From positions 15,060 through 79,059 of the forward strand of contig JBDQHL010000001.1 of NCBI GenBank assembly GCA_040264895.1: a DNA stretch of 64,000 nt, written 5' to 3'. Below the pieces are notes generated by a model. It was given only the letters and a program-made list of their open reading frames with translations. It searched no databases and was not told the DNA's origin. Made by a program: the position numbers and the translations under genes. Below are positions 1 through 64,000 of this stretch, in pieces. This stretch comes from Bacteroidota bacterium (lineage in GTDB: Bacteria; Bacteroidota; Ignavibacteria; Kapaibacteriales; UBA2268). Every line of letters starts with the position of its first letter. Positions within the stretch are counted from its first letter, which is position 1.

Positions 1-554
1 CTAGCAGCACCAATTTTAGTACAAGTAGATAGTAGAGCCGCAGTTTTATCAGATATTATTCTGTAATAAACTTCTTCAGTAATTTTCTTCGTTTTAATGA
101 CTTCTATAGCTTGTAGCTCTCCCTCACTCATTCTTTTTACAGCTTTACTGGTGTAATCAAGGAAACTTGTTTCGTTATTTTCAGAGGCAATTATAAGTCC
201 CTTGGATAGTAAATAGTCTCCGACCAATACAGCAATTTTATTATTCCACTTGTAGTTTATTGAGAGCAATCCACGTCTTGTTTCAGCTCTATCAACTACA
301 TCATCGTGAACCAAAGTAGCTGTATGTAGTAACTCTACCATAGCTCCACCGATAAAAGTTCTTTGGTTTATCTCTCCCAATGCCTTAGCGGTGTGAAATA
401 CAAGATTAGGTCTTATTCGTTTTCCTTTCTTTTTCGTGAGGTAACGTAACACTATATCAAGAAGAGCAACATCCGTTTTCATCAGCCCTTTGAAATAGCT
501 GTCAAACTCGTCTAACTCATCCTTTATTGGCCTGCTTATTTCTTTTAAGCTCAT
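1..554 (-). CDS. trans-polyprenyl diphosphate synthase (IspB-like), N-terminal ~184 aa; the 3' end runs off the window
   Basis: My own translation of the minus strand from the ATG at 552-554: MSLKEISRPIKDELDEFDSYF...KRIRPNLVFHTAKALG...VELLHTATLVHDDVVDRAETRRG. This carries the first Asp-rich motif of trans-prenyltransferases. It is absent from the ORF track because the ORF is open at the window edge. Confidence 0.85.
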   Translation of the reverse strand, partial: MSLKEISRPIKDELDEFDSYFKGLMKTDVALLDIVLRYLTKKKGKRIRPNLVFHTAKALGEINQRTFIGGAMVELLHTATLVHDDVVDRAETRRGLLSINYKWNNKIAVLVGDYLLSKGLIIASENNETSFLDYTSKAVKRMSEGELQAIEVIKTKKITEEVYYRIISDKTAALLSTCTKIGAA

Positions 555-1334
555 CTAGTCATTCTCTTCATTTTTATAGTATTTTTTTATTGAAACTGCT
601 GATATAATTATACTAATCTCATAAAGTATATATATCGGTGAAGCTACAATTAATTGATTGAACGGATCTGGACTTGGTGTCAATATTGCTGCAATAATTA
701 AGATAATAACTATAGCATGCCTCCTATACTTCTTCAAGAAGCGAGGAGTAAGCAAACCAAATCGAGACAAAACAAATGACACCATAGGCAATTCGAAAAA
801 CACACCTGCCGATAATATCATCAGCATCAGAAAGCCCCAGTAATCATTGATATCAATCAAATTCCTTATGTTATCAGTACCAAAATTGGCCGAAAATTCT
901 AGCATAGATGGAATCATAACCAAATATGAAAATGAAATTCCCGCCAAAAAACAGAACGTTGTAAAAAAAGTTATTCGCCTTGCCCAGCCACGTTCGGCAG
1001 CATATAGAGCGGGCTCTATAAATTTCCATATCTGATACAAAATAAATGGGAATGCTATAATCACTCCCGAAATCAAAATCACTTTAAAATAAAGCATTGG
1101 CTTACCAAATACTCTTAGGTTTTGTAAATCAAGGTTTGCTTCAATTGCTGGCTTCAGTAATATACCATTCATTAATGGCTCTATGAACACGCCCGCAATA
1201 GCAGAACCAATTATCACACTTATTATGATGTACATCAGACGCTTTCTGAGTTCATCTAAGTGATCCATCAGCCCCATGTCTCTGTCATTCGAATCAGCTT
1301 CAGGTTCAGTTCCTATTTGTTTTTGTTCGCTCAA
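555..1334 (-). CDS. tatC: twin-arginine translocase subunit TatC
   Basis: 259 aa polytopic membrane protein. It has the TatC-type N-terminus (MDHLDELRKRL) followed by about six hydrophobic segments. It abuts the downstream polyprenyl synthase gene. Confidence 0.9.
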   Translation of the reverse strand: MSEQKQIGTEPEADSNDRDMGLMDHLDELRKRLMYIIISVIIGSAIAGVFIEPLMNGILLKPAIEANLDLQNLRVFGKPMLYFKVILISGVIIAFPFILYQIWKFIEPALYAAERGWARRITFFTTFCFLAGISFSYLVMIPSMLEFSANFGTDNIRNLIDINDYWGFLMLMILSAGVFFELPMVSFVLSRFGLLTPRFLKKYRRHAIVIILIIAAILTPSPDPFNQLIVASPIYILYEISIIISAVSIKKYYKNEEND

Positions 1335-2351
1335 TTATCCTCTGTCACCATTCAAAAAAGCTTCACATTCTTCAACATCATATTTACTACCTAAGTACAG
1401 TGGACTGCGTTGGTGAATATCAGTCGGTTGAATATCCAAAATTCTTTCTTTACCATTTGTTGCTTTACCCCCAGCTTGCTCAACAAGCATAGCTAATGGG
1501 TTACACTCGTAAACTAATCTTAATTTACCGTTTGGTGAAGTGCTATCTTCTGGATAAGCAAATATACCACCGTACAGTAAGGTTCTATGAATATCCGCTA
1601 CTCCCGAGCCAATATACCTTGCAGAATATGGACGCATTCCGTCGTCTGATTTTTCTTTCAAATGAGCAATATACTTCTTAAACTCTGGATTCCATTTGTA
1701 GGTGTTTCCTTCATTCACAGAGTAATATTTTCCTCTCTCTGGTATTGTTATTCCTTCATAAGAAAGAATAAACTCACCAACCGTTGGGTCATATGTAAAA
1801 GCATTTACTCCATTCCCAGTTGTATAAACAAATACTGTACTACTTCCATACAGAGCATAACCAGATGCTACCTGCTTGTATCCTGGTTGCAATACATCTT
1901 TTTCATTACATTCATCAGAGTTAACTGTCACTCTTTTGTAAAGTCCAAATATAGTACCAATAGTTACATTTACATCTATGTTAGATGAACCATCGAGTGG
2001 GTCAAAAACCATAACATAATTGCCTTTTTCATACTTCTCTGGTATATGAATAAGATCTTCATTCTCTTCGGATGCCATTACTGCTAATTTGCCGGTGTGG
2101 TTCAGAGAGTTAATAATTATTTCATTTGCTAGAACATCTAACTTTTTTACTTGCTCACCATGTACATTGGTTGTGTTAGTCATACCAATAATATCATTTA
2201 TTCCTGCTCTACGTACTTCCCTTGCTATCAGTCTCACTGCAAAAGTTATATCATGCATAAATGAAGTAAATTCACCAGAAGCATCAGGATGCAAATTTTC
2301 TTGCTTTGTAATGAAATTATCAAGTGTTATAAACCGAGATACCTTAATCAT
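1335..2351 (-). CDS. fbp: fructose-1,6-bisphosphatase class I
   Basis: 338 aa. The metal-binding motif FDPLDGSSNID and the ARYIGSGVADIHRTLLYGGIF region are typical of class I FBPase. Confidence 0.95.
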   Translation of the reverse strand: MIKVSRFITLDNFITKQENLHPDASGEFTSFMHDITFAVRLIAREVRRAGINDIIGMTNTTNVHGEQVKKLDVLANEIIINSLNHTGKLAVMASEENEDLIHIPEKYEKGNYVMVFDPLDGSSNIDVNVTIGTIFGLYKRVTVNSDECNEKDVLQPGYKQVASGYALYGSSTVFVYTTGNGVNAFTYDPTVGEFILSYEGITIPERGKYYSVNEGNTYKWNPEFKKYIAHLKEKSDDGMRPYSARYIGSGVADIHRTLLYGGIFAYPEDSTSPNGKLRLVYECNPLAMLVEQAGGKATNGKERILDIQPTDIHQRSPLYLGSKYDVEECEAFLNGDRG

Positions 2352-2448
2352 ATCTGTTTTCGTTTTTATGTATAAATAAACTCGAAAGTTAACCTTATTT
2401 CATTTCTAAAACAATAGCAAATAATTTAGCTTAAGAGTCCGTGTAGCG

Positions 2449-2772
2449 CTAGTTTTTTCCTTCTAGTTTGTTTAGATATTTCTTGTCAGTGTAGAATGTT
2501 CCAAATGGCAACAAAGAAGCCAGAAATAGAATTAAATTTGTGCGTAAACTTGTTCCAAATTGATTTCTAATGACTAATACACCAAACACATAAGCAACAA
2601 AAAGGAAGCCGTGAGCCATTCCAACTATGTAGTTAGGCAATGGCATATCCAACATATATTTCAGAGGCATTGTTACTCCAAAAAGTAGCAAGTAACTAAT
2701 CCCCTCCAATATTCCAACCGTTCTAAATCGTTTTAGATTTTTGTACTTATGCTCTTTATCCAACAGCCCCAT
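2449..2772 (-). CDS. DUF3817-type small integral membrane protein
   Basis: 107 aa with 3-4 TM segments. The pattern FRTVGILEGISYLLLFGVTMPLKY...GMAHGFLFVAY matches my memory of the DUF3817 family. Confidence 0.65.
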   Translation of the reverse strand: MGLLDKEHKYKNLKRFRTVGILEGISYLLLFGVTMPLKYMLDMPLPNYIVGMAHGFLFVAYVFGVLVIRNQFGTSLRTNLILFLASLLPFGTFYTDKKYLNKLEGKN

Positions 2773-2849
2773 AGTAAGCTCAGATTTATTTATATATTTG
2801 TAGATATTACGTTGTATTATATCAACTATTGCTGTTTATAGGAAAGTAA

Positions 2850-3743
2850 ATGACCGAAAAAAGAAAAACAATTTTGATTACTGGTGCTACCGGAAATGTT
2901 GGAAGACAAGTAGTCAAATCATTGACAAATATAGTCTCTGAAAGAGATATAAGCATTCATATTATTATTGCCGATAGAAATGTAGAACAAGCACGAAAAG
3001 AATTCCAAAACTCACATGATTTGGGATATATATTGTTTGATTTTAGTGATCCTGGCACTTTCGAAAAATCTATGATCAATGTAGATATTATGTTTTTGCT
3101 AAGACCACCTCAAATATCAGAAGTTGACAAATATTTCCGACAATTTTTTGATGAAGCCAAAAGCAAGGGAATAAGAAAAATTGTATTCTTATCGGTACAA
3201 GGGGCTGACAAGAGTAAGGTAATACCTCACAACAAGATAGAGTTGCTGATAAAAGAATATGAGTTTGAATACATATTTGTAAGGCCCAGTTATTTTATGC
3301 AAAACCTAACTACCACATTGCTTAATGAAATAAAGACCAGAAGTACAATTACATTACCCTCTGGCAGTGCTAAATTCAATTGGATTGATGCCAGGGATAT
3401 TGGCAAGTGCATAGCAGAGCTAATTACATCATTTGACAATTATTCTAACAAGGAGATAACTATAACAGGCGAAGAGAACTTAGACTATTCTGCAGTTGCT
3501 TTATATTTGAGCAAAGAGTTAGGAAGAGAGATAACTTTCAGAAGCATTAATCCAATAAGTTTCTATTTTTTGAAGAGAAAACAAGGTCTGAGTAGCGGGT
3601 TCGCAATTGTTATGACCATACTGCACTTTTTACCTCGTTTGCAAAGCGAACCTGAAATAACGTCAAACATCAAGAAAATCACTGGGAAAGAGCCAACTAA
3701 GTTAAAAGAATTTATCGAAAGAGAGAAAGCACAATTTATGTAG
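2850..3743 (+). CDS. NmrA-like / atypical SDR NAD(P)H-binding protein
   Basis: 297 aa with an N-terminal Rossmann motif ILITGATGNVGRQVV. It lacks the classical YxxxK context, as in NmrA-type proteins. Confidence 0.7.
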   Translation: MTEKRKTILITGATGNVGRQVVKSLTNIVSERDISIHIIIADRNVEQARKEFQNSHDLGYILFDFSDPGTFEKSMINVDIMFLLRPPQISEVDKYFRQFFDEAKSKGIRKIVFLSVQGADKSKVIPHNKIELLIKEYEFEYIFVRPSYFMQNLTTTLLNEIKTRSTITLPSGSAKFNWIDARDIGKCIAELITSFDNYSNKEITITGEENLDYSAVALYLSKELGREITFRSINPISFYFLKRKQGLSSGFAIVMTILHFLPRLQSEPEITSNIKKITGKEPTKLKEFIEREKAQFM

Positions 3744-3827
3744 ATGCACAAAATAATGTAAAATTGTTTGTGTCCTTAAGCGTCCCAAGAAAGTTATTAA
3801 AATACAAGAAAATAAATTGGAGGGAGT

Positions 3828-5234
3828 TTGACTACTCCTACAAAAGTAAAAAACAAAGCAAAATTCACAACAGGAAATGTTGGCAAGCAACTCCTCTACG
3901 GTGCTATACCCATGACTGCAGGTATTGGTGCTGCCATTACATTTAACTTCGTAGATACAGTATTTATAGCAAAACTGGGCGTTAAGCAATTAGCGGCTAT
4001 TACGTATACTTTCCCTATGGTCTTTGTGATTATTGGTATAGCTATGGGGCTAGGACTTGGTGCTACTGCAGTGATTTCCAAAGCAATTGGCGAGGGCGAT
4101 GAGCACAGAGTAAAGAGATTAGCGACTGATTCAATTGTCTTGGCTCTGATAGTAACAGCAATAACAATTGTAATAGGTTTAGTTTTCTTAGAGCCCTTGT
4201 TCACAGCTATGGGCGCCGACGAAACCACCTTACCATACATAAAAGAATATATGTATATATGGCTGCCAGGGACTATATTCCTGATAGTGCCAATGGTAGG
4301 GAACTATGCTATTAGGGCTACGGGAGACATAAAGACTCCAAGCTATATAATGCTCATTGCTGTATCAATAAACATAGTTTTAGACCCCATATTCATATTT
4401 GGATTTGGACCTATTCCTGCTTTTGGGATTCAGGGGGCTGCCATGGCAACTCTAATTGGTAGGTTGGCTACCTTAATTATTGCATTCAGGATACTGTATT
4501 ACAAATATGATATGATAACTTTCACTAGGCCTCCTCTGGCGGATGTATTCAAGTCTTGGAAGGAAATTCTATATGTAGGGTTACCAACAGCAGGTAGTAA
4601 TATAATATTACCAGCTGGCTTTGGTATCATTATTGATTTTACTTCTGAGTATGGTGATGCCGCTGTTGCAGCTCTTGGAGCAGCATCACGTATAGAGTCA
4701 TTAGTAATGACCGTATTTATGGCTACTGCTACTGTTCTTAGCCCATTCATTGGACAGAACTGGGGTGCATTGAAATTTGACAGAATTGACAAGGCATTCA
4801 AATTAGTGTTGACTTTTTGCTTCGTTTGGGGAGCAGCTATGATAGGATTCTTTGAGCTATTCAAAGAGCCAATATCTATGTTCGTTAAGTCAGATCTGGA
4901 AGTAGTTAGGGTAATGGTACTTTATTTAAGCATAACCCCATTCTCACTTGCATTCCGTGGAGTTCTTATGATTTCCACTAGCGCTTTGAATGTGTTGAAC
5001 AGGCCACTAGAATCAGCAGCTTTAACTACAAGCTATATGTTTGTGTTCTTTGTCCCACTGGCTTACTTTGGCTCTCAGTATTACGGGCTACCAGGTATTT
5101 TTTGGTCACTCGTTATAGGTGCGGTCTCTACTTCTATATTTGCCTACTTAACCTTAAAATATAGATACAAGCAAACAAAAGAAAAAGGTGCAATTCTAAT
5201 TGCAGAGCGTGTTGCTAAGGAATCTATGGCTTAA
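3828..5234 (+). CDS. MATE family efflux transporter
   Basis: 468 aa with about 12 TM segments. The N-terminus has the MATE-like pattern LLYGAIPMTAGIGAAITFNFVDTVFIAKLG. The exact start codon is uncertain. Confidence 0.85.
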   Translation: MTTPTKVKNKAKFTTGNVGKQLLYGAIPMTAGIGAAITFNFVDTVFIAKLGVKQLAAITYTFPMVFVIIGIAMGLGLGATAVISKAIGEGDEHRVKRLATDSIVLALIVTAITIVIGLVFLEPLFTAMGADETTLPYIKEYMYIWLPGTIFLIVPMVGNYAIRATGDIKTPSYIMLIAVSINIVLDPIFIFGFGPIPAFGIQGAAMATLIGRLATLIIAFRILYYKYDMITFTRPPLADVFKSWKEILYVGLPTAGSNIILPAGFGIIIDFTSEYGDAAVAALGAASRIESLVMTVFMATATVLSPFIGQNWGALKFDRIDKAFKLVLTFCFVWGAAMIGFFELFKEPISMFVKSDLEVVRVMVLYLSITPFSLAFRGVLMISTSALNVLNRPLESAALTTSYMFVFFVPLAYFGSQYYGLPGIFWSLVIGAVSTSIFAYLTLKYRYKQTKEKGAILIAERVAKESMA

Positions 5235-5240
5235 AAAAAT

Positions 5241-5264
5241 CCTCACTTCCATTTGAAAGTGAGG
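5241..5264 (-). terminator. intrinsic terminator hairpin downstream of mscL, overlapping the 3' end region of the MATE gene
   Basis: 8-bp stem cctcactt (5241-5248) / aagtgagg (5257-5264). On the minus strand it is followed by a T-run (complement of aaaaaaa at 5233-5239). Confidence 0.55.
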
Positions 5265-5300
5265 GTGCATAAACTCTTTTGATTATAAAATCAAACTATA

Positions 5301-5732
5301 TTACTTCTTCAATAAATCTCTTATTTCAGTAAGTAATACTTCTTCCTTGCTCGGCTCAGGTGGAGCAGCAGGAGCTTCCTCTTCTTTCTTTTTCATATTC
5401 ATAAACATTCTTATCATCATAAATATAGCAAACGCTATAATCACAAAATCGACCATTGTTTGTATGAAGCTACCATAGTAAATAGCAACTTCTGGCACTG
5501 CAGCCACGGCTTCGCCAGCAGCGTTAGTTGTCTCAGCCATTCCGTCTTTTAGTATTATTTTCAAGTCGCTAAACTTGACCCCACCCATAAACATACCTAT
5601 TGGTGGCATAATAATATCTTTGACAAAAGAACTAACTATCTTACCAAAGGCACCACCAATTATGATACCTACGGCCATATCTACTACGTTTCCACGCTGA
5701 ATAAACGCTTTAAAATCATTCATCATAAGCAC
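5301..5732 (-). CDS. mscL: large-conductance mechanosensitive channel
   Basis: 143 aa. The N-terminus [40 protein letters not shown] is the canonical MscL TM1 region. Confidence 0.92.
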
Positions 5733-5918
5733 AATTCTCCTTGAAATGAAACATTAATAATATTTCAACATAACTGTTTTTGTGATATGACCTAAAAAAA
5801 TATTAATCAAATAATTCAATATTTAGATTTTTAAAGTTTATATTTGTCATTCTTTCCTCTAGAGCATATATTAGTTTAGATTTATGGATTTCTAGTAAAA
5901 AGTATTTAGCTTTCAATT

Positions 5919-6194
5919 ATGGCAAAAAGAAATATAAAGATAAACGTGGGTGGCAAAGTTCAAGGTGTGTTTTATAGAAAATCCACCAAAGATAAAGCTG
6001 ATAAACTAAATATAGTTGGTTCTGTTCGCAACAATCCTGATGGCAGTGTTACTATTATTGCTCAGGGGAACATCGAAGATATAAATGAACTAATCAATTG
6101 GTGCAAAATCGGGCCAGATGAAGCAGAAGTTACCTGTTTAACCACAGAAGAATTAGAAATAGTAAACAGCAGCCAATTCACTATTGAAAATTAA
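5919..6194 (+). CDS. acyP: acylphosphatase
   Basis: 91 aa with the signature VQGVFYR and GSVRNNPDGSV. Confidence 0.85.
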   Translation: MAKRNIKINVGGKVQGVFYRKSTKDKADKLNIVGSVRNNPDGSVTIIAQGNIEDINELINWCKIGPDEAEVTCLTTEELEIVNSSQFTIEN

Positions 6195-6242
6195 AATCCT
6201 CTTAATTCCAACAAATTGGCCTTTATTCTCTTTACCTATTAA

Positions 6243-6380
6243 ATGAAATTTTTGCTACCACTTGCTCATACATTGTTCCATAATGTAGAAGTTGATATGG
6301 AAATACCTGAGAATCTATATAAAGCAGTTGCTCAGTTACTTGCTTATGTATTCTCTTTGAAAGGCAAGAACGTAAGCTAA
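6243..6380 (+). pseudogene. 45-codon remnant resembling the C-terminal end of an FlhB/YlqH (EscU/YscU family) protein
   Basis: My own translation: MKFLLPLAHTLFHNVEVDMEIPENLYKAVAQLLAYVFSLKGKNVS. It resembles the conserved FlhB C-terminal block (PLARALY..VE.G.EIPEELY.AVAEVLAYVY.LK). A stop codon (6240-6242) lies immediately upstream, and no N-terminal half is visible in any frame. Confidence 0.4.
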
Positions 6381-6506
6381 CAACCCAAACCTTCTGGTAA
6401 TTCGAGACTTTTTAAAATACGCCACAACCTGAATCGTTATTAAGAGTAAAAGGACACGGAAATATAGTGCAAACGATTGTTTAATATAATTGATAGGAGA
6501 TATATC

Positions 6507-6701
6507 ATGGATAAGTTAAAAATTAAAGGAATTTGGAACGAGCTAAAAGGCAAATTGAAACAAGAATACGCTGAATTAACTGACAATGATTTACAATATG
6601 CAGAAGGAAAAGAAGATGAGTTGTTAGGTAAAATCCAGCAAAAAGTTGGCGAAACTAAAGAGCAAATCAATAATAAAATTAACAGCTTTCAATCAAACTA
6701 A
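6507..6701 (+). CDS. CsbD-family general stress protein
   Basis: [54 protein letters not shown] is a typical CsbD fold sequence. The ATG at 6507 follows an aggaga RBS, so I prefer it to the track start at 6477. Confidence 0.8.
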
Positions 6702-6720
6702 GATTTGAAAGTAGTAAGAA

Positions 6721-6755
6721 AAAAAAAGGCATCTTAATTTAAGATGCCTTTTTTT
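6721..6755. terminator. bidirectional intrinsic terminator between convergent genes
   Basis: Stem ggcatctt (6728-6735) / aagatgcc (6741-6748), loop aattt. An A7 run lies upstream and a T7 run downstream. Confidence 0.8.
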
Positions 6756-6779
6756 ATATCTAATTCTTAATAATAGTTG

Positions 6780-7226
6780 TTACACTATGCCACGACTAAA
6801 ACCAAGTCCTAATACCATCAGTGCTATAGCTAGCAGTAGCATTAGCCAAATAAATGGTGATACAGAACATGGATTATCGTCGGCAGCTGCCTTAAGTTTC
6901 TTCTTGAATATAACGAATACTACCATACTAACTATTATTAGTACCAGTTTCCACAAGAAAAGTACCGCACCATGATTACTAAAGTCAAAAAGCCCTTTCA
7001 TACCACCAACATATATCATAGCTAATCTGAAGCCAGTTAAAAACTGAATTGTTATAGCTATCATTCCTAATATATGAAATGAACTTTCGAAGCTTCTGGT
7101 TCTAGCTATACTACCTTCTTTTCTTGCTTTTGGAACTACACCAATTGCAAAAATCATCAGACCACCTAACCAAACCGAAGCACCTAGTATATGCAAAATT
7201 AGTAACGTTATTTGTTCAGCACCCAT
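6780..7226 (-). CDS. CopD-like integral membrane protein (putative)
   Basis: 148 aa with 4 TM segments. The N-terminal motif LHILGASVWLGGLM resembles CopD/YcnJ-type proteins. This is a family-level guess only. Confidence 0.45.
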   Translation of the reverse strand: MGAEQITLLILHILGASVWLGGLMIFAIGVVPKARKEGSIARTRSFESSFHILGMIAITIQFLTGFRLAMIYVGGMKGLFDFSNHGAVLFLWKLVLIIVSMVVFVIFKKKLKAAADDNPCSVSPFIWLMLLLAIALMVLGLGFSRGIV

Positions 7227-7275
7227 GTTATTCTCCTAATCTATAAATTATTTTCATTCAGTTTATACGTGACTA

Positions 7276-7521
7276 ATGGTAAACTATTTGTCCATTTTGT
7301 CCGTATATATAAGTACAATGATACCAAAATTACGACATATAGGCATTTATTTATTAGTAGCTAGCACACTTAGTGGGCTTTTAGCTATAGCTCTCCACGT
7401 GGATATTTCATTTCTAATTCCACTATTCATTATTGCTGTGTTACTTATCTTTATTGATGATAAACACATAGATGATATGATAAAAAAAGTAAAGCCAATC
7501 AAAATCAGGAAAGATGATTAG
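7276..7521 (+). CDS. hypothetical small membrane protein
   Basis: 81 aa ORF with two hydrophobic segments. No recognisable motif. Confidence 0.35.
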   Translation: MVNYLSILSVYISTMIPKLRHIGIYLLVASTLSGLLAIALHVDISFLIPLFIIAVLLIFIDDKHIDDMIKKVKPIKIRKDD

Positions 7522-7742
7522 TAATTTTTTCTATCATATTTACAATAGAGAATCAAAAACTTTAGTTGATTCTTTTTTGATTCTATTGTCGCCACTCCTA
7601 TTAGGCAAACGCCACAAAGCGCACCCCAAAAATAATCTCCAAACTCTCCACCATTAAAAAATATATAAACTGATGACAGTATTGCCAAATCGCCCAATAT
7701 TATCAATGTCCAGTAAAGACCTTTGCTCATTAGTCCCCTCAA
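7518..7742 (-). CDS. hypothetical small membrane protein
   Basis: 74 aa ORF with two hydrophobic segments. No recognisable motif. Confidence 0.35.
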   Translation of the reverse strand: MRGLMSKGLYWTLIILGDLAILSSVYIFFNGGEFGDYFWGALCGVCLIGVATIESKKNQLKFLILYCKYDRKNY

Positions 7743-7986
7743 CTATAATTATTTTATTACAAACAAATTAATTAAGTTATAAATATAACAAATCGGTAGT
7801 GACTTATAAAACAAAATAATTTCAGCTATGCAATAAGAGAGGTATCACTTGTAGTGGTGCTTTATCTAATATTTGTCAATATTTCCCTTCTGCTATCATT
7901 TGATTCTATTTCGATTGAAATAGCAATTGCGATAGTATTAACTTTTATTGCCAGATTTGCTTTGTATATGTACGAGAAAGAGGAAT

Positions 7987-8021
7987 AAAAAAAGCTCAGC
8001 CATATTGGTTGAGCTTTTTTT
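7987..8021. terminator. bidirectional intrinsic terminator, serving the minus-strand gene that ends at 8045
   Basis: Stem agctcagcc (7993-8001) / ggttgagct (8007-8015) with one G-U pair. It is flanked by an A-run and a T-run. Confidence 0.7.
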
Positions 8022-8044
8022 ATTTTTTAAATATTTACTAATGT

Positions 8045-10369
8045 TTATTTTTTGATAAACTCAGCATATTGAACACCAGTATCACTTTCTATCATTACAA
8101 AGTAAGTACCAGTAGTCAAATCAGAAACATTTATTCTGCTATCATTTTGATTTATTAACCTAATGCTATTACCAGCTAAATCTAACAACCTTAATTTCTT
8201 ATTCGGTATGTCTTCTATACCTTCTATTGTTATATAATCAACTGTTGGGTTAGGGTAAACATTAATCTTTTCATAACCAGATAGCTCAAAAATACCAGTT
8301 GCGTTTTGGAATGTTAACCAGTCCATAATGCTTTTGAATATATCAGCTCTTTGCGTTTGATCAGTAATATTGAACATATTTATACCCATTACAAAAGAAC
8401 GGCTATTACCATTATCATGACGGACAGCTATTGAGCTATCTTCCGAATTTGACTGGTAAAATACAGCATGCGCATCTTCACCTGTCGGTAATATGTTTGC
8501 TGCTGGAAATGCATTTTGTCCTGAGTTGTATATAGTAAGTACACCACTGACAGTTGGGAAATTACCAGATACAGGATCGGCACTAGCACCATTAAAGGTA
8601 TATGAGCCACCAGTAGCAAAACCAGCATAAAGAGGTCCTGCATAGTTAGCTCCGTATGCCTCTAAGTTGAATGGACTTTCAATTCCTGCTCTAGGAATTG
8701 GACCATCGCCAAGTAAAAATATATTTGTTCCATTTTCTCTTAGTATATCGAACTTTGTATATTCATGCGCATTCAGTGTACCAAAAGCACCAGAGTTCCA
8801 TATTAGTGTTTCTATTCCAGTTGCTCTTATTGCAAATTTTCTAAAATCTTCACCTTCAATATCAATATGATTTTCATAGTTTGTTGTGTTTAATAGAGGT
8901 GTCAATTCTGCTAAACTAGCATTCTGAGGAGCTCCATCATAAACATTAACTAATGGTATAGTATTCGTACCACCCAGGAAGTTGCTATTAACAGTCATTT
9001 CATCTTCGCCAGTCAGACTAGCCATTACTTCCACATTATAAATACCATTACCAGAAACGCTTGAAATACTAACTGGAATCTCTATCATTCCGCCAGGTTG
9101 AATTTCTACAGGAACAATTGTTTCAGGTGTGGTTGCTGAACCAGAAAGACCTTCCGATTCACTTGCATATAAGCTAGAAAATTGAGCTGTAACATTGTTC
9201 ACTGTCATTACCGTTTCGGTACTGTTTGTAATAGTAAACATTGCTGTTCCTTCATTCATCTGGTCTAAGTTTAAAAAAGGAGTATCGATAGAATAGTTCA
9301 TTCCAGTACCACCCTCTAACTTCACAACTTCATTCGACAGATTATCTACGTAGTAAATGTCTCCATTTGGATCGAACTTAACTCCCATTATACTATTTGC
9401 TCCTGTCTGGACTCTTGTAATTTCTTCAAATGTTTTCGAATCAAATACTATAATTTCTCCAGTAGCGTTATCACTTACAATCATATAATTTTTATTAATG
9501 TCGATACCCGATGGGTTTACTAACCCTTCATCTACAACCATTTCCCAGTCACCATCATTCATTTCATTAAATATAGCAAGTGGCTCATTGCCGTTAGCAG
9601 TGTTTGATAAACTTCTACCAATACTACCTGTTAGAATATCTAATCTGTTTACAGAGTTAGTTCCTGGGTTTATGTAGTAAAGATAATTATCCAACATTTC
9701 CATGTGTGCAGGAACCCCTGGGTTCATTTCATATGGAACATCAACATATCTAAATACTTGAGCATCACCATGATTAGAACCACCTGGAGGGTGAGCTTCT
9801 TCGAATTTGTACCTTGCTATAGATTTGGTAGCACCTTCGTTCACCCAAAATGTGTTTTCTGACTCGTAAGCAATACCACTACTATAAGGACTTTGGTGAA
9901 CCATGTCATAGTGGCTACCATTTACTCCACCCGAAGGAGGTGTTCCCACTCTAGCATAGATATCAAGGTCTGATGGCCACATAGATGGACCACACCAAGC
10001 TCCGAAAGTAGCTCTGTTTGCATTGAAATAATTGTGAGTAGTTGCCCATACAGTATCACCAAATGCTAATGCATCAGCAAAAACCATAAAGTGCCAAGCA
10101 TTACCATCTTTTCTGTAGTCATATGCTACGTCATCGGTGCCTGCATCTGTAATCATTACAGTCGTACCACCGTTTTCGCCACCATGATTTAGAATCCAAA
10201 GTTGGTTCATGTCCTGAGGATTGAAGTCCAAATCGGTTGGTCTATCAATCTGATTTGAGCTGTTCGCAATTATTTTTTTATTGATTTTACCGTCAATTAT
10301 GTCTTCAGTTGATGCCGTTAGGCAAATTGCAGACATCAAGAATATACTTAGTAGAAATTTAAACTTCAT
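8045..10369 (-). CDS. secreted protein with a T9SS C-terminal sorting domain; the N-terminal part looks like a beta-propeller
   Basis: 774 aa with a signal peptide (MKFKFLLSIFLMSAICLTAS). The C-terminal ~80 aa are INVYPNPTVDYITIEG...LRLLDLAGNSIRL...GTYFVMIESDTGVQYAEFIKK, the type A CTD pattern. Confidence 0.8.
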   Translation of the reverse strand: MKFKFLLSIFLMSAICLTASTEDIIDGKINKKIIANSSNQIDRPTDLDFNPQDMNQLWILNHGGENGGTTVMITDAGTDDVAYDYRKDGNAWHFMVFADALAFGDTVWATTHNYFNANRATFGAWCGPSMWPSDLDIYARVGTPPSGGVNGSHYDMVHQSPYSSGIAYESENTFWVNEGATKSIARYKFEEAHPPGGSNHGDAQVFRYVDVPYEMNPGVPAHMEMLDNYLYYINPGTNSVNRLDILTGSIGRSLSNTANGNEPLAIFNEMNDGDWEMVVDEGLVNPSGIDINKNYMIVSDNATGEIIVFDSKTFEEITRVQTGANSIMGVKFDPNGDIYYVDNLSNEVVKLEGGTGMNYSIDTPFLNLDQMNEGTAMFTITNSTETVMTVNNVTAQFSSLYASESEGLSGSATTPETIVPVEIQPGGMIEIPVSISSVSGNGIYNVEVMASLTGEDEMTVNSNFLGGTNTIPLVNVYDGAPQNASLAELTPLLNTTNYENHIDIEGEDFRKFAIRATGIETLIWNSGAFGTLNAHEYTKFDILRENGTNIFLLGDGPIPRAGIESPFNLEAYGANYAGPLYAGFATGGSYTFNGASADPVSGNFPTVSGVLTIYNSGQNAFPAANILPTGEDAHAVFYQSNSEDSSIAVRHDNGNSRSFVMGINMFNITDQTQRADIFKSIMDWLTFQNATGIFELSGYEKINVYPNPTVDYITIEGIEDIPNKKLRLLDLAGNSIRLINQNDSRINVSDLTTGTYFVMIESDTGVQYAEFIKK

Positions 10370-10594
10370 ATAGCGTTTCTAATGTTTTGTGATTAATTGA
10401 TATCATGATAATGAATGATAAACACATATAATATTGTTGAGTTACTAATTTTTATAAAAAAACTAGGTGTTCAGCACATATATGACAATTACAGAATAAA
10501 CTATATAGAAACAAAACTTTGTAAATATTGGCAAATCGGAGTATATTGACAAAAAAGTAAATACTAAAAACATCAATTAAACTCGGAAAATATC

Positions 10595-13500
10595 TTGAAG
10601 TTAGTCCTATCCTTGATTATTATACTCTTTTCAATTCAAAGCTTATCCGCTGATTACAACCAAGCAGTAAAGGAATTAAAAAATAACAACATAGATGCCG
10701 CAATTCTAAATTTTGAAGAAGCAGTTTCGGACGGTGATAATGTAAAAAAATCAATTTTGTATTTGGCAATATTGCGAGAATACCAACAAGCAAAACCAGA
10801 AGAAACATACACCTTGATTAAAGAGAATTTTGTAGACCACGAGTTGATAATAACTTCTTTGTGGGAGATATTCTTTTCAAAAATAGGCAATCACCAATAT
10901 GAGGACTTCTTCGAACAACTAGAAGATGAGCTTGAAACTGTAAAGTACAACCAACTAAAAGACTATATATATGAAGCGAATGGACAGTTCTACAAGAACA
11001 TTGCTGAATATGACGAAAGTGTAGAGTTTTTATCAAAAATCAAACACTACTATAACTGGCAAGTAGCAGGAGCGTTCGAAAATACTTCCGGATCTGGTTT
11101 CGATAAAAATTATGGCCCAATAGAAAATCCTAAATCCAATAGTGTCTTTTACGACCAATATAATGCAAAAGTAAACTGGTTTGAATCAAGTGTATTTGAC
11201 CAAGGAGAATGGCAAAGATTTGAGTATTTCTTTGATATCACAGACGCTATAATGTATGCTCAGACATTTATTAAAGCTGAAAAAGATGAAGTAGTAGAAG
11301 GTAGCATAGGTGTATCTGGATCTGTAAAGGTTTGGGCAAATGACCAAATTGTTTTCAAAGAAAAGAAAGAGGTTAACAATGGTCAAGATTCTTATATCTT
11401 CGAAGTTGGACTAAAGAAAGGATGGAATAAAATTTTAGTACAAATTGGTTCTAGTGAAAACCCAAATGCTAATTTTTTCTTCAAACTAAGAAACAAAAAT
11501 GGTGAGACATACAATCACCAAGAAGTAAGCTCTAGCTATAAGGAATATCCTAAACTATCGGGCGAAAAGATAAAAGTAATAGAACAAGAACATGTGAGAT
11601 TAATAAAGAGTATGATTGCCAAAGAACCTGATGAATTGGTTTACAAGCTACTTCTCTTCCAACAGTACAAATTCAACAATAACTTTACCGAAGCTAATAA
11701 AGTAAGAAAAGAGATACACGAATTAATGCCAAATACTTTGTTGAGCAACTTGCTTGATATGGAATATCATCTAATATCAAGGAATTCCACATTGTTCAAC
11801 AAAGCTCTAGAAGCTGTAAAAGCATACGAAGAAAAATATCCAATGACATTGAGTAATCTATGGCAGCAAGAAATGGATAATAATAACATCCCTGCATTAG
11901 AATCTCTATTGGAAAAAATGAAGCAACATCCGAAATACTTCGGAGAAGGCACGATATTAGAAAAAGAAATTAACTTAGACGCCAAAAAAGGAAATTACCA
12001 AAGTATGATGAAGAAGTGTATTAGAGGTAACAGAGAGTTCCCTAACAACTTCTTCTTTGCTAATATACTTATCCTTTATTACTATAGTGGTACAAAAGAA
12101 TATTCGAAAGCAATAGATATAATAGAAGATTATCTGGAAAATAACCACAGCTATCAGATGACTTTAATGCTGTCCGAGATTTACCTGCAGACTGGAAGAA
12201 AGGATAAGGGAATTGGCTTAATTGAAGATTATTTGGAGAACTTCCCTCATGCTATACAGGCATACAAAGAGTTAGCTAATATCTATTTTAGCGCCGAAGA
12301 CAATGAAACTGCATTGGAATACATAAAAAAAGGATTAGAAATTGCTCCATTCTATTCAAACTTTCATTCATTCAAAGCTAGAATACACCAACAAAATGGT
12401 GAAATAGCAGAAGCCGCTGAGAGCTATAAGAAAGCAATAGAATATAATCCTTTGGATTATGATAGCCGAAATAGTCTTGCTAATTTGGACGGTGAAATCA
12501 ATATATACAACAAGTTTGAAGCTCCTGACTTAGATTCAGTTTATAGCAGCAACCCAGGTACTGATTCCGAGCATGATTTAACTATACTTCACAATGAAAT
12601 ACAAGCAGTAGCTTATAAAAATGGTGGGTATGAAAAAAAATACTATATGCTAATAAAAGCAAATAACTCAAAAGGTATAGATTTAATAAAAGAATATCAG
12701 ATACCAGTGTATAATAACGAAACCTATAAAATAGATGAAGCATACTTACTCAAAGAAAATAACTCGCGTTTGAAAGCAGAAGAAAGTGGCCAAATGCTAG
12801 TTTTTCCAAATATTGAAGTTGGCGATGCTATTAAAATAATTTACAGAGTACAGACTTACACTGGTTACTCTCTGACCAATCACTTCTGGGATGATTTCCA
12901 AATGGATTTATTCTATCCAGTTAAGACATCTAAGTATTTGTTAGCAGTAGAATCAGGCAAGAAGTTTGAATATAAGGTAACAAACAATGACCAGCTGAAA
13001 CCAGAGAAATCTAAAATAGGAAATTTCGATGTTTATAGTTGGGAGATGAATGACTTGGAGGAACTAACTTATGAAGTTAATATGCCCAATACTCCTGATA
13101 TAGCAACTACAGTTTATGTTTCTAGTATTCCTAGCTGGGACTATGTCGTAGATTGGTACAAAGATATGACTATGAACAGATTAGAATCTCATGATTACTA
13201 TAAGTCAATATTGGATGAAGTGATAGATGATAATGAATCAGACTATAATAAAGCCTATAAAATATATCAATACATAGTAAAGGAAATCCGATATTCTTAT
13301 GTGCCATTCAGACAATCGGGGTATATACCTCAAAAATCAAATGTCTTACTTGATGACAAATTGGGTGATTGCAAGGATATATCAACTCTGTTTGTTAACC
13401 TATGTAGAGAAGCTGGAATGGATGCCAACTTAGTATTAGTCAATACCAGAGATAATGGATTGGAAAGCATGCCACTACCTTCGGTAAATTTTGATCACTG

Positions 13501-14308
13501 TATTGCTCAAATCAATTTAAACAATGAGCCATACTTTGTTGAGACAACCAGCGAATTTATACCATTTGCTGCAGTTCCCTTCTCTATGGAAGACCAACTG
13601 ATACTTCCGATAAGAGACGAAACTAAGCAGCTTGAAAACTTAGCGCCAAGTAAAAACTCTAGAAACATAGTTAAAAGATTCACAACTATTTCATTCGAAG
13701 ATGATGAGTTAATAACAGATAAGAAATCGATAAAATATGGTGGTAGCGCAGCGAAAATGAGAAATTCATATCTCTACTTGACAGAAAAAGAGAAAAGAGA
13801 AAGAATGGAAAAAGCTATTATTGATGAAGACCCAAGCTTGGAGCTTTTGAAACTTGACTTTATCTCGGGTTTAGAAGATGTTTCCGATAGTGTTGTGTAC
13901 AATTATAAATATTTACAGCCACAAAAATTCATCGAAGTTGGAGATATGAAGATATTCGAGATAGAATGGACAGACAAGTTCTATAGTACTGACTTCGTAG
14001 CAAATTCGAATAGAATTTACCCAATTGAGTTGTACAACTATTTTGATAACAAAGAAGAGTTTGAAATATTGACTATATCTGCCCCAGCAGGGACAAAGAT
14101 TAAAGAAAAGCCAGATAATGTAAAGATTTCAAATGAATTTTTTGACTATAACTTGAAGTTCGAAGAAAAGGGTAACAAAATAGAATGTGTAAGGTATTTT
14201 AAAATCAACAAAGATATAATTGATAAAGATGAATATCAGTTATTCAAAGATGATATTAAAAAGATAGTTAAGTCTGATAAGACTAGTATAGTTTATGGAA
14301 AGGGATAA
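10595..14308 (+). CDS. large TPR / DUF3857 / transglutaminase-like domain protein
   Basis: 1237 aa with a TTG start and a signal peptide. TPR-like repeats span about residues 480-630. The transglutaminase core is LGDCKDISTLFVNLCREAGMDANLVLV followed by NFDHCIAQ. Confidence 0.75.
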   Translation: MKLVLSLIIILFSIQSLSADYNQAVKELKNNNIDAAILNFEEAVSDGDNVKKSILYLAILREYQQAKPEETYTLIKENFVDHELIITSLWEIFFSKIGNHQYEDFFEQLEDELETVKYNQLKDYIYEANGQFYKNIAEYDESVEFLSKIKHYYNWQVAGAFENTSGSGFDKNYGPIENPKSNSVFYDQYNAKVNWFESSVFDQGEWQRFEYFFDITDAIMYAQTFIKAEKDEVVEGSIGVSGSVKVWANDQIVFKEKKEVNNGQDSYIFEVGLKKGWNKILVQIGSSENPNANFFFKLRNKNGETYNHQEVSSSYKEYPKLSGEKIKVIEQEHVRLIKSMIAKEPDELVYKLLLFQQYKFNNNFTEANKVRKEIHELMPNTLLSNLLDMEYHLISRNSTLFNKALEAVKAYEEKYPMTLSNLWQQEMDNNNIPALESLLEKMKQHPKYFGEGTILEKEINLDAKKGNYQSMMKKCIRGNREFPNNFFFANILILYYYSGTKEYSKAIDIIEDYLENNHSYQMTLMLSEIYLQTGRKDKGIGLIEDYLENFPHAIQAYKELANIYFSAEDNETALEYIKKGLEIAPFYSNFHSFKARIHQQNGEIAEAAESYKKAIEYNPLDYDSRNSLANLDGEINIYNKFEAPDLDSVYSSNPGTDSEHDLTILHNEIQAVAYKNGGYEKKYYMLIKANNSKGIDLIKEYQIPVYNNETYKIDEAYLLKENNSRLKAEESGQMLVFPNIEVGDAIKIIYRVQTYTGYSLTNHFWDDFQMDLFYPVKTSKYLLAVESGKKFEYKVTNNDQLKPEKSKIGNFDVYSWEMNDLEELTYEVNMPNTPDIATTVYVSSIPSWDYVVDWYKDMTMNRLESHDYYKSILDEVIDDNESDYNKAYKIYQYIVKEIRYSYVPFRQSGYIPQKSNVLLDDKLGDCKDISTLFVNLCREAGMDANLVLVNTRDNGLESMPLPSVNFDHCIAQINLNNEPYFVETTSEFIPFAAVPFSMEDQLILPIRDETKQLENLAPSKNSRNIVKRFTTISFEDDELITDKKSIKYGGSAAKMRNSYLYLTEKEKRERMEKAIIDEDPSLELLKLDFISGLEDVSDSVVYNYKYLQPQKFIEVGDMKIFEIEWTDKFYSTDFVANSNRIYPIELYNYFDNKEEFEILTISAPAGTKIKEKPDNVKISNEFFDYNLKFEEKGNKIECVRYFKINKDIIDKDEYQLFKDDIKKIVKSDKTSIVYGKG

Positions 14309-14327
14309 ATATTTATTTTAATATAAT

Positions 14328-15160
14328 ATGACAATAAAATCACTAAAAGAAATAGGGTATGATGTAATTCTGGAAGCATTCAACCTTTCTTTTAGTGATT
14401 ATTTTATTCCAGTTTCTGTAAACTACAGCCAGTTTACAACCAAGCTAAAATCTCATGACATTGATTTATCTCTTTCTGTTGGTGCGTTTGACAAGGGCAA
14501 GTTAGTTGGCTTTATATTACATTGTACTCTACCTTACTTAAGCAATAGCGTTGCTTATAATCTTGGAACTGGAGTAATACCCAATGCAAGGGGACAAAAT
14601 CTAACTGTAAGAATGTATGAGCACATAATTCCTATAATTTCTAATACAGATTGTGACAAAATACAGCTAGAAGTAATAACTAAAAACTCTCCTGCAATAG
14701 ATTCATATAAAAAATCTGGGTTTAAAATCAACATGCATTTGCTCTGTTTCCGAGGTGTGCCCAGAACTAAAAAAGCGAATAGTGATTGTAGCTATGAAGA
14801 ACTAAAGAAATTTGATTGGGAACACTTGCAATCTTTTTGGACTTCTAATCCAACTATACAAAACTCACCTGCACTGATTGAAAATAGATTCCAGGAGTTA
14901 ACTTCTATTGGTGCTTACAAAGATGAAGAGCTAATAGGTTATATAGTATTCAACCAGAATGAACGTATATTCTGCAATTGGCAGTTGACCCCAAGTTTAG
15001 ATTGCAAGGTGTGGGCAGCTTACTAATGGCAAGAGCAAAACAACTCAATGACTTAACCATATTGAACATTGATAAGATTGACACAGGCACCACTAGCTTC
15101 CTGAAAAAATTAGGCTTTGATGTCTTTGTTGAACAGTATGAGATGGTTTTGGAGTTTTAG
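14328..15160 (+). pseudogene. tandem-GNAT acetyltransferase interrupted by a frameshift
   Basis: ORF 14328..15026 encodes the first GNAT domain and the start of a second. The acetyl-CoA motif of the second domain (LAVDPKFRLQGVGSLLMARA) continues in another frame (track ORF 14978..15160). The frame switch must lie within 14963-14977. Confidence 0.7.
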
Positions 15161-15166
15161 TAAGAG

Positions 15167-16276
15167 TTAGTATGTCTCAACAGTCCTTGCCATCACTGAA
15201 TAGCCTAACGAAAAATTTAGTGAGTAACCACTGTAAACAACATTATTCACTCTCAATACATTCAATCCAAATCTAATATATTGTTGGTTTGAAAATTTCG
15301 CTCCACCAAATCCAATATTTGGAATTAACTCTATATCACTAAATAAATTATAATCATACCAAAAGCCAGCATGTAGTCCTGAACTGTTCACAGTTAGTCC
15401 ATCTTCAACACCTTCAGTGTCGGGGTAACTTACTTCATTTAACCCATAACCTAAATATGGTATTAATTTGTGTGTTCTATTATCAATAATTGGATACCCT
15501 ATAGATATATTTGCATTTGCCATACCTAACGTTAAATCTTTTTCCCAACTTTCTTCATATATAAAATCTTCCTTTACAGTACCCCAAGCTAAAAACGCAT
15601 TTAAAAATAAATAGTAGTCTTTGTAAATAACATCTAAACTAAAACCGAAACCGGCATAAGCTGGGTTAAGTTTATCACTCATGTCCCCACTGCTAAAATT
15701 ATTAGTGTAGTAAAGACTTCCACCAAACCCCCAATGCTTATCACGTACGCTCGGAATTTCAAATTCATCGAACATGCTCAATCTTTGATATAACATAAGA
15801 GACCATTTCTGAACTATGTCCTCATTCACACCATAATCACTTTTTATTTGAAAGCGCTGAATTTCCAATGTTCCTTTATCATAATACGATTGCATCAATC
15901 TATTATATTCTTGGCGCTCAGTTAAAGTATTAATCTCATTTTGAAATTGTCGTCTGTAAAATTCTCTAATATCAAAAAGAACTTGAAAATACTCTAAAGT
16001 TTGAAATTTACTCTCGTCTTTTAATATCCAAGATGCACTTTTGTCTAAATAATTTTTAGTATTAGCAAACACAAAGGTCGTATCATTTCTCTCTATCTCA
16101 TCAGTATAGTATTCAAGTTTTATCAGTGTTTGTCCCAATAAATCGCTTCCACGCTCTGGTTCGCCTAAAAAGTCATCCACTTTCAGTGGACCTTCCTCAT
16201 AACGCTTGATACCCTGGGCATCTGCTTTAATTATGGCAAACGGAATAATTAATAGAATTAGAATCTTGATTGTATT
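15167..16276 (-). CDS. hypothetical secreted / outer-membrane protein
   Basis: I prefer the start at MNTIKILILLIIPFAIIKADAQ because it is a signal peptide. The C-terminal half is rich in alternating aromatic/Gly beta-strand-like segments and ends ...ARTVETY. No family recognised. Confidence 0.5.
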   Translation of the reverse strand, partial: NTIKILILLIIPFAIIKADAQGIKRYEEGPLKVDDFLGEPERGSDLLGQTLIKLEYYTDEIERNDTTFVFANTKNYLDKSASWILKDESKFQTLEYFQVLFDIREFYRRQFQNEINTLTERQEYNRLMQSYYDKGTLEIQRFQIKSDYGVNEDIVQKWSLMLYQRLSMFDEFEIPSVRDKHWGFGGSLYYTNNFSSGDMSDKLNPAYAGFGFSLDVIYKDYYLFLNAFLAWGTVKEDFIYEESWEKDLTLGMANANISIGYPIIDNRTHKLIPYLGYGLNEVSYPDTEGVEDGLTVNSSGLHAGFWYDYNLFSDIELIPNIGFGGAKFSNQQYIRFGLNVLRVNNVVYSGYSLNFSLGYSVMARTVETY

Positions 16277-16448
16277 CATACTAAATAAGAAATTGTGGGT
16301 TGGGATAATTATTTTTTCAAATATAGTAATATAAGAATTCATAAATCGACTATTTTATGGTAATATTTCCCCACCTAAACCCCTTATTTGTTAAAAATTT
16401 CCGAGTTTTGTAGATATTGAATTACCAAATAGAAAAATTGGAAAAAAA

Positions 16449-18227
16449 ATGAATTTTCAGAAAAGGACAGTTACTTGTGGTGAGCTGAACGAAAACCAAA
16501 TAGGTAACGAAGTTGTACTTAACGGTTGGGTGAATGTAAGACGTGATTTGGGGAGCTTAATCTTCTTCGATTTGCGTGACAGATACGGAATAACCCAAGT
16601 AGTTATATTGCCAGAAGTGAACCCAGAGCTGGAAGCAAAAGCCAGAGAAGTACGCTCGGAAGACGTGCTATGGGTAAAGGGCGAAGTTAGAGAAAGAGAG
16701 AACAAAAATAAGAATATTCCCACTGGTGGAATTGAAGTATTAGTCAAAGACTTCGGTGTTATTAGTAAGTCGAAATTACCACCATTCGAAGTGTCAGGCA
16801 AGACTGACGCAAGCGAAGAGCTAAGACTAAAATACAGATATTTAGACTTGCGTAGAGCTGGATTGCAAGACAAATTTATAGTGAGAAACAAGGTTTACCA
16901 GACTACTCATCGCTATTTTGATGAGAACAATTTCGTAGAAATAGAAACACCTGTGCTAATGAAATCTACTCCGGAAGGAGCTCGTGATTTCCTAGTACCA
17001 AGCAGAATGAACAAGGGTAAATTCTATGCCTTACCGCAATCACCACAGATTTTCAAGCAAATCAGTATGGTAGCAGGTTTCGATCGTTATATGCAAATAG
17101 TGAAGTGTTTCCGTGATGAGGATTTCCGTGCCGACAGACAACCCGAATTTACTCAAGTTGATGTAGAGATGTCATTCGTAGATATGGAAGATGTAATCAG
17201 CATTGGCGAGGGCTATATCCGTAACTTGTGGAAAGACGTTCTTGGCTACGAAGTTGGCGATTTCACTCGTTTGACTTACAAAGAAGCAATGGAAAATTAC
17301 GGTAGTGATAAGCCAGATTTACGCTACGATTTGAAGTTGAAAAGTATATCGAATATAGTTGCAAACAGTGATTTCAAAGTATTTACTGATATAGTTGCCA
17401 ATGGCGGCGAAGTTGCCGCTCTGAATGCTAAGGGTTGCTCTGGTTACTCACGAAAGAACTTAGATGAGTTGACTGATTTTGCTAAGAATTATGGTGCAAA
17501 AGGTCTTGCTTGGATGAAGTTTGATAATAATGAAGTCAAATCTCCAATTGCAAAATTCCTTTCGGAAGAAGTGATTGAGAATATAAAAACTGCAACTGGT
17601 GCTGAAGATGGCGATTTGATTTTGATTTCGTCAGATACTTGGACTAAGTGCTACACTATATTGGGTGCACTTAGACAAGAGATGGCTAAACGCACAGGAA
17701 TATATGAAGAAATAAAATCTGACTTTCATTTCGGTTGGGTAACTGACTTCCCACTATTCGAGAAAGACGACGAAACTGGTGATGTATATGCTATGCACCA
17801 CCCATTCACTTCACCAAACTATGATGATATTGATATGCTCGACGAAGCACCTGAAAAGGTTCGCTCAATTGCATATGATATGGTAATCAATGGTGCCGAA
17901 GTTGGTGGTGGAAGTATAAGAATACACGACAAAGAAATGCAATCACGTATGTTTGATGCACTAGGGCTAACTGAAGAGGAAGCAAATGACAAGTTTGGTT
18001 TCCTAATCGAGGCATTGCAATACGGTGCACCTCCACACGGTGGTGTCGCATTCGGATTGGACAGATTGGTTATGATACTAACTGGAACTGATAATATCCG
18101 TGACGTTATCGCATTCCCTAAGACTACAAGCGGTCTATCACTTATGGATGGCTCTCCATCTTTCGTTGACCCAACTCAGTTGACTGACTTAGGGCTCAAC
18201 TTAGTGAAGAAAGAAAAGAAAGATTAG
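16449..18227 (+). CDS. aspS: aspartate--tRNA ligase
   Basis: 592 aa with an OB-fold N-terminus. Class II motif 2 is FRDEDFRADRQPEFTQVD and motif 3 is GGVAFGLDRLVM. Confidence 0.97.
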   Translation: MNFQKRTVTCGELNENQIGNEVVLNGWVNVRRDLGSLIFFDLRDRYGITQVVILPEVNPELEAKAREVRSEDVLWVKGEVRERENKNKNIPTGGIEVLVKDFGVISKSKLPPFEVSGKTDASEELRLKYRYLDLRRAGLQDKFIVRNKVYQTTHRYFDENNFVEIETPVLMKSTPEGARDFLVPSRMNKGKFYALPQSPQIFKQISMVAGFDRYMQIVKCFRDEDFRADRQPEFTQVDVEMSFVDMEDVISIGEGYIRNLWKDVLGYEVGDFTRLTYKEAMENYGSDKPDLRYDLKLKSISNIVANSDFKVFTDIVANGGEVAALNAKGCSGYSRKNLDELTDFAKNYGAKGLAWMKFDNNEVKSPIAKFLSEEVIENIKTATGAEDGDLILISSDTWTKCYTILGALRQEMAKRTGIYEEIKSDFHFGWVTDFPLFEKDDETGDVYAMHHPFTSPNYDDIDMLDEAPEKVRSIAYDMVINGAEVGGGSIRIHDKEMQSRMFDALGLTEEEANDKFGFLIEALQYGAPPHGGVAFGLDRLVMILTGTDNIRDVIAFPKTTSGLSLMDGSPSFVDPTQLTDLGLNLVKKEKKD

Positions 18228-20377
18228 AAGAAATAATTTACTATCAGCTCGGCACCAAAACCGGGCTGAGGGTAAACTGATTTTATTCTAGATAAGTGAT
18301 TTCTGTAAGTCTCATTGGTGATATTATTCGCTCTGAATATCACACTCATTAACTGTTCACCAATTGTGATATTCCTTTTTACTGACGCATTCAGTATTGC
18401 ATAGCCATCTGTTTCTTCTTCAAATTGACCCAAGTTATTCTGTGCAAGTGCTGATTGCATATTCACAGAAAAATGCCAATTATATAAATTGTAATCTAGA
18501 ATAATGTCTGCTTTGAATGGAGGAATAAAAGGCAAATATCCTTCATTGTTTTTCCTTTCACCAATGGTATAACTTACATTTGCGCTAGCCTTGAAGTTCT
18601 CAGTAATTGACTTATTCGCACTAAAACTAAACCCATATAGCTGAACAGGAATGTTTATCTGTCTGAACAGAGGTAGCAAAGTAGAAAAGTTAGTATCACC
18701 AGTAGCAACAGGTGTTATATAATTGCTATAGTCATATAAAAATATTACCGCTCTTGTTTCCCAACTATCCCCTAAATGAGTAAAGTCAACAGAATAAGAT
18801 ATTGATTTTTCTAAATCAAGCTCAGGGTTACCCACCTCATAAGAATAGGCAGCGAGGTGAGGCCCATCTGAGAGTAATTCTTCTGGTTCTGGAGCCCTGT
18901 TCGAATTTGCTAACTCAAACCTAATGCTATTAGTCAAATCGAATTGATAGTTGATTGCTATAGCAGATGAAAGAGCAGAGTATGAAAAATCTCTATAAAT
19001 AATATCATAGAACTCATAATCTCTTTCCAGATTCACTTTTGTAAGCTCAAACCTTGAACCAAATTTAATATCTAACTCATCCGTAATAGCTAATTTCTCA
19101 TTCAAATATGCTGAAAACACATCGTAGTTATTATCTGGAATAAAAACGAACCCACCAAGCTGATTGTCCTTTCTCGTATATTCCAATCCAATATATCCAC
19201 TTTCGAACAAGTCCATTTGGTGTTGTTCTACTTCTAATTTAACCGTATTGGATACAAATCGGAATTGAGCACCAAGCAAACCGCTAGCTTCAAATTCTTT
19301 GTGATCATAGAAATTCCTCTCCCAGTTCAGTTTTACTTTTTCAAGTAACCTACCATGAATATGAAACTCTGAGTTTACCCCGTAAGCATTCCGTTTCATT
19401 TCTATATCCACACCATTTGGGTGAGCCCCTACAAACCCTCCTGGCAAACCATATTCTTTCTGAAATATATCAGCATAAGGATTGATGGTAAATTCACCAA
19501 TATAATAGTATGTTCCCAGGTTTATATTTTGCTCTATATATTGGGTGTTGTCAAGAGTTCCCTGGGGAGTAATCAGATTACCCGCATTAACATACTGTCC
19601 ATTTAATGCTAAACCACCTAAGGGATAGCTAAATTCATTCTCAGTAGCAATATTATATTTTTCATTAACAGTTGAATAACCAACGGACAATAGTGAGTTA
19701 TTTTCTTCAATTGGGTTATTGATATTTGTATTACTTTTTCTTACAACTGATTTACCAACTAACGACGAACCGTATCGAACCAAATCGGGCCCAGATACAA
19801 GTGATACACTACTCAAGCTCACATTATTATAAGCCTGGGAGTGGTCAGATGAATTGCTTGATAAATCTTTTGTCTTAAAGTTATTATTAATTATCTGTAA
19901 TCGATTCCCTGAAAGACCATTAATTACTGGTCTAGTTACTGCTTCACCCATTTGGGATTCTGATACTCCAAGCATTTTAGATAATATTTTTGAGAGTGAG
20001 TTCCCAAGATTATTGACAAGTTTTGATTTGCTTATTTTTGCCCAGCCTTTGTTCCTACTACTATCACCATAAACTGTAACATCATCAAAATCATATTCAA
20101 GTGGGATTAGCTTTATACTTACAGTATCAATGATTATATCTAAATCAATGTGCTTTTCCTGATATCCATTCTTAATGAAATCGACGTGCACATTGCTTTC
20201 TTTTTCTTTTATACTAATGGTTGCGATACCATTACTATCACTCACTAAATTACTACTTTCAACTAATACGGTTACACCACTAACTGGCTCTTTAGTAAAG
20301 CTATCATTGATAAGGAAAGTAAGGTTTTTAGCAATTAATATAGACGGAAAAACAAGTATTAAAACTATTAATCTCAA
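18224..20377 (-). CDS. TonB-dependent receptor with an N-terminal carboxypeptidase-regulatory-like domain
   Basis: 717 aa with an apparent TTG start, a signal peptide and plug-like and beta-barrel regions. It ends GAELIVNYFF with a terminal aromatic residue. Confidence 0.85.
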   Translation of the reverse strand: MRLIVLILVFPSILIAKNLTFLINDSFTKEPVSGVTVLVESSNLVSDSNGIATISIKEKESNVHVDFIKNGYQEKHIDLDIIIDTVSIKLIPLEYDFDDVTVYGDSSRNKGWAKISKSKLVNNLGNSLSKILSKMLGVSESQMGEAVTRPVINGLSGNRLQIINNNFKTKDLSSNSSDHSQAYNNVSLSSVSLVSGPDLVRYGSSLVGKSVVRKSNTNINNPIEENNSLLSVGYSTVNEKYNIATENEFSYPLGGLALNGQYVNAGNLITPQGTLDNTQYIEQNINLGTYYYIGEFTINPYADIFQKEYGLPGGFVGAHPNGVDIEMKRNAYGVNSEFHIHGRLLEKVKLNWERNFYDHKEFEASGLLGAQFRFVSNTVKLEVEQHQMDLFESGYIGLEYTRKDNQLGGFVFIPDNNYDVFSAYLNEKLAITDELDIKFGSRFELTKVNLERDYEFYDIIYRDFSYSALSSAIAINYQFDLTNSIRFELANSNRAPEPEELLSDGPHLAAYSYEVGNPELDLEKSISYSVDFTHLGDSWETRAVIFLYDYSNYITPVATGDTNFSTLLPLFRQINIPVQLYGFSFSANKSITENFKASANVSYTIGERKNNEGYLPFIPPFKADIILDYNLYNWHFSVNMQSALAQNNLGQFEEETDGYAILNASVKRNITIGEQLMSVIFRANNITNETYRNHLSRIKSVYPQPGFGAELIVNYFF

Positions 20378-20703
20378 TTCTTCAGCTTTGGGTTGTTCTT
20401 GTGTCTGTCTTTATCTCGGGTTGTCTTTTTCTCTAAGTTTTTCTTCAGAGCATCAGTCAAATCAACACCAGTTTGGTTTGCTAAGCACAGCAGCACCCAG
20501 AGAATATCGGCCATTTCGTCAGCTTCGTTGTAATCTTCGTCAGACTTTTTGTTTGACTGCTCGCCATACTTACGAGCAAAAACCCTTGCTAACTCACCGA
20601 CTTCCTCGGTGAGTATAGCAAAGTTAGTCATTTCGTCAAAATAGCGAACACCGTTTTCTCTTATCCACTCATCGACTAATTTTTGTGCTTCAGCGATTGT
20701 CAT
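20374..20703 (-). CDS. MazG-like nucleotide pyrophosphohydrolase domain protein
   Basis: 109 aa. EEVGELARVF...EMADILWVLLCLANQTGVDL is the MazG/YpjD-type EExxE...D helix pair. Its ends overlap both neighbouring genes by 4 nt. Confidence 0.75.
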   Translation of the reverse strand: MTIAEAQKLVDEWIRENGVRYFDEMTNFAILTEEVGELARVFARKYGEQSNKKSDEDYNEADEMADILWVLLCLANQTGVDLTDALKKNLEKKTTRDKDRHKNNPKLKN

Positions 20704-21203
20704 TTTACTTCCAATGGAACAAAAGGTGAGGTAAAGTCAACATGTCCATCATGTAGTATCTGTATTCTCATTTGAGTAGCACCAACTGTAACTGGAGTGA
20801 TTTCAACTTCCCACTCGTGAGCTTCTACTGTAGCTATCTCTTCATCTTGCACTTCTACAGAGAATGACGTTTCTTCATCTCCATGCTCCTCATGCTCTTC
20901 ATCATCTTCTTCGTGATCATGTTCACCTTCTGGTGTACCAATATCTTTCCCATCTTCATCTAAGAAATGAACATGGTATTCACCTACACCATCAGCTAAA
21001 TTAACAGATACTGATTCAGAAATAGAGTTATCTACCTGACCTTCGAATAGTCGGAAGACTACGTCATCATTTTCGTCGAGTAATATATAGCCAACTGCTT
21101 CGAAGTGTTCTTCCGATGTAAATACTGAGTCATCATCATCACAGCTAGTTAAAAAAAGTGTTAGTGATAGTATAGCTAATAAGCTATTTTTTTTGATAAG
21201 CAT
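20700..21203 (-). CDS. lipoprotein with a His/Asp/Glu-rich tract; putative metal-binding accessory of the TonB receptor
   Basis: 167 aa. Lipobox LFLTSC followed by DDDD. The tract PEGEHDHEEDDEEHEEHGDEE is present. It is paralogous to ORF 21624..22088. Confidence 0.6.
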   Translation of the reverse strand: MLIKKNSLLAILSLTLFLTSCDDDDSVFTSEEHFEAVGYILLDENDDVVFRLFEGQVDNSISESVSVNLADGVGEYHVHFLDEDGKDIGTPEGEHDHEEDDEEHEEHGDEETSFSVEVQDEEIATVEAHEWEVEITPVTVGATQMRIQILHDGHVDFTSPFVPLEVK

Positions 21204-21271
21204 AATTCTGCCCTTTATATATTTATAAATAATTAATAATTGTATTTTGTTTTAGTAAGACTTAAAAGTGC

Positions 21272-21595
21272 TTACTTAATAGGTGGCGACCGCCCACTAT
21301 TCAGGCACTTATGCCCATTAAACAATCTACAATAATCAAGCAGAATTAGTTGTTGTTGCGTATTATGAGAATTAACTTCTTTTTGGAAGTCAACTGATGT
21401 GAATTTGTTTGTCTTGTGGAATTCACAAAGAAAACAATGTGAATCGAGTGAGTTTTGCTCTAACTGATATTCAATACCATAACTATCTGAGTAATCGCTA
21501 TGGTTATGAGCCACTAGATCATGACTAATAATTGAAAGCAATCCAAGCAATATGGATACTGAAATAAAACGATATATAGTGTTTGTAATTTTCAC
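21272..21595 (-). CDS. small membrane-anchored protein with His- and Cys-containing motifs
   Basis: 107 aa with one N-terminal TM segment, then HDLVAHNHSDYSDSYG and HCFLCEFH. No family recognised with confidence. Confidence 0.45.
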   Translation of the reverse strand: MKITNTIYRFISVSILLGLLSIISHDLVAHNHSDYSDSYGIEYQLEQNSLDSHCFLCEFHKTNKFTSVDFQKEVNSHNTQQQLILLDYCRLFNGHKCLNSGRSPPIK

Positions 21596-21623
21596 TTTAA
21601 TAACAGAAGTAAATAACTTCTTT

Positions 21624-22088
21624 TTAGTATATCTCTATAAATAAACTATCCGCTTTGAATATGATACTTCCATCTTCATCATCAGTTACTTGAAGTAAAT
21701 AATCTGTTACACCCTCATCGTGCGGAGTGAAGCTAATAACAAAATTAAAAGCAGTACCATGAACTATTGGATCTTCAATTGTGCTTCTGTTTGTAACCTC
21801 TGCGTAAGTTACATAATTAAGTGGGTCTACATCTTCGTAGAAGTTTCCATCTTTATCCATAAAGCTTATATCAAAAGTCTTTTCACCTTCAAACCAATCC
21901 ATTCTAATAGTATCTGCATCAGACATATACTCACCATTCTGATACTCGGTATATACGCTGTCATTATAAGTCAGAGTAAACCCTGTCGGTTCAAAATTTA
22001 CTTCTGGCTCGACCTTGGTTCCACCGCCATCATCGCTACAGCTGACCAATATCAGACAACTTAATAAAACGACTAATAAACTTTTCAT
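21624..22088 (-). CDS. lipoprotein, paralog of 20700..21203
   Basis: 154 aa with lipobox LILVSC. It shares blocks with the downstream lipoprotein: FEPTGFTLTYNDSV versus FEAVGYILLDENDDV, and SFMDKDGNFY versus HFLDEDGKDI. Confidence 0.6.
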   Translation of the reverse strand: MKSLLVVLLSCLILVSCSDDGGGTKVEPEVNFEPTGFTLTYNDSVYTEYQNGEYMSDADTIRMDWFEGEKTFDISFMDKDGNFYEDVDPLNYVTYAEVTNRSTIEDPIVHGTAFNFVISFTPHDEGVTDYLLQVTDDEDGSIIFKADSLFIEIY

Positions 22089-22426
22089 AACTATCTCTTG
22101 ACTATTTACAATTCATGTAATTCTCTAAAATAACATTATTTTTATAAAAAAGTAACACCGGTATGCATGAATAAGTATTTAGACAAAATGAATGGGTTGG
22201 TAAATTTGAATATTATAGGGCTCTGAAAAATGGCAATATGACGATAAATTAATCTACAAACCCATTAATCTTATTTCAAATTACGTGAGTTCAACTCATC
22301 ATTCAATTCTTTATATTTCTTTGGCTTCTTCAAGAATATAAAACCAACAACGACAATGGTCGAGGTGTCTAAGCTAATCAGCCCCAACTATCTGGTAGAA
22401 ATAGAAGCTACGGCAGTGATAGGGTG

Positions 22427-22948
22427 ATGAAGACTCTAAATAGAATTAGCCAACTCGTATTTGATTCATACATTGGCATAAAATATTTTCATCTTTCAAT
22501 TGCAATCATGATTATTTTCATTTCGGGTTTCTTTTTTGGAGAATTTGCCTTCAAAATAATAATGGTAGTTTTTTGGACTATTTCTTTAACTTTAGTGCTT
22601 TCTACATTGCAAGTAGTTTTTAAGAATGAATATAGAAATACAAAAATTATTCAGACAATTAAGTATTTATTGGCATTCACAATTCTCTTGATTCTATTTG
22701 CTCCAATATTTAAAACTGACTATATTATGCAACTAGGCATGTGGTTAATTATCCCAAGTATATTCATTATTTCACCGTTAGTTTTATCAATAGCAATTAA
22801 CAGACTATTATACGGAAATACGATACCAACCAAATACTATATTAAACACTTTTTTATATTTCTGTTTTTTAATATCTCCGGTATATGGTTTCTAATTCAT
22901 AAAATTAAACGCAAAAATCCATGGAAATCAAAAGAAAATATATACTAA
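22427..22948 (+). CDS. hypothetical polytopic membrane protein
   Basis: About 173 aa with 5 hydrophobic segments. No motif recognised. Confidence 0.45.
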   Translation: MKTLNRISQLVFDSYIGIKYFHLSIAIMIIFISGFFFGEFAFKIIMVVFWTISLTLVLSTLQVVFKNEYRNTKIIQTIKYLLAFTILLILFAPIFKTDYIMQLGMWLIIPSIFIISPLVLSIAINRLLYGNTIPTKYYIKHFFIFLFFNISGIWFLIHKIKRKNPWKSKENIY

Positions 22949-23400
22949 TGATACTCGCAGTGGTTAGCTCTGTGTGGATATACTATGGTATATTGGTGCA
23001 GAAGAAGACCAAGTACGAAGATTTCATCAATTTCTCTTGGATGAGTGGCGATTGGTATATGCGAACCGACGAGGTAACTATACACGAGCATTGGGACGGA
23101 ATCAGCGAACACGTTATGGAGGGATATTCGACAACTTTGAACAAAGATGGCGATACACTAGCTACAGAATCACTTAGGATAATAAAGATTGACGGGCAAC
23201 ATTATTATATAGCCAAGGCAGGCAGTAAGAAACAACCAACCACTTTCGAGATGGTAGTTGATTCCATTCGCAAAGTCAGTTTTTACAATCCTAAGAATGA
23301 GTTTCCTCAATGGATAACATATCAACGACTTGACGACTCTATGTATGCGACTATTAAAAACACGCAAAAGTCAATAGTTTTTAGCTTTGAGCTGGAATAG
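22921..23400 (+). CDS. DUF6265-like protein
   Basis: 159 aa. The pattern WMSGDWYM...HEHWDG...ESLRIIKIDGQHYYIAK...EFPQWITYQRL matches my memory of DUF6265 proteins. An alternative start at 22948 (TAATG overlap with the upstream stop) is possible. Confidence 0.55.
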   Translation: MEIKRKYILMILAVVSSVWIYYGILVQKKTKYEDFINFSWMSGDWYMRTDEVTIHEHWDGISEHVMEGYSTTLNKDGDTLATESLRIIKIDGQHYYIAKAGSKKQPTTFEMVVDSIRKVSFYNPKNEFPQWITYQRLDDSMYATIKNTQKSIVFSFELE

Positions 23401-24841
23401 CTTCAGCTACTCCTTCCTCCAGCAGATCCAGTATAACATCCAAGTGCCATTTTCTTGTTCTGAAAGAAAGCACAGCTATTCGCATCCAGAACTGACCGTC
23501 TAGTGTTGTTGAAGAAATAAATACTCTGCCATCATTATGTATTTTTTGAAGCAGCTTTTTATTTATTTCATTATTATCCAAATCTGGATGATTGAACCTA
23601 AATGCAGCTACAGAAAGCTCTGGCTCTGGACCAACTTCGAATCCAAGTTTCTGCACTTTTTCATAGAAGTATCTGGTAAGCCATATTTTCTCATCTAAGC
23701 AATCTCTGAATGGCTCTATGCCGTGTAGTTTTAGTGGTAACCACATACGCAAGCCACGGAAGTGACGACTAAGCTCAGGCGACAAATCCGCCGGCGAATA
23801 CTCCTGCCTATGGTCACGTGTATCTTGCATATAATTTGCATCATAGCTGTTGGCTTCTAGTAAATAATCTATATTCTTTACTATCACCACACCTACTCCA
23901 TAAGGTAAAAACAAGCCCTTATGTGGGTCTAAAATTACAGAGTCAGCTCTTTCTATACCTTTGAACTTATCTTTAACCTCATCGCTAAGAATGAAAAAAC
24001 CACCATAAGCACCATCCACATGAAACCACAAATCGTGCTTTTCCGATACTTCTGCAATCTCCGCTATTGGGTCGATCGCACCCACATCGGTAGAGCCAGC
24101 TGAACCAACAACTAAGAATGGATTAAGCCCATCTTCTTTATCCTTCTTCACTAATTCATCTAACTTCGTTGTGTTCATTTTGTAGTTACTATCCATTGGG
24201 ACCTTACGGATAATAATTTCATCCAATCCCAATATCCTTAGAGCTTTCGTAACGCAATGGTGAACTTGCTGAGTTATATATACAACAGAAGTATCTATGT
24301 CTCTCGATTTTATCTTTTTTGCTTTTCGTGCAGCCGTAATAGCAATCAGATTCGCCATACTACCACCCGAAGCCAAGTTCCCACCGTAACCATCGGAGTA
24401 ACCTATTAGCTCTGCTACCCAATCTATAATTTGATTCTCTATCCTCACTGCACCAGGCGATGCATAGAACACACCTGAATATCTGTTCATAGCGGCAGCC
24501 AAGTAATCACCCATAGCAGCACTGTATATTCCACCTCCGGGTATATAGCCAATGTGACCACCCGAGGCAGGGTTGATACCAGCTCTATCTACATTTTCAC
24601 CAAGGAATTCTATTATCTCTTCTGGGGATGTACCTTTTTCTTTGAATGGGTAATTATCAAAATTCTCTTTTCCTTCATAATCTGCTACAAAGGCAGGTAG
24701 GTCATTTACTTTATTTAGAAACCCATTCGAATAGTTTTGGAATGAGTTAAAATCTTCTTTTCGTTTAGCTTCATCAGGTTCCAATCTTATTGAGGATTGC
24801 TGAAGCGATTCTATCTTTTTTTCAATTTGGTCTATATTCAT
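23381..24841 (-). CDS. group II pyridoxal-phosphate-dependent (aromatic amino acid type) decarboxylase
   Basis: 486 aa. HVDGAYGGFF and the PLP-lysine motif SVILDPHKGLFLPYGVG are present. Confidence 0.88.
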   Translation of the reverse strand: MNIDQIEKKIESLQQSSIRLEPDEAKRKEDFNSFQNYSNGFLNKVNDLPAFVADYEGKENFDNYPFKEKGTSPEEIIEFLGENVDRAGINPASGGHIGYIPGGGIYSAAMGDYLAAAMNRYSGVFYASPGAVRIENQIIDWVAELIGYSDGYGGNLASGGSMANLIAITAARKAKKIKSRDIDTSVVYITQQVHHCVTKALRILGLDEIIIRKVPMDSNYKMNTTKLDELVKKDKEDGLNPFLVVGSAGSTDVGAIDPIAEIAEVSEKHDLWFHVDGAYGGFFILSDEVKDKFKGIERADSVILDPHKGLFLPYGVGVVIVKNIDYLLEANSYDANYMQDTRDHRQEYSPADLSPELSRHFRGLRMWLPLKLHGIEPFRDCLDEKIWLTRYFYEKVQKLGFEVGPEPELSVAAFRFNHPDLDNNEINKKLLQKIHNDGRVFISSTTLDGQFWMRIAVLSFRTRKWHLDVILDLLEEGVAEAIPAQS

Positions 24842-25323
24842 TAGCTAGTACTTGGTAATGATTTTATCATTTTAAAATTTTTAAGTTTAACGCAATTGCG
24901 TTCCACATATTGTTCTTTTATAACTTCAAATCCATTCTCCTCGAAAAATGGAACAGCTGTTATACTAACATCCGCTTCTATTTCATTACACTTTCTAATC
25001 TTTGCAGCAACTAAAATTTGCTCCATTAGCAGCTGACCAATTCCCTCGCGCTGGTGGTCAGTGCTTACATACAACAGGTCATAGTAACCACTTTCTGTGA
25101 TAGAAGAAAAGCCTACTATATCTTCTTTTTCATCTATACATACATAGAATAGTTGAGTCTCTATCTTATCCAAAAATCTGTCATCTCTTGATGGGTCATC
25201 TAGCCAAGCTTCAATTTCAGTAGGTGTGTAGTGCTTAGAATTTATCACACTAACAGTCCGTTCGAACAAGTTTACTATCCTGTCCAAATCAGATTCATTT
25301 GCTCTACGAATTGAGATTTTCAT
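24841..25323 (-). CDS. GNAT family N-acetyltransferase
   Basis: 160 aa with the acetyl-CoA motif HQREGIGQLLMEQI. Its stop codon overlaps the decarboxylase ATG by 1 nt (TAATG). Confidence 0.85.
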   Translation of the reverse strand: MKISIRRANESDLDRIVNLFERTVSVINSKHYTPTEIEAWLDDPSRDDRFLDKIETQLFYVCIDEKEDIVGFSSITESGYYDLLYVSTDHQREGIGQLLMEQILVAAKIRKCNEIEADVSITAVPFFEENGFEVIKEQYVERNCVKLKNFKMIKSLPSTS

Positions 25324-25383
25324 TGATAAAGACTATTATTTATTATATTAACGGAATGACTTTAATAAAAAATAAAAAATAAT

Positions 25384-27384
25384 ATGAAAAAAACTATACT
25401 TTTTCTTCTTCTGACCCAATTAGTCTTTACATTTTCACTGTTTTCCCAAAAAGGTAAGCAGCAAACCATATATATAAGTGTTGAATACGGAGAATCTGGA
25501 GGGGCTACACTTACCTGGCCCGATGACCCCAACTTTACTGGTACTTATAACATATTTGAAAATAAGTCTGAAACTGCTCAAAACTTCGAGTATGTGGACT
25601 TTGTTTCAGGAAATAGTTGGACTGACAACAGCTATCAGATTGGCACTACGAAAGAGCTAATGGTAACTAAGAAAGATGGAAACAGAATATCTGCTTTCAA
25701 TGTTATATCTATTGGTAAGGAGGTAGAAATGCCTTTCAACCAAGCTGGGATTATATTCTTAGTTGACGAAACACACTCTTTTGCCTTAGAAGGTGATATT
25801 TTCCAAGTACAAATGGAAATGCAAAAAGAAGGATGGGATGTTGTTAAATTAAACATACCAAGAACTGACACTCCTACCGAAGTAAAAGATTTAATCATGC
25901 AAGTAAAAGATGATATGGATCAGGAATTAAAAGCTATTTATATCATAGGTCATGTACCTGTTCCCTATAGTGGCTTTTTCAGCTTAACTGGCACGGCGCT
26001 GCCACCAGATGGTCACGTAGAAGGAAGTGGAAACCACACGGGAGCCTGGCCAGCAGATATGTATTATGGCGATTTGGACGGCAATTGGACTGACCAATAT
26101 GTAAACTACACAGATAGCAGGAGTGATAGAAATAATAATATTCCAGGTGATGGTAAATTTGACCAGAGTGCTCCACCAAGTGATATAGATGTAATAGTCA
26201 GTAGAGTTGATTTTCACGATATGGCTGCATTCCCAGAAGAGGAAGTGGAAATGCTTAGAGATTATTTAGTTAGAACTAGCAATTGGAGACAAGGTAAAAT
26301 ACCCCATATATATCGAGGATTAATTGATGATAATTTCAAAGGTTTGAATATATCAGCTAGTGGTTACCGTGCCATCAGCAACTTGGTCGGTACAGATTCT
26401 CTTTTTGATGACAGAGACTACTTGACTGAAATAACATACAATGAAGATGAAAACACTAATTATTATTTTAGCTTTGGTATGGGTGCTGGCTCTTACACTA
26501 GTTGCAATGGAATTGGCAAAACAAGTGATTTTGTAGAAAACAGAATCAATACCATATTCACTGGTGTTTCGGGAAGTTATTTCGGTGACTGGGATAGTAA
26601 GAACAATTTACTCAGAGCTACTCTGGCATCAGGTGCTCTCGGCAGCTTTTGGAGTGGTATACCGCACTGGTATTTGAATAAACTTGGTGTTGGTGGCACA
26701 ATTGGAGAATGCTTACTTTATACTCAGAATGCTGACTATGTAGGTAGTAACATAACAGTATCACTGAACGGAAGTCAAAGGAAAGTTCATACCACACTTC
26801 TCGGTGACCCTACACTAAAGTTTAAACCAGTAAATGAGCCTGGACCTGTTGCAGTTACAAAAGAAGCAGGTGCAATTAGAGTCAGCTGGGATGAAAATAC
26901 ACCAAATTCTGATGGACACAATCTGTATAGAAGAAATAATGATAATGGTAATGTTATAAAAGTAAATAATGAAGTAATTACTGATAAAGAGTATATAGAC
27001 GTTACAGCGCCTTCGGGTAGCTTTACGTATGTACTAAGAGCAGTAGAATTAGTAGAATTACCAACAAGTAGCTTCTATTCTACAAGTATGGGTTCTTTCT
27101 CAGACCCAATTAGCTTTGTAACATCAGTTGGATATGAAAAAGATGAGAGCTTTGTCGTAGCTCCGAACCCTACTTCTGGTAGTTTCCGTGTACAGTTACC
27201 AACTGATATTAGTGGAATTGAGTCACTAGAAATTCGAGATATGACTGGGAGTATAGTCTATACTCACACTGGAGATGTAGGTGTAGAACAAGTAATTAGC
27301 ACTAACTTAGCAACTGGTTCTTATGTGCTAATAGCAAAAACAAGAACTAGAACGCTTATCAAGAAATTACAGGTTGTTAAATAG
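25384..27384 (+). CDS. secreted protein with an Fn3-like module and a T9SS C-terminal sorting domain
   Basis: 666 aa with a signal peptide. The Fn3-like segment is PGPVAVTKEAGAIRVSWDEN. The CTD is VVAPNPTSGSFRVQLP...IRDMTGSIVYTH...GSYVLIAKTRTRTLIKKLQVVK. Confidence 0.75.
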   Translation: MKKTILFLLLTQLVFTFSLFSQKGKQQTIYISVEYGESGGATLTWPDDPNFTGTYNIFENKSETAQNFEYVDFVSGNSWTDNSYQIGTTKELMVTKKDGNRISAFNVISIGKEVEMPFNQAGIIFLVDETHSFALEGDIFQVQMEMQKEGWDVVKLNIPRTDTPTEVKDLIMQVKDDMDQELKAIYIIGHVPVPYSGFFSLTGTALPPDGHVEGSGNHTGAWPADMYYGDLDGNWTDQYVNYTDSRSDRNNNIPGDGKFDQSAPPSDIDVIVSRVDFHDMAAFPEEEVEMLRDYLVRTSNWRQGKIPHIYRGLIDDNFKGLNISASGYRAISNLVGTDSLFDDRDYLTEITYNEDENTNYYFSFGMGAGSYTSCNGIGKTSDFVENRINTIFTGVSGSYFGDWDSKNNLLRATLASGALGSFWSGIPHWYLNKLGVGGTIGECLLYTQNADYVGSNITVSLNGSQRKVHTTLLGDPTLKFKPVNEPGPVAVTKEAGAIRVSWDENTPNSDGHNLYRRNNDNGNVIKVNNEVITDKEYIDVTAPSGSFTYVLRAVELVELPTSSFYSTSMGSFSDPISFVTSVGYEKDESFVVAPNPTSGSFRVQLPTDISGIESLEIRDMTGSIVYTHTGDVGVEQVISTNLATGSYVLIAKTRTRTLIKKLQVVK

Positions 27385-27410
27385 TAAAGGGATTTCGTTA
27401 TTTAAAAAAT

Positions 27411-27760
27411 TATGCCCCTCTGGAGGGGCTGTCTGAATTTATTCAGACTGGGGAGGAAAAGAATGTCACAGCGAGGACTGAAAGGACACGGCTGTCTCAA
27501 AAGAGATTCCCACGGTCGTCCATTGGACTCCCTCGGAATGACCTCAAAAATGCACCTGCACTAGGTAAAATTGTCACTCTTAACATAGCGAAGAGTCTAT
27601 CTATGGCTAAACCGAATTGTTGTGATAATGCATAGAATCTTTGTTAAATAAAACATGAATTCTTCACTTCGTTCAGAATGACATCAGATTATAACTTCAG
27701 GGATTGAAACGGCCATAAAAATGCCTACCTCCACCAGCAAAGGACAAGTAATCTAACCTC
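27411..27760. repeat. GC-rich hairpin-repeat tract A
   Basis: Hairpins are gcccctc-tg-gaggggc (27414-27429) and gtctgaat-tt-attcagac (27431-27448). Four further short hairpins lie at 27464-27498, 27505-27543, 27573-27598 and 27657-27685. A degenerate right-end motif acctccaccagcaaagga lies at 27727-27745. The tract is related to tracts at 28608-28795 and 49441-49600. Confidence 0.7.
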
Positions 27761-27775
27761 TATTCCTTTTTCATC

Positions 27776-28561
27776 TTACTGTTTTATAAATTTCCGTGTA
27801 ACTACTTCACCATCTAAATCTAATCGAATGAAGTATACCCCAACTGGTAATTGTGAAATGTTATAATCTTGTGAGAATTGTTCAGAATCCAAAACACCAT
27901 TTTTAATAGTCTCTATTTCAGTTCCAATCAAATCTACTATACTTAACTCATAAGCACTACCGGCGATAGCATCAAATGTTATAGTCATATCATTATTCGC
28001 TGGGTTGGGTGAAAGGTTGAAGTTATTGAATTTATTACTTTCTATATTAGTTTGGGTTAAAAATTGGAACGATTTAATCCCTTTTGCTGATTGTACTATA
28101 TAAGTTTTGTTTTTTTTATTGTATTTAGACAATAAACCTATTTTGTCTTTGAATTCAAGATTTTGAGAATATTCAAGACTTCTTGTTTGCATATTAAAAA
28201 AAAGTAATGGGCTACCGAAATTTAGAAATAGAATTTTTTCATCATCAGTAAATATTGTTCTTCCAGAGTGTTTATTATCTGGTAGAATTTCAAATCTACT
28301 TTCTTCATAAATGTTGTTTATTAGAATAGAGTCAATTAACTCTCCTGTAAGGGCCTCTCGGATTTCAACTGTACCAATATCTCCATCCGCTCCCATCATT
28401 ATAAATTGATTCTCTCCTTTTAAAAACTCTATATCTAAATGATAAGTATGACCATAAGGGTTTATATCCCATTCTTTCTCCCACACAGTAACAATCTCAC
28501 CTGCCTCAATATGGAGTGCAGTAAGTATGAAAGCAGTTAGGAATAGTAATAGGTTTTTCAT
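27776..28561 (-). CDS. secreted protein with a T9SS C-terminal sorting domain
   Basis: 261 aa with a signal peptide. The CTD is LSPNPANNDMTITFDA...LSIVDLIGTEIETI...GVYFIRLDLDGEVVTRKFIKQ. Confidence 0.75.
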   Translation of the reverse strand: MKNLLLFLTAFILTALHIEAGEIVTVWEKEWDINPYGHTYHLDIEFLKGENQFIMMGADGDIGTVEIREALTGELIDSILINNIYEESRFEILPDNKHSGRTIFTDDEKILFLNFGSPLLFFNMQTRSLEYSQNLEFKDKIGLLSKYNKKNKTYIVQSAKGIKSFQFLTQTNIESNKFNNFNLSPNPANNDMTITFDAIAGSAYELSIVDLIGTEIETIKNGVLDSEQFSQDYNISQLPVGVYFIRLDLDGEVVTRKFIKQ

Positions 28562-28607
28562 TTATTCTTTTCAATTATAATTTGTGGTTTCTATTTAGTT
28601 TTTTCCA

Positions 28608-28795
28608 TCAGCTGTGCTCTTCTCGAGGAGCTGTCAGAGTTTGTTCTGAACGAGAAGGAATAATTTAATATTTGTAGAGACGTACTGTGTACGTCTCCAA
28701 TATTGTATCAAATAAGACGCATTCAATGCGTCTCTACGGTTTTTTATAATGACAGCGCTTACCACCCTCCGACAGCGGAGGATAGTCAATTCCTT
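28608..28795. repeat. GC-rich hairpin-repeat tract B
   Basis: Hairpins are gctcttc-tc-gaggagc (28616-28631), gagacgtac-tgt-gtacgtctc (28677-28697), agacgcatt-c-aatgcgtct (28715-28733) and cctccg-acag-cggagg (28766-28781). Confidence 0.7.
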
Positions 28796-28800
28796 ACACC

Positions 28801-30018
28801 CTAATCCAAATCGTATTGCTTCAGCTTACGGTATAGTGTACGTTCGCTTATGCCTAATTCTTGGGCAGCTAATCTACGATTGCCGTCGAACCTATCTAAC
28901 GAATAGACGATTAGTCGCTTTTCTATATCAGCTAAGTTGAGGGTGTCGAAGTTGCCTAGTAGCTCATCGCTCTCTACTACCTCATCAGCATGCTGTATCA
29001 TGAACTCATTCTGATTGGTAATCACTTCGTCTATCTTGTTTGTGTTGTGTCTTGCTATGTGCTTCAGCTCTTCTATGTCATTTTTTATTTCCAAAAGAGT
29101 TCTGAATATAATTCCCAACTCTAAGTTTGAAGCAGATTCACCAGCTATATTTGTTGGTACCATAGCACTTGTGGTGTTGCCTTGTTCATTTCGATTGGTA
29201 TATCCAGTTTGCGGAGGTAGGGATTGTCTAATATATTTTGCCACATTTTCTGCTTCTATGAACTCCTGAGCTTCCAAGGTTAGCATAGTCTCAGTAAGGT
29301 TCTTTAGCTCTCTTACGTTACCGTCCCAACGCTGATTGATAAGTACTTCCATTGCCTCACTGCTTATACCTTTATAATCTAGACCAATTTTCTCGGCCGT
29401 TTGGTTTGCAAAGTAGTTGAAGAGTGGCTCTATGTCTGCCTTATGCTCACGTAGAGCTGGCAGTAATATATGAACTGAACGCAAACGGAAATACAAGTCC
29501 TGACGGAACTGTCCTCGCTCCACTCTTTCTTCTAACTCTCTGTTTGTAGCTGCGACTACCCTAACATCTACCTTACGATTATCAGACGAACCAAGACGGC
29601 TAAATTCACCAGATTCAAGCACTCTGAGTAATTTGACTTGAGTTTCTACTGGCATCTCGCCAATTTCATCAAGGAATATTGTGCCTTTGTCTGCAGTTTC
29701 AAAAAATCCTTTGCGCTGTTCGTTCGCACTGGTGAAAGCACCTTTTTCATGCCCAAATAATTCAGACTCTAATAAGGTTTCGGGAATAGCACCACAATTT
29801 ACGCTAACAAAATTGTTCCCCTTGCGCTTACTTAGCCCATGCAGGGCTTTTGCAAATACTTCCTTGCCAGTTCCAGTTTCACCTGTTATCAGAACTGATA
29901 GCTCCGTAGGAGCGGCTTTCAGTAATAGCTTTTTGGCTTTGCGCATTGGTTCGGCATAGCCAATAATACCAAACTTTTTCTCTAAAAATTTATCGCTATG
30001 TTGTGAGCTCGATTGCAT
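28801..30018 (-). CDS. sigma-54-dependent transcriptional activator (bEBP) lacking an N-terminal sensory or receiver domain
   Basis: 405 aa. The AAA+ domain starts near residue 20, with Walker A GETGTGKE, Walker B IFLDEIGEM and a sigma-54 contact loop reading GAFTSA. The C-terminal Fis-type HTH is RRLAAQELGISERTLYRKLKQY. Confidence 0.9.
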   Translation of the reverse strand: MQSSSQHSDKFLEKKFGIIGYAEPMRKAKKLLLKAAPTELSVLITGETGTGKEVFAKALHGLSKRKGNNFVSVNCGAIPETLLESELFGHEKGAFTSANEQRKGFFETADKGTIFLDEIGEMPVETQVKLLRVLESGEFSRLGSSDNRKVDVRVVAATNRELEERVERGQFRQDLYFRLRSVHILLPALREHKADIEPLFNYFANQTAEKIGLDYKGISSEAMEVLINQRWDGNVRELKNLTETMLTLEAQEFIEAENVAKYIRQSLPPQTGYTNRNEQGNTTSAMVPTNIAGESASNLELGIIFRTLLEIKNDIEELKHIARHNTNKIDEVITNQNEFMIQHADEVVESDELLGNFDTLNLADIEKRLIVYSLDRFDGNRRLAAQELGISERTLYRKLKQYDLD

Positions 30019-30537
30019 CTATTTAGTTACCCACTCTTCCCATCCACCAGTGTAGATAAAGATGTTAGTAAAACCAGAATTTTTCATATCTTCAGCTAAT
30101 TTATGGCTCAAATCGCAGTTACCACCAGTACAATAAATTAGGTATTTCTTGCCTTGTTGTAAAGTAAAAATCTTCTCAAAATACTTTGACTCATCTTCGT
30201 ATGGGAATATATTTTTCGCTTCACCAATCATTCCTTCAGCATACTCCTCGGGGCTACGCGCATCTATTATAACGAAATTTGGGTCGTCCAACCTAGCTTT
30301 CATCTGTTCATAGGTTATAGTAGCGCCATCGAGTGACTCAGCTGCTTCGTCATTTGATTTTTCAGGTGAATTAGTTATTCCTGCATTGAGAAGCGAGTCG
30401 GAAGCAACAGGTCCCTTATCTGTCAGATAAGAAAGACCTTTTTCACTCATATCACTATAGTTATAACCTATACCCAAAGCAGCAGAAACTGCTATGATGA
30501 TAAGAATAACTTTGAAATCTATTTTTTTCATTTTCAT
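30019..30537 (-). CDS. membrane-anchored rhodanese-like domain protein
   Basis: 172 aa with an N-terminal TM segment. The rhodanese fold is IIDARSPEEYAEGMIGEAKNI...YCTGGNCDLSHKLAEDM...GGWEEW. Confidence 0.8.
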   Translation of the reverse strand: MKMKKIDFKVILIIIAVSAALGIGYNYSDMSEKGLSYLTDKGPVASDSLLNAGITNSPEKSNDEAAESLDGATITYEQMKARLDDPNFVIIDARSPEEYAEGMIGEAKNIFPYEDESKYFEKIFTLQQGKKYLIYCTGGNCDLSHKLAEDMKNSGFTNIFIYTGGWEEWVTK

Positions 30538-30548
30538 ACTTTGTTAAT

Positions 30549-32741
30549 CTATAAATTTATTCCCACTACAAAATATCCCAACAACGGCCCAACAATCACT
30601 TTTTCTGGATCTTTCAGAAAGTAAAAACTTTGTCCCAGTGCAAACCGAGCTGGCCCAATTGGAGTATCGAACGACAACTCAGTGCCCAATCCTTGACGTA
30701 AATTTGCAAACCTTATTTGTTCTGGTTCTTCCCAAACTCCACCTACATCATACCTAAAGGAAGCATAAGTGTCAAAGAATATCTCGAATGGTAGCTTATA
30801 TCTTAGTTCCAATGATGAAACAAATATTTGCCTACCGGTACGCTCAAACTCTCGCATCCCATAGAATTGGTCTTGTCCACCAAGCCCCCAAAATTCAGAT
30901 AGAGGGGTAGTTCTATCTCCAACACCAAACATTATGTATGGGTTAATAGTAAAGCTACTCACTGGTGAAAAATACGAATCTAACTCAACTTCTAATTTAG
31001 AAAAATTGACTGAATTTTCTAAAGATATTAAATTTGATTCAAACTTTATATCTACCAACGAACCAGAAGTAGTAAAGTTAGATTTGTTCTTGTTATCAAT
31101 CAATGCTTTAATAAAGAAAGAACTAACTGAATTAAAATCAACAGGGTCACTTTCAATATTATATGCTCTTTGTTGCTCTAGCTGAAAGCCGAAATTTACC
31201 TTACCAGATTTACTAAAATTACTACCAGTAGAAATGTTGCAACCATAATCCTCCACATTGTAATCGCCAATCTGCTCTCTTTTATAATTGTTGTTCTCCC
31301 CTATGCTCTCACCACCATAAGTTCTATATAATATATTATTATAGTAAGCAGAAAGATTAAAACTGAATGGATAATTAAATACCTTAGGATTACTGATTGA
31401 CATAAGCACACTCTGGTTCCTATTACCACCTGCTAAACCCACCAGTGCGCGGGTACCACTATTTAGGAAGTTTTCGCGAAGTAAATCAATTTCGAGTTGA
31501 GTATTTCTCTCATTATCAACTCTACCACCAAAAAGTACAACCTGATTTCCCTTTTCTTTAACTACTATTTTCAAATCTAACTTGTCTTCACCAACAAGAA
31601 CAGGTATAATTCTTACCTGAGAAAACAACTCTGTTGAATATAAACTCTCCCAATAATTGAATATATCCGCTGTTGTAATAGGATCACCAACACTAACAGG
31701 TGACTCGGCAAGCAAGAACATTTCATCAGTATTATTATTACCTTCTACTATAATGCTGTTTAAAATTAAGGTGTCATTATCTACTGTGTAATTATTTTTG
31801 ATTTTTCTTTTTGGCAATTCGCTGAAATCATAATTATCAATACACTCTTGCCCACGGACAATTATTGAATCCGTCTCATAAAAATCTACATTGCTATATA
31901 GGTCTAACTCTGGTTCAATATAGTAATCACTTAGTTCTTTTGCCTCTTTTTTGTTCGATTCCATAAGGACCGAAACTATCTGATCTGCTATATTTACGGG
32001 GTTGTTTAGTTCATCGTAAGTAAATATCTCAGAGGTAGCATTGACTGTTATTAGATATTTGGGGTTGAATTCTTCAATTGCTTGCTTGACAGGAATATTG
32101 GCTACAGGGCCGCCGTCAATTAAAATCATAGAGTCAAGTGAGACAGGTGTAAACCTAAGTGGTACAGTGGTACTAGCTCTTAGCGCTGTTAAAAGGTCAC
32201 CGCTTTCAAAAACGAAAGGTTTTCCAGAGACAATATCCATAGCGACTGCTCGAAATGGGACTTTCAGACTATCATAATCGCTAACGTATGCAAAGTCTGA
32301 TTCCAATATTTTGCTTTGCAGAAACTCAGAAAAATTATAACCATTACTAATTGCCTGGGGCATTTGAAACTTGTAATCATCGAAGCGAAGTGTAATTAGC
32401 CTTCTATCATAGTATTTTTTCTGATCAATAAACATCTTATTTCTATTGAAGAAATTAGAGATACTCAGCAACTCATCCCAGTCTGCCGAAACCATCATTT
32501 GCTCGATCTCATCAACTGAATAGCCCGCAGCGTAAAGTCCTCCAACAACAGCACCTATGCTCGTACCAACAATATAATCAATCTGTATGTTTTGTTCTTC
32601 TAGCACACGAAGCACACCAATTTGCGATAGCCCCCTTGCTCCACCACCGCTAAGAATCAATGCTGTTCCTACTTTCTCATTAGCGACAGTTGTAAGACTA
32701 CAAATTATTAGAAAGAATAATATGGCTATTTTACGAATCAA
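30549..32741 (-). CDS. patatin-like phospholipase fused to an Omp85/surface-antigen beta-barrel (PlpD-like)
   Basis: 730 aa with an apparent TTG start. Patatin motifs are SGGGARG, GTSIG (GxSxG) and IDGGPVANIP (catalytic Asp). The C-terminal ~300 aa are beta-barrel-like and end GYFVVGINL. Confidence 0.85.
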   Translation of the reverse strand: MIRKIAILFFLIICSLTTVANEKVGTALILSGGGARGLSQIGVLRVLEEQNIQIDYIVGTSIGAVVGGLYAAGYSVDEIEQMMVSADWDELLSISNFFNRNKMFIDQKKYYDRRLITLRFDDYKFQMPQAISNGYNFSEFLQSKILESDFAYVSDYDSLKVPFRAVAMDIVSGKPFVFESGDLLTALRASTTVPLRFTPVSLDSMILIDGGPVANIPVKQAIEEFNPKYLITVNATSEIFTYDELNNPVNIADQIVSVLMESNKKEAKELSDYYIEPELDLYSNVDFYETDSIIVRGQECIDNYDFSELPKRKIKNNYTVDNDTLILNSIIVEGNNNTDEMFLLAESPVSVGDPITTADIFNYWESLYSTELFSQVRIIPVLVGEDKLDLKIVVKEKGNQVVLFGGRVDNERNTQLEIDLLRENFLNSGTRALVGLAGGNRNQSVLMSISNPKVFNYPFSFNLSAYYNNILYRTYGGESIGENNNYKREQIGDYNVEDYGCNISTGSNFSKSGKVNFGFQLEQQRAYNIESDPVDFNSVSSFFIKALIDNKNKSNFTTSGSLVDIKFESNLISLENSVNFSKLEVELDSYFSPVSSFTINPYIMFGVGDRTTPLSEFWGLGGQDQFYGMREFERTGRQIFVSSLELRYKLPFEIFFDTYASFRYDVGGVWEEPEQIRFANLRQGLGTELSFDTPIGPARFALGQSFYFLKDPEKVIVGPLLGYFVVGINL

Positions 32742-33292
32742 CAGTTATAAACTATCTCCTTAGCTATCTCTCTAGACTCCTCTTCACCTGACAACTTTTC
32801 TATTATTTTAAGAGTGAATTCGATGGCTGTACCAGCTCCACGCGATGTAATTATATTTCCATCGACTACCACATTCTCCTCGGAGTAATTCTCATGATTT
32901 ATCTCGTTATAAACATCAGGAAAACAAGTTAATCTAGTATCATTATTTACTATACTATGTTTGACTAATATCTTGGGAGCAGCACAAATAGCACAAATCA
33001 AATTACCTTCTGATTTATTATGTTTTAATAGACTAATTAGGTTGTCATCTTCCATCAGACCATCTACCCCCCTGCTTCCACCTGGTAAAACTATGGCACC
33101 AAAGTTTTCATCATCTGCTATATCACTCAATGGCCTATCGGGAACTATCTTAATTCCTCTGGAGCAAGTTACTATATCATTATCGCCAGCAACGACTACA
33201 TTAATATCCGCGCGCCTAAGCAAATCAACTATTATAACTGCCTCCATTTCTTCGCTTCCATAAGCTAAAGGCACTAATGCACTCTTTTCCAT
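32738..33292 (-). CDS. DJ-1/PfpI family protein
   Basis: 184 aa. The nucleophile-elbow motif is LICAICAAP, with VLPGG upstream. Confidence 0.85.
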   Translation of the reverse strand: MEKSALVPLAYGSEEMEAVIIVDLLRRADINVVVAGDNDIVTCSRGIKIVPDRPLSDIADDENFGAIVLPGGSRGVDGLMEDDNLISLLKHNKSEGNLICAICAAPKILVKHSIVNNDTRLTCFPDVYNEINHENYSEENVVVDGNIITSRGAGTAIEFTLKIIEKLSGEEESREIAKEIVYNC

Positions 33293-33392
33293 TGTAATTA
33301 TCCCAGAAATTAAATATCTTTATTAATTATGTCGATTGTTATAACTAAGAAATTAACTATTTTTTGCTGCTTTTAAAATCTAATATCAGAAA

Positions 33393-33665
33393 ATGACTGT
33401 TAAAAACGAAAAAATTGAAGCTGAAGAATGGGCAGAAAAAGGTGAAAACTTTTTACGTTCTGAGAATTATGCTAATGCATTGGAAGACTAAACACTAGCC
33501 TTAGAAATAGAACCACGTTCACCACATGATTTTCTGAATAGAGGACTTATTTAAAATTCACAAAGTAAATACAAAAATGCAAAAATTGATTTCGAGAAAT
33601 TTCACCACGAGGTAAGATGTCAAAAATGTAGTAGACAATGGTTAGCAGCAAAACAAAACAGGTAA
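33393..33665 (+). pseudogene. TPR-repeat protein remnant with two in-frame TAA codons
   Basis: A single frame reads MTVKNEKIEAEEWAEKGENFLRSENYANALED*TLALEIEPRSPHDFLNRGLI*NSQSKYKNAKIDFEKF... The stops are at 33489-33491 and 33552-33554, positions where the TPR consensus usually has Tyr or Phe. Confidence 0.6.
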
Positions 33666-33689
33666 AATTGATTAGTTTATAGCTATCTA

Positions 33690-34637
33690 CTATTGCATCT
33701 CTGCTATAAGTTCTTGCCCCATTGTTAGAGCACCAATTAGAGCAGTAGATTTTGCTTCTATAAGATTTAGCTCCTTTTGCTTACTTACTTTTTCTCTTAG
33801 TTTATCAGCTAATAAGGTATCGTTTTCTACTATACCACCCATAAGTGCAACATCTATTTTTTTCTTTTTGAATTGCGACACCAGGGCCATAGGTAATTCA
33901 AGTAAATGATCAGCTGAGCGATTAATTATATCTAAGCAAACTTTATCTCCATCTACGGCACATTCCATAACAAATGGGGAAAGTGAGTGATATTGAATGG
34001 CACCCTCGGTGTAAGCTTTTACTATTGTTCTAGGTTGATCTATATTGATACTATGATATGCATCTGCAATAATATCAGTAAGTGCAGTGTATTCACCCCT
34101 TCCATCTATAGCTCTTACCACTGCGGTAAGTCCTTCTCTGCCTATCCATGCGCCACTTCCTTCGTCATCTAATTCAATTCCCCAACCACCGCAACGAACT
34201 AATTCGCCACCGTTTGGGTTACCTAGAGCAATGGAACCAGTCCCAATAATTGTTATAATTCCTTCTTTTCCTTCAAATGCACCACGTAGTGCAATTTCAG
34301 CATCTGAAGTAACAATCAAATCAGAAAAATGAAAATCATGCCCTCTACCTAGAGTCTTCAGTAATCTAGCAGAACGTTGTTTTTCTTCTTCTAGCCATAC
34401 TCCAGCAAGGCCCACGACTACTGCATCTACTTCACTTGATTCAATTTCAGCTTGTTGACACAGATCTAATATAACATTTAGTGTTCTTTCGCAAGATTCA
34501 CCAACACCGACAGCACCCACACGAGTAGTACCAGATTTTGATTCAGCAACTATTTTGCCCTCTCTTAGTAAAATACCCCTTGTTCTGGTGCCGCCTCCAT
34601 CTATGCCAATTATAGTAAAGTCTTTGTTGAATTTCAT
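33690..34637 (-). CDS. BadF/BadG/BcrA/BcrD-type ATPase (N-acetylglucosamine kinase-like)
   Basis: 315 aa with the N-terminal phosphate-1 motif IGIDGGGTRTRG and a later GTGS. Confidence 0.8.
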   Translation of the reverse strand: MKFNKDFTIIGIDGGGTRTRGILLREGKIVAESKSGTTRVGAVGVGESCERTLNVILDLCQQAEIESSEVDAVVVGLAGVWLEEEKQRSARLLKTLGRGHDFHFSDLIVTSDAEIALRGAFEGKEGIITIIGTGSIALGNPNGGELVRCGGWGIELDDEGSGAWIGREGLTAVVRAIDGRGEYTALTDIIADAYHSINIDQPRTIVKAYTEGAIQYHSLSPFVMECAVDGDKVCLDIINRSADHLLELPMALVSQFKKKKIDVALMGGIVENDTLLADKLREKVSKQKELNLIEAKSTALIGALTMGQELIAEMQ

Positions 34638-34748
34638 TTATTTTCTCGACTGATTTTCATTTTTAGTTTTATTCTTTTAATTATGTTAGTACTTGTCAAA
34701 TACTATGCCATAGAATAAAAAAAGAAAAACAATCTTATAGTTCTTGTA

Positions 34749-35531
34749 TTAGTCGCCTTTTGGGGGTGTCCAACCTTCACGAGTCCACTCTATCAGTTCT
34801 ATATGAACCTTACCTACATATATATTCATTTTTGCAACAACAGGTATACTAGCGTCATCATCAGAGAACCAGCCTTCGAATCTACCACTAAGCCCATATA
34901 GTCCTTCCCAGTCGGCCTGACCGTCGAAATACTTAGTTCTTATTGGGTATTCTACTGCATCAATTTCAACCGACTCTATTTCATTTCTGAAATTAAGCTT
35001 TGTATCGAATATTTGACCGTTAATTATAGTAGGCACCATAATCGATCTTTTCAGTCCAGTGTATTGACGAGCTAGGTAAAATAATGAAGAACCATCATTT
35101 ATTTTTTTCTCTATATCAATTGTATCTTCTTTTTGTAGCTCTTTATTCTCCCAGACTTTTTGGTGTATTTCCATTTCGTCATAGTCCATAAGCAACTGCA
35201 TATACTCCCATTTTTCATCACCTTTTTTCATATTTGATGTGAACTTATGCGAATGGTTAATTGACTCATCTAACCATGATTTAAAAGTAGCTTTTAAATC
35301 TACAAATGGTATTCCGTCATACGTTGCTATGTCTGCTTTTACATTGTACACTTTTTTATCATTGTACTCTGATTCATCTTCTATAGACATTTCAATAGTT
35401 CCTAAGCTAACTCCGAGGAAAGACACTTCATACTTTAAGTACTCACCCTTCTTCATTATTTCTTTGGGTCCTGCATAGCTACTACTTATTGCAAAAAGAG
35501 CTATTAATAGTGTTGTTATAATTTTCTTCAT
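34749..35531 (-). CDS. DUF3108-like secreted protein
   Basis: 260 aa with a signal peptide. The GEYLKYEVSFLGVSLGTIEM start is typical of DUF3108 proteins as I recall them. Confidence 0.5.
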   Translation of the reverse strand: MKKIITTLLIALFAISSSYAGPKEIMKKGEYLKYEVSFLGVSLGTIEMSIEDESEYNDKKVYNVKADIATYDGIPFVDLKATFKSWLDESINHSHKFTSNMKKGDEKWEYMQLLMDYDEMEIHQKVWENKELQKEDTIDIEKKINDGSSLFYLARQYTGLKRSIMVPTIINGQIFDTKLNFRNEIESVEIDAVEYPIRTKYFDGQADWEGLYGLSGRFEGWFSDDDASIPVVAKMNIYVGKVHIELIEWTREGWTPPKGD

Positions 35532-35611
35532 TTTCTATTTATTTCCCTAATATAAAAAAACGGCTTCTCGTAAATCGAGAAGCCGCAAATTATGATATTT
35601 TTAAATTTATT

Positions 35612-37330
35612 TTACTTTAAACTTGATATTTTCATTGCTTCATCGAATAGGTTTTTAGCTTTATTCAGCTGTCTATCTAATACGCTTAGAACTTGCAATT
35701 GTTCGTTTCTGTCCCAAACAATCTTTGCTATAGTCGATTTCATATAAACTTTTAACAATTCTCTATCTTTTTCGATATCTTCTTCTACAATTTCAATTTC
35801 TTTAGCCTCTGATATATCTATTAGCTTTTCTATCATATCATCATTTATTTCATAATCATTAAAGAAAGCGTTGAAGTTATTCTCATATTTCTTTTTGAAT
35901 TCTACTCCCTCGTCACTTCTTAAAAAGTCATAAGTATAATCATAGAATATACGCTTCATTCTCATAGACACAACTGTTTCAGTCAGCTTACTTGTATCCC
36001 TCTTGATAACATAATCTGGAGTAATACCGCCACCACCTAATACAGGCCTTCCACTTCTAGTATGGAAAATAGGAATTGTATCCATTTCAGTTTTGTCTGT
36101 TATTTCTTCTTTATCTTTTATTTCTTCAGAAGGATTAACTATATAAGTCTCACCATCCATTTCCACATATTTGGATTTCATATTTTCTAAGCTGTGCTGC
36201 ATATTAGCACCTTCATTCAAGTCCATTCTACCAACTAAGTTTCTGTAATCATCTTTATCTTCGAAAGGTCTTTGTATTGAGCGACCCGAAGGAGTATAAT
36301 AATAAGAGATAGTCAACCTGAATGCGCTTCCATCGCCTATTGGGTATTGTCTTTGTACTAAACCTTTACCGTAAGAAGTTTCACCTACAACTAAAGCTCT
36401 GTCCAGATCTTGCATTGAACCAGAAACAATTTCACTTGCAGAAGCACTACCAGCATTAATCATCACAATTAGTGGAATGTCTTCTAAGCTACCATTAGCA
36501 GATGATTGGTAAACTTCGTTAAATTGTGGTTTTCTACCTTGTGTGTAAACAATAGTATCGCCAGCTTTCAGGAATTCGTCAGCCATATAGAATGCTTGTG
36601 TTAAGTAACCACCTGGGTTTCCACGCAAATCCAATATTAGCTTTTTCATACCATCTTTCTTCAAGTTTTGAACCGCTTGCATCATTTCAGCATGAGTTTT
36701 AGCAGCGAACCTGTTTATGCTCATATAACCAATTTCTTCATCAACCATATAGCTTGCATCGACTGTTTCAATAGGGATTTTATCTCTAATGATATCAAAG
36801 TGGAGCAATTCTTTTTCTCCATAACGAACAATATCAACAGCTACTTTTGTTCCTTTTGGACCTTTTAGTAACTTAGGTACTTCCGATCTGTCTATTCCAA
36901 CAGCATCACCATCATCTATTTTAACAATCTTATCGCCAGCCATAATACCTAATTCTTCACTTGGTCCACCAGCAATTGGTGATACTACAGTGATTGTATC
37001 TTCCAGCATATCGAATTCTATACCAATACCTTCGAATTCACCTGAGAAGTTTTCCGTTACTTTTTCCATTTCTTCTTTACTAATGTAAACAGAGTGGACA
37101 TCTAGTCCTTCTAGTAACCCCTTAATCGCAGCTTCACTTAGCTCTTCGGGAGTCTTTTCTGAAACATAATTACTATATGCCATATTGAAAACATACTGGA
37201 ACTTTTTAAGTTCTTCGTATATGTTATCACCTGATATGGCTGTGTTCAGTAGGATACCAAAAAATGCACCCATTGACACTAAACTTAAAACTAGTACAAT
37301 TTTTTTCATTATCGTGTATTTTCCTTTCAT
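35612..37330 (-). CDS. S41 family C-terminal processing peptidase
   Basis: 572 aa. The PDZ segment is GIEFDMLEDTITVVSPIAGGPSEELGIMAGDKIVKIDD. Other motifs are LDLRGNPGGYL, the catalytic region GSASASEIVSG, and GKGLVQ. Confidence 0.92.
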   Translation of the reverse strand: MKGKYTIMKKIVLVLSLVSMGAFFGILLNTAISGDNIYEELKKFQYVFNMAYSNYVSEKTPEELSEAAIKGLLEGLDVHSVYISKEEMEKVTENFSGEFEGIGIEFDMLEDTITVVSPIAGGPSEELGIMAGDKIVKIDDGDAVGIDRSEVPKLLKGPKGTKVAVDIVRYGEKELLHFDIIRDKIPIETVDASYMVDEEIGYMSINRFAAKTHAEMMQAVQNLKKDGMKKLILDLRGNPGGYLTQAFYMADEFLKAGDTIVYTQGRKPQFNEVYQSSANGSLEDIPLIVMINAGSASASEIVSGSMQDLDRALVVGETSYGKGLVQRQYPIGDGSAFRLTISYYYTPSGRSIQRPFEDKDDYRNLVGRMDLNEGANMQHSLENMKSKYVEMDGETYIVNPSEEIKDKEEITDKTEMDTIPIFHTRSGRPVLGGGGITPDYVIKRDTSKLTETVVSMRMKRIFYDYTYDFLRSDEGVEFKKKYENNFNAFFNDYEINDDMIEKLIDISEAKEIEIVEEDIEKDRELLKVYMKSTIAKIVWDRNEQLQVLSVLDRQLNKAKNLFDEAMKISSLK

Positions 37331-37410
37331 AATTTATTTATGATAATATAAGACTAAAACGGAGTTTATAGTTGATAATTACGTTCAGTTGCTAATTTAA
37401 GCAACTTTCA

Positions 37411-40344
37411 TCACTTATTAATGAGCAACTTCTGAGTAATACGATTTTCTTCAGAAATAATTTCAATTATATAATTTCCTGTTGGCATTTCTGATAAATC
37501 AAGGTTGATATTGTAGTCTCCCTTTTGCAATACTTCATTCAAATATCTAAATCTTTCGCCATTATTACTAATCAAATCTATTGTAGTGTTCCTGGTTTTA
37601 TCAACGCTTACTACCATATTGACTTGCTCGCCAGTTGGGTTTGGATATGCAGCTTCAACACTAAAAATGAATGGGACATTGTCAAACCTTATCCTGTATT
37701 CATAATCACATTTTGAGTCAGAGAAAGTTACTACTTCTTCAGTCTTGCCTTGCACTACTATGTCTTTCTCCAAACAATTGAATGTCATTTGAATTAAGTC
37801 TGCAATGTTATTTTCTGTTGGTTCATCGTCATAAAAACAGATAATCAAAGGAAGTGACGTATCTGGTGGTATAACCAATGGCAGTTGTGACTGAGGTATG
37901 AAGAAATTAAATTTATCTCTAAGAGAAATCTGTTCCAATGTTATCGGCAATAGGCCTTTGTTTTCAACCATAACAGATTGGCATGTAGAATTACCTATTG
38001 ACGTTGCTGGCAATATAACTGCATCTCCATTTGTGTTATTAACAAAATCTGCTGTGAACCCTTGTAATACACCACTATAAAGAGTGTCATTGCCTACCAA
38101 ATCTTCAAATAGTATAGTGTATGTGCCATCCTTCATGGGGTCAATAAGTTCAAGACCTAGTTCAATATTATCCAAGTCGTTTCTTATTTCAGAGATCGCA
38201 ATGTTATCAGATTCGATTTGTTCATATTTTCCAAAGCCATATTGTGTTCCTAATGATTCACTAGCTAATAATGTTCTATCTCCACATTCTAAGTTAGTTT
38301 GAGTTAATTCAGGTGGGCTTTTATCTTCAGGTAAAAAGAAACTAACTATACCTAAATCTTCCTCGAAACAGTCATTTCCTAATCTAAGTGTATCTGTAAA
38401 AACTCCAAATTCTAACTCCGATTCATAGCAAACTTGAAATGTATAAGAAGCTCCAGCTGCCAATGTATTTGGCACTTGAGTCATTGTAAATTTATCATTG
38501 GATACAAGTTTCAAATCTTCTATTGATTTGTCGGTAATACCATAATTTGTGATTGTTATATTTTGGCAATATGTTCTAAATGGCTTAACGGTATCTGTTT
38601 CTAATTCTGCAAACTCATAGCTACCTGTATTAGATATAGTTAGCGTGAAACCCTCAATTATTATGGTCTCTGACGTTTTAGAGCCATCTACATCCTTAGC
38701 ATAGAATTCGACAATTCCGTCATTATATTTATTAATCAAAGTTAGACTTGCAGAGTAATTTTCAGAATCGTCATTTAGCACTTCAATATCCATATTCTGA
38801 TTTTCTGTAAATACAATTGAATCCAAACCAGTATCTTGCGACAGCTCTTCGGTGAAACCAAAGCTTGCTATTTCACAATCTCCAGAGAGAAAACTATATT
38901 CGGGTGGTGTCCAGTCGGTTTCCTCTAATCCAAGACCTCCTACGTAGCCATACGAATCGGTTTGACCGTAGCCATATATACAAATCCCAAAAGTAGTGTC
39001 CGCTTTTATATTATGCCCACCAGGGCTAACCAATATATTTGCATACGAGTAATCAATACCTAATACTGGTTGAAAATCAGCATCCACTGGGTTGTTGTCT
39101 ATTCTTAGAGAGTTTATATCTTCAGTAGGCATTATCACTGAAACATAATGCTTGTCGTAATTAGGCAAATCAACATTTACAAAATTATATTCTCTTAAAA
39201 ACTGTAGTTTTGGTGGGAATAATACCATAAATGGGTCACTATCACTAGCAGAGAATTGCCCAGAATTAGTTCTTGAAGACCTTTTGTACAAGCTCGCTCT
39301 GATTGGCTTGTCTCCTTCTATATAGAATGGTTCATTTATATTACGAGTTATAACATCACCTTGGTTCATTGTAGCATACTCATCACCACCAACGTAAAGC
39401 GTTGTGTTGTCGTAGGCAACAGTGATTCGGTTTAAATCTGACTCATTGCTTGGTATTACATCAGGATCAGCAAATGGAACTACAAATACATCCCTTCCCC
39501 ATGATTCCAATGGTATCATTTGAGAAAGTAAAAAATCTCTTGAACCAACTTTGTCAAAAGGGATATTTGCTCTTTGTTGTCCGCCAAAAACGGCAACTGG
39601 TTTGTCAGAAATAATTCTTGTTCCTGTTAAATCAGAATTCCCTGAGCTAGTTGTCCCGTTTATTATGTCTGCTTGAACCAGATAGACTTCACCTCTATCA
39701 AGGACTATAGTTTGTTTATCGGTTCCATTTCTGAATGTACTAGTTGTTGGGTTTATATCTACAGTAGTCTCATCCTCAGTTCCAACCACACAAAATTGTG
39801 AAGGTGTAGTTCCAAAATAGCCAAAGGTAGAATTAAAATTTGACTCATAGGAAAAGACAAAATAATTCTTACCCAAAGCATCCACAGGATAAACAAGACA
39901 TGCGTCGCTCGAAAATTCTGCTTCGCTGTGAATAACCACTGCTACATCCTCATCTGATGTTACTTGAAAAGTTTTTTCGCTTATTCTTTCAGTTTCTCCA
40001 CCATCAAAGTTTCGTCTACCCGAGGTATTTTGACCAGTAAGTTCACCAGTTCTTGCATTGATAAATATCTTAGCTATACCATTGGGTTGGTCTATTGTGA
40101 AAGGTTCTACTTGTGGTGTACCAAATCTATTTCTATAGTTTAACTCCCCACTAGTAGGTGTTTGACTTGTGATAAATATTATAACCTGATCGTTATCAAT
40201 ACCATCATTATGGAAATTAGGCATAAAAGCGAAGTAAAATTCTTTACCATAATTATCAATAGCCTCGTTTTGGGCATCAACTGAGTTTAAGCTCAAAAAC
40301 AAAGATATTTGAATAATAAATAGTAGTTTTGTAATCATTTTCAT
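37411..40344 (-). CDS. large secreted adhesin-like protein with a T9SS C-terminal sorting domain
   Basis: 977 aa with a signal peptide. The N-terminal block YGKEFYFAFMPNFHN...IIFITSQTPTSG resembles the IgGFc-binding-like N-terminal domain seen in Bacteroidota surface proteins. The CTD is AAYPNPTGEQVNMVVS...IDLISNNGERF...GNYIIEIISEENRITQKLLINK. Confidence 0.75.
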   Translation of the reverse strand: MKMITKLLFIIQISLFLSLNSVDAQNEAIDNYGKEFYFAFMPNFHNDGIDNDQVIIFITSQTPTSGELNYRNRFGTPQVEPFTIDQPNGIAKIFINARTGELTGQNTSGRRNFDGGETERISEKTFQVTSDEDVAVVIHSEAEFSSDACLVYPVDALGKNYFVFSYESNFNSTFGYFGTTPSQFCVVGTEDETTVDINPTTSTFRNGTDKQTIVLDRGEVYLVQADIINGTTSSGNSDLTGTRIISDKPVAVFGGQQRANIPFDKVGSRDFLLSQMIPLESWGRDVFVVPFADPDVIPSNESDLNRITVAYDNTTLYVGGDEYATMNQGDVITRNINEPFYIEGDKPIRASLYKRSSRTNSGQFSASDSDPFMVLFPPKLQFLREYNFVNVDLPNYDKHYVSVIMPTEDINSLRIDNNPVDADFQPVLGIDYSYANILVSPGGHNIKADTTFGICIYGYGQTDSYGYVGGLGLEETDWTPPEYSFLSGDCEIASFGFTEELSQDTGLDSIVFTENQNMDIEVLNDDSENYSASLTLINKYNDGIVEFYAKDVDGSKTSETIIIEGFTLTISNTGSYEFAELETDTVKPFRTYCQNITITNYGITDKSIEDLKLVSNDKFTMTQVPNTLAAGASYTFQVCYESELEFGVFTDTLRLGNDCFEEDLGIVSFFLPEDKSPPELTQTNLECGDRTLLASESLGTQYGFGKYEQIESDNIAISEIRNDLDNIELGLELIDPMKDGTYTILFEDLVGNDTLYSGVLQGFTADFVNNTNGDAVILPATSIGNSTCQSVMVENKGLLPITLEQISLRDKFNFFIPQSQLPLVIPPDTSLPLIICFYDDEPTENNIADLIQMTFNCLEKDIVVQGKTEEVVTFSDSKCDYEYRIRFDNVPFIFSVEAAYPNPTGEQVNMVVSVDKTRNTTIDLISNNGERFRYLNEVLQKGDYNINLDLSEMPTGNYIIEIISEENRITQKLLINK

Positions 40345-40368
40345 TGTAATACACTTATATAATAGTAT

Positions 40369-40920
40369 ATGAAGAAATTAACCTATGAAGAACTATTAGT
40401 AGAAAGAAAGACTATAGATGAAGCCAAATCATCTGCGCGTCACCCTATCAGCATAATTGTTGACAATGTAAGAAGTATATACAATGTCGGTTCTATATTT
40501 AGAACTTCCGATTCGGCAGCTCTAGAAAAGCTTTACCTTTGTGGTTTAACTCCTCATCCTCCACGTGAAGAAATATCGAAAACCGCCTTAGACGCCGAAA
40601 AGACTGTACCTTGGCAATATTTCGAAAAAACTACGGATGCTGTGCTTGAAGCTAAAAAGAAAGGCAACACTGTCATCGCTTTAGAATTGACTGACAAACA
40701 CAGAAATTATACGTCTCTCAAAAAAACAGAATTCCCACTAACAATAGTAGTTGGTAATGAACTAACCGGTATCGATAACGAAGTGTTATCACTATGCGAT
40801 GATGTTGTAGAAATACCAATGCATGGTGTAAAACATTCGCTCAATGTTAGCGTCAGTACCGGAATCATGCTTTTTGAAGCACTGAATAAATATCTTAATT
40901 ATTTTTCGAAAGAACTATAA
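40369..40920 (+). CDS. SpoU/TrmH family RNA 2'-O-methyltransferase
   Basis: 183 aa with the motifs NVGSIFRTSD, VVGNELTGI and IPMHGVKHSLNVSVSTGIMLFE (SPOUT knot). Confidence 0.85.
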   Translation: MKKLTYEELLVERKTIDEAKSSARHPISIIVDNVRSIYNVGSIFRTSDSAALEKLYLCGLTPHPPREEISKTALDAEKTVPWQYFEKTTDAVLEAKKKGNTVIALELTDKHRNYTSLKKTEFPLTIVVGNELTGIDNEVLSLCDDVVEIPMHGVKHSLNVSVSTGIMLFEALNKYLNYFSKEL

Positions 40921-40962
40921 ATAACTAACAATAAAGAATACTAATAAGTTACAATATTTTAC

Positions 40963-41796
40963 ATGAAATTAAAAATTGCAATACCCGACAATCCAATCTA
41001 TAGACAAATATTTTTTAACGCTGAGTCTGTCTGCAAGGAGTTTGGAGCAACTTTGATTAAAACATCCGAAAGAGAAGTAGCTAAACTGTTTGAAGAAAAC
41101 AAGGTAGATGTCGCATTTCTGACACCTAAGGACTATGGTCGTGGTACTCGAATTTCTGATTATCGTATAGTCCCCGCTACTTGCTTAGCTGTAGAAGGCT
41201 ACAGTCGCTATGCTTCAGTTTATTTCAAACAAGGACTCAGAACCATTAAGTCTGCTGGTAGCCCTACTCCTGATGATTTTATGATGAATATTGGAAAAAT
41301 TCTGCTAGCTGAGAGATATTCTATATCAGTGGATTTGGAGAAAACAGACAAAACCACAGTAGATGACATATTAGAAAATAATGACGCTGCAATTCTATGG
41401 AAAAAAAACTTCCTTGGTGATGTAGCTATGGATATCACAGAAGACTGGTTCGACTCCTACAGAATCCCTTTGGTACTAGGGACATGGGTAGTCCGACATC
41501 AAGAAGAACCAGAAGCACTTGACAAAATGCTCAAATTATTCGAATCTGATTCACTGCATGGGAGGACAACAGTTACTGATAAGCCAGGCGAAGAAATGGA
41601 GCCAAGAGAAGGTAAGCTAATTCACGAATGGAGTGATGAAATTGAAAAATCATTCGATACCTTGCTCGAGATATTATTCTATCACCAATTCACAAATGAG
41701 TTGGCTACAGTAAAAATGGTGGGTGATGAAATAGGCAGCCCAACTGAAGATTCTACTATGTTCAATCAGGGCCATAAGGAAGACGAGAATCAATAA
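40963..41796 (+). CDS. MqnA/MqnD-family periplasmic-binding-fold protein (putative futalosine-pathway enzyme)
   Basis: 277 aa. The layout resembles MqnA (VDVAFLTPKDY...YRIVPATCLAVEGYSRYASVYF). This is a family-level resemblance only. Confidence 0.5.
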   Translation: MKLKIAIPDNPIYRQIFFNAESVCKEFGATLIKTSEREVAKLFEENKVDVAFLTPKDYGRGTRISDYRIVPATCLAVEGYSRYASVYFKQGLRTIKSAGSPTPDDFMMNIGKILLAERYSISVDLEKTDKTTVDDILENNDAAILWKKNFLGDVAMDITEDWFDSYRIPLVLGTWVVRHQEEPEALDKMLKLFESDSLHGRTTVTDKPGEEMEPREGKLIHEWSDEIEKSFDTLLEILFYHQFTNELATVKMVGDEIGSPTEDSTMFNQGHKEDENQ

Positions 41797-42415
41797 ATAG
41801 AAGATAGCTACCGCTTAGCAGTTCAATCTTTATATTATCTGTAATAGCAAAGTTTCTTGCACCTTCTCTTATTCCCATTTGCAATTCCTCGCTGTGAAGC
41901 TCCCAGTTCAGGCCTCTTGTTTTTAACTTGGCACTTGGATAAGGAATCAACGACACAAGTTCATCTTTCTTAATATTTAGTTCAATGTCATTTGTTATGT
42001 AATAGCAATATCGATGCTGGTGATATACAATTATATTCATCTCTCTTGTAAACTTTATTATTATACTTATGTTGTTCACAGTGTGCTCTAACAATCCGCC
42101 TGTGAAGCCGATTATCAGTATATTTCTATACCCCAATTGCTGGGCATATCTAACACACTTTTCAAAATCATTAGTATTCTGATTCGGAATTTCAATAAAT
42201 TCCGTGTGTTCGGTGTTATGCTTTTCCGTAACGGAGTCCATATCACCTACTATTGCATTTGGGTTTATCCCCAAAGAATAGAGACGATTATAAGCTCCAT
42301 CGGCAGCAATAAGTGGTATGTCAACCAAGCTGTCAAATACCTCTTGTTCAGGTATTTCACCATTTAGGCATATTACTGCATCAAATTTCTTATTTTTGAA
42401 ATTGTAATGTTTCAT
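41762..42415 (-). CDS. thiamine pyrophosphokinase
   Basis: 217 aa with the motifs ICLNGEIP, IAADGAYNRL, VGDMDSV, NQNTNDFEKC and IIGFTGGLLEH. Confidence 0.85.
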   Translation of the reverse strand: MKHYNFKNKKFDAVICLNGEIPEQEVFDSLVDIPLIAADGAYNRLYSLGINPNAIVGDMDSVTEKHNTEHTEFIEIPNQNTNDFEKCVRYAQQLGYRNILIIGFTGGLLEHTVNNISIIIKFTREMNIIVYHQHRYCYYITNDIELNIKKDELVSLIPYPSAKLKTRGLNWELHSEELQMGIREGARNFAITDNIKIELLSGSYLLFIDSRLPYGPD

Positions 42416-42435
42416 ATTCTAAATCTAATATATTT

Positions 42436-42912
42436 ATGTACGATTTGCTATTAAAACAGCTACCACACGTATTGGAAGGCGAAAAGAACGCCATCACAAA
42501 CTTAGCTAATTTCTCTGCCCTTTTGTTCAACTCTATGGATAACGTCAACTGGGTTGGCTTCTATTTATACGATGGAAAAGAGCTTGTTCTTGGACCATTC
42601 CAAGGGAAACCAGCATGTGTTAGATTACAGTTAGGCAAAGGTGTTTGCGGAACCTCTTTCCAAAATAATGAAACACTTGTAGTAGCTAATGTAGATGAAT
42701 TTCCCGGTCACATTGCCTGCGATGCAGAATCTAAATCTGAAATTGTAATTCCATTAGAATACAAAGGAAAACTCTATGGTGTTCTTGACATAGACAGCCT
42801 AATTAAAAGTAGATTTGATTCTGAAGATAAATTAAACTTAGAGAAGTTAGTCCTATCATTAATTAGCAATTCTGATATAGAAAACCTGACTAGAATTTAC
42901 TCAATTAAGTAG
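42436..42912 (+). CDS. msrC: GAF-domain free methionine-(R)-sulfoxide reductase (fRMsr / YebR-like)
   Basis: 158 aa. NWVGFYLY...GPFQGKPACVRL..GKGVCG...FPGHIACD carries the three conserved Cys positions of fRMsr. Confidence 0.85.
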   Translation: MYDLLLKQLPHVLEGEKNAITNLANFSALLFNSMDNVNWVGFYLYDGKELVLGPFQGKPACVRLQLGKGVCGTSFQNNETLVVANVDEFPGHIACDAESKSEIVIPLEYKGKLYGVLDIDSLIKSRFDSEDKLNLEKLVLSLISNSDIENLTRIYSIK

Positions 42913-43000
42913 CTAGGCTAATTGAATGTTAACTTTTCAATAGCGTATTCGTACCGTGATGTAAATTTGTACCTTATTATTAAATAAATACAGAAAGAAT

Positions 43001-43474
43001 ATGAAATTCATAGTAGCAGGACAAAAAAAAGAATCTTGGTTTTACAACAAGAAGAATAGAATAATTTATGCTGTAATAGCTTCATTGATATCCCCTTTTG
43101 TATTAGCAACGGGAGAATCTTTTGAATGGAAGTCGATTATATGGACAATGATTCTATTCGCTGGATTTGAATTAATAATTCACAAGACCAACAAAGAGGA
43201 AAAAGCTGATGGAATGATCACTTTAGAATTTCTCGATGATATAATATCGATAAAATTTTTCAGTGGAGATGTAGTAGAAATTCCTCACAACCAGATTCAA
43301 GCGATCCACAAAGATGTAACCAAAATAGTAATAGATGTGAAAAATAAGGATTTTGTCTATACTATTCCTTACTCATTCTTTTCATATAATGACCTACAAA
43401 AAATTAAAAAGGAAGTTGACAGAATAAGTAAGAAAATTTCAACCCAACCAAAAGAAAACCCTGCATTCAATTAA
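43001..43474 (+). CDS. hypothetical membrane protein
   Basis: 157 aa with two N-terminal TM segments and a soluble C-terminal domain. No motif recognised. Confidence 0.45.
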   Translation: MKFIVAGQKKESWFYNKKNRIIYAVIASLISPFVLATGESFEWKSIIWTMILFAGFELIIHKTNKEEKADGMITLEFLDDIISIKFFSGDVVEIPHNQIQAIHKDVTKIVIDVKNKDFVYTIPYSFFSYNDLQKIKKEVDRISKKISTQPKENPAFN

Positions 43475-43511
43475 GAATACAGGGCTCTAATTTTCGCAAT
43501 ATAGAATTTGT

Positions 43512-44129
43512 TTATTTCTTTGCGTATTTAACACCACAACCATAAGGCTTCTGTGTCTTTACTTTCACTACTTTCCCATTCATTGTAGCATCCAAAGCAT
43601 CCGCAACCAAATTGTCTGCTTTCTCAATGTCCGCTTGGTCTGCACTTGCAATATTATCGATAGCACCTAAGTAAATAACCTCTTGATCTGGGTTGATTAC
43701 AGCCATATCTGGAGTAGTCTTTGCATTGTACATGTGTCCTACTTCACCACTTTCATCAATCAAGTAAGCCGTTTCTGCTGTTTCTAACTCTTCTTGTCTT
43801 TCGTCTAATTCTTCTTTTGTGAAGTTACCTTGTTTACCTTCAGCGGAAGAACAAACAGCTAACCAAACTACACCTTTCTCTGTGTATTTTTCTTGTAGTT
43901 CTTGCATATTGCCAGACTCATAGTGCTTCTTAACAAATGGACAGTCATAATTTATCCACTCCAATACTACATATTTACCAGCAAAATCAGACAAGCTATG
44001 CTCTACTCCATCTTTGTCTTTTAGAGTAAAGTTCGGTGCTTTTTCACCTACTTTAGCGTGCTCATGTGCGAAAGTCATAACTGATGCAGCCATTATTAAT
44101 GCTGCTATTAAAATTGATATTTTTCTCAT
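43512..44129 (-). CDS. secreted thioredoxin-fold (redoxin / AhpC-TSA-like) protein
   Basis: 205 aa with a signal peptide. APNFTLKDKDGVEHSLSDFAGKYVVLEWINYDCPFVKKHY is a thioredoxin-fold active-site region. Confidence 0.75.
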   Translation of the reverse strand: MRKISILIAALIMAASVMTFAHEHAKVGEKAPNFTLKDKDGVEHSLSDFAGKYVVLEWINYDCPFVKKHYESGNMQELQEKYTEKGVVWLAVCSSAEGKQGNFTKEELDERQEELETAETAYLIDESGEVGHMYNAKTTPDMAVINPDQEVIYLGAIDNIASADQADIEKADNLVADALDATMNGKVVKVKTQKPYGCGVKYAKK

Positions 44130-44140
44130 ATCATCTACCT

Positions 44141-44959
44141 TTATTTATAATTAATAATTGTTTCATAAGATTTCTTTTTTCCTTTCTTATCCTTATATAA
44201 AACCAATAGTTCCAACTCTGCGGGAGTAGAATCAATATATGGGCTAACGCTCATTTCTGCTTCAACTTCATCTCTATCGTTTTCAATTTCTACCGGCTTG
44301 TTGTTATCTATTACACCCTCGGTTATTAGGTAAATATCTTCAACTTCAGCCATATCTTTGGGTCTGTCTTTTAGTTCGATAGACAGCTCTTCGTCCTCTA
44401 TTTCAAAAGTAGAGTTAGGAGATTCAAAACTCTTTGGAGCAGAGGCTAAAAGTTCATTAACCAACATATCTGAACTGCTTTTCTTAAACTGATTTCCAAC
44501 AGCTATCTCTATATTAACTGACTCGTCTTGAGGAATACAGATTTCTTTGCAAACTAACCAAGACAAGTCCGCTTTAATCTTAATGCTTTCTAACTTTGTT
44601 GCTCTGTCAGTAGTGAATTTCTGTAATAGATAAACCTCACCTTCCAAACCATAGTTTATCATTCCTGAGTATTCTATTCGCTTAGGAATTTGCCATATTA
44701 GACCACCAGATTTTTTTACTCCATCGGGGGTGTTCCAATCTATGTGAGTAGGCAAACCCGAATCACCGGGGTTCTTCCAATACACATGCCATTCATCCCC
44801 AACTTTCAGTTTCACTAATACGTAGAAATTACCGCCAATCTGAATTTGTTCAACATTGGAGGCAATTGAGACTTCAATAAGGTCATCGTAGTTTTCTTCT
44901 GAAAGAGAAAATTTAAAAGCTAGTAATATTCCTAACAATAGGACTAAGGTTTTTTTCAT
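44141..44959 (-). CDS. DsbD N-terminal (alpha) domain-like secreted protein
   Basis: The start at MKKTLVLLLG gives a signal peptide. The motifs WHVYWKNPGDSGLPTHIDW and LSWLVCKEICIP are typical of the DsbD-alpha-like family. Confidence 0.7.
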   Translation of the reverse strand: MKKTLVLLLGILLAFKFSLSEENYDDLIEVSIASNVEQIQIGGNFYVLVKLKVGDEWHVYWKNPGDSGLPTHIDWNTPDGVKKSGGLIWQIPKRIEYSGMINYGLEGEVYLLQKFTTDRATKLESIKIKADLSWLVCKEICIPQDESVNIEIAVGNQFKKSSSDMLVNELLASAPKSFESPNSTFEIEDEELSIELKDRPKDMAEVEDIYLITEGVIDNNKPVEIENDRDEVEAEMSVSPYIDSTPAELELLVLYKDKKGKKKSYETIINYK

Positions 44960-45146
44960 ATAGAATTCCATTTTTATAACATTACGTATTCTATTTAAAA
45001 AAATTTCAAGTTTATTTAATGTATATACGAAAACTGCAACATTTGCGACTATTAAAAGTATTAAAAAATGTAGTAGTGATTAATTGATAAATCAATAATT
45101 TTATTAAATTGACACTTGTAATAAATTTATATTAGGAGAAATATAT

Positions 45147-45707
45147 ATGGAATTGAAATACAGATTGTTAGATCATCCATTTTACCAAGCTTGGACTGCT
45201 GGTGAAGTAACTAAAGACCAATTGTCTAAGTATCACAAATCCTATGCTGAGTTCATAGAGCTTATGCCACAGTATTGGGATAAAATCAACAAAGCATTCA
45301 ACCAAGACACTGACTTGGCGAAAGAAGTTGTAGCAGACGAAAAATCGCACATACCACTTTGGGCTAACTGGTCTAACAAATTGCCAGTAACTGAAGGCCA
45401 CCCAAGAATGACAGAAGTGATAGAAGGAATGAACAATATGACTCCGAGCGAATTGCTTGGTGCTGTTCAAGCATTCGAAACTCAGCAACCAGAAGTAGCA
45501 GAGACTAAGAAAGCTGGTCTTCTTGAATTTTACGGCTTCGACGAAGGCGACACTAAGTACTTCGATGAGCACATGGAAGAAGAGGAGCATATCAACTATG
45601 GCACTATGCTAAAAGAAAAATTCGCTAACCAAGAAGAATACAAAGCAGGATTTGACAAAGGTTCTGAGCTATTCTACAACGGTTTGAACTTATTTGTAAA
45701 CTGCTAA
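45147..45707 (+). CDS. heme-oxygenase-like fold protein of the PqqC/TenA/CADD family
   Basis: 186 aa. The N-terminus LLDHPFYQAWTAGEVTKDQLSKYHKSYAEFIELMPQYW matches the HPFYxxWxxGxLTxxxLxxY pattern of CADD/PqqC-like di-iron proteins. Confidence 0.65.
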   Translation: MELKYRLLDHPFYQAWTAGEVTKDQLSKYHKSYAEFIELMPQYWDKINKAFNQDTDLAKEVVADEKSHIPLWANWSNKLPVTEGHPRMTEVIEGMNNMTPSELLGAVQAFETQQPEVAETKKAGLLEFYGFDEGDTKYFDEHMEEEEHINYGTMLKEKFANQEEYKAGFDKGSELFYNGLNLFVNC

Positions 45708-45737
45708 TAAAGCAATTACAAGTAATGCTTAACTTAA

Positions 45738-45768
45738 AACCAACTCTTTTCTAAGGGTTGGTTTTTTT
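45738..45768 (+). terminator. intrinsic terminator T1, left copy of a duplicated 31-nt element
   Basis: Sequence aaccaactcttttctaagggttggttttttt. The stem is ccaactctt/aagggttgg with one G-U pair, followed by T7. It matches 49377-49407 at 28 of 31 positions. Confidence 0.8.
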
Positions 45769-46082
45769 GTTATATTGGGAAAGTCAAAAATAAGAGTTTT
45801 AAAAACATAAGCGGCTAACGTTCGCATATCCATTACAAGAGAGAATATATTAACTAAATAACTATATTTATTTAGTGACTTAACTTCATCAATGGAATAT
45901 TGTTTTACGAAAGTAATAATTGTTTGATTTATGGATGGTTGGGCACAATAAAAAAAAGATACGAATCAATGAATAGACAACTAACCGAAATAAAACAAAA
46001 GAACACATTTGGGTTAGACCATTGTTCACCATAGAACATTTGATAAGTTAATTTAAAAAAATGAGTAGATTTGGATAAATTT

Positions 46083-47603
46083 ATGGATAAAAATGTAATC
46101 ATTATAGGATCTGGTGCTGGAGGTCTTTCTTCAGCAATTCTTCTAGCAAAAAAAGGCTATGATGTAACTGTAATTGAAAAAAATGATAGTTTTGGAGGTA
46201 GAGGTGGAGTATTTACTGCCAAAGGATTTCAATTTGATATGGGACCATCTTGGTACTTAATGCCAGATATTTTTGAACATTTCTATTCTCTTGTAGGAGA
46301 AAACATCAATGATTATTTTAGTTTAAAGAGACTTGATCCTTCTTACAAAATTTGGTTCGAAGAACAAAAAAATCCCATAGAAATGACATCTGATTTAAAA
46401 AAAGATGCCAAGCTATTTGAATCTTATGAGCCTGGGGTCATGAAGAAAATAAATGTTTACCTCAAAGAAGCAGCAGCAAAATATAATATTTCGAAAAACA
46501 CTTTTATTTATAAACCTTTTGATACTGTTTTAGATTTTTTTGACAGCAAAACGATATTTTTATGGACAAAATTCTCTGTCGTTTCCTCTTTACACAAGCA
46601 TATTGCAAAGTATGTAAAACATCCTTTGATTAGAAAAATCCTTCAATATCCTTTGCTTTTTTTAGGAACTTCACCATATAAAGCTCCAGCTGTATATTCT
46701 CTTATGAATCATATTGATTTTGAAATGGGTGTTTTTTACCCAATGGGTGGAATGACAAAAATATTTGAAACATTATACAGCATAGCTAAAAAAAATGGAG
46801 TTAAATTTGTGTTTAACAGTCCTGTAGATAAGATTATTGTAAAAGACAAAATAGCTGTTGGTGTGTCAACAAATGGAACAAATATTATGGCTGACATCAT
46901 TATTTCAAATGCAGATTATCAATTTACAGAAATGCAATTACTAGATAAAAAAAATAGACAGTTTTCTGAAAATTACTGGAATAGCAGAACCTTAGCTCCT
47001 TCTGGATTTATTATATATTTAGGTGTAAAAAAACAATTTAAAGAGCTAAAACATCATAACCTATTCTTTGCTGAGAAATGGAAGAAAAGTTTTGAAGATA
47101 TTTTTAAAGGTAAAACCCTTCCAGAAAGTCCGTCGTATTACATTTGTGCACCTAGTAAAACAGATCCATCTGTAGCACCAGAAGATTGCGAAAATCTTTT
47201 TGTTTTAGTACCAACAGCTACAAATTTAAAGCTTGATGAAAAAACCATTAAAAATTATAGAGATAAAATCTTAAACCACATGACCAAGACTATGAATTTA
47301 GAAGGTTTAGAAGAAAACATTATTTTTGAACGTATTTTTACTGGTCAAGACTTTTCTAAATATTACAATGCTTATAAAGGTACAGCGCTAGGTTTGGCTC
47401 AAAACCTAAGTCAAACAGCTGTTTTTCGTCCAAAAACTCATTCTAAAAAAGTAAAAAATTTATATTACACAGGAGCAAATACTAATCCTGGTATTGGTGT
47501 TCCTATGTGTATTATAAGTTCACAAATTGTTTACAAACGAATTCATGGTATTACGCACGGCGCACCATTATCTGTTGAAGATACAAAATTTGAAAATAAT
47601 TAA
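46083..47603 (+). CDS. phytoene-desaturase-family carotenoid desaturase (CrtD/CrtI-like)
   Basis: About 506 aa from the ATG at 46083. The FAD dinucleotide fold is NVIIIGSGAGGLSSAILLAKKGYDVTVIEKNDSFGGR. The C-terminal motif is YYTGANTNPGIGVPMCIISS. Confidence 0.88.
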   Translation: MDKNVIIIGSGAGGLSSAILLAKKGYDVTVIEKNDSFGGRGGVFTAKGFQFDMGPSWYLMPDIFEHFYSLVGENINDYFSLKRLDPSYKIWFEEQKNPIEMTSDLKKDAKLFESYEPGVMKKINVYLKEAAAKYNISKNTFIYKPFDTVLDFFDSKTIFLWTKFSVVSSLHKHIAKYVKHPLIRKILQYPLLFLGTSPYKAPAVYSLMNHIDFEMGVFYPMGGMTKIFETLYSIAKKNGVKFVFNSPVDKIIVKDKIAVGVSTNGTNIMADIIISNADYQFTEMQLLDKKNRQFSENYWNSRTLAPSGFIIYLGVKKQFKELKHHNLFFAEKWKKSFEDIFKGKTLPESPSYYICAPSKTDPSVAPEDCENLFVLVPTATNLKLDEKTIKNYRDKILNHMTKTMNLEGLEENIIFERIFTGQDFSKYYNAYKGTALGLAQNLSQTAVFRPKTHSKKVKNLYYTGANTNPGIGVPMCIISSQIVYKRIHGITHGAPLSVEDTKFENN

Positions 47604-48467
47604 ATGAAATATTTCTATTGGATTCTCAGTATAAGCAGACCTAGGTTTTGGCCCTATCTTGCAGGACCTTGGGCAGTCGGGATGGTCACTGCATCAGATT
47701 CTATAAAAGATTTTCAGAGCACTATGTTTTGGTCTGGTTTATTATTCTTTCTTTGGCCTGCCAACTTTATTCTTTATGGTATAAATGACTATGCAGATGG
47801 AGACACAGATCAATACAATCCAAAAAAGCAACAATATGAAAACCTTTACAATACAAAACAGAACAAACATTTATTAATTATACTTGCAGCTTTAGCTATA
47901 GTTTCTTTTGTATTTGTTTCCTATTTTCCAAGTTTTGAAGCTCAACTAGTTTTTGTATTATGGTTATTTTTATCTATTTTCTATTCCGTTCGTCCTTTAC
48001 GATTTAAAGCAAGGTTGTTTATAGATTCTCTTTCTAATTTACTTTATATTCTACCTGGAATTATGGCATTTTTAATTTTTCAACCCTTAGAAAATCTCTC
48101 TTGGCCTTTAGTTTTTGCAGCGTGGGTTTGGGCTATGGGAATGCACTTATTTTCTGCCTTACCAGACATTAGAGCAGATAAGGCCGCTAAAGTAAAGACA
48201 ACAGCTGTTTGGCTTGGTTTTAAAAAAGCCACTTTACTCACTTTGCTTTATTACAGTATAGCCGCATTACTTTGTGCAATGTATGCTAATATTTGGCTTG
48301 GTCTATTAGCATTCATTAGCTATTGTATTCCCACAGCTTATATCTATTTCACATCAAACACCCATGGTGTATTTCTTATTTACAAAAAATTTCCTTTTAT
48401 AAATTTAATCAATGGAGCAGCTCTATTCATCTACGTAATTTTCGAATACGACTTACTTATTTCTTAA
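47604..48467 (+). CDS. UbiA-superfamily prenyltransferase, lycopene-elongase (LyeJ/CrtEb)-like by context
   Basis: 287 aa with about 8 TM segments. Asp-rich motifs are NDYADGDTD and LPDIRADKAAKV. The ATG lies immediately after the upstream TAA. Confidence 0.75.
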   Translation: MKYFYWILSISRPRFWPYLAGPWAVGMVTASDSIKDFQSTMFWSGLLFFLWPANFILYGINDYADGDTDQYNPKKQQYENLYNTKQNKHLLIILAALAIVSFVFVSYFPSFEAQLVFVLWLFLSIFYSVRPLRFKARLFIDSLSNLLYILPGIMAFLIFQPLENLSWPLVFAAWVWAMGMHLFSALPDIRADKAAKVKTTAVWLGFKKATLLTLLYYSIAALLCAMYANIWLGLLAFISYCIPTAYIYFTSNTHGVFLIYKKFPFINLINGAALFIYVIFEYDLLIS

Positions 48468-48468
48468 A

Positions 48469-49206
48469 ATGAAAAAAATACAAACATATACATTGCTATT
48501 ATCATTTCTTATGGTGTTCATAGGATACTTTGCGTACACAGCTCGAAATGATTATTTCTCTATTATCCCAATGATTTTATTGGCTGTTCCTGCTTATATT
48601 GCCTTACTTAGAACAAACCTTCGAAAAGGGCTTATTTTTATACTTATTTTAAGCTGCTATGCCACTGGAATTGAAGCATTAAGTATTACTACATCTTTTC
48701 CTTATGGACCTTTTGAATATAATGCACAATTAGGGTACAAACTATTTGGTTTAGTTCCTTGGTCTGTAAGTCTTGGTTGGGTCCCATTAGTTATTGGGAC
48801 TGCTGCCATTAGTAGCTGGCTGTTTAAAATACGGAAAGCCCAGTTTTTAGCAAGTGTCTTCCTCTTGGTAGTATCAGATTTGGTAATAGATCCAGGAGCA
48901 GTATTAATGAATTTTTGGACTTGGACCAATCCGGGCTTATACTATACTATACCATTTTCAAATTATTTAGGATGGATTTTTTCTGCTGTTATTGGTGAGC
49001 TTTTATTGTTTTACTTAATACCCAAAAGTGATATTTCAAAGCTGCCCTATTATGCAACTTATACGCTGGCCTTAGGAAATGCTTTTTGGGTTGGTGTAAC
49101 TTTTAACGCCTCATACTGGATTCCGTGTATAATTGGTATAATCCTTCAAATTTTAATTTTAATAGCGCTATCAAAAACCAATGAACACCTAGCAATAAGT
49201 GAATAA
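48469..49206 (+). CDS. carotenoid biosynthesis membrane protein of the CruF / DUF422 (PF04240-like) type
   Basis: 245 aa with about 7 TM segments. The blocks FPYGPFEYNAQLGYKLFGLVPWSVSLGW and DLVIDPGAVLMNFWTWTNPGLYYTIPFSNYLGW match my memory of the CruF-type carotenoid 1,2-hydratase family. Confidence 0.7.
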   Translation: MKKIQTYTLLLSFLMVFIGYFAYTARNDYFSIIPMILLAVPAYIALLRTNLRKGLIFILILSCYATGIEALSITTSFPYGPFEYNAQLGYKLFGLVPWSVSLGWVPLVIGTAAISSWLFKIRKAQFLASVFLLVVSDLVIDPGAVLMNFWTWTNPGLYYTIPFSNYLGWIFSAVIGELLLFYLIPKSDISKLPYYATYTLALGNAFWVGVTFNASYWIPCIIGIILQILILIALSKTNEHLAISE

Positions 49207-49376
49207 CAGCGATAGGTAATGCCAAGCATTTATGTGTATCTTCCTTAGGTATAAAAGACAAAAAAAGTTCAACTACCACTGTTGACTATGCAGGCCGCTT
49301 TGAGGAGGAAAGCTGTAGAAATGATTTTTTTTAACCACAGTCGCTAATGCCCTTGGCTTTACACGCAGCTGAGGAC

Positions 49377-49407
49377 AACTAACCCTTTTCTTAGGGTTGG
49401 TTTTTTT
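49377..49407 (+). terminator. intrinsic terminator T2, right copy of the duplicated 31-nt element
   Basis: Sequence aactaacccttttcttagggttggttttttt. It has a stem and T7 run and matches T1 at 28 of 31 positions. Confidence 0.75.
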
Positions 49408-49440
49408 GGTACTAAACGGCATTATTAAATTATACCACCA

Positions 49441-49600
49441 CCTGTGCCCCTCTGGAGGAGCTTGTCACGTCTTCAGCGTGAGCTGGCAGAACTTGTTATG
49501 ACTGAGGAGGATTGATTTAACAATGTCCACCTCCGACTTTTGCTGTTATCAAAAGCCACCTCCGCCAGCGGAGAACAACCAAGTCTATTTTTGGTATTGT
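49441..49600. repeat. GC-rich hairpin-repeat tract C
   Basis: Elements are gcccctc-tg-gaggagc (49446-49461), cacg-tcttcag-cgtg, ...gactgaggaggattg, and ctccg-ccag-cggag (49560-49573). This is the same module order as tracts A and B. Confidence 0.7.
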
Positions 49601-49625
49601 TTTTTTTGTTATATTGGGGGAAAGG
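49578..49625 (+). repeat. degenerate third terminator-like copy plus an 18-nt exact repeat
   Basis: Weak stem accaa/ttggt (49578-49582 / 49591-95) followed by T8. The sequence tttttttgttatattggg at 49601-49618 is identical to 45762-45779. Confidence 0.7.
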
Positions 49626-49666
49626 TATAATAAATAAACTAAAAAGCTTATGCTGGCAACAATTGC

Positions 49667-60174: not shown

Positions 60175-60207
60175 CTACTTCAGATTTCTCTGAAGTAGAT
60201 TTTTTTA
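60175..60207 (+). terminator. intrinsic terminator of dps
   Basis: 10-bp stem ctacttcaga (60175-60184) / tctgaagtag (60189-60198), followed by a T-run. Confidence 0.8.
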
Positions 60208-60287
60208 TTTAATCAAATAAGATTAAACGGCGATTTACGTAATTTATAGAACAAAAAAATCAAGAATTAAGAAAATAGAATTAGAAC

Positions 60288-60995
60288 ATGACAACACAAT
60301 CACTAATTGGCAAAAACATACTCATAACTGGTTCAACTAAAGGAATTGGTCTAGCTATAGCTAACAAAGTGGCAGATATGGGAGCCACACCTATCATTAC
60401 AGGCAGAGATATTAGTAACAAAGATAAGTTCCCAGACAGTGCTTTAGTCTATTCTGTTGATTTATCTGAAGTGAGTGAAATAAAAAAATTAAGCGATGAG
60501 CTAAAACAAAAGAACATTAGCATAGATATACTGATAAATAATGCTGGTACAACTGTAGTCAAAAACTTAGCAGATATGAGCTTGGAAGACTTCGATAAAG
60601 TTAATAATCTCAACTATCGCTCTGTGTTCGCTATTACAAAAGAATTCCTACCTGATATAATCAAGACCAAAGGTGGATTAATAAATATATTATCGGTAGC
60701 AGTTCGTGATGTTTTTTCTGGCAATTCGCTATACTCTTCAAGTAAATCGGCAGTTACCAATATGATGAATGTACTTAGAGAAGAGATGCGAGAAAACAGC
60801 GTAGATGTTGTCAATGTATTCCCAGGTGCAACTAGCACAGACTTATGGCCAGATGATTTGCGTAGTGAACATGAGCACAAAATGATGTCAGCTGAAGAAG
60901 TAGCCGATGCAGTTGGAGCTCTCATCCCATCTATTGCCAATGGAAATCTGACCGTAGAAGAATTAGTCCTAAGACCAAAATCAGGCAATATATAG
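60288..60995 (+). CDS. short-chain dehydrogenase/reductase (SDR)
   Basis: 235 aa with the motifs ILITGSTKGIGLAIA, NNAG and YSSSK. Confidence 0.85.
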   Translation: MTTQSLIGKNILITGSTKGIGLAIANKVADMGATPIITGRDISNKDKFPDSALVYSVDLSEVSEIKKLSDELKQKNISIDILINNAGTTVVKNLADMSLEDFDKVNNLNYRSVFAITKEFLPDIIKTKGGLINILSVAVRDVFSGNSLYSSSKSAVTNMMNVLREEMRENSVDVVNVFPGATSTDLWPDDLRSEHEHKMMSAEEVADAVGALIPSIANGNLTVEELVLRPKSGNI

Positions 60996-60998
60996 TCA

Positions 60999-62828
60999 AT
61001 GGATTTGAAGTCCAAAATAGCAAACTTACCTCAGAAACCCGGAATTTATCAGTATAAAAATAAGAACGGGAATATAATCTATGTCGGTAAGGCAATTAAG
61101 CTTCGCAACAGGGTGCGTTCATATTTTAATAGGCAGAAGCAACACGATGCTAAGACTAAGGCATTAGTCAAAAAAATAGACGATGTTGAGATAATCGTGA
61201 CCGATTCAGAAGCTGAAGCACTAATACTGGAAGATACATTAATCAAAAAGCACAAACCTCGCTACAATGTTAACCTGAAAGATGATAAGTCTTACCCATT
61301 TATCAAGGTTACCAGCGAACCATACCCTCGTATTTTCCAGACCCGAAATGTTGTAAAAGATGGATCAAAATACTATGGTCCATTCACCAAAGTAGGTGAT
61401 ATGCGTAGGGTATTAGAACTACTACACAAAATATTCAAATTCAGAACTTGTAAGCTCACCATCAACGAAGAGACTATCAGAGAAAAAAAACACAAAGTCT
61501 GCTTAGAATATCACATAAAAAAATGCGATGGCCCATGCGAAGGACTCATTGATAAGACAGAATATAACCAAAATGTAGCATTTGCGAAAAGTATTCTTAA
61601 TGGTAAAACACGTGATTTGGAGCGATTCCTTCAGCAAAGAATGGATGAACTTTCTGAGGAAATGAACTTTGAGGAAGCTGCAAAAACAAGAGATCAACTC
61701 GGCGCCATAAGGCAGTTCGTATCAAGACAGAAAGTCGTCACTGCAGATGCAATAGATAGAGATGTGTTTGGAATATACAGACAAGAAAATACCGTTTGTT
61801 CTATTGTATTCACTGTCCGCGAAGGTAAGCTAATAGGTAGGAAACACTTCATCATAAAAAAAACAGACGAGCTAAGTGATGCTGAAATATTACAAAGAAC
61901 AATAGATAGCTGGTATTCACAACAAGAATTTGTACCAAAAGAAATATTTTTACCAGTAGAAATAGAAGATTTAGAAACTCTAACTACCATACTTTCTGAA
62001 AAGCGAAATGCCACAGTGCATATAAAAATTCCGAAAATTGGTGATAAACGACACCTCATCGACTTAGCAGAAAATAATGCTCAATATATTCTTAAGGAAT
62101 ACTTATTAGCGATAAGTAAACGTGAGCAATCTATACCACATTCAGTTCAGGCACTTCAACGGGATTTGAGATTGAAAAAGCCACCAAGAATAATAGAGTG
62201 CTTTGACAATTCGCACCTGCAAGGCACCGAACTTGTCAGCTCTATGGTCTGCTTTGTAGATGGTAAACCCAAGAAATCGGAATATCGAAAGTACAAGAAC
62301 AAAACCGTTAATAAAAACGATGACTTTGCAGCTATGCGCGAAGTAGTAGAAAGACGATACCGAGGATTAGTAGAACGAAAAGAGCGATTGCCTGACCTAA
62401 TAATAATAGACGGCGGAAAAGGACAACTTTCTTCTGCCGAAAGAATACTAAGAGACTTAGGTATATTCGACAAAGTAACAGTAGTCGGTTTAGCTAAGCG
62501 ATTGGAAGAAGTATTTTTCCCTGGGCAGAAAGAGGCGATTCTACTACCACGTACATCTAGCTCACTCAGACTAATACAGCAACTACGTGACGAGGCACAT
62601 CGCTTTGCTATCACATTCCATAGGAATTTGCGTTCTAAGCGAACATTCAAAACTGAACTAACAGACATATCAGGAATTGGCAAAAAAACTGCAGTGAAAT
62701 TACTTAAAGAGCTCGGTTCAGTAGATGGAGTAAAAAACTCAACAATTGCTCAGCTCAAAGTACACTTAGGCGATAAGCAAGCAAAAGTAGTACATAAGTA
62801 CTTCAATGAATCCAAAGAAGATAATTAA
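60999..62828 (+). CDS. uvrC: excinuclease ABC subunit C
   Basis: 609 aa. The GIY-YIG N-terminus is PGIYQYKNKNGNIIYVGKAIKLRNRVRSYF. A UVR domain and a C-terminal (HhH)2 region (ISGIGKKTAVKLLKELGS) follow. Confidence 0.96.
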   Translation: MDLKSKIANLPQKPGIYQYKNKNGNIIYVGKAIKLRNRVRSYFNRQKQHDAKTKALVKKIDDVEIIVTDSEAEALILEDTLIKKHKPRYNVNLKDDKSYPFIKVTSEPYPRIFQTRNVVKDGSKYYGPFTKVGDMRRVLELLHKIFKFRTCKLTINEETIREKKHKVCLEYHIKKCDGPCEGLIDKTEYNQNVAFAKSILNGKTRDLERFLQQRMDELSEEMNFEEAAKTRDQLGAIRQFVSRQKVVTADAIDRDVFGIYRQENTVCSIVFTVREGKLIGRKHFIIKKTDELSDAEILQRTIDSWYSQQEFVPKEIFLPVEIEDLETLTTILSEKRNATVHIKIPKIGDKRHLIDLAENNAQYILKEYLLAISKREQSIPHSVQALQRDLRLKKPPRIIECFDNSHLQGTELVSSMVCFVDGKPKKSEYRKYKNKTVNKNDDFAAMREVVERRYRGLVERKERLPDLIIIDGGKGQLSSAERILRDLGIFDKVTVVGLAKRLEEVFFPGQKEAILLPRTSSSLRLIQQLRDEAHRFAITFHRNLRSKRTFKTELTDISGIGKKTAVKLLKELGSVDGVKNSTIAQLKVHLGDKQAKVVHKYFNESKEDN

Positions 62829-62938
62829 TAAACAAGTCATGTTATCCTGACCAGACTTTTGCAATTCTATATATCAATAAGTGCAATAATTTATTATATT
62901 TGTTGTATATTATACATAATGATGATGGCAATGGAAAT

Positions 62939-63178
62939 ATGGTCGTTCCAGGTATTATCAGTAGAACAAAAGTTTCAGCTGGATTGAACCAAAACGTAGA
63001 AGTTACTCTAAACCAAGGTGTGATTATTGAGCCAGGCCAAAAGTTATTCCCTATGTTGCACATAGATAACGGAGAGAAAGACAAATATGAATTCCCATCA
63101 GCTGATCCACCAGAAGTATTCGGATTTGATGAAGAAGGAAATCCTATTGTTATAGTTACAGAAATAGACGTATTATAA
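62939..63178 (+). CDS. small protein resembling a single DUF7282-like beta-sandwich module; possibly an N-terminally truncated fragment
   Basis: The pattern (LYIIHNDDGNGN)MVVPGIISRTKVSAGLNQNVEVTL...LFPMLHIDNGEKDKYEFPSADPP recalls this domain. There is no signal peptide and no clean ATG upstream of 62939 (the track uses a TTG at 62900). Confidence 0.35.
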   Translation: MVVPGIISRTKVSAGLNQNVEVTLNQGVIIEPGQKLFPMLHIDNGEKDKYEFPSADPPEVFGFDEEGNPIVIVTEIDVL

Positions 63179-63213
63179 GTTTATTCTCATAATAGTATAA
63201 TTTTATTTATAAA

Positions 63214-63249
63214 ACACCTCATTTGCTAAGCAGATGGGGTGTTTTTTTA
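63214..63249 (+). terminator. intrinsic terminator
   Basis: Stem acacctcat (63214-63222) / atggggtgt (63234-63242) with one G-U pair, followed by T7. Confidence 0.7.
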
Positions 63250-63418
63250 TTTTGATATAAAAACTCTTCTCGTTTTAGATATTTCCATCTGATAATTCTT
63301 TATTATTTATAAAAATAATACTATTTTTGCTTTGAGGATTACTATAGTGGGTACACTATAAATAAATACTTAAAGTGATTTTATTCATTTCTTATTAATA
63401 TAAACTGAAATTTCTACA

Positions 63419-64000
63419 ATGATTCAAATGTCAAAAAATATAAGAAAAACAATTTTTATAAATACTTTTTTAGTAGTTATATGTATACTTTCTTCTCAAC
63501 ATCTTCTAGCTCAACATACTTATGGTAGTTTTTATACAGATGACGCTTATGTAAATTACATTCTTGCTGAAAATAAAAAAGAGGACGCTACAATTGTTAT
63601 GGTTCCAGGAGCAAATTTATCTACTTATATATATATTACAACACCCGATGGTAGAAAAGGCTGGGCTGAATTATTTGCTGACAAAGGTTATGACGTTTAT
63701 ATGGTAAATGATCCCCGTTACGATTTTGCAACAGGTGGATTTATAGAACCCTTCATAGTGCCAGACAACGGTAAAGAGGCAACACCTGGCTCAATGCAAG
63801 GTGGGCAAAACGATATATGGAGACGATGGGGTTTTGGCACATCTCAAGGAAATCCTTATCCAGATGCATTGTTTCCAACCGAATATTTTGATACTTTTGC
63901 GGAAAACTACCCATATCTAGGTAATTCCGATCAAAACTATTATGATGCTATTAAAGCAGTCATTGATTCAACTAATGGAAAGGTATGGCTTTTAGCACAT
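63419..64000 (+). CDS. secreted alpha/beta-hydrolase-like protein, N-terminal 194 aa; the 3' end runs off the window
   Basis: My own translation: MIQMSKNIRKTIFINTFLVVICILSSQHLLAQ (signal peptide), then ...ATIVMVPGANLSTYIYITTPDGRKGWAELFADKGYDVYMVNDP... It is open to the window end and so is not in the ORF track. Confidence 0.55.
   Translation, partial: MIQMSKNIRKTIFINTFLVVICILSSQHLLAQHTYGSFYTDDAYVNYILAENKKEDATIVMVPGANLSTYIYITTPDGRKGWAELFADKGYDVYMVNDPRYDFATGGFIEPFIVPDNGKEATPGSMQGGQNDIWRRWGFGTSQGNPYPDALFPTEYFDTFAENYPYLGNSDQNYYDAIKAVIDSTNGKVWLLAH

Follow-up and report, generated by a model that had tools for sequence, protein, structure and literature searches.

Hairpin-bounded repeats in a Bacteroidota genome are probably gene-less copies of a BoxC/PIT-like selfish DNA element associated with DUF559 nucleases

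Three hairpin-bearing tracts in a 64,000-nt stretch of a Bacteroidota genome (hereafter, the window) are best explained, with a probability of roughly 60%, as copies, each lacking a gene, of a small selfish DNA element that is pseudo-palindromic and of BoxC/PIT architecture; this element has a DUF559 nuclease as partner in its full-length relatives and would be mobilised by it. The element is found in many bacterial phyla, and its closest described kind is the BoxC/PIT/intrastrand triplex motif (PMC4666352). What is new here is the placement of small DUF559 (Vsr-like) endonuclease genes between left-type and right-type ends, with nuclease clades that match the end-sequence types.

Tracts A (27412-27748), B (28614-28783) and C (49444-49578), all on the plus strand, share a common left end (ML) and a common right end (MR) that lie on a single strand in a fixed order. 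The left end consists of hairpin H1, hairpin H2 and a G-rich arm; the right end consists of a CCACCTCC arm, a variable hairpin H5 and the hairpin CCTCCGCCAGCGGAGG. The interior between them holds optional, interchangeable hairpin cassettes. The coordinates given in an earlier, sequence-only reading of the same DNA are all correct. H1 lies at 27414-27429 in A, 28616-28631 in B and 49446-49461 in C, and H2 at 27431-27448, 28633-28651 and 49485-49502, respectively. The third copy that it had noticed at 49446 is element C.

Element A (~337 nt) is the longest copy. Its left end (27414-27457) is composed of H1 (GCCCCTC-TG-GAGGGGC), H2 (GTCTGAA-TTTA-TTCAGAC) and the G-rich third arm TGGGGAGGA (27449-27457), a mirror copy of the 3' arm of H1. 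Four interior hairpin cassettes follow: M3 (27463-27499; ATGTCACAGCGAGGACTGAAAGGACACGGCTGTCTCA; five copies in the genome and many in relatives), M4b (27504-27542; AGATTCCCAC..CTCGGAATGAC; six copies in the genome), an M5-like hairpin (27573-27597; GTCACTCTT-loop-GAAGAGTC) and M4 (27657-27682; GAATTCTTCACTTCGTTCAGAATGAC; seven copies in the genome). The four short hairpins that had been pointed out in this tract are real, and each is a repeat family of its own with copies elsewhere in the genome. The right end of A (27724-27748; CCTACCTCCACCAGCAAAGGACAAG) is decayed, and a piece decayed in like manner lies at the matching position in the relative G003.

Element B has a left end (28616-28659) made of H1 (GCTCTTC-TC-GAGGAGC, with one G.U pair), H2 and the third arm GAGAAGGA (28652-28659). 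Its interior cassette M9 (28676-28746) contains the hairpins AGAGACGTAC-TG-TGTACGTCTC and AGACGCAT-TCA-ATGCGTCT, followed by a T run. The right end (28762-28783; CCACCCTCCGACAGCGGAGGAT) carries the terminal hairpin H6, CCACCCTCCG-ACAG-CGGAGGAT (z -2.6); as had been described, the right module is perfect in B and degenerate in A. Element C is near-minimal, with H1, an inserted mini-hairpin M10 (49463-49483), H2, the purine arm TGAGGAGGA directly 3' of H2, a first CCACCTCC arm, H5 (49536-49555) and H6 (49556-49578). The right module of C is perfect, with the second CCACCTCC arm and H5 upstream of it. A solo right-end terminal hairpin is also present on the plus strand at 49342-49378, its loop interrupted by an inserted module (CGC-TAATGCCCTTGGCTTTACACGCA-GCTGAGGACAA); this insert recurs in copies on C3 and in G003.

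Elements A and B flank a minus-strand gene (27776-28561) for a 261-aa T9SS cargo protein (Por_Secre_tail), which is short compared to its ~450-aa paralogues. As only paralogues and CTD matches, but no orthologue, were found for this gene in other species of the genus, hslU and the sigma-54 regulator were taken as synteny anchors. The tracts had been called conspicuously GC-rich; they are enriched, but only modestly, at 0.42-0.46 where the genome averages 0.34. They had also been placed directly 3' of minus-strand genes. This applies to B with respect to the sigma-54 regulator, but B lies 5' of the 261-aa gene, and A lies between convergent genes, starting 29 nt past the stop codon of the 666-aa gene on the plus strand.

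Both ends are built as three-arm motifs. A GC hairpin supplies the first two arms; after a spacer, in which there is usually another, variable hairpin, comes the third, a repeat of one of these two. The left end reads C-arm, G-arm, G-arm, and the right end is the inverse (CCACCTCC, hairpin, CCACCTCCGCCAGCGGAGG). The left end resembles the reverse complement of the right end, exactly so in Flavihumibacter and Chitinophagaceae copies and in diverged form in the genus. Pairing is possible between the additional G arm on the left and the additional C arm on the right, which allows one strand to adopt a multi-way junction with the variable interior closed off. Minimal ML+MR copies are 108-126 nt long, and a 125-nt copy is predicted to fold into a four-way junction (-50.1 kcal/mol, z = -4.8).

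The compensatory stem changes proposed earlier proved to be significant. Among 26 left ends, 93.9% of the stem cells were paired, compared to 86.8% in shuffles (0/500), and five pairs had changed on both sides. For 21 right ends the corresponding values were 91.9% and 79.1% (0/500), with seven pairs changed on both sides; in H5 of the right end, six of the seven pairs covary. The third arm of the left end tracks the C-arm of H1 (9/1/0/16, Fisher p = 3e-6, a statistic that ignores relatedness). An outer helix P1, joining the 5' end with the 3' end in the minimum-energy fold, was considered and rejected: covariation favours the local H1 hairpin instead, because the arms of H1 change together and those of H6 are nearly invariant.

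The repeats did not arise by chance: a genome-wide search, as the earlier reading had proposed, revealed 65 module matches distributed over 29 loci, of which 27 are intergenic and the other two fall within crude ORF calls. The family is present in all ten genomes of the Kapaibacterium-like genus, and in this genome and its nine congeners the order is always ML, optional M3, optional M4 and MR on one strand. Orthologous sites differ by presence or absence of the element and by exchanged interiors. At the site behind hslU, G000 has ML-M3'-M4-MR, G005 has a left end, the M9 cassette and a truncated right end, G003 has only M5, and seven more distant species have nothing. The M9 cassette of B is near-identical (few base differences) to the one that fills the G005 element behind hslU. 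In G003, other genes and other modules occupy the space from the 666-aa gene to the regulator. No target-site duplication was found in 20 flank pairs. The suggestion of a REP/MITE-like family is apt in kind, the elements being dispersed, almost all intergenic and present or absent at orthologous sites; they are neither classical REPs, as there is no GTAG or CGTC head, nor textbook MITEs, as the terminal inverted repeats are accompanied neither by a target-site duplication nor by a parent IS or other linked transposase.

The other suggestion had been a family of small structured RNAs. On this account, the elements would primarily be structured RNAs read from the window's plus strand, with selection acting on the RNA; they would serve in 3' UTRs as stabilisers or terminators, or else constitute a small-RNA family. 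The covarying stems would fit, as would the sense orientation of 9 of 11 loci in co-directional spacers of the genome and a terminator-like site on the minus strand that overlaps H1 of tract A. However, the whole window gave no Rfam match at gathering score; by E-value on 27300-28900, the best matches on the elements reached 17 bits against thresholds of 50-61, and three complete elements gave nothing. ARAGORN detected no tRNA. Wobble pairs (8 G.T vs 4 A.C) gave no clear strand signal, orientations across phyla (++16, --27, +-17, -+9) showed no sense bias, and the sites are patchily distributed, not syntenic, and differ between close relatives. PIT elements had neither promoter nor terminator activity in earlier work cited in PMC4666352. 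Selection on RNA is thus unsupported as the main explanation, and we regard it as unlikely. Copies between a stop codon and a terminator, for example behind hslU, must nevertheless be transcribed, so that a secondary effect is possible: co-transcribed elements may incidentally shape the 3' ends of mRNAs.

The distribution across phyla was followed with the exact 20-mer of the right end, which occurred in at least 119 stretches, compared to ~2 expected by chance. The carriers were mainly Bacteroidota, Chlorobi-group and Smithella-type genomes. The second CCACCTCC arm was present upstream in 114 of 130 instances of the 20-mer, with 76 distinct spacers, most of them predicted to fold into hairpins. 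No transposase recurred near the 119 loci; the sole recurring small gene was that for DUF559. In Smithella L094, a gene between two inverted copies was considered as a transposase and rejected, its product ending in a PEP-CTERM-like tail and being neither a transposase nor a nuclease. A literature search with the core sequence of the element returned no match.

DUF559 is a very large family. One structure has been solved (3HRL), and almost nothing is known of its biology. In full-length relatives of the element, the interior is a ~130-aa gene for a DUF559 endonuclease (Vsr-like PD-(D/E)xK). The gene is flanked by left- and right-type ends in five genomes, and the arrangement was seen in 30 genomic loci, in a metagenomic set of 63 loci and also beside E. 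coli ycjD; in E. coli K-12, one match to the TMECO pattern lies 168 nt downstream of ycjD. All 17 DUF559 copies examined in the genus had such flanks, as did most copies in other motif-bearing genomes. Inverted-repeat scores of the flanks of DUF559 genes exceeded those of 552 control genes, drawn from one AT-rich genome (p = 5e-14), and three-arm motifs occurred at 6.0 per kb within 300 nt of a DUF559 gene, compared to 0.28 per kb farther out. Among the metagenome loci, a right-type end lay downstream in 62 of 75 (12 in the control orientation), a left-type end lay upstream in 45 of 68 (15 in the control), and both ends were present in 35 of 63. No link between DUF559 and repeats was found in the literature that mentions DUF559.

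The match between nuclease and ends extends to their phylogeny. Six flank types correspond to six nuclease clades, and the number of changes needed is the lowest possible (0/200 shuffles). In clade A, the Kapaibacterium copy is joined to Chitinophagaceae with 99/99 support, and in relatives, matches to the M4/M4b models adjoin type-B DUF559 genes. The copies in the window have clade-A end sequences and contain no such gene. No DUF559 gene was found in the window's genome, whose assembly is incomplete (1.73 Mb vs ~3 Mb in relatives); hence A, B and C are probably orphans, that is, gene-less derivatives.

We propose that the nuclease would recognise and cut the folded or cruciform ends, and that repair, gene conversion or re-insertion would then copy the element or exchange its interior. 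Nuclease cutting followed by repair or re-insertion would explain the dispersal, the presence or absence at orthologous sites and the cassette exchange. No event of cleavage, excision or insertion was observed, and no target-site signature was found. Such repeats may have in DUF559 the partner enzyme that has long been missing. More broadly, small DUF559 endonucleases with clade-matched three-arm ends could form a cross-phylum nuclease-plus-repeat selfish class beside RAYT-REP and Ssn-SRM, with BoxC/PIT/triplex repeats, including those of E. coli with YcjD, as its gene-less members; this generalisation is tentative, and we would give it slightly less than an even chance.

The same association could have arisen in the opposite direction, and only in direction does this alternative differ from nuclease-driven spread of the element. 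The short left-right elements would then be homing sites, and DUF559 a free-standing homing endonuclease invading three-arm repeats that were already present and had spread by other means (such as replication slippage, recombination or triplex-induced breaks). Vsr/DUF559-type folds do include proven homing endonucleases (I-Bth0305I; PMC3239194, PMC3424549), and interiors are exchanged between fixed ends. In G009, moreover, the DUF559 gene lies between two complete short elements and not inside one, and the ends are far more widespread than the gene, ML/MR being present in 10/10 genus genomes and an intact clade-A gene in only one. But the matched clades of nuclease and ends, which imply specific recognition, also fit mobilisation by the nuclease, and a separate spreading mechanism for the repeats is not known. 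We consider homing into older repeats improbable.

If DUF559 and the BoxC/PIT/triplex repeats do belong together, BoxC acquires a partner enzyme and a way of spreading that can be tested, a third enzyme class joins the nuclease-associated extragenic repeats, the elements become recognisable by annotation pipelines, and there is a candidate cause for variable regions such as that around the T9SS cargo gene. BoxC has been known since the 1990s, and hundreds of bacterial genomes have BoxC/PIT/triplex repeats in abundance, as marks of unstable loci. The repeats are intergenic, show no strand bias and occupy variable loci; their mode of spread is not known, and a 2015 survey, which also covers the TMECO motif of E. 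coli, saw no adjacent mobility gene (Holder et al. 2015, PMC4666352). Were DUF559 to belong with these repeats, there would be a hypothesis for both puzzles, and E. coli K-12, which has ycjD and copies of BoxC, would be a place to test it.

Among known systems, BOX elements of Streptococcus pneumoniae and MITEs have in common with the present elements a modular grammar (left, interior, right) in which the number of interior modules varies, inverted-repeat-like ends, and gene-less, dispersed copies. They differ in that the elements described here have no sequence relation to them, no target-site duplication and no DDE transposase parent.

The REP/REPIN/BIME elements, like ours, are short palindromes outside genes, mostly 3' of them and arranged in mosaics, and the RAYT gene is likewise a small enzyme gene flanked by its own cognate repeats, enzyme and repeat evolving in match. 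On one reading, ML and MR would be classical REP/REPIN elements, mobilised as single-stranded hairpins by RAYT, an IS200/IS605-type Y1 transposase. The elements are hairpin-forming, almost all intergenic and mostly downstream of genes, and Y1_Tnp genes of ~150 aa were present in six of eight same-genus genomes searched. Yet these RAYT genes are flanked by another repeat (GCCCCAGCGGGGC then ATATCTGTAGC, with a GTAG head), and true REPs of the genus carry CTGTAGC, whereas ML and MR have neither a GTAG or CGTC end on a 20-40-nt palindrome nor a cognate flanked RAYT gene. G005 and G008 have many ML/MR copies but no Y1_Tnp gene, which is also absent from G000. RAYT was rejected as the partner enzyme, and classical REP identity is very unlikely. 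The true RAYT-REP pairs of the genus form a separate family, and the gene associated with our elements encodes a PD-(D/E)xK (Vsr-like) DUF559 nuclease, not a HUH Y1 transposase.

In the Ssn system of Neisseria, with its NTS/SRM repeats (Chenal et al. 2025, PMC11893778), the nuclease is likewise small and single-domain, and its gene has its own dispersed hairpin repeat on both sides; such pairs span many phyla, with clade-specific motif variants. Several of our cassettes begin with GTCAC, like the SRM head HGTCWY, and could in principle be hairpin targets of small GIY-YIG single-strand nucleases. When the published pattern, HGTCWYN(0-2)YYVSBRHN(0-5)WNVSBRGN(0-2)RNCYNB, was counted, it matched once in the genome, compared to 0-3 times in shuffles. 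This absence of enrichment largely refutes SRM identity for ML/MR, and the flanking gene encodes the Vsr-like DUF559 fold, not GIY-YIG; an Ssn-related origin is hardly credible.

The Vsr-like homing endonucleases of the I-Bth0305I family (PMC3239194, PMC2677866) share with the DUF559 proteins a protein superfamily group (VSR/DUF559/DUF2726; PMC3424549) and a selfish-gene lifestyle. Their genes, however, are harboured by group I introns or inteins, have a single specific gene as homing target and lack flanking dispersed hairpin repeats.

The likeness is closest to the BoxC/PIT/triplex motifs. Both have three consecutive GC-rich blocks (C-G-G, or C-C-G when read on the opposite strand) around a hairpin core, and both are intergenic, without strand bias, of high copy number and patchy distribution, at loci that vary between close relatives and have neither a transposase nor an integrase nearby. 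Triplex motifs have one C-rich and two G-rich consecutive blocks (or their complement), with a minimum length of 6-9 nt per block. The present elements have such blocks too, GCCCCTC / GAGGGGC / GGGGAGG in ML of tract A and CCACCTCC / CCACCTCCGC / GCGGAGG in MR; a strict three-arm scan of the window flags 49560-49573 and 28715-28733. Loops of triplex motifs are short (1-6 nt in ITxF; N3-6 and N3 in TMECO), whereas here the first loop is 2-4 nt and the second is an 18-25-nt covarying hairpin (H2 or H5), beyond the published limits; the related modules M6 and M7 have second loops of 2-4 nt. The arms also differ, being CCTCC/GGAGG here and CCCTCNCCC/GGGNGAGGG in TMECO, whose consensus CCCTCNCCC-N3-6-GGGNGAGGG-N3-GGGNGAGGG has no match in this genome. 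The present repeats are linked to DUF559 genes, a link not mentioned in PMC4666352, and in them a left and a right motif together make up a composite element, 110-340 nt long, whose interior holds cassettes.

The window carries three plus-strand copies of one composite repeat: element A (27412-27748), element B (28614-28783) and element C (49444-49578). All of them open with a left end, ML, made up of hairpin H1 (consensus GCYCCTY-loop-RAGGRGC), hairpin H2 (GKCWGAAC-loop-GTTCWGAC) and a purine arm (TGRGGAGGA). In its full form the right end, MR, reads TCCACCTCCG, a variable hairpin H5 and CCACCTCCGCCAGCGGAGGACAA, the last part of which is H6. The sequence-only reading had placed a third copy near 49446 and had described the right module as perfect in tract B and degenerate in tract A; the third copy is element C, with a complete right end, B retains H6 alone, intact, and H6 of A has decayed. 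At 49342-49378 there is an isolated H6 whose loop contains an inserted module. The four extra hairpins of tract A are M3, M4b, M5-like and M4 modules, separate families with copies of their own elsewhere. Between A and B lies the gene of a 261-aa protein that carries a T9SS sorting domain; the neighbouring genes code for a sigma-54 activator and for a T9SS protein of 666 aa. An ATG ORF of 50 codons (27412-27564, plus strand) runs through tract A's left end and its M3/M4b cassettes; because it is composed of repeat modules, it was taken as spurious.

Among four loci (window 49463-49483 and 49342-49378, L196 1347-1415, and C3:45004-45079 of the window's genome, G000), a mini-hairpin, TGTCACGTCTTCAGCGTGAGC, was seen between H1 and H2, one more hairpin within the H1 loop, and TAATGCCYTTGGCTTYACACGCA within the H6 loop. 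It seems that still smaller modules insert at hairpin loops and junctions. M8 hairpins (loop TCGAC-N2-3-GCTC; GTTCACTTCGACAGGCTCAGTGAGC, GTGCATTGAGCATAGTCGAAATGC) adjoin ML/MR elements in the C2:31195 region of G000 (L055) and at several other loci. A shared tail, TTTTTTGTTATATTGGGGG, follows terminator hairpins in the window (45738-45779, 49377-49418, 49577-49618) and behind hslU (L055, L057). It recurs behind unrelated terminators, is kept in two other genomes of the genus (G003 and G005), and may be a promoter or other signal for the next gene.

The G000 assembly (1.73 Mb, 96 contigs, 34% GC) yielded 65 module matches in 29 loci, 27 of them intergenic and 2 within crude ORF calls, so that the proposed family does have more copies in the genome; 10 loci lie between convergent genes and 2 between divergent ones. 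In G000 and nine congeners, co-occurring modules invariably follow the order ML, M3, M4, MR on one strand, and the shortest ML+MR copies measure 108-126 nt. The compensatory stem changes first noticed between the copies of the window were borne out. In 26 left ends, 93.9% of stem cells were paired, compared with 86.8% after shuffling (0/500), and both sides had changed in 5 pairs; one H1 pair was U-A in 14 ends, C-G in 10 and U.G in 2. For 21 right ends the values were 91.9% and 79.1% (0/500), with both-side changes in 6 of the 7 H5 pairs and a nearly invariant H6. Wobble pairs (8 G.T vs 4 A.C) did not single out a functional strand. A minimal 125-nt copy was predicted to form a four-way junction (-50.1 kcal/mol, z = -4.8). 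Base pairing is also possible between the ML purine arm and the CCACCTCC arm that comes first in MR; extensions of this helix show compensating differences among copies (GGACAAA/TTTGTCC, GGACTT/AAGTCC, GGAATT/AATTCC). No tRNA was found, in line with the earlier reading, and a search of Rfam gave no family match, even with complete elements from relatives.

With one full copy as BLAST query, 6-28 matches were obtained in every other genome of the genus (nine), and none in 21 genomes from the same family and order but different genera. Turnover was followed behind hslU in the three closest genomes (G000, G003, G005). In G000, ML-M3'-M4-MR follows the stop codon and precedes a conserved terminator; in the same place G005 combines a left end with an M9 cassette almost identical to the tract B interior and a truncated right end. 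G003 has an M5 hairpin only, and seven more distant species have a terminator only. G003 also retains the 666-aa gene and the regulator, with two other genes (437 aa and 201 aa) in between (L235 3152-5977) and with spacers that contain M5, M8, classical REPs, an ML fragment and M3+M4; the same interval of G000 (27385-28800) holds the single 261-aa cargo gene. This interval is a replacement hot spot. Taken together, the differences at the two sites indicate that the elements mark a variable spot and that interiors are swapped between fixed ends. A short remnant, ATGAAAAAGGA, downstream of the 261-aa gene resembles the C-terminal codons of the 437-aa gene of G003.

The sequence-only reading had also suggested a REP/MITE-like family. 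The copies are indeed dispersed and site-variable, but no target-site duplication was visible in the flanks inspected, and classical REP-RAYT pairs are present in the genus yet belong to a different family from ML/MR. The classical REP of the genus is a GC hairpin followed by ATATCTGTAGC. RAYT genes (Y1_Tnp, ~150 aa) with REPs on both sides were seen at five loci (L013-L016, L020; G001, G003, G006, G007), and none was found in G000; RAYT-REP is a second, independent repeat system of the genus.

Beyond the genus, in contigs taken from one genome per species, at least 119 stretches contained the exact 20-mer CCACCTCCRCCAGCGGAGGA, where by our own estimate about 2 were expected by chance. Among the matches listed were Chitinophagaceae, Flavihumibacter soli, Fulvivirga imtechensis, Pedobacter, Sphingobacteriales, Cryomorphaceae/Schleiferiaceae, Chloroherpetonaceae, Kapaibacterium, Smithella/Syntrophaceae and Calditrichota. 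A second CCACCTCC lay at most 70 nt upstream in 114 of the 130 instances listed; the spacers between the two arms comprised 76 distinct sequences, most with predicted hairpin folds. Orientation relative to neighbouring genes was unbiased across phyla (++16, --27, +-17, -+9). Left ends in these genomes correspond to the right end in reverse complement (TCCTCCGCTGGCGGAGGTG-hairpin-CGGAGGTGG) or to a C/G variant of that sequence; in the window's genus, ML is a left end that follows this design but has diverged. It is clear that the repeat family is real, structured, modular, unstable and cross-phylum.

When every ORF lying up to 1.2 kb from the motif was clustered, the sole recurring small family was Pfam DUF559 (E = 4e-32), Vsr-like nucleases, which matched the solved DUF559 structure 3HRL at 2.8e-21. 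In five genomes a left-type end and a right-type end enclose the gene. Each of the other nine genus genomes has 1-7 DUF559 genes, and none was found in the G000 assembly. All 17 genus copies inspected had three-arm GC hairpin modules of this design to either side, in six sequence types that include relatives of M6, M7 and M4 of G000; mapped on the six protein-tree clades, these types needed no more changes than the theoretical minimum (0/200 shuffles). Clade A (signature TKAEACLWKY..FRRQRP; ends CCACCTCC/GGAGGTGG) joins the only Kapaibacterium copy (G009) to those of Chitinophagaceae and Sphingobacteriales (support 99/99). DUF559 was present in 9/10 motif-bearing genomes vs 3/14 controls, and most copies in the former carry three-arm flanks. 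The median flank inverted-repeat score was 13.5, compared with 9.0 for 552 small control genes (p = 5e-14), and three-arm motif density was 6.0 per kb in the 300 nt next to the gene, as against 0.28 per kb at distances above 500 nt. Clade-A relatives encoded at 80 independent metagenome loci had a right-type arm on the downstream side in 62/75 cases (control orientation 12) and a left-type arm on the upstream side in 45/68 (control 15); 35/63 had both. Hence, end type and DUF559 genes are strongly associated, in a clade-matched manner.

The link has limits: within the genus an intact clade-A gene occurs in G009 only, where it is flanked by two complete short elements rather than contained in one, and ML/MR occur in 10/10 genomes. 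We infer that the window's copies would be gene-less derivatives or homing sites, and that the predicted nuclease would act on the folded ends. Several clade-A ORFs extend into the adjoining end module (L196, G009:C15, 3' end; L074, L088), the C-terminal ...SSAGGGG being encoded by CTGTCCTCCGCCGGCGGAGGTGG; the repeat thus supplies coding sequence. DUF559 genes and flanks are near-identical between two genus species (L187 of G001/L193 of G008; L184 of G008/L195 of G001), with tree branch lengths of 0-0.008, which suggests that these copies were transferred recently or share a very recent ancestor.

No paper naming DUF559 was found to tie the family to repeats, the nearest topics being Vsr-like repair in Caulobacter and Vsr-like homing endonucleases. 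By logic, the nearest published analogue is Ssn-SRM; identity with it was rejected, the SRM pattern showing no enrichment in G000. In design, the elements share three arms, C-G-G (C-C-G on the other strand), with BoxC, later named PIT elements and 'intrastrand triplex motifs' (PMC4666352). The E. coli pattern, TMECO, is intergenic and without strand bias, numbers 3610 in 262 proteobacterial genomes, and is tied to locus instability with transposase or integrase absent nearby; neither endonucleases nor ycjD are named there (Holder et al. 2015, PMC4666352). YcjD is the only NCBIfam-named DUF559 protein of E. coli K-12, and a perfect TMECO match lies 168 nt downstream of ycjD. Between the two is a duplicated ycjD 3'-end fragment (GGAGACGGTGCTGGAGAATATTC...; L319, NC_000913.3:1351205-1351420). 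The region resembles a scar left by a second DUF559 copy or by rearrangement at the repeat. The window's elements depart from the strict TMECO pattern and from its short-second-loop rule, and were grouped with the BoxC/PIT/triplex kind as a variant.

What the first reader, a model, noticed from the sequence alone, without database searches (positions are those of the whole stretch)
45738..49407. AT-rich three-gene carotenoid cassette with the bacterioruberin-type trio (CrtD/CrtI-like desaturase, LyeJ-like UbiA prenyltransferase, CruF-like protein)
Seen in the sequence: three tightly packed plus-strand genes (46083-47603, 47604-48467, 48469-49206). The second ATG directly follows the first TAA, and 1 nt separates the second and third genes. 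They encode an FAD-dependent phytoene-desaturase-family enzyme, a UbiA prenyltransferase with NDYADGDTD and DIRAD motifs, and a 7-TM CruF/DUF422-like protein. Established knowledge: this trio, in this kind of tight cluster, is what haloarchaea use to turn lycopene into the C50 carotenoid bacterioruberin (crtD, lyeJ, cruF). CruF alone acts as a carotenoid 1',2'-hydratase in myxol- or salinixanthin-type pathways. Inference: this T9SS-bearing FCB bacterium may make elongated (C45/C50) or hydrated carotenoids. No phytoene synthase, GGPP synthase or cyclase lies in the window, so the lycopene supply must be encoded elsewhere. Spot counts on a few 60-nt lines gave about 22-35% GC inside the cassette and about 37-40% in the flanking genes. 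Together with the flanking direct repeats, this suggests horizontal acquisition.
Basis: partly seen in the sequence, partly recalled or inferred. Interest (0 to 1): 0.7.

Follow-up and report, generated by a model that had tools for sequence, protein, structure and literature searches.

The report
Flavobacterial carotenoid C5-elongation operon
Three tightly linked genes in an uncultured marine flavobacterium are true relatives of the bacterioruberin trio (desaturase, lycopene elongase, hydratase) and probably make an elongated C45 or C50 carotenoid, but they belong to an old bacterial lineage of this module and do not look like a recent import from salt-loving archaea.

Summary

**Identity**
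- Gene 1 is a CrtID-type desaturase (NF058655, 629 bits; cut-off 640).
- Gene 2 passes the curated model that haloarchaeal Lye proteins hit (NF009516, 231 bits; cut-off 205).
- Gene 3 is a PF04240 protein closest to bacterioruberin-type CruF, but it scores below the curated cut-offs.

**Lineage**
- All three proteins fall in a clade of uncultured marine Bacteroidota with 100% bootstrap support.
- That clade is essentially never sister to haloarchaea (0-2% of replicates).
- The same gene order occurs in haloarchaea, nanohaloarchaea and Asgard archaea.

**Horizontal acquisition is weakly supported**
- Cassette GC is 30-34%, against a gene mean of 35.7 ± 3.1%.
- The "flanking repeats" are terminator hairpins, present in three species-specific copies.
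- No mobility genes, plasmid copies or viral copies were found.
- The cassette's position here is unique, while relatives are partly syntenic with each other.

**Likely product**
The literature points to a C45 carotenoid. Jejuia makes 2'-isopentenylsaproxanthin and has a separate desaturase-plus-elongase locus. Gillisia makes the 3''-hydroxy form. C50 bacterioruberin is the alternative if the host has no cyclase. I could not test orthology to the Jejuia or Gillisia genes.

**Verdict:** a new member of a known kind, of moderate interest.

The parts
45736..45779 (+). Intrinsic terminator of the upstream CADD-like gene (hairpin 45736-45765 plus T-run). It is copy 1 of a three-copy, species-specific repeat (45738-45779).
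   Evidence: Terminator scan. Repeat family D1. Alignment of the three copies. Exact 18-mer shared with copy 3. Absent from relatives.
45780..46082 (+). AT-rich (about 27% GC) 5' intergenic region, presumed to hold the promoter. A Bacteroidetes-type -7 motif TAnnTTTG (TAGATTTG) lies at 46066-46073, 9 nt before the ATG. Promoter function is inferred, not shown.
   Evidence: Sequence. GC of 45708-46082 and motif search.
46083..47603 (+). CrtID-type carotenoid desaturase (506 aa) with an N-terminal FAD-binding motif IIGSGAGGL. Predicted 3,4-desaturase that may also act as a phytoene desaturase.
   Evidence: PF01593 and NAD_binding_8. NF058655 CrtID at 629 bits (cut-off 640), with other CrtD models at 290 bits or less. 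Calibration: haloarchaea 736-748, Patescibacteria 658, flavobacterial clade 610-629. 95 of 104 family-conserved positions kept.
47604..48467 (+). Lye/LyeJ-family UbiA prenyltransferase (287 aa). Predicted C5 (DMAPP) elongase/hydratase acting on the psi-end of a carotenoid.
   Evidence: PF01040. NF009516 at 230.7 bits, above the 205 cut-off. The same model gives 431-434 bits for haloarchaeal cluster Lye. Asp-rich motifs are invariant. 50 of 54 conserved positions kept.
48469..49206 (+). CruF-family membrane protein (245 aa, 7-8 hydrophobic segments). Predicted hydratase of the added isopentenyl unit.
   Evidence: PF04240 at 1.1e-40. TIGR03460 at 121.5 bits (cut-off 154.7) and NF041333 at 104 bits (cut-off 300). 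The gamma-carotene CruF model gives only 59 bits. Hydropathy. Clade gap from >=51% to <=41% identity.
49377..49418 (+). Terminator-like hairpin plus T-run 170 nt after the cruF stop codon, the likely end of the operon. Copy 2 of the repeat.
49577..49618 (+). Copy 3 of the repeat. With copy 1 it brackets 3.84 kb that contains the cassette, and it shares the exact tail TTTTTTTGTTATATTGGG with copy 1.

Best explanation
The three genes form one operon, with translationally coupled junctions and a terminator downstream. The operon encodes the psi-end C5-elongation module of carotenoid biosynthesis.

Proposed steps, all inferred from homology:
1. The Lye-type prenyltransferase adds a dimethylallyl (C5) unit to C-2 of a lycopene-type psi-end and hydrates C-1.
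2. The CrtID-type desaturase introduces the 3,4 double bond. It may also carry out the phytoene-to-lycopene desaturations.
3. CruF hydrates the double bond of the added isopentenyl group to give a 3-hydroxy-3-methylbutyl side chain.

Phytoene synthase and GGPP synthase must be encoded outside the window.

The final product depends on whether the host has a lycopene cyclase. If it has a cyclase and CrtZ, as is typical of Flavobacteriaceae, the expected product is a C45 monocyclic carotenoid of the 3''-hydroxy-2'-isopentenylsaproxanthin type. I put this at about 0.5. If both ends stay acyclic, the product would be C50 bacterioruberin, at about 0.3.

The cassette belongs to an old lineage of the module confined to uncultured marine Bacteroidota. 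It is not a recent haloarchaeal import.
For: Family membership:
- Pfam hits for all three proteins.
- The prenyltransferase passes NF009516, the model that haloarchaeal Lye proteins hit at 431-434 bits.
- The desaturase's best model by more than 300 bits is the bifunctional CrtID.
- CruF is closest to the bisanhydrobacterioruberin-hydratase models.

Gene order:
- The collinear order desaturase, prenyltransferase, CruF is shared with haloarchaea, nanohaloarchaea and Asgard archaea and with a curated Halarchaeum cluster.

Conservation:
- Catalytic motifs and 50/54, 95/104 and 20/22 family-conserved positions are retained.
- The ORFs are intact in more than 10 species.
- The cassette is 100% identical in independent metagenome contigs of the same species.

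Single-desaturase clusters:
- Patescibacteria operons have CruF, CrtID, CrtB, GGPPS and Lye with only one desaturase.
- Saprospiraceae-type clusters have GGPPS, CrtB, CrtID, Lye and a CruF-IDI fusion, which links CruF to DMAPP supply.

Literature:
- The cluster desaturase c0507 is bifunctional CrtI/CrtD (PMC11946383).
- Jejuia makes C45 2'-isopentenylsaproxanthin and has a separate 'phytoene dehydrogenase + lycopene elongase' locus (PMC4256183).
- Gillisia makes the 3''-hydroxy derivative (cited in PMC10784355).
- Relatives here show the matching dichotomy: a trio in about 10 lineages and a pair without cruF in 2.

Phylogeny:
- The Bacteroidota clade has 100% bootstrap support for all three proteins.
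Against: - No enzyme of this clade has been assayed.
- The desaturase (629 vs 640) and CruF (121.5 vs 154.7) fall below NCBI's curated equivalog cut-offs.
- The rest of the pathway (crtB, GGPPS, cyclase) is not in the window and could not be searched for in the host genome. C45 versus C50 is therefore unresolved.
- I could not retrieve the Jejuia or Gillisia genes. They did not appear among the top hits of any search. The cultured C45 producers may therefore use a more distant branch of the family.
- The trees are neighbour-joining trees on the 80 best-scoring loci only.
Confidence: 0.78

Rival explanations
1. The cassette makes genuine acyclic C50 bacterioruberin, as in haloarchaea and Arthrobacter, with both ends of lycopene elongated, desaturated and hydrated.
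For: - It has the same three families in the same order as the haloarchaeal cluster.
- A CrtID-type desaturase can supply lycopene by itself (PMC11946383).
- Self-contained clusters without a cyclase exist in Patescibacteria and in other Bacteroidota.
- The host genome appears small, with an identical CruF on a 2.25-Mb contig, so it might lack a cyclase.
Against: - Every elongated carotenoid reported so far from Flavobacteriaceae is monocyclic C45.
- Flavobacteriaceae typically carry crtY and crtZ (PMC4256183, PMC11855829).
- Nothing in the window bears on whether a cyclase is present.
Confidence: 0.3
2. This is an ordinary flavobacterial C40 pathway of the myxol or saproxanthin type. CrtD and CruF act as 3',4'-desaturase and 1',2'-hydratase on gamma-carotene, and the UbiA gene serves an unrelated function such as quinone biosynthesis.
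For: - Cultured flavobacteria use CrtD plus CruF for myxol (PMC11855829).
- The CruF family includes 1',2'-hydratases.
- CruF here is below the bacterioruberin-type cut-offs.
Against: - The prenyltransferase sits between the two genes with 0-nt and 1-nt junctions, and it passes the Lye model at 231 bits against 39 bits or less for quinone and chlorophyll prenyltransferases.
- The desaturase scores 629 on CrtID but only 290 on the 1-hydroxycarotenoid CrtD model (cut-off 500).
- The gamma-carotene CruF model gives only 59 bits.
- No crtI, crtB, crtZ, crtY or crtA-OH gene is linked.
- No cultured myxol-type CruF appeared among the 77 CruF hits.
Confidence: 0.05
3. The cassette is a recently acquired genomic islet: inserted here by horizontal transfer, with the duplicated terminator element as its footprint.
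For: - Direct repeats at 45738-45779 and 49577-49618 bracket 3.84 kb and share an exact 18-mer. They are species-specific.
- The cassette's neighbours here are shared with no relative, whereas relatives share neighbours with each other.
- A broken AAA_5 ATPase gene lies just downstream.
- The desaturase has the lowest GC3 of the window's genes (z = -2.15).
Against: - No integrase, transposase or tRNA was found.
- GC and codon usage of two of the three genes are within 1 sd.
- No plasmid or viral copies were found.
- All three proteins sit inside the Bacteroidota clade with normal branch lengths, so any transfer would be within the family and not from archaea.
- The one relative that keeps the upstream genes (L095) is rearranged on both sides, so there is no clean empty site.
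- The repeats are terminator hairpins and could have been duplicated locally.
Confidence: 0.2

Closest known systems
Haloarchaeal bacterioruberin cluster crtD(c0507)/crtI - lye(lyeJ) - cruF (Haloarcula japonica, Halobacterium salinarum; Yang et al. 2015 as cited in PMC11946383; Halarchaeum pCBA1220-01)
   Same: - The same three protein families in the same order, tightly packed.
- The prenyltransferase passes the same curated model.
- The desaturase's best model is the CrtID equivalog.
   Different: - Identity is about 35-40% for the prenyltransferase.
- CruF is very divergent (104-122 bits here against 204-433 bits).
- There is no adjacent crtB.
- The host is a non-halophilic marine flavobacterium.
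- It forms a separate clade, sister to haloarchaea in 0-2% of bootstraps.
- The substrate is probably monocyclic, which is an inference.
C45 isopentenyl-saproxanthin pathway of cultured Flavobacteriaceae (Jejuia pallidilutea 11shimoA1: 2'-isopentenylsaproxanthin; Gillisia limnaea DSM 15749: 3''-hydroxy-2'-isopentenylsaproxanthin)
   Same: - Same bacterial family.
- Jejuia has a 'phytoene dehydrogenase + lycopene elongase' locus separate from its crtI-crtB-crtZ-crtY cluster (PMC4256183). This matches the stand-alone cassette here.
- The hydrated and non-hydrated products mirror the trio and pair arrangements seen among relatives.
   Different: - The genes of those strains have not been functionally characterised in the searchable literature.
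- Their sequences could not be retrieved here, so orthology is untested.
- They were not among the top hits, so they may be a different branch.
Bacterial bacterioruberin clusters (Arthrobacter agilis and A. bussei, PMC9122864; Patescibacteria, PMC9948471)
   Same: The same module occurs in bacteria. Patescibacteria members are the nearest non-Bacteroidota relatives by distance.
   Different: - Patescibacteria operons include crtB and GGPPS and have a different gene order.
- Identity to the prenyltransferase is about 40-47%.
Flavobacterial myxol cluster (Nonlabens spongiae, Flavobacterium P99-3; PMC11855829)
   Same: It uses a CrtI-family 3,4-desaturase and a CruF-family hydratase on a psi-end group, in the same bacterial family.
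   Different: - It has no prenyltransferase.
[quoted passage not shown]
- The window's desaturase and CruF score poorly on the corresponding models (290 vs a 500 cut-off; 59 vs 400).

Membership tests
Lye/LyeJ lycopene elongase/hydratase (UbiA superfamily; NCBIfam NF009516 / PRK12875) | UbiA prenyltransferase fold with two Asp-rich motifs (NDxxDxxxD and DxxxD) | tested here: met
   PF01040 at 4.9e-22. N61, D62, D65, D69, D188 and D192 are invariant in a 24-sequence alignment.
Lye/LyeJ lycopene elongase/hydratase (UbiA superfamily; NCBIfam NF009516 / PRK12875) | Scores above the curated cut-off of the model that bona fide haloarchaeal cluster Lye proteins hit, and far above quinone and chlorophyll prenyltransferase models | tested here: met
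   230.7 bits against a 205 cut-off. The next families score 114 and 105, and chlorophyll synthase, UbiA and MqnP score 39 or less. Haloarchaeal Lye scores 431-434 on the same model.
Lye/LyeJ lycopene elongase/hydratase (UbiA superfamily; NCBIfam NF009516 / PRK12875) | Genomic linkage to a CrtD/CrtI-type desaturase and CruF | tested here: met
   0-nt and 1-nt junctions. The same order is found in 10 Flavobacteriaceae loci and in archaea.
Lye/LyeJ lycopene elongase/hydratase (UbiA superfamily; NCBIfam NF009516 / PRK12875) | Catalyses C5 addition at C-2 with C-1 hydration of a carotenoid psi-end | not testable with these tools
   This needs heterologous expression and HPLC-MS.
CrtID bifunctional phytoene desaturase/3,4-desaturase (NCBIfam NF058655) | FAD-dependent CrtI-family fold | tested here: met
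   PF01593, NAD_binding_8 and TIGR02734 at 503 bits (cut-off 238).
CrtID bifunctional phytoene desaturase/3,4-desaturase (NCBIfam NF058655) | Reaches the equivalog cut-off of 640 bits | tested here: not met
   629 bits, a marginal miss. The whole flavobacterial clade scores 610-629, Patescibacteria 658-724 and haloarchaea 736-748. CrtID is still the best model by more than 300 bits.
CrtID bifunctional phytoene desaturase/3,4-desaturase (NCBIfam NF058655) | Performs both phytoene desaturation and 3,4-desaturation | not testable with these tools
   The only support is indirect. Related clusters in Patescibacteria and Saprospiraceae-type genomes contain crtB and GGPPS but only this one desaturase.
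Bisanhydrobacterioruberin hydratase CruF (TIGR03460 / NF041333) | PF04240 membrane protein | tested here: met
   1.1e-40, 140 bits. 7-8 hydrophobic segments.
Bisanhydrobacterioruberin hydratase CruF (TIGR03460 / NF041333) | Reaches the curated equivalog cut-offs | tested here: not met
   121.5 vs 154.7 and 104 vs 300. Patescibacteria CruF also fails, at 96 and 87. It is still closer to these models than to the gamma-carotene CruF model (59 bits).
Bisanhydrobacterioruberin hydratase CruF (TIGR03460 / NF041333) | Encoded directly downstream of lye | tested here: met
Flavobacterial myxol-type CrtD/CruF cluster | Embedded with crtI, crtB, crtZ, crtY (and crtA-OH); the desaturase matches the 1-hydroxycarotenoid CrtD equivalog | tested here: not met
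   No such genes occur in the window. NF042421 scores 290 against a 500 cut-off.
Horizontally acquired genomic island | Atypical composition, mobility genes, flanking repeats, phylogenetic incongruence, empty site in relatives | tested here: inconclusive
   - Composition is near the window average, except for the desaturase's GC3.
- No mobility genes or tRNA were found.
- Repeats are present, but they are terminator hairpins.
- The proteins sit in a Bacteroidota clade.
- The location is unique to this species, but no clean empty site was found.

The most novel reading that the evidence does not exclude
A globally distributed clade of uncultured marine Flavobacteriaceae, apparently with small genomes, makes C45 or C50 isoprenoid-elongated, hydroxylated carotenoids that have never been reported from open-ocean bacterioplankton. 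These pigments would serve a lineage-specific role such as membrane reinforcement, photoprotection or acting as a rhodopsin antenna. In this species the three-gene module was relocated as a unit, leaving a duplicated terminator element as a footprint.
Probability: 0.3. Interest if true: 0.6.

Novelty: new member of a known kind. Interest (0 to 1): 0.42.

Why it matters
- **Ocean pigments.** Marine Flavobacteriaceae are major degraders of algal organic matter. If a widespread uncultured clade makes C45 or C50 carotenoids, this adds an unrecognised pigment class to surface-ocean bacterioplankton. That is relevant to pigment biomarkers, photoprotection and membrane adaptation, and possibly to rhodopsin antenna chemistry.
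- **The C45 pathway.** The flavobacterial C45 isopentenyl-saproxanthin pathway has had only an unverified genome-announcement assignment since 2014. This cassette offers concrete candidate genes for it.
- **Biotechnology.** Haloarchaeal CrtI/CrtD enzymes were inactive in E. coli, presumably because they need high salt (PMC11946383). A non-halophilic marine version of the whole module could be a workable route to bacterioruberin-type antioxidants in standard hosts.

Tried and rejected
- **RNA genes.** Rfam at gathering threshold on the whole window and at E-value threshold on 45650-49900, plus a tRNA scan, found nothing meaningful.
- **Fold of the non-coding unit 49440-49612.** z = -0.94, not significant. 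A two-motif pattern search in the fetched loci found nothing.
- **Solved structures.** A sequence search with the prenyltransferase gave no hit at E <= 0.01.
- **Naming unnamed NCBI hits.** The listing of cluster members on ten unnamed hits was uninformative. Look-ups of P0034, P0118 and P0092 returned Patescibacteria-type contexts, not Jejuia or Gillisia.
- **Empty-site search.** Using the upstream CADD-like gene, same-species contigs all carry the cassette. The nearest relative, L095, is rearranged on both sides.
- **Mobile vehicles.** No viral contigs carry it. Only haloarchaeal megaplasmids do.
- **Downstream genes.** PADLOC gave no McrBC or other confident defence assignment.
- **Literature.** Searches for a characterised flavobacterial elongase or a prior report of this clade found none. 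The original Jejuia carotenoid paper is not held.
- **L090 desaturase.** I rejected the idea that it is a pseudogene. It has two indels and no mismatches, so an assembly artefact is more likely.

Full report
**1. Observation**

Three + strand ORFs lie at 46083-47603 (506 aa from the ATG; a TTG at 46071 is an alternative start), 47604-48467 (287 aa) and 48469-49206 (245 aa). The junctions are TAA|ATG and TAA-A-ATG.

Pfam assigns the three proteins to PF01593 (6.7e-28), PF01040 (4.9e-22) and PF04240 (1.1e-40). The prenyltransferase carries NDYADGDTD and DIRAD. The Asn and Asp residues of these motifs are invariant in an alignment of 24 family members. CruF has 7-8 hydrophobic segments.

A hairpin and T-run terminator follows the upstream gene (45736-45765). 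Another lies 170 nt after cruF (49377-49402). The three genes therefore look like one transcription unit. A Bacteroidetes-type TAnnTTTG motif sits 9 nt before the first ATG. Promoter function is inferred only.

No other carotenoid gene occurs among the window's ORFs of 120 aa or more. These include core genes such as TatC, FBPase, AspRS and UvrC, a Dps/ferritin-like gene, and several T9SS cargo proteins. The 2245-aa product of 52656-59393 is SprA.

**2. Identity of the three proteins**

NCBIfam is more discriminating than Pfam here.

| Protein | Best model | Window score | Cut-off | Other models |
|---|---|---|---|---|
| Prenyltransferase | NF009516 (PRK12875) | 230.7 | 205 | two related prenyltransferase models 114 and 105; chlorophyll synthase, UbiA, MqnP and others <= 39 |
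| Desaturase | NF058655 (CrtID, bifunctional) | 629 | 640 | CrtD equivalogs <= 290 |
| CruF | TIGR03460 / NF041333 | 121.5 / 104 | 154.7 / 300 | gamma-carotene 1'-hydroxylase CruF 59 |

- Prenyltransferases from haloarchaeal crtD-lye-cruF clusters score 431-434 on NF009516. Nanosalina scores 376, an Asgard member 293 and a Saccharibacteria member 249. The window protein is therefore a member of the Lye family by NCBI's own threshold.
- On the CrtID model, haloarchaeal cluster desaturases score 736-748, Patescibacteria 658-724, and the whole flavobacterial clade 610-629. The window desaturase is a near-threshold member of that orthologous group.
- CruF is closest to the bisanhydrobacterioruberin-hydratase models but does not reach them. 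Patescibacteria CruFs also fail.
- The clade retains 50 of 54, 95 of 104 and 20 of 22 positions that are at least 90% conserved in the rest of each family.

**3. Distribution, phylogeny and synteny**

The prenyltransferase has 70-76% identical relatives only in marine metagenomes and uncultured Flavobacteriaceae MAGs. The next hits are about 40-47% identical and come from Patescibacteria, haloarchaea, nanohaloarchaea, Asgard archaea and others.

The desaturase and CruF searches show the same sharp gap. The desaturase drops from 66-84% to <=53% identity, and CruF from >=51% to <=41%. No cultured flavobacterium appears in the lists.

Among 80 species-representative loci:
- The collinear trio occurs in 10 Flavobacteriaceae/Bacteroidota loci, and also in haloarchaea, nanohaloarchaea and Asgard archaea.
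- Most Patescibacteria have a rearranged layout.
- Two Bacteroidota lineages (SP29 and SAG AG-461-G08) have only the desaturase and prenyltransferase, with no cruF remnant.

Neighbour-joining trees with 100 bootstraps recover the Bacteroidota clade in 100, 100 and 100% of replicates for the three proteins. A Bacteroidota-plus-haloarchaea grouping appears in 2, 0 and 0%. The nearest outside relatives by distance are bacterial.

Gene-order maps show that relatives share downstream neighbours:
- a VWA-like and AAA gene pair in 5 loci spanning deep and shallow branches;
- another family in 3 loci;
- a histone-deacetylase-family gene in 3 loci.

None shares the window's neighbours.

**4. Was the cassette horizontally acquired?**

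- **Composition.** Gene-level GC is 30.2, 33.1 and 34.1%, against 35.7 ± 3.1% for 45 window genes. Only the desaturase is low (GC3 z = -2.15). Codon-usage distances are ordinary. The upstream CADD-like gene is in fact the stronger compositional outlier.
- **Repeats.** The flanking repeats are terminator hairpins. They form a three-copy, species-specific element (45738-45779, 49377-49418, 49577-49618). It is absent after cruF in relatives and absent after the CADD-like gene in the closest syntenic relative. Copies 1 and 3 share an exact 18-mer and bracket 3.84 kb.
- **Mobility.** No integrase, transposase or tRNA lies nearby. No viral contig carries a relative, and only haloarchaeal megaplasmids do.
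- **Empty site.** Same-species contigs from several metagenomes are 100% identical and all carry the cassette. The one relative that keeps redoxin, DsbD_N and CADD is rearranged on both sides, so there is no clean empty site.

My reading is long residence of the module in this Bacteroidota lineage, with a possible relocation in this species. Recent import from archaea is effectively excluded.

**5. Mechanism and product**

The established pathway is Yang et al. 2015, as cited in PMC11946383:
1. Lye adds a C5 unit at C-2 and hydrates C-1.
2. CrtD desaturates C-3,4.
3. CruF hydrates the added isopentenyl units.

Three observations here support transferring that chemistry to this cassette:
- Patescibacteria operons have CruF, CrtID, CrtB, GGPPS and Lye with a single desaturase and no cyclase.
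- Saprospiraceae-type clusters have GGPPS, CrtB, CrtID, a Lye-type prenyltransferase and a CruF-IDI fusion. IDI makes DMAPP, the C5 donor.
- Catalytic residues are retained.

For the host family, the literature points to C45 products:
- Jejuia pallidilutea makes zeaxanthin plus 2'-isopentenylsaproxanthin. It has a 'phytoene dehydrogenase + lycopene elongase' locus separate from its crtI-crtB-crtZ-crtY cluster.
- Gillisia limnaea makes 3''-hydroxy-2'-isopentenylsaproxanthin, in which the C5 unit is hydrated. That is the step a CruF would perform (reference).

The pair-only and trio arrangements among the relatives match these two products. I therefore favour a C45 monocyclic, side-chain-hydroxylated product (about 0.5) over C50 bacterioruberin (about 0.3). 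The choice hinges on a cyclase that cannot be examined from this window.

**6. Comparison with what is known, and novelty**

The cassette works like the haloarchaeal bacterioruberin trio. By curated thresholds the prenyltransferase is a member of the Lye family, the desaturase is a near-miss for CrtID, and CruF is a clear non-member of the archaeal CruF equivalogs, although it is a PF04240 protein.

It is not the flavobacterial myxol-type CrtD/CruF pair.

Lye-type modules in bacteria have already been reported for Arthrobacter and Patescibacteria. A putative lyeJ/crtD pair has been noted in a marine Asgard archaeon. A flavobacterial elongase locus was noted in 2014.

I found no report of this uncultured marine clade and no functional test of a flavobacterial elongase. 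Hence the verdict: a new member of a known kind.

**7. Limits**

- No enzyme assays exist for this clade.
- The rest of the host genome could not be searched.
- The trees are distance-based and use only the 80 best-scoring loci.
- Records titled 'uncultured Gammaproteobacteria' cluster among Patescibacteria. I did not verify their labels.

Noticed in passing
window 49207-49830: This 620-nt non-coding stretch after cruF holds two tandem units of about 200 nt (49207-49418 and 49419-49625). Each ends in a terminator-like hairpin. Unit B has a relative in another flavobacterial contig (L095 2717-2830, opposite strand, 70% over 116 nt). The GGAGG and CCACCTCCG motifs are conserved, while an internal hairpin differs in sequence but still pairs. 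There is no Rfam match, and the fold z-score is only -0.94. It could be a small RNA or a small repeat element.
   Followed up: partly
window 49831-52587: An AAA_5 (McrB-like) ATPase gene is broken into three ORFs (49831-50196, 50348-50593, 50696-51208). It is followed by an overlapping 460-aa ORF with no Pfam or PADLOC match. The same broken frames occur in independent same-species contigs (L088, L089). This may be a decayed two-gene restriction or defence pair.
   Followed up: partly
L153 8001-9245; L154 8001-9233: CruF is fused to a type-1 isopentenyl-diphosphate isomerase in Saprospiraceae-type Bacteroidota. The fusion sits within a cluster of GGPPS, CrtB, CrtID, a shortened Lye-type prenyltransferase and CruF-IDI. 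The fusion links CruF-family proteins to DMAPP supply.
   Followed up: partly
L147 3880-8843; L149, L150, L151, L152: Patescibacteria-type genomes carry a compact operon of (CruF), CrtID, phytoene synthase, GGPP synthase and Lye. It has a single desaturase and no cyclase, so it is a self-contained bacterioruberin-type pathway in 4-5 genes.
   Followed up: partly
L005/L012 (Flavobacteriaceae MAG SP29) and L017 (SAG AG-461-G08): These two Bacteroidota lineages have the desaturase and prenyltransferase but no cruF and no cruF remnant. This predicts a non-hydrated isopentenyl product, as in Jejuia.
   Followed up: partly
window 45147-45707: The upstream CADD/Haem_oxygenas_2-like gene (TIGR04305 at 80 bits, below its 200 cut-off) is the strongest codon-usage outlier in the window (distance 0.259; GC3 z = +2.35). 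It is more atypical than the carotenoid genes.
   Followed up: no
window 22424-22948: This 174-aa ORF has no Pfam hit and the lowest GC in the window (26.3%, z = -3.05).
   Followed up: no
L090 10937-12455: In one Logan assembly of the same species the desaturase is split into three ORFs by two indels with no mismatches. This is most likely an assembly artefact and not a pseudogene.
   Followed up: yes
window 52656-59393 and 8045-10369, 25384-27384, 27776-28561, 37411-40344: The window encodes SprA (2245 aa) and at least four proteins with Por_Secre_tail sorting domains, so the host has a type IX secretion system. An identical CruF lies on a 2.25-Mb contig, which suggests a small genome.
   Followed up: partly
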